The position numbers and the translations under genes are program-made. The notes beneath the pieces were generated by a model. The model searched no databases. It had not been told where the DNA came from and saw only the letters and a list, made by a program, of their open reading frames with translations. A stretch of 15,691 nt of DNA, from NCBI GenBank assembly GCA_039588295.1, contig JBDHAB010000057.1:1-15691 (forward strand), written 5' to 3'. This document shows, piece by piece, positions 1 through 15,691 of this stretch; position 1 is the first letter of the stretch; the number at the start of each line of letters is the position of its first letter. Source of the stretch: Gemmatimonadota bacterium (GTDB lineage Bacteria; Gemmatimonadota; Gemmatimonadetes; Gemmatimonadales; GWC2-71-9).

Positions 1-267
1 CTGATGTATGGCGGGGTGCTGGCAGTCGGTATCATCGGTGCCATCATCGCGCGCTTCCGACCCCGTGGAATGGCACGCGCGTTGTTCGCGGCGGCGTTCA
101 CCCAGGCGTTGATCACCGTGATCGCGCTCATCGCCGGGTTGGGTGCCCCAGTAAACGGGCCGCGAGAGATCGTGGGGGTGAACGCGTTCTTCGTTGTGCT
201 CTTCGTTGGATCGGCGTTGCTTTTTCAGAAGGCGGCGCGTGCGCCATTCGAACGGAGCGAGGTATAA
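1..267 (+). CDS. Hypothetical integral membrane protein, C-terminal part (probably starts left of the window)
   Basis: Frame is open from base 1 (ctg atg tat...). About three hydrophobic segments (GVLAVGIIGAIIA, ALFAAAFTQALITVIALIAG, IVGVNAFFVVLFVGSALLF). Stop TAA at 265-267. Confidence 0.75.
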   Translation: MMYGGVLAVGIIGAIIARFRPRGMARALFAAAFTQALITVIALIAGLGAPVNGPREIVGVNAFFVVLFVGSALLFQKAARAPFERSEV

Positions 268-350
268 GCCGTCCCTGAGGCCGACAGCAACTGGTCTGCG
301 GCACCGCTGTACGATATCCTTCAGTCCTCCTTTCCATTTCTGGCTCTGCA

Positions 351-477
351 GAGTCTCGCGGTGGTCTTGATCTCTTGCACGAACCGCTCGGTACTCAACA
401 CTGTCGGGAGTTCCGCCTTCAAGACTTTGAGCGCGACCTTGCGAATCGTGTTTGAGATCTTCGGCGAGATAGACGGT
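351..477 (-). pseudogene. Remnant of a Hanks-type Ser/Thr protein kinase N-lobe (subdomains I-III), frameshifted
   Basis: Minus strand reads TVYLAEDLKHD-(one extra base near 444-445)-RKVALKVLKAELPTVLSTERFVQEIKTTARL. This includes the VAxK lysine motif and the alphaC ERF..E motif. No start codon, Gly-rich loop or catalytic lobe is present. Not in the ORF track. Confidence 0.8.
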
Positions 478-574
478 GGGGGAGATCGGCTCCCCTCTTG
501 TACTTTGAAACGAACCCGAACGTGGCCTTGCCCCTCGCGCTCGGATCGGCTGTCAGCCCACCGTCCCGACCGGG

Positions 575-2281
575 CTACCCGTAGACGGCGCTGAAGCGCT
601 CCCGCTGTTCCGCACTGCCCAGGGCGACGAGCATCGAGCCCTTTGCGAGCCGCTGTTCGGGCGGCACATTTGTGACGACCTGTCCGTCCCGCTGGATGCC
701 GATCACGTTCAAACCGGTGCGCGCGCCGATTGCCGCCTCGGCAAGCGTTTTGCCGGAGAGCGATGGCGGTAACCCCAAGTAGAAGAGATCAACGCCCTCT
801 CCCAGCATGACGAACTCGCGTTCCAGCACGATGGAGATCACGGTCTGCACTCCGAAGGACGCGTAGCTCAAGACGAAGTCGGCGCCGGCGCGCTGGATTG
901 CCTCGACATTCCGCTCGTACGTGACCCGGGTGAGGATACGCGCAGCGGGATTGAGCCGCCGGCAGTACACCGTAAGGTACACGTTCATCGCATCGTCGTG
1001 GGTCGTGAGCAGGATGCACGGTGTCTCGGCAATCCCCGCCTCGTCGAGGATCCGTCGGTCGGCGGCATCGCCCAGGAACAGCCGGTCCGGAATGCCCCGG
1101 ATCTTGGGCTCGAGGGCCGGGTTCCGTTCCACCACGTGCACGGGGATCTCCCGCCGTTTGAGAGCGCGGCCGGCCGCCCGCCCCACCTTGCCGCCACCGA
1201 TGACGAGCACCGGATTTGGATTGGCATCGTAGATCACGAGCACCTCGTTCAGCTCCTCGATCTGCTCCGCGGTGCCGACCGCGACGGGTACGCTGAACGG
1301 TGACAGCGCGAGGTCTGGTCGGGCGGGTTGGAACCGTCCACGCTCCCACACCCCGATGATCGTGACGCCGGTGAACTCACGCAGCCGCGTCTCTCGGATG
1401 GTCCGACCCTGGAGCGGCGTGTTGTGAGCCGGGAACTCGACGAGCAGGAGATCGTAGAACTTCCCGATCACGTTCGCGTGTGCCGTTCCCGCGCTCACCC
1501 GGGTGGCGAGATGCTCGCCGAGGCGCTGCTTGAGAGGCAGCACGTGCGTGGCGCCGCTCAGCTCCAGAACGTCGATCGAGTCCTCCATCTCGACCAGCGC
1601 GACAACCGGCAGCGACGCGGACAGCTCGCGCACGGTGAGGACGATATTGGAGTTGACCGTGTCCGATGCGTTTGCCAGGACGAGGCGTGCCCGCGCGGCG
1701 CCGGCCGATCGGTAGGTGTCGACGGCGTCGATCTCGCCCGTGACGACTGGGAGCCCGACATTTCGCATGAGCATCGCGCGGTCCGCGTCGGGCTCGATCA
1801 CGTAGGCCGGCACGCTCGCCAGATCGAGCCGCCGGATGAGCCCTAGCGCGATGGGATCGTTAGCGCAGATCAGCACGTGACCCGCGGTCTCCGCCGGCAC
1901 CGACCGGAGCGCCCGGAGGCGACCGCGGCTCTGCTGCTCGAGCCATGGAGCGTACACGAACCGGATGAACAGAAACGGGAGGATGATGAGGAGAAGCACG
2001 ATCCCGCTGAGCAGCACGACGGTGCTGAAGGCGCGACCCAGATCGGTCTCAAACGTGATATCACCGAACCCGAGCGTGCTCATCACGGTGAGTGCCCAGT
2101 AGACTCCCGTGAACCACGAGTGCTCCTGGCCTTCCCACGCCATGATCACGTGGAACAACCAACCGTAGACCAGAACGACCGCGATGAGGAGGGCCACGTA
2201 TCTCGCAAACGGTGCGAGCTGCCGGCGCAGCTTGCTGCCCCCCGTCACCAGCGCGGCCAATTGGGACCCAATGGTCTTCAT
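575..2281 (-). CDS. Potassium channel protein: 2TM pore plus two tandem RCK (TrkA_N/TrkA_C) modules
   Basis: Pore helix and filter YWALTVMSTLGFGD between two TM helices. First Rossmann-like domain GHVLICAND, TrkA_C segment LQGRTIRETRLREFTGVTIIGV, second nucleotide-binding motif VLVIGGGKVG, second TrkA_C LSGKTLAEAAIGARTGLNVIGI. 568 aa. Confidence 0.93.
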   Translation of the reverse strand: MKTIGSQLAALVTGGSKLRRQLAPFARYVALLIAVVLVYGWLFHVIMAWEGQEHSWFTGVYWALTVMSTLGFGDITFETDLGRAFSTVVLLSGIVLLLIILPFLFIRFVYAPWLEQQSRGRLRALRSVPAETAGHVLICANDPIALGLIRRLDLASVPAYVIEPDADRAMLMRNVGLPVVTGEIDAVDTYRSAGAARARLVLANASDTVNSNIVLTVRELSASLPVVALVEMEDSIDVLELSGATHVLPLKQRLGEHLATRVSAGTAHANVIGKFYDLLLVEFPAHNTPLQGRTIRETRLREFTGVTIIGVWERGRFQPARPDLALSPFSVPVAVGTAEQIEELNEVLVIYDANPNPVLVIGGGKVGRAAGRALKRREIPVHVVERNPALEPKIRGIPDRLFLGDAADRRILDEAGIAETPCILLTTHDDAMNVYLTVYCRRLNPAARILTRVTYERNVEAIQRAGADFVLSYASFGVQTVISIVLEREFVMLGEGVDLFYLGLPPSLSGKTLAEAAIGARTGLNVIGIQRDGQVVTNVPPEQRLAKGSMLVALGSAEQRERFSAVYG

Positions 2282-2287
2282 GCAGAT

Positions 2288-2293
2288 ATCTTA
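2288..2293 (-). promoter_or_regulatory. Candidate -10 element (TAAGAT) 6 nt upstream of the K+ channel ATG, suggesting a leaderless transcript
   Basis: Minus strand reads ...ctatTAAGATatctgcATG with no Shine-Dalgarno. The hexamer overlaps the palindrome cttaa-N6-ttaag (2290-2305). Confidence 0.35.
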
Positions 2294-2479
2294 ATAGCCG
2301 TTAAGGCGACGCAGCGGCAGGATGCTGGGGTGTCGGCGCGCGGCTGTTGTGACGCTGACGTGCAAACTGCAAGGTAGTCGGGAAGCGTACTAAGGTTCGC
2401 GGCCGCATGTTGGCCTCTGGCCGCCCGCATCCGTTCTACCTACTGTAGGACGGCGCCAGCAACGGTCATTCCGACGTCA

Positions 2480-2839
2480 TCAGTAGACAGCCACAATGCG
2501 GTAGTTCCTGTCCGGGTAACCCGGAGGCTGGATGTCAACACCGGGAAGACCTACAAGAATGTGGGTTCCATCTTGAGCGTCTTTGAGGTCGCAGGGATAC
2601 TCGCGATACGCGTCGCTGTCGGGATACGGCCCCACGTAACAAGCGATCACTGGAGGGTCGTTCATCGTCCCGGCTTCGGGAGGCAGTTGCACTTCAATGC
2701 CTGGGCCGATCTCGAGCGCACCCGACAAGACGATACGAGTGCCAGGTCCGGCTGGGCCTTGTTCGCCTGGAAGGCCTTGGCACGTAGCGAGCAAGAGAGA
2801 GAGCGGCAAGAGGATCAGGATCTTCGCGTAGCGCGGCAT
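2480..2839 (-). CDS. Small lipoprotein with a short collagen-like Gly-X-Y stretch (119 aa)
   Basis: Likely start is ATG at 2839, preceded by aaaaggggtatct. Signal/lipobox MPRYAKILILLPLSLLLATC, then GLPGEQGPAGPG, two further Cys and C-terminal YRIVAVY. The longer 2480..3190 ORF call extends into the antisense of the integrase remnant. Confidence 0.75.
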   Translation of the reverse strand: MPRYAKILILLPLSLLLATCQGLPGEQGPAGPGTRIVLSGALEIGPGIEVQLPPEAGTMNDPPVIACYVGPYPDSDAYREYPCDLKDAQDGTHILVGLPGVDIQPPGYPDRNYRIVAVY

Positions 2840-2959
2840 AGATACCCCTTTTGACGCAGCCGCGCCGACGACGAAGGCCGACTGCGATCTTCGAATCGTG
2901 ACGGGGATTGGGCTCCTAGCATGCTCAACCTGCGGATGTAGCTCGGGATCGGCAACTCG

Positions 2960-3145
2960 GGCCTCGAACAAGCCGTCCGCCGCGGCGGCCTCGCCCGCAA
3001 CGTCGCGAAGCTCGTCGATCTCCCCCGCCAGACCCGGCGCGAGATGACGGTGCTCACGCCGGCGGAGGCGGCGCGATTCCTGGCCGCGGCGAAGGAAGAC
3101 CGCTGGCGCGCGCTCTGGGAGCTGCTCCTGGCCACCGGCTCTTAG
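2960..3145 (+). pseudogene. Fragment of a phage/ICE-type tyrosine recombinase (integrase)
   Basis: Translates as GLEQAVRRGGLARNVAKLVDLPRQTRREMTVLTPAEAARFLAAAKEDRWRALWELLLATGS*. This matches the core-binding to catalytic domain junction (AV..G...RNVA..V..P; VLT.EE...FL; L...TG.R). It ends exactly where the catalytic Arg of TGxR should be. Upstream in-frame stop at 2939-2941. Confidence 0.85.
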
Positions 3146-3164
3146 TCGGGACGGCGGGATTTGA
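3145..3164 (-). other. tRNA-Pro-like 3' end fragment (partial T-loop plus acceptor strand), possible att scar
   Basis: Reverse complement is TCAAATCCCGCCGTCCCGAC: T-loop end, T-stem strand, acceptor strand CGTCCCG and discriminator A, as in tRNA-Pro genes starting CGGGACG. It abuts the integrase remnant stop codon. Confidence 0.6.
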
Positions 3165-3244
3165 CGCGGTGCGACCCTGAGGCCGCGCAAGCGGCCGACA
3201 GGCAGAGCGCGGATCGAGCCGCTGCGTCAGCAGGTGCGCGGATC

Positions 3245-3276
3245 ACGCGGCGTGAGCGAGCGACACGGTCGCGACG
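3245..3276 (+). repeat. GC-rich motif, copy 1 (acgcggcgtgagcgagcgacacggtcgcgacg)
   Basis: Near-identical to 6454-6486 (tcgcggcgcgagcgagcgacacgagtcgcgacg). Contains the small hairpin gcgac-acg-gtcgc. Confidence 0.75.
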
Positions 3277-3872
3277 CGAACAGAGCGGAAGGGAGAAGTG
3301 GTCACGACCGCTGCTCCCTTCAACCCTCGACCCCCTGATTACCAAGCCGGAGCAAAGCGACGGCATGCACGAGTGCGAGCGTCGATGCAATGGCATCGGC
3401 GCTTGCGCTTCGACCCAAAGGCAGCTGTCGGGCCCATGCGAAGGTCCCGATTCCGGCACCGCTGCTGGAGGCTACCTCTCCGCCACTCTCTATGACTGGG
3501 CAAACGCTCGCTGCACAGCGCACGCTGCTCCAACGCCCTCAGCCTGACGCGCTACAACCGCGCCGCGGCCCACGAGCGTTCAACAAATCTGATAGCACTA
3601 CTCGTATTGTGGCGGTTCTGCGACTCTTGCGATCCCACTGCGTGGACCACACTGTGGTGCCGTTCAGTTAGCTAAAGTCCTGTCGGTGGCCCTCCACGGC
3701 CCTGCCGCCTGCCTGACGCCCTCCTCCCAGACGCCCGACGACGACGAGACCGCCGAGCCTCCGGCGGTGAGTCCCGTTTGGCAGTCGGTGATCGTGTTGC
3801 ACGACCGACGCGTCTGCTAGCATGACGCGAGTTGGTGGGCAGAGCGGTCACGGCTTGAACGAGAAGGCCACC

Positions 3873-4052
3873 ATGGACGGTACCACCGGACCCGCTCCCG
3901 GACCGAACTCTGATTCACTGCAGACTGAGAAGAAGAGCTGGACGAAGCCGCAGATCACCGATCTCCCCCGTTTGACTGACCTCACCCTCCAGACCGGGAG
4001 CCCGATTGGTGGGATAGGCGATAGGGGCGGTGGCGGAAGCAGCGTGTTCTAG
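3873..4052 (+). CDS. Small peptide resembling a lasso-RiPP precursor (59 aa)
   Basis: ATG at 3873 after gagaagg. KKSWTKPQITDLPRLTDLTLQT resembles the lasso leader (Y/W)xxPx(L/I)...T. It is followed by a Gly-rich core-like segment GSPIGGIGDRGGGGSSVF with an Asp at ring position 8 or 9. Confidence 0.6.
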   Translation: MDGTTGPAPGPNSDSLQTEKKSWTKPQITDLPRLTDLTLQTGSPIGGIGDRGGGGSSVF

Positions 4053-4115
4053 ATCACTGGCGGTTTCAACGCGCAACCGGTCGTCCCACCATCACGACCA
4101 GTCACCGAGGGTACG

Positions 4116-6422
4116 ATGCCACGGACACTCCAGTTCCCGACTCGCACGATCATCGCTTCGGTTGCCATCCTCCTGGTGACCGCCTGCGAGGACGCCTTCG
4201 TCCCCACGGCCCCGACCGAGGAGACCGCTCTGCTTCCACACGTCATCGGGTGTCGCGTTGATGTGGTAGCCGGCACCGTCTTGTGCCAGGGCCCTCAGAG
4301 CGACCCGGTGCCGGGTCTGTCGCTCGCGGTCATCGTGGGAGGTCAGGGCACCTATGTGGAGCTGGCCTCCGACAACGTGAGCTACGACGGCTCCGACGTG
4401 TTTCAAGCAGATGTCACCGTGGAGAACCTGCTTGCGCAACCGATGGGGACGCCGGACGGGTCCACGGTCACGGGGATCAAGGTGTTCTTCCACACGGGGC
4501 CGACGGTGACGAGCGGTACGGGCCAGGTGGATGTCTCGAATGCCGATGGAACCGGAACGTTCACGGGGGCAGTGCAGCCGTACTTCGAGTACAACGAGAT
4601 CCTGCAGACGAACGACATTTCGACGGCAAAGACGTGGCAATGGAGTGTGCCGGCGACGGTCGCGACGTTCGAGTTCTCCGTGTTGGTCAACGCTGAGATC
4701 CCACACGAGCAGGGTGTGTTGCTGTGGCGGAAAGAGCATGGGAGTCAGCTCTGGGACGTGTGGGGCAACTCCTCGACGGATGTCTTCGCCGTGAGTGATG
4801 ACGGCTGGATTCTGCACTACGACGGTTCGGGCTGGAGTTCGCAAGCCAGCGGAACGGCGTATCCGCTCTATGCTGTCTGGGGCAGTTCCGCGACGGATGT
4901 CTTCGCGGTGGGTAATGGGGGTAGGATCCTGCACTCCTCCGATGGCACGAGTTGGAGTTTGCAGGCCAGCGGGACGACGTCAACTCTCAGGGGCGTGTGG
5001 GGTAGCTCCTCCACAGACATCTTTGCCGTGGGTGCCGGCGGTAGGATCCTGCACAACGGTGGCTCGGGGTGGAGCGAGCAGACCAGCGGGACAGGGGAAT
5101 TCCTACGGGACGTCTGGGGTAGCTCCTCGACGGATGTCTTCGCGGTGGGTGGTGGTAGGATCCTGCACTACAATGGCACCTCGTGGAGCACGCAGGTGAG
5201 CGGGCCCGGGGAGTTCTACGCCGTTTGGGGCAGCTCCTCGACCGACGTGTTCGTGGTCGGGGCCGCGTTCGGCGTCGGGGGCGTGATCGCGCACTACGAC
5301 GGCACGGGGTGGGCGTGGCAGATCTACGACGCTGGGGCGCCGACCTTCTACGCCGTCTGGGGCAGCTCCTCGACCGACGTCTTCGCCATGGGGATCGGTG
5401 GTCGCATCTTCCACTACAATGGCACGACCTGGAGCGAGCAGACCAGCGTGGGGATGACGCTGTACGGTGTCTGGGGCAGTTCCTCGACGGACGTCTTCGC
5501 GGTCAGTGATGGCAACACGGTCCTGCACTACAACGGCACGAGCTGGAGCCAGCAGATAGGTGGGGCGGGACCCCTCGAAGGGGTCTGGGGGAGTTCCGCG
5601 ACGGACGTCTTTGTGGTGGGCGCTGCTGGCCGGGTCCTCCACTTCAACGGCTCGGGCTGGACCGAGCAAGCCAGCGGGACGACGGAGGTCCTCGAGGGTG
5701 TCTGGGGCAGCTCCCCAACGGATGTTTTCGCTGTGGGCGGCGGTGGCACGATCCTGCACTACGATGGCTCGGGCTGGACCGAGCTAGCCACCGGGACGAC
5801 GGAGGTCCTCGAGGGCGTCTGGGGCAGCTCCCCGACGGATGTCTTCGCAGTGGGTGGTGGTGGAACGATCCTGCACTACAACGGCACGGCGTGGAGCACG
5901 CAGACGAGCGGGGGCGGGACGCTGTACGGTGTCTGGGGCAGCTCCGCGACGGACGTCTTCGCGGTAGGTGATAGCGCCAGGATCCTGCACTACGACGGCA
6001 CCAGCTGGAGTGAGCAGCAGCCCGGCACCCCAGGAGCCCTCCGCCTCAACGGTATCTGGGGTAGCTCCTCCACGGACGTACTTGCCGTGGGTCTTGGCAA
6101 TAAGATCCTGCACTACGATGGCACGAGCTGGAGCCCGCAACAAAGCGGATCGGTCGAGGATCTGCACCTCGAAGGTGTCTGGGGCAACTCTCCGACGGAC
6201 GCGTTCGCGGTGGGCGTTACGATACGGTACCCCGGTCCGATCCCGCAGTACGATGCCACGGTCCTGCACTACGACGGCACGAGCTGGACTGAGCAGACCG
6301 CCGGGGCCAGTCGCGATCCTTGGCTACGAACGACCGGTTGGCTCGTGGGTGTTTGGGGCAGTTCCTCCACGGATGTTCGTGCGGTTGGCCAATACGGGAT
6401 GGTACTCCACGGAACGCGATGA
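4116..6422 (+). CDS. Secreted lipoprotein with an N-terminal beta-rich domain and 14 VWGSSxTDVFAVG repeats (predicted double beta-propeller)
   Basis: RBS gaggg before the ATG. Lipobox ILLVTAC. 14 counted repeats, mostly about 38-44 aa, of consensus L.GVWGSS.TDVFAVG.GG.ILHY(D/N)G..W. The last repeat is truncated (VLHGTR). Confidence 0.88.
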   Translation: MPRTLQFPTRTIIASVAILLVTACEDAFVPTAPTEETALLPHVIGCRVDVVAGTVLCQGPQSDPVPGLSLAVIVGGQGTYVELASDNVSYDGSDVFQADVTVENLLAQPMGTPDGSTVTGIKVFFHTGPTVTSGTGQVDVSNADGTGTFTGAVQPYFEYNEILQTNDISTAKTWQWSVPATVATFEFSVLVNAEIPHEQGVLLWRKEHGSQLWDVWGNSSTDVFAVSDDGWILHYDGSGWSSQASGTAYPLYAVWGSSATDVFAVGNGGRILHSSDGTSWSLQASGTTSTLRGVWGSSSTDIFAVGAGGRILHNGGSGWSEQTSGTGEFLRDVWGSSSTDVFAVGGGRILHYNGTSWSTQVSGPGEFYAVWGSSSTDVFVVGAAFGVGGVIAHYDGTGWAWQIYDAGAPTFYAVWGSSSTDVFAMGIGGRIFHYNGTTWSEQTSVGMTLYGVWGSSSTDVFAVSDGNTVLHYNGTSWSQQIGGAGPLEGVWGSSATDVFVVGAAGRVLHFNGSGWTEQASGTTEVLEGVWGSSPTDVFAVGGGGTILHYDGSGWTELATGTTEVLEGVWGSSPTDVFAVGGGGTILHYNGTAWSTQTSGGGTLYGVWGSSATDVFAVGDSARILHYDGTSWSEQQPGTPGALRLNGIWGSSSTDVLAVGLGNKILHYDGTSWSPQQSGSVEDLHLEGVWGNSPTDAFAVGVTIRYPGPIPQYDATVLHYDGTSWTEQTAGASRDPWLRTTGWLVGVWGSSSTDVRAVGQYGMVLHGTR

Positions 6423-6435
6423 GGATGGCTCCTTA

Positions 6436-6485
6436 TGCCCGGGGCGGGATTTGTCGCGGCGCGAGCGAGCGACACGAGTCGCGAC
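6436..6485. repeat. Second tRNA-3'-end-like fragment (tRNA-Leu-like, minus strand) joined to copy 2 of the GC-rich motif and cut by the IS
   Basis: Reverse complement of 6436-6453 is CAAATCCCGCCCCGGGCA, like the 3' end of a tRNA-Leu beginning GCCCGGG. On the plus strand it is immediately followed by tcgcggcgcgagcgagcgacacgagtcgcgac and then the IS left end at 6486. Confidence 0.6.
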
Positions 6486-7566
6486 GGCGTTGGTGCATGA
6501 CTCCGGATTTCGACGCATCATGGGTGGTGAAGCCCCGATCCGGAGTCGCCACCGATGAAGTATCCGAACCGGAGCCAGTACCAGTACGCGAGAACTCCCT
6601 ACCGGATTCGCAATTGGCCTGCGTACGAGGCGGGCTTACGCAGACGAGGCGACCTCACCGTCTGGCTTTCCGACGACGCCATCAACTCCTGGCGGGCCCG
6701 ACCCAGCGGCAAGCCCGGTGGTCAACGCATCTACGCGAACATCGCGATTCAGGCGGCGCTGACGATCCGCATGGTCCTGCACCTTCCGCTCCGACAGACC
6801 GAAGGCTTTCCTGCGTTCGCTGGCAGCCAGGCTTGAGGTGGAGCTCCCCGTTCCCGACCACACGACGCTGTCCCGGCGGATGAAGATGCTCGGTGAGCTC
6901 TCGTTTCACGCGGGCGCGAGCCATCAGCCCATCCACCTGTTCATCGACAGCACCGGCCTCAGGATTCACGTTGGCAATCAGCGGAAGCCACCGAGGAACA
7001 GAGCCTGGCGGAAGCTGCACCTTGCGGTCGACGCGGCCACTGGCGAGATCGTCGCCTCAGATCTGACCGGTCGTCGAACGCATGATTGCACTCGGGTGCC
7101 TGCCTTGCTCGAGCAGATCGGCCGTCCAGTGGCCTCCGTCTTTGCAGATGGTGCCTACGATACCGAGGGAGTTTACGAAGCCGCTCGTGCAAAAGGCCAA
7201 GGACGACACGTGAGAGTCGTCATATCACCTCGACGCGACGCCCAGCTGCGTCCAAGGCCGGCAGCCGCATTGCAGGAGCGGAATCGGAACATCCGTTCCA
7301 TCCGCAGACTCGGTCGACGCGAGTGGCACAAGCGGTCGGGCTACAGTCAGCGCAGCATGATCGAGAACGTGATCTATCGATACAAGACGATCATCGGCCG
7401 AGGTATGAGGAGTCGCACCCTGGCGGGCCAACGGGCGGAGGTGCAACTCGCGCGCGGGGTTCTCAACACCATGACCCATCTCGGGATGCCCGACAGCTAC
7501 CGTGCGGGGTGATTCTCGCTCCGGAAACGGGGGACTGCGCTCAGTTCCGAGCCATGCAACAAAGCC
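6486..7566 (+). mobile_element. IS5-family insertion sequence, IS903 group (1081 bp)
   Basis: Imperfect terminal inverted repeats: left GGCGTTGGTGCATGACTCCGGA, right (reverse complement) GGCTTTGTTGCATGGCTCGGA. Both resemble the GGCTTTGTTG ends of IS903. Encloses a single DDE transposase. No flanking direct repeat seen. Confidence 0.9.
6555..7512 (+). pseudogene. IS5/IS903-group DDE transposase with a +1 frameshift
   Basis: N-terminal part: RNWPAYEAGLRRRGDLTVW...LPLRQTEGF. C-terminal part: PVPDHTTLSRR, IDSTG, WRKLHLAVD, ADGAYD, YSQRSMIENVIYRYK (YREK motif). Removing one base from ggctttcctg (6804-6813) restores QTEGFLRSLAARLEVELPVPDH. Confidence 0.88.
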
Positions 7567-7677
7567 TCTGCCATCGAGAACGCACAGACTTCGGGTATCG
7601 ACTTCGAGACGCTCGAACGGCTCGCCAAGGCCCTCGAGGTTGATCCTGGCTACCTGATCGTGAAGAAGGGCCGCTGA
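7567..7677 (+). pseudogene. C-terminal half of an XRE/Cro-C1 helix-turn-helix regulator, truncated at the IS right end
   Basis: From the first base after the IS the frame reads SAIENAQTSGIDFETLERLAKALEVDPGYLIVKKGR*, the typical S.IE.......TL..LA.AL.V....L XRE pattern. The N-terminal half is not on the other side of the IS. Confidence 0.8.
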
Positions 7678-7911
7678 CAGTCGCTGGAGACTAGGAAGTG
7701 CCACCGACTGTATCCCACCCCACTGAACCCATAGCCCCCCAGGCCCCCCTATGATTCCCAGGTCCATGTATACAGATTGCGCCCGCCTCCGCGCCGCGCC
7801 TTCTCATTCAGTGCTGGCAAACCCAATCACCCCACCCGACCCTAGGCGCGCCCAAACAGAAATCGCTCAGAATTTGGCGTGTGAGGATTCTGAAAGGGCC
7901 ACACAAAACCA

Positions 7912-7940
7912 AGCCCCGAACGCCGCGTGACGCCGGGGCT
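7912..7940. terminator. Stem-loop agccccg-N15-cggggct, possible terminator
   Basis: 7-bp inverted repeat. The upstream plus-strand aaaacca reads as a T-rich tail on the minus strand. Similar to the hairpin at 8897-8926. Confidence 0.4.
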
Positions 7941-8303
7941 GTTTGGCTCAGAACAGTGCGGCCAGGCAACAAGCTTCGCTACTCGCTACGAGCGCGGATG
8001 CCTATTGCCGTCAGCTTCTTCCTCCTCTGACCGCACAATTCGCTCTGGTGGCTGGTCCAAGTGTTTGCCAATCGTGCGGTGCACCCAGCTATCTTCCCCA
8101 GACCACTCCAACAGCAATGCCACCAAGTCGAGCGGCACGTCAATCACCTTCTGCCACCATCGGCGACGGTATCGCTTCTGCCACTCTTCACCGAATGCTG
8201 CCATAGCCAACTCTGTGGTGCAGCCACACAGTGGGAAAGCACCGTTTAGGGTTCTCCCCAGAACAATATCACTGGGTCTTTCCCTACCGGCGCTATCGGG
8301 TAG

Positions 8304-8825
8304 TCAAGGGCATATGCCCTTGCTCTTTGTTTCGTTGCTGAGGTCACACACCCCCAATTCACAGCCTCGTCTCGCGTCAGAGCATACCTTTGCAGTATCC
8401 CCCAACGTCAGCATGTACGCGCCACGGTTGTTGTAGGCCATCCCGTAACTCGGGTTGAGCTCCAACGCTCGATTGACGTCGGCAATGGCCTGGTCATACT
8501 GGCCTTTCTTGGCATACGCAAACCCACGATTGTTGTAGGCCTCCGCGTAACTCGGGTTGAGCTCCACCGCGCGATTGAAGTCGACGAAGGCCAGGTCATA
8601 CCGGCCTTTGTTGGCATACATTCCGCCACGATTGTTGTAGGCCTCCGCGTAACTCGGGTTGAGCTCCACCGCACGATTGTATTCGGCGATAGCCAGGTCA
8701 TACTGGCCTTGGTTGGCATACATATCGCCACGATTGTTGAAAGCCTCCGGCGTAGGCTGGCATGCGGTGGCCACGAGAATGATAAGGACAGGGACGGAGA
8801 GAAGCTGAGAATACCTCCGGCGCAT
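8304..8825 (-). CDS. TPR-repeat lipoprotein (173 aa)
   Basis: Strong RBS aggaggag before the ATG at 8825. Lipobox ILVATAC. Three to four 34-aa TPRs (AEAYNNRG..YA.KG.YD.AI.D.NRA.ELNP). C-terminal DARRGCELGVC cap. 47-bp identical DNA repeats 102 bp apart (8524-8570, 8626-8672). Confidence 0.9.
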   Translation of the reverse strand: MRRRYSQLLSVPVLIILVATACQPTPEAFNNRGDMYANQGQYDLAIAEYNRAVELNPSYAEAYNNRGGMYANKGRYDLAFVDFNRAVELNPSYAEAYNNRGFAYAKKGQYDQAIADVNRALELNPSYGMAYNNRGAYMLTLGDTAKVCSDARRGCELGVCDLSNETKSKGICP

Positions 8826-8896
8826 GACGGTCTCCTCCTGGCAACCCATTGACGTATGAACGGGTGCCTGCTTAAGCCGAAATACAGTCCACCGAC

Positions 8897-8926
8897 AGCC
8901 CCGAACCCCTGGTGATATTCGGGGCT
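8897..8926. terminator. Stem-loop agccccgaa-N12-ttcggggct between the Sel1 and TPR genes
   Basis: Perfect 9-bp inverted repeat about 45 bp downstream of the Sel1 gene stop. Confidence 0.45.
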
Positions 8927-8970
8927 CAGCTCTTGCTTTGCTCAGCCACTACCACTTCGCATGCCAAGCA

Positions 8971-10923
8971 TCACCGGCACGCCTGTACCACACCACCAAC
9001 GCAGGCTTTCCGGAAGAGGGAAGCAGCCCGGGCCTCATCCTTCGGGACCCCCAGGCCAACATCGTACATGACGCCGAGACTGTAGCAACTCTCTGCCTCG
9101 CCACCGTCGCAAGCTTGCTCGTAGAGGGCGGCAGCACGGCTGGGGTCCTGGGGAACCCCTTGGCCCTCACTGTACCTCAAACCGAGGTCGTGGCAGGCCG
9201 TCGCTATCCCGCTGTCGCAGTCTTCTTGAAGACGGGCAGCATCGGCACGTTCGTGCATGTCACCGAGGTTGTTGCAGCCCTGTGCCGATCCGCCCTCGCA
9301 GGCTTCCTCGAACAAGGAGGCAGCGCGGGCATCGTCTTGGGGTACGCCTTCGCCATTCAGATACATGACGCCCAGGTTGTTGCAGCCCCGCGCATACCAA
9401 CCGTCGCAGGCTTCCTCGTACAGGGAGGCAGCGCGCGCAGCGTCTTGGGGTACCCCCTCGCCTTTGGCGTACATGAAGCCGAGTCCGTAGCAACCCTGTG
9501 CCGCTTCACCCTCGCAGGCTTTCTCGTACAGGGAGGCAGCACCGGCATCGTCTTGTGGGACCCCCTCGCCTTTAGCGTACATGACGCCGAGGTTGTAACA
9601 GCCCAGCGCATACCCACCGTTGCAGGCTACCTCGTAGAAGGAGGCAGCGCGGGCCGCGTCTTGGCGGACCCCCTCGCCATTGGCGTACCGGATACCGAGG
9701 TTGAAGCAGCCTGGCGCATACCCACCGTTGCAGGCTATCTCGTAGAAGGAGGCAGCGCGGGCATCGTCTTTGGGGACCCCCTCGCCACTGGCGTGCAGGA
9801 GGCCGAGTTTGTTGCAGCCCCGGACATCCCCACCGTTGCAGGCTATCTCGTAGAGGGAGGCAGCGCGGGTGTAATCCTGGGAAACCACATCACCACGGTA
9901 GTAGGCGTTGCCGAGGTTGAAGCAGCCCTCCGCAATCCCACCGTTGCAGGCCATCTCGTGGAGGGAGGCAGCGCGGGTGGCGTCCTGACGGACGCCGTAG
10001 CCTTGCAGGTACAGGAAGCCGAGGTTGTTGCAACCCACTGCCGATCCGCCCTCGCAGGCTATCTCGTAGAGGGAGGCAGCGCGGGTGTAGTCCTGGGAAA
10101 CCACATCACCACGGTAGTAGGCGTTGCCGAGGTTGACGCAGCCCTCCACATCCCCACCGTTGCAGGCTTCTTGAAGGCGTGCGGGGCCCGGGGCGGCGGC
10201 TGGAAGCGCGGGGGCCGCTCCAGTGTCTACAGGCTCAACAAGCTCCACACCGTGCCACGGGCAATACTTCCACGCGCCACTGTGAAGCTCTCCGTCAACT
10301 GGACATACCTTTGGGGGTAGCAGCGAACCCAGGGGCAACCGCCACGTGAATTCTTCTTGACCTACCTTGACCGAGAAACGCCCCTCCTCCGTGGCGTCGG
10401 CGATCCGGTGTCCCTGGCCGTCCGTGGCGGGGAAGACGAGCAGTGCAATGTGCTCCCCCATCTCGCCCAGCAAGCCTGCAACCATGGGCTGCCAGATCGC
10501 AACTAGGTTTCTCGTGTCTGCATCGATCTCCTCTTCAGGAAGCGGCCTGTAAGCTCTCCCCTGCCCATCCACAAGCCGAACGCTCTCGCGGAGGTCCGGG
10601 TCCGATACAAACGTGACGCCCCCGAAGGGCCCGACGGTACCATCGAGCACTGCGACAAGTGTGTAGGGGCGCACCACTGCTAGGAGTTCCTCCATTTGCT
10701 CCTCGGTGGCACCAGAACCTTCAGCGGAGCCTCGCCAGAACTCCTCTGGCAACCACCACGCCATGGTCATGGCGTCCGATTTGGGAGTGGATTTCTGGGT
10801 CTCCTCGATCAGGCTGTTGAGGTTGACCCGGTCGAATTGCGCGAAGGCCGGATTGGCCCATGCGAAGCTGACGACCAGGAGGAGCAGCACCATCGCCACA
10901 GTTCGCTTTGGCTGCCATCTCAT
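8971..10923 (-). CDS. Secreted protein: uncharacterised N-terminal domain, putative Zn-ribbon, about 11 Cys-paired Sel1-like (Hcp-type) repeats
   Basis: RBS aaggag. Signal peptide MRWQPKRTVAMVLLLLVVSFAWANPAFA. CPVDGELHSGAWKYCPWHG motif, then a Pro/Ala linker. 36-aa repeats AC.GG...GC.NLG.MY..GEGV.QD..RAASLYE. Confidence 0.92.
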   Translation of the reverse strand: MRWQPKRTVAMVLLLLVVSFAWANPAFAQFDRVNLNSLIEETQKSTPKSDAMTMAWWLPEEFWRGSAEGSGATEEQMEELLAVVRPYTLVAVLDGTVGPFGGVTFVSDPDLRESVRLVDGQGRAYRPLPEEEIDADTRNLVAIWQPMVAGLLGEMGEHIALLVFPATDGQGHRIADATEEGRFSVKVGQEEFTWRLPLGSLLPPKVCPVDGELHSGAWKYCPWHGVELVEPVDTGAAPALPAAAPGPARLQEACNGGDVEGCVNLGNAYYRGDVVSQDYTRAASLYEIACEGGSAVGCNNLGFLYLQGYGVRQDATRAASLHEMACNGGIAEGCFNLGNAYYRGDVVSQDYTRAASLYEIACNGGDVRGCNKLGLLHASGEGVPKDDARAASFYEIACNGGYAPGCFNLGIRYANGEGVRQDAARAASFYEVACNGGYALGCYNLGVMYAKGEGVPQDDAGAASLYEKACEGEAAQGCYGLGFMYAKGEGVPQDAARAASLYEEACDGWYARGCNNLGVMYLNGEGVPQDDARAASLFEEACEGGSAQGCNNLGDMHERADAARLQEDCDSGIATACHDLGLRYSEGQGVPQDPSRAAALYEQACDGGEAESCYSLGVMYDVGLGVPKDEARAASLFRKACVGGVVQACR

Positions 10924-10992
10924 GGGACAATCTCCTTCTGAGTGGTTATCGGGAGCCTGGTTCCGGAGCTACTCCGGGTCCCTGCGGTTCCT

Positions 10993-11709
10993 TCAGGCAC
11001 GGCCTGCACCGCCTCGCTCAGTCAGCCCGCGCACGACCTCGAGTGGTGTTGTGCAGACATACCAGAGCATCGCAGCCGCGACGACGTTAACAGCGATACC
11101 AAGAGGAGGACCGACGTCGCCCAGCTGGATGCTGAGGCTGCTCGTGAAGCCGAAGTCGAGTCCGAACTCGACGGTCGTGCCGGGCCGCACGACGAAGATC
11201 GTCGCGTACACACCGCACGCGAGCTGATAGAGGATCCCGGGTCCCTGTAGCTGCAGGAGCTGGGGGATCAGAGCGAGAACGACCGGGACCGTGGCTCGGC
11301 GCGAGCCACGCACAAGGAGCACTCCGGCGACTCCACACACGGTGTAGTAGCCGAGAAAGAAGACAATGAAGGCAAGCGTTACCACTGATTGCTGGAGGAT
11401 GTCCTCGCCGAAGAGAGACTGGACCAGTGCCCACGTTCCGGTGGCCGCGCCCCAAATGAGGGAGTAGGCAATCAGTCTTGGGGGATTAGCAATCCAACGT
11501 CGCCAGAACGAAGACCCACCGTCGCTCGATTCGCGAGGTGGCCGCTCGGGCGTCACCTCCGCCTGCACCTGCTCACCGAGTTCTCTCGGTCTCTCTGGTG
11601 AGAGCCCCTTGTAGCACGCCTTACAGATGGTCGGAGTTGAGAACCAATACTCCGACGGATACGTGGTGCCGCACTCTTCACATTTCTTACGCGAGGTGGC
11701 TTCCGTCAT
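10993..11709 (-). CDS. Membrane protein with an N-terminal CxxC...CxxC Zn-finger-like motif and 4-5 TM segments
   Basis: RBS gagga before the ATG. CEECG...ICKAC, a charged linker, then several hydrophobic helices. Co-oriented with its neighbours. Confidence 0.7.
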   Translation of the reverse strand: MTEATSRKKCEECGTTYPSEYWFSTPTICKACYKGLSPERPRELGEQVQAEVTPERPPRESSDGGSSFWRRWIANPPRLIAYSLIWGAATGTWALVQSLFGEDILQQSVVTLAFIVFFLGYYTVCGVAGVLLVRGSRRATVPVVLALIPQLLQLQGPGILYQLACGVYATIFVVRPGTTVEFGLDFGFTSSLSIQLGDVGPPLGIAVNVVAAAMLWYVCTTPLEVVRGLTERGGAGRA

Positions 11710-11808
11710 GAAAGGTCCTCGTGTTCACGGCGGTCTTCACCGAATGGCAGCCAGAGCCAACCCCAGCCAATCTCTGACGGCGCAAGCGTCAAGGATCCGT
11801 ACGACCGC

Positions 11809-13365
11809 CTACAAGGGAGAGTCCTTCTGCAGAGTGAACATGAGAGGCATTCGGATGAGCACTCGTACCGCAGCCGTACGCACCCTGCCGGGCCGGAACA
11901 TGCACCCCGCGGTCATTTCCTTGGCTGGTGCCTCAAAGGCCTCATGCGTCGACCGAACCACTTCGATGGTCTCGGGTTCCACGTGACCGTCCGTCTCCAC
12001 CACGAACTGGAGGACGACAGTTCCTTCGATACGCGCCTGCCACATCTCGGCCGGATACTGCGCAGGGGGACACGACACCCGTTCCGGCATCACATCTACG
12101 ACGGCGTCCCGGAATACCTGACCCAAGTCGACCGGACCGGCGGCACTGTCACCAAACACACCGCCCTCCACACCCACGCCACTGAAGTCGCGCGGGTCAA
12201 ACCGCTGACTCAGGTCGATCCCAGGAAGCTCGTGTGGCACCTCGACGGGCGCGATACTGATCACCTGCACACCGGCACCTCGAGCGATGTCCATGGCCGT
12301 GATCACGTCCTGGTATCGACGGTCTGCTGCCACGTGGACGAACATGAGCTTCGCCGGCCGGACGTCGAAGATCGCGTGCAGGTGACGGTCAAGCTCCGAC
12401 AGGAGCACGGGCTCCGTATTGATGGCGTACGACCCGTCCCCGAGCAGTTGCAGCACGATCTGGTTGCCTGAAGCCCACTGCTCCATCCCTTCCGACCAAA
12501 TCTGGACATCCATCGCCGCCCTGCTCAGCGCGATCGCCTCCCCCTCTCGTTCGGCTACGGCCGATAGCACCCGGACACCGGCCTTGCGGGCGATGTCGAT
12601 AACGTCCCCCATGACTTCATACTCCACATTCTGATCCGCGACCACATACAGGACCCGATCCCGCCGCGGTTCGCTGTACACGGGGCTGAGCAGGCCCGTC
12701 AGATTGTCCGTGGAAACCCGGCGCATTGTGCCATCACCGCTGTCCAGGAAGTAGCCGCCGCTGTGATCGATACCGAGGACCACGTCGCCATCTTCGTTTG
12801 GGCGCTGCTCGACGTTCGTCGCGTGTGGCAAGGCGAATAGGTCTCCCATGACGTCCCGGTAGACCTCAGCCTCCGTTGTCGCAGCGCCGTAGTCCAGCAA
12901 CACGTCAATGACATCGGACTGGCTATTCCTGGCCGCGAGCCGCACCGCAGTCATGCCCAGTTGCCCTGTGGCATGGACATCAGCACCATTGTCCAGGAGC
13001 ACTCTCACAACCTCGGCATGGCCGTGAAATGCGGCAAACATCAGGGCGGTGGAACCCATCGGGGCCGCCGCATCTATGTCAGCGCCGTGAGCCAGCAGGA
13101 GCTTCACGAGGTCGACGTGGCCTGCCCCAGCCGCCACCATCAACAGCGTGTTGCCACGTGGGTCCTTCGCATTCGGATCAGCACCGCTCTCGAGGAGCTG
13201 CTTGACCAGTTCCACCTGGCCGTATGTAATCGCCCCCATCAACGTCGCACGTTGCGCGGCAAGGCTGTCCTGCGGTAAGGCCGTGGCGCTCGACGTCCCG
13301 TTCCCGGACACGGCTAGCACCATCACCGCACACCAAACTGTTCTCGTATTCCTCATGACGCACAT
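11809..13365 (-). CDS. Fusion protein: signal peptide, ankyrin repeats, two ExbD/TolR periplasmic domains, TonB linker and C-terminal domain
   Basis: Start probably ATG 13365 (AAGGAG 7 nt upstream), alternatively 13356. About four ankyrin repeats (GNTLLMVAAGAGHVDLVKLLLAHGAD, GSTALMFAAFHGHAEVVRVLLDNGAD). Two ExbD C-terminal motifs (LYVVADQNVEYEVMGDVIDIARKAGV; MFVHVAADRRYQDVITAMDIARGAGV). TonB_C (YPAEMWQARIEGTVVLQFVVETDGHV...FRPGR...VRVLIRMPLMFTL). Confidence 0.88.
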   Translation of the reverse strand: MCVMRNTRTVWCAVMVLAVSGNGTSSATALPQDSLAAQRATLMGAITYGQVELVKQLLESGADPNAKDPRGNTLLMVAAGAGHVDLVKLLLAHGADIDAAAPMGSTALMFAAFHGHAEVVRVLLDNGADVHATGQLGMTAVRLAARNSQSDVIDVLLDYGAATTEAEVYRDVMGDLFALPHATNVEQRPNEDGDVVLGIDHSGGYFLDSGDGTMRRVSTDNLTGLLSPVYSEPRRDRVLYVVADQNVEYEVMGDVIDIARKAGVRVLSAVAEREGEAIALSRAAMDVQIWSEGMEQWASGNQIVLQLLGDGSYAINTEPVLLSELDRHLHAIFDVRPAKLMFVHVAADRRYQDVITAMDIARGAGVQVISIAPVEVPHELPGIDLSQRFDPRDFSGVGVEGGVFGDSAAGPVDLGQVFRDAVVDVMPERVSCPPAQYPAEMWQARIEGTVVLQFVVETDGHVEPETIEVVRSTHEAFEAPAKEMTAGCMFRPGRVRTAAVRVLIRMPLMFTLQKDSPL

Positions 13366-13382
13366 TTGCGAACTCCTTGCCA

Positions 13383-14225
13383 CTACTGCTTGGCCGACTT
13401 CGTCTCGACTTGATCAGTAGAGATCTCATGGGAGTGTATTTCTTTCGGCTGATCGCGCGAGGCTCGAACCACCACGAACCTCTCGATCACCAGACGGTTC
13501 TCGTACGCAACTGTGTACTCGAGGCTAATAACGGCCGCGCCGGTCAGCACGTTGCCGCCAACGTCGGCCTCGATCAGGCTGCGGTTACCGGGACGACCCA
13601 GCGTGTCTCGCGTTGCCGCCAGGCTCGCATGCCACTCGTCCGCTGGTACTCCGCGGAAGAATGACTCGGAGTAGAGGTTCAGTGCGGTGTCAAACTCGCG
13701 ATCGGCTAATGATGCGAAGTAGCCTTCCAGAAACCGATCGGCCTCTTCGGCCAGCGCGATGGTCAGGGATTCGTAGCTCACCACGTGTCCCCGAACGGAC
13801 CACGCGGCGTCGCCGGATGACCTGCGAAGTATCACATTCACGGCACTGCTGCCTTCAGCGTGTTCGGCCTGATACGCCAACTCGACGAACATCTCTCCCG
13901 AGCGGTTAAGCCCAGTGGTGACCTTGACCGTTTCCGGTTTGAGCGAGCGTAGCTTACCCAACTCTGCGTTCACTGCCCCGAGCAGGATCCACGGGGGGTC
14001 AGTGGGGAAGAATTCGCGATCAAGGAAATCCGCGGCGCGCGACGGCGCGGAATCAACTGAGGAGAGGTAGCTTCGCGCATAGGCGTCGGCCTCACCCCTA
14101 ACGCGCTCGAAGTCATAGCTACCACATGCCAAGGCACCAAGGCACGTCGTCATCACGACCGCATAGCCGCAAGTCGCTTCGGCCCTCCGCGGAGTCGCTG
14201 CTGGTCCGTTTGCCACGTGACTCAA
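13383..14225 (-). CDS. Putative lipoprotein with two similar alpha/beta domains (DUF4019/DUF3887-like by appearance); start uncertain
   Basis: Lipobox-like GALAC. Internal duplication: EADAYARSYLSSV...ELGKL...VELAYQAEH versus EADRFLEGYFASL...TLGRP...ISLEYTVAYE. The stop lies just before the RBS of the ankyrin fusion gene. Confidence 0.65.
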   Translation of the reverse strand: MSHVANGPAATPRRAEATCGYAVVMTTCLGALACGSYDFERVRGEADAYARSYLSSVDSAPSRAADFLDREFFPTDPPWILLGAVNAELGKLRSLKPETVKVTTGLNRSGEMFVELAYQAEHAEGSSAVNVILRRSSGDAAWSVRGHVVSYESLTIALAEEADRFLEGYFASLADREFDTALNLYSESFFRGVPADEWHASLAATRDTLGRPGNRSLIEADVGGNVLTGAAVISLEYTVAYENRLVIERFVVVRASRDQPKEIHSHEISTDQVETKSAKQ

Positions 14226-14363
14226 GCCTCGGCGATCATCGCGCGGATCTCACTGGCATACAGCTCTGCCTCTTCCGCTGAGCGGAATTCCGCCAGATCC
14301 AGTAGAGCTTCAGTCCGGTGTCGAAGTCGCGATCGGCCAATGACGCGAAGTAGCGTGCCAGAA
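14222..14363 (-). pseudogene. Mosaic gene scrap containing a diverged 62-bp copy of part of the adjacent lipoprotein gene
   Basis: 14302-14363 matches 13671-13732 at 54 of 62 positions (LARYFASLADRDFDTGLKLY vs LEGYFASLADREFDTALNLY). It is followed in another frame by LDLAEFRSAEEAELYASEIRAMIAEA*, whose TGA overlaps the TTG at 14225. Confidence 0.55.
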
Positions 14364-14897
14364 GTCGCCCCCGGGTGCGTGCCAGGTTAGCCGGTGGCTC
14401 AGCGGTCTCGTCGTCAGGCGGGCGTCACATTGCGGCGTCGGTCAGGCGGCGGGGCCGGGAGGGCCACCGACGGGAATTGTCGTGTCTACGTTCCCCCACG
14501 GTGCAGCCTGGTCAATGCGAGCGCAAGAGTCGTAGAACCGCGACAATTGAAGTGAAACCGTCGGGTATGTCTCTGACGACTTGAGAGTCTTTGTGACGCC
14601 GTTGAGACTACGTTGACACCCTCGTCAGCTGCACCCCATTCTTGGGACGAACTAGCGTGAGACACTGACCATTTCCTGGCGTCCTGGCTGCGGAACGCCG
14701 GTGTCTACCATCGTGTCATGTTCTGCCCGTTCTGTGGCAACGTGATGACGTGTTGGGCGCGAGGCCGCTACGCGCTACAACTGTGTTTTGGTGCGGGTGC
14801 GCCGAATGAGCGGTGGGACGTGTGCGTTCGTGGTGATGCGAGGTGGTTCCGCGCCGGGGGACGGTTTGATTCGTTGACGCGATCCGGCTTAATGGTG

Positions 14898-15485
14898 TTA
14901 GACGGCGCGCATCATGCCTTTCAAGTCAACCCCGACGGTATTGAACAGTCGGTAGCCAGCCCAGATACAGAGGAACCAGAAAATGCAGAAGAACACAAGG
15001 AAGAGCAGTTGGAATGAATCTCTGATATTGAGGCTCCTCATAATATCTTTGCGAAACGGCGCTGATATCAGTGCGAACAAGCCCTTGTTGGGATCTTTGA
15101 GCCGCACCGGCATCAGTGTCTCGGCAAAGCAATCGAGCCAAGCTGCATTGAACTTGTTGGTCCAGGTTTGGTAGCTCTTACTCTCCCGACGAAAGATGTT
15201 GAGCGCCATGAGTCAGACTAGCGCCCCAAGAGTCGACGCCACACCGATAGCAAGGCTGCGATCAGGCTCAGGCAAGCCGGCCGACCGAAAGAGCAGAACG
15301 GCGTCTGCCGTCAGAACAATCGACAGGAGCCACGTGAAGTGCTTCTCCTCTTCCCAGAGCGCGCGGTGATGGGAATCGCGCATCGCGCGTGCTACTTGAA
15401 GCCTCAGGGAGGCGGCGGGAAGTACGTTGTCGTCGGCCTTGGAGGTTTGCTGTGTGTCACGCTCTCGCTCGGACTCGCTCCCCAT
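14898..15485 (-). pseudogene. Small multi-TM membrane protein gene (about 195 codons) interrupted by one in-frame TGA
   Basis: ORFs 15213..15563 and 14898..15209 are in the same frame, separated only by TGA(15215-15213)-CTC. The read-through sequence ...ASTLGALV*LMALNIFRRES... forms one continuous hydrophobic helix. Likely start ATG 15485 after aaagaggg. Composition is visibly more AT-rich than the flanks. Confidence 0.6.
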
Positions 15486-15691
15486 TGTGAATCCCTCTTT
15501 GAACGCTAGTTGAACGAAGAGGAAGATCAGTACGAGGGAAAGCAACGCGATGATTGCTGGCATAATGCTGAACGGGGTGCCGTCTTGTATCTAGCTGATC
15601 AGGGAATCTGCAGTGAAGTTGGGGCGGGCGACAGCTCGATCTGTCTAGGGTCTGGAGAGACCGTCCGTTAGCCGGAGCGTCGCCCGTCCAT

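Follow-up and report, generated by a model that had tools for sequence, protein, structure and literature searches.

The minus strand of positions 3146-3419 carries a piece of a tRNA-Pro(GGG) gene split at two GGGT^TCA sites by three gene-less palindromic modules, which are probably tiny mobile DNA elements homing on T-loop-like sequence. The window, as we call the whole 15,691-nt stretch analysed here, comes from a Gemmatimonadota bacterium (GCA_039588295.1, contig JBDHAB010000057.1; the source genome below). Full-text searches gave no description of gene-less tRNA T-loop modules of this type. If mobile, they would represent a site-specific insertion system aimed at the tRNA T-loop box, which is among the most conserved short sequences in biology. 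With no enzyme encoded in the modules, such a system would be a new puzzle in the biology of transposition and recombination, and it might be a source of programmable or fixed-site insertion activity.

A tRNA-Pro(GGG) fragment beside an integrase remnant

On the plus strand of the window, gtcgggacggcgggatttga is present at 3145-3164 and accctcgaccccctgattaccaagccgg at 3323-3350, about 158 nt apart, just as the first-pass annotation had quoted them. Read on the minus strand, 3146-3164 (TCAAATCCCGCCGTCCCGA) is identical at all 19 positions to the intact tRNA-Pro(GGG) in the congener L035, and 3323-3338 (TCAGGGGGTCGAGGGT) agrees with it at 15 of 16, which is far beyond chance. This match identifies minus-strand 3146-3419 as a displaced 3' piece of a tRNA-Pro(GGG) gene, running from the anticodon loop to the 3' end. 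The tRNA homology starts with a degenerate anticodon loop, TTTGGGT (3413-3419; ATGGGGT in relatives). It resumes with the 3' strand of the anticodon stem, the variable loop and the 5' strand of the T-stem up to T54 (3323-3338; TCAGG-GGGTC-GAGGG-T), and ends with T55 to A73, comprising the rest of the T-loop, the 3' strands of the T-stem and acceptor, and the discriminator (3146-3164). Inserts interrupt the fragment at exactly two points: between the last anticodon-loop base and the anticodon stem, and between T54 and T55, where a gap of 158 nt separates the two tRNA pieces. The earlier proposal of a tRNA-like sequence split in the T-loop is borne out by this position.

The conflict previously noted between a Pro-like acceptor and a Thr-like GGT loop was a misreading: the fragment is tRNA-Pro(GGG) throughout, and its true anticodon loop is concealed by a second insert. 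Of the anticodon arm proposed earlier, ccggc-ttGGTaa-tcagg, only TCAGG is tRNA, and CCGGCTTGGTAA is the end of a 74-nt insert at 3339-3412. The D-arm is absent as described, which is no anomaly, since a displaced 3' fragment beginning at the anticodon loop is expected to lack it. ARAGORN predicted no tRNA in the window, nor when the T-loop insert, alone or together with the other insert, was deleted in silico, so the suggested check with a tRNA finder on the spliced sequence yielded no call for the window copy. A tRNA-Leu with a 100-nt intron, called in intron mode, was spurious. The window copy has no cloverleaf with an acceptor 5' strand and D-arm, in agreement with the initial view that it is not a functional tRNA.

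We infer that the fragment is the scar of an island integration into tRNA-Pro(GGG), of the kind left by tyrosine integrases. It has the sequence identity to the 3' part of the lineage's tRNA gene that marks a displaced tRNA fragment. Among the 160 contigs of the source genome we found no tRNA-Pro(GGG) gene or 5' half, and no intact partner tRNA at another island end; as the assembly is 96% complete, an intact tRNA-Pro(GGG) may simply be unassembled. Tyrosine-integrase islands bear displaced tRNA fragments at their ends according to the account of the Islander database (PMC4383910), and the fragment here is likewise a tRNA 3' part that starts at a loop and lies beside integrase remains. It differs from the fragments of that account in being split at two points by gene-less modules and in having no intact tRNA-Pro(GGG) partner assembled in the source genome. 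Tandem recurrences of the fragment, with small gene islets in between, are seen here as well as in G003:C25.

The integrase remains consist of a 67-aa tyrosine integrase gene fragment (2942-3142, plus strand), whose translation ends in ..LLLATGS before a TAG at 3143-3145. It stops just before the expected start of the catalytic domain and abuts the tRNA 3' end. A Pfam search with the fragment itself recognised no domain, and a paralogue was not found in the source genome. Its 62% identity to residues 157-221 of the 397-aa G031 protein, which carries Phage_integrase (PF00589) and Phage_int_SAM_3, confirms the integrase remnant that had been reported nearby. This internal piece is all that remains of the gene.

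DNA contigs of one public run span 2800-3175 and 3178-3634, so both insert junctions are seen in an independent read assembly, whose sample may be that of the window itself. The contigs of this run also include further copies with different flanks, and none has an insert-free form of the window locus.

Make-up and folding of the modules

All three modules are given here on the minus strand. Module Y (81 nt, 3165-3245) adjoins T55 and reads TGATC...hairpin...GATCCGC..hairpin..GGGTCGCACCGCG. Module X (77 nt, 3246-3322) adjoins T54 and reads TGAAGGGAG..hairpin..CCGCTCTGTTCG..long imperfect hairpin..CGCCGCG. Module D (74 nt, 3339-3412), which contains the 'ttGGTaa', lies between the anticodon loop and the 3' strand of the anticodon stem. 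The hairpins first reported at 3181-3196 (ggccgc-GCAA-gcggcc) and 3288-3321 (gaagggag...ctcccttc) are both present. The insert ends read TGA... and ...GCG, there is no inverted repeat between them, and the inserts show no target duplication beyond one ambiguous T. The modules contain no gene, and the earlier description of the insert as a gene-less folded element stands.

The 158 nt had been taken for a single element. Judged from related loci, they are two stacked and separable modules, X + Y. Module X occurs alone in L103 and L067, Y alone in L029 and L105, and X + Y in the window and twice in G003; other combinations are X with a C-rich module (L036) and a 38-nt module with a three-hairpin module (L014). 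A different species contains two copies of the whole composite, 82% and 80% identical (G003:C25). Inserts homologous to D, 66-73 nt long, are found at the identical point in C43, C53, G003 and others. The source genome also has forms without the 158-nt insert (C53:5878-5987 and C84:896-933), and L045 is a further form without a T-loop insert. The repeat reported at 6454-6486 proved real: here the end of module X is fused to a degenerate CAAATCCCGCC (6443-6453). Together they make up a decayed second copy (6443-6486, minus strand) just past the stop codon of a 768-aa repeat-protein gene (4116-6422, plus strand).

The hairpins are kept by compensatory changes. Module X has 29 pairs and is 92.4% paired, compared with 34-57% when slid; eight pairs are changed on both sides, a number reached by 5 of 500 shuffles, and the covariation score is 0.272 versus 0.131 (0 of 500 shuffles). 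Covariation is weak in module Y (26 pairs, 94.6% paired across five copies), with a score of 0.100 versus 0.056 (6 of 500 shuffles) and three pairs changed on both sides, which 135 of 500 shuffles reached. The Rfam check proposed with the first-pass annotation was negative. At gathering thresholds nothing relevant was found in the window, and at E-values up to 1 no relevant family matched the window copy, G003 or G041; the sole hit at that cut-off was an archaeal snoRNA family elsewhere in L019 (E = 0.78). The RNA fold of the whole unit in the window is no better than that of shuffles (z = -0.82), and the signal lies in local hairpins only. Of the stem pairs, 97% are Watson-Crick; G-T pairs number 24 on the tRNA-sense strand and 22 on the other, and this absence of strand bias fits DNA palindromes. 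Single-sequence folds gave no hairpin for the C-rich family, so the label 'hairpin element' does not cover all families. The three-hairpin family was also judged by single-sequence folds, because MAFFT with RNAalifold on 16 three-hairpin modules misaligned two of the three hairpins.

Recurrence at tRNA T-loops

By similarity, we collected 19 distinct tRNA-Pro(GGG) fragments. Twelve have T-loop inserts of 38-158 nt, ten of which start with TGA; five have none, and in the remaining two the 3' part is missing within range. The anticodon site is occupied in 13 of the 19, empty in five and unclear in one. A scan for CAGGGGGTCGCGGGTTGA in one genome per species, a query that biases the locus set to TGA starts, returned 52 loci. 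A tRNA 3' part follows after 38-158 nt in 30 of these, and 27 of the 30 lie in MAGs whose label begins with Gemmatimonad. Across Gemmatimonadota genomes, unrelated module families of 38-158 nt occupy one T-loop point, and the suggested search for insert copies at that position found related inserts there both in the source genome and in relatives.

Two families occupy both sites of tRNA-Pro(GGG). A 38-nt hairpin module is in the T-loop in L022, L061 and L014 and at the anticodon site in L029. A C-rich module of ~45 nt is in the T-loop in C43, L008, L075, L047 and L026 and at the anticodon site in L093, L060, L069 and L067. The two sites have only GGGT^TCA in common. Within the source genome, at least five tRNA types have modules in their T-loops. 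Five of seven tRNA-Arg(CCG)-like 3' parts have the C-rich module in the T-loop; the two without it are C65 and the real gene. A tRNA-Ile(GAT) fragment (C93) contains it as well, with 91% identity over 44 nt to the tRNA-Pro copy in C43. A Ser-like T-arm (C77) has the 38-nt module, and X lies beside another T-loop half (C121).

Copy number is low, at ~15 per genome. Querying the whole source genome with the modules by BLAST gave 16 hit clusters, of which two were partial matches of 21-23 nt inside other sequence and two were due to tRNA or arm sequence within the query; this search revealed no convincing module copy outside tRNA-like sites. For L094, L077, L092 and L049, where an insert start has no tRNA 3' part within 500 nt, we sought a distant 3' part. 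None could be assigned to their contigs, and hence no autonomous long element was found. In viral contigs, GGGGGTCGCGGGTTGA was matched once, by chance, within coding sequence.

One module interrupts a full-length gene. In G041, a tRNA-Pro(GGG) is split by X and is called by ARAGORN only after in-silico removal of X; it is the sole full-length tRNA-Pro(GGG) found there. Modules can thus hide tRNA genes from gene finders, and they blur the att-site repeats used in genomic island mapping. They may also explain why island scars at tRNA hotspots cease to be recombination substrates.

Possible origins of the modules

In the explanation that we favour, the modules would have arrived by sequence-directed insertion at the box GGTTCRA, which the anticodon loop and stem of tRNA-Pro(GGG), GGGGTTCAGG, would happen to mimic. 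Insertions would survive mainly in island scars, presumably because those that struck a required tRNA gene would not persist. Stacking of new modules on older ones at the T-loop site would probably occur because the left junction recreates GGGT^TGA. The modules would act as folded DNA rather than RNA. As a guess, they are moved in trans by a tyrosine recombinase of tRNA islands rather than by a Y1 HUH transposase; no candidate enzyme linked to the modules was found. Instead of stacking, deletion from X + Y between the short repeats CCGCG or TGA could have given the X-only and Y-only forms. A broader extension, which we put forward tentatively and with some doubt, is that Gemmatimonadota harbour an undescribed class of gene-less DNA modules that read the universally conserved GGTTCRA box in DNA, insert at T54/T55 without target duplication and are moved in trans by a recombinase outside the known transposase partners, perhaps by tRNA-island integrases. 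Such modules would lock islands in place and reshape tRNA-gene hotspots by interrupting att sites that are spare and, at times, live tRNA genes that are dispensable.

Neither a transposition event, an excised form nor a polymorphic site with both flanks identical was seen. When empty and filled sites with an orthologous right flank were compared, the left flanks differed, so another island could have brought in the filled fragment. The copies are few and all within tRNA-derived att-like sequence, as inheritance with island att sites would also produce. The modules might be built into the attachment sites of tRNA-targeting islands as architectural parts. Their place would be immediately 5' of a T-loop crossover, so that they never enter a live tRNA, and they would spread only with islands, by integrase recombination and tandem accretion. 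Every copy is indeed in an att-like tRNA fragment flanked on at least one side by conserved island arms, and the live tRNA-Arg(CCG) and tRNA-Ile genes of the source genome are never interrupted. Its five filled tRNA-Arg scars all hold the same C-rich family, followed in four by similar GTGAAA..CCCCACAG flanks. The published attB of mycobacteriophage Ms6, as located in PMC1762012, lies within a tRNA T-loop. Several observations nevertheless make this origin unlikely. One family sits exactly after T54 in Pro, Arg and Ile fragments, each with that tRNA's own sequence on both sides. The same family also occurs at the anticodon site of tRNA-Pro(GGG), where att-site recombination cannot move it, since only GGGT^TCA is common to the sites. 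Related units with the same downstream flank hold different module sets, and a full-length gene carries X.

The direct repeat of the T-loop-to-3' end that would bound an attL/attR mini-element on both sides was likewise lacking, with one copy of TCAAATCCCGCCGTCCCGA per unit. Among 68 tRNA genes checked in the source genome, the gene's own last 19 bases (at most two mismatches) were repeated within 400 nt downstream once, for a tRNA-Lys on C14, where the repeat lies in the next tRNA-Lys gene. The only other repeat was 1327 nt downstream of a tRNA-Phe on C1. The CIMEs and mini integrative elements treated in PMC5704250, bounded by attL and attR, are similarly integrase-less and tied to tRNA island hotspots, whereas the modules have no flanking direct att-core repeat and share a single ambiguous T.

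It also seems improbable that the modules are miniature IS200/IS605 derivatives or REP-like elements, folded single strands of which are moved by a Y1 HUH transposase (TnpA/RAYT). Insertion would then follow a short target (..TTGA^ or ..CTGA^) on its 3' side, on the complement of the tRNA strand, where the element end ..TCA is conserved. The sequence-specific target, the absence of target duplication and the hairpins near the ends would suit such a mechanism, except in the hairpin-less C-rich family, as would the tandem stacking, since REPs stack in tandem in BIMEs. Like the modules, REPs and BIMEs with RAYT and the miniature IS200/IS605 elements (PATEs) are small, gene-less and palindromic and leave no target duplication. 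The source genome has one Y1_Tnp gene, but no similar hairpins surround it. Across 41 relatives, the window unit and Y1_Tnp (PF01797) do not co-distribute: eight genomes have a window-unit match and Y1, eight a match without Y1, eleven Y1 only and fourteen neither. PF01797 is thus missing from 8 of the 16 match-bearing genomes, and G020 and G034, both 98% complete, have T-loop modules and no Y1 match. The modules are also few and confined to T-loop-like sites instead of being spread through intergenic DNA, and the smallest has a single hairpin. A link to a Y1 HUH transposase is thus not supported.

Highly improbable, in our judgement, are inserts that are transcribed in a tRNA precursor and then removed, or cut out to leave a split working tRNA. 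Excised intervening sequences of rRNA are a precedent for removal at the RNA level. This possibility would accommodate the hairpins kept by compensatory change, the X-split gene as the only full-length tRNA-Pro(GGG) found in G041 and the lack of an assembled intact one in the 96% complete source genome. A U precedes the insert and a G is usually at its end, as at group I intron boundaries. According to the description in PMC11915505, group I introns interrupt the T-loop of tmRNA genes at four subsites, one of them between loop bases 1 and 2, likewise with a U before and usually a G last. The modules, at 38-81 nt, contrast with the 545 bp of the smallest intron-form tmRNA gene given there; they have no group I core, lie mostly in dead fragments and are stacked. 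No Rfam family and no group I match was found at E-values up to 1 in three copies (window, G003 and G041), and RF00028 was absent from the 41 relatives searched, so we rejected remnants of group I introns. G-T pairs in the stems do not favour either strand, most copies belong to fragments that have no 5' half and cannot make a tRNA, and modules stack and occupy a second site. The intervening structured RNA envisaged in the first-pass annotation is therefore disfavoured, although for the full-length gene in G041 it still stands as a candidate. There, the question is whether a bacterium is viable with its sole tRNA-Pro(GGG) gene split in the T-loop. That tRNA may simply be dispensable; in some bacteria, tRNA-Pro(UGG) can suffice for reading all four CCN codons.

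The mobile DNA modules that we favour also resemble the Rickettsia palindromic elements, which are short palindromic repeats sometimes situated within genes, RNA genes among them. We know of no report that those elements target one conserved tRNA box. Three further classes were rejected on their junctions: DDE-type MITEs, as there are no terminal inverted repeats and no duplication at 12 unbiased T-loop junctions; serine and tyrosine recombination with overlaps of 2 bp and 6-8 bp, as the junctions share at most one T; and integron cassettes with attC, where the left junction GGG-TTGAGC fits G^TT and the right junction GCG-T-CAAAT has a single T.

The tRNA-Pro(GGG) fragment and its source genome

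Re-reading the window confirmed the plus-strand letters given in the first-pass annotation, as well as its proposal of a T-loop split by roughly 158 nt: the insert is exactly 158 nt long and lies between T54 and T55. It separates, on the minus strand, the tRNA piece up to T54 (TCAGG-GGGTC-GAGGG-T, 3323-3338) from the T-loop from T55 onwards, the 3' strands of the T-stem and acceptor, and the discriminator (3146-3164, TCAAATCCCGCCGTCCCGA). A congener has an intact tRNA-Pro(GGG) (L035; ...CCTGAATGGGGTTCAGGGGGTCGCGGGTTCAAATCCCGCCGTCCCGA), to which these pieces are identical at 15/16 and 19/19 bases, respectively. ARAGORN and Rfam gave no match on the window. Two full copies of the unit, i.e. the tRNA fragment with its inserts, occur on a contig of another species of the genus (G003:C25), with 82% and 80% identity to the window copy over 266 nt. 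Alignment with these copies refuted the annotated anticodon arm (ccggc-ttGGTaa-tcagg), of which only TCAGG is tRNA. Between TCAGG and the true anticodon loop lies a second insert, the 74-nt module D (3339-3412, minus strand), and the loop itself (3413-3419, minus strand) has decayed to TTTGGGT, where the relatives have ATGGGGT. The tRNA homology starts at this loop and the 5' half is absent. The piece thus has the layout of a displaced tRNA fragment, as described in PMC4383910, which an island leaves behind on integrating into a tRNA gene. Its 3'-side neighbour is a 67-aa tyrosine integrase piece, cut right before the catalytic domain; a relative (G031) has a 397-aa Phage_integrase protein whose residues 157-221 are 62% identical to it.

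The source assembly comprises 4.5 Mb in 160 contigs, the window being one entire contig of 15.7 kb. Six loci carry a tRNA-Pro(GGG) 3' end (C43, C53, C57, C84, C86 and C90), and genes for tRNA-Pro(TGG) and tRNA-Pro(CGG) are present. Searching the 160 contigs revealed neither a tRNA-Pro(GGG) gene nor its 5' half. This tRNA is probably dispensable. A tRNA-Pro(CGG) 5' half with the same sequence as the live gene (C54) was found on the minus strand of C4, ~4650-4750 from the contig's low end (strand-oriented 202293-202324 of 207005). It breaks off in the anticodon loop and gives way to unrelated sequence, an arrangement that looks like an attL-type junction where the tRNA was not restored.

Modular inserts at two tRNA sites

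Searching the genus and family by sequence similarity yielded 19 distinct tRNA-Pro(GGG) fragments. T-loop inserts were present in 12 (38, 44, 47, 47, 75, 76, 78, 115, 125, 157, 158 and 158 nt) and absent from five, the 3' part of the other two not being within range; 13 of the 19 have an anticodon-site insert. The T-loop inserts represent several unrelated families, and long ones are stacked modules. The window's insert contains module X (77 nt, 3246-3322) and module Y (81 nt, 3165-3245), both on the minus strand. X occurs alone at loci L103 and L067, and Y at L029 and L105. L036 combines X with a C-rich module, and L014 a 38-nt hairpin module with a three-hairpin module. Ten of the 12 inserts in this unbiased set start with TGA. 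A left-junction scan of one genome per species, with a query that forces this TGA start, returned 52 loci, 30 of which have the tRNA 3' part after 38-158 nt (27 of these in Gemmatimonad-labelled MAGs). Among the other matches, five were normal archaeal tRNAs whose loop reads TTGAAAT, and seven arose by chance. Module-bearing units at L064, L071 and L093 lie in MAGs labelled Acidobacteriaceae and Alphaproteobacteria and have a conserved island arm in common with Gemmatimonadales loci; their occurrence there may reflect binning error or horizontal transfer.

Module X folds into 29 pairs, 92.4% paired over five copies (34-57% when slid). Both sides changed in eight pairs, as reached by 5/500 shuffles, and the covariation score was 0.272 versus 0.131 (0/500 shuffles). 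Y is 94.6% paired, with weaker support than X: both sides changed in three pairs (135/500 shuffles), and it scored 0.100 versus 0.056 (6/500). In the three-hairpin family, all three stems remain near-perfect although their sequences differ. The C-rich family has no hairpin, and the whole-unit fold was no better than shuffles.

In a relative (G041), X is the only module splitting a complete tRNA-Pro(GGG), which has an acceptor, D-arm and anticodon arm and is followed by an apparent native terminator. ARAGORN called this gene only once X was removed in silico, and no uninterrupted copy was found in G041. Upstream of it, on the minus strand (L103, G041:C11), lies a further partial 5' copy whose D-loop region is enlarged by ~29 nt of palindromic sequence, which may represent an insertion point of a third type. 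Tandem partial copies also precede the intact gene at L035 (G001:C72, minus strand, ~1380-1850), each with promoter-like upstream sequence and a 5' half; in one, the anticodon site carries an 85-nt module, beyond which the upstream region of the next copy begins.

Target sequence and proposed mechanism

The T-loop site (GCGGGT^TCAAAT) and the anticodon loop/stem site (ATGGGGT^TCAGG) have only GGGT^TCA in common, and both host the 38-nt hairpin and C-rich ~45-nt module families. Other tRNAs of the source genome are also occupied. Five of seven tRNA-Arg(CCG)-like 3' parts carry a module after T54, the live gene and one scar (a displaced 3' fragment) being empty. Modules after T54 were also found in a tRNA-Ile(GAT) fragment on C93 (its module shares 91% identity over 44 nt with the tRNA-Pro-fragment module on C43), a Ser-like T-arm (C77) and another T-loop half (C121). 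Because the flanks of each module are that tRNA's own sequence, and the tRNA-Arg fragments, which lack the GGTTC motif at the anticodon site, have no insert there, what the sites have in common is the T-loop box GGTTCRA, and neither tRNA identity nor hairpin geometry. When 62 module sequences were compared with the entire source genome by BLAST, no convincing copies appeared anywhere other than at tRNA-like sites. The two insert junctions have at most one T in common, which excludes target duplication as well as overlap regions like those in recombination of the tyrosine, serine or integron type.

We consider it reasonably probable that these are gene-less DNA modules with the T-loop box as their insertion target, retained wherever an insertion would do no harm, namely in scars and in tRNA-Pro(GGG) itself. 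Full-text literature searches found no published description of such modules; the nearest precedent in print (PMC11915505) is that of tmRNA genes in which group I introns occupy four subsites of the T-loop. The main alternative, that the modules were inherited as part of island att sites, seems unlikely. It is quite improbable that they are REP-like elements moved by Y1 HUH transposases, which were not co-distributed with matches to the window unit: of 41 genomes, eight had both, eight the unit match without Y1, 11 only Y1 and 14 neither. Intervening sequences at the RNA level are very improbable, since the stems (97% Watson-Crick) have near-equal G-T pairs on the tRNA-sense strand (24) and the other (22), giving no sign of selection on one transcribed strand, and no group I intron was found in the 41 relatives searched.

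Probable islets around the units

On G003:C25, a single Ser/Thr-kinase gene lies between two 94%-identical units in a chromosomal neighbourhood of hypothetical genes. An insert-free fragment precedes the same kinase gene in G008, with a near-identical right flank and a different left arm. A 768-aa repeat-protein gene in the window is flanked by the full unit and by a decayed copy (6443-6486, minus strand). These arrangements resemble decayed islets that have accreted at a tRNA-Pro(GGG) hotspot. A 25-kb stretch of G041:C13 (69367-94138) has at least four tRNA-Pro(GGG) 3' ends in the same orientation, which points to an extended array of islets added by accretion.

The tRNA-Arg(CCG) scars of the source genome are located on C46 (5199, 12659 and 20652, an array spaced 7-8 kb apart), C88 (6141), C4 (3652) and C65 (2091). 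Five have the C-rich module in the T-loop; it is absent from C65 and the live gene (C54). Downstream flanks are similar in four of the five filled scars, that on C4 differing.

The 768-aa ORF (4116-6422, plus strand) has ~14 repeats of ~38-39 aa (114-123-nt period) and no Pfam family above threshold. Just downstream of the decayed unit is a 224-aa DDE transposase fragment (6838-7512, plus strand; DDE_Tnp_1, E = 7e-25). Inverted repeats of ~160 nt (3606-3765 and 14390-14547), made of three adjacent pairs (52 nt at 75%, 28 nt at 82% and 26 nt at 92% complementary), enclose ~10.6 kb with the repeat-protein, transposase-fragment, TPR, Sel1 and ankyrin-TonB genes.
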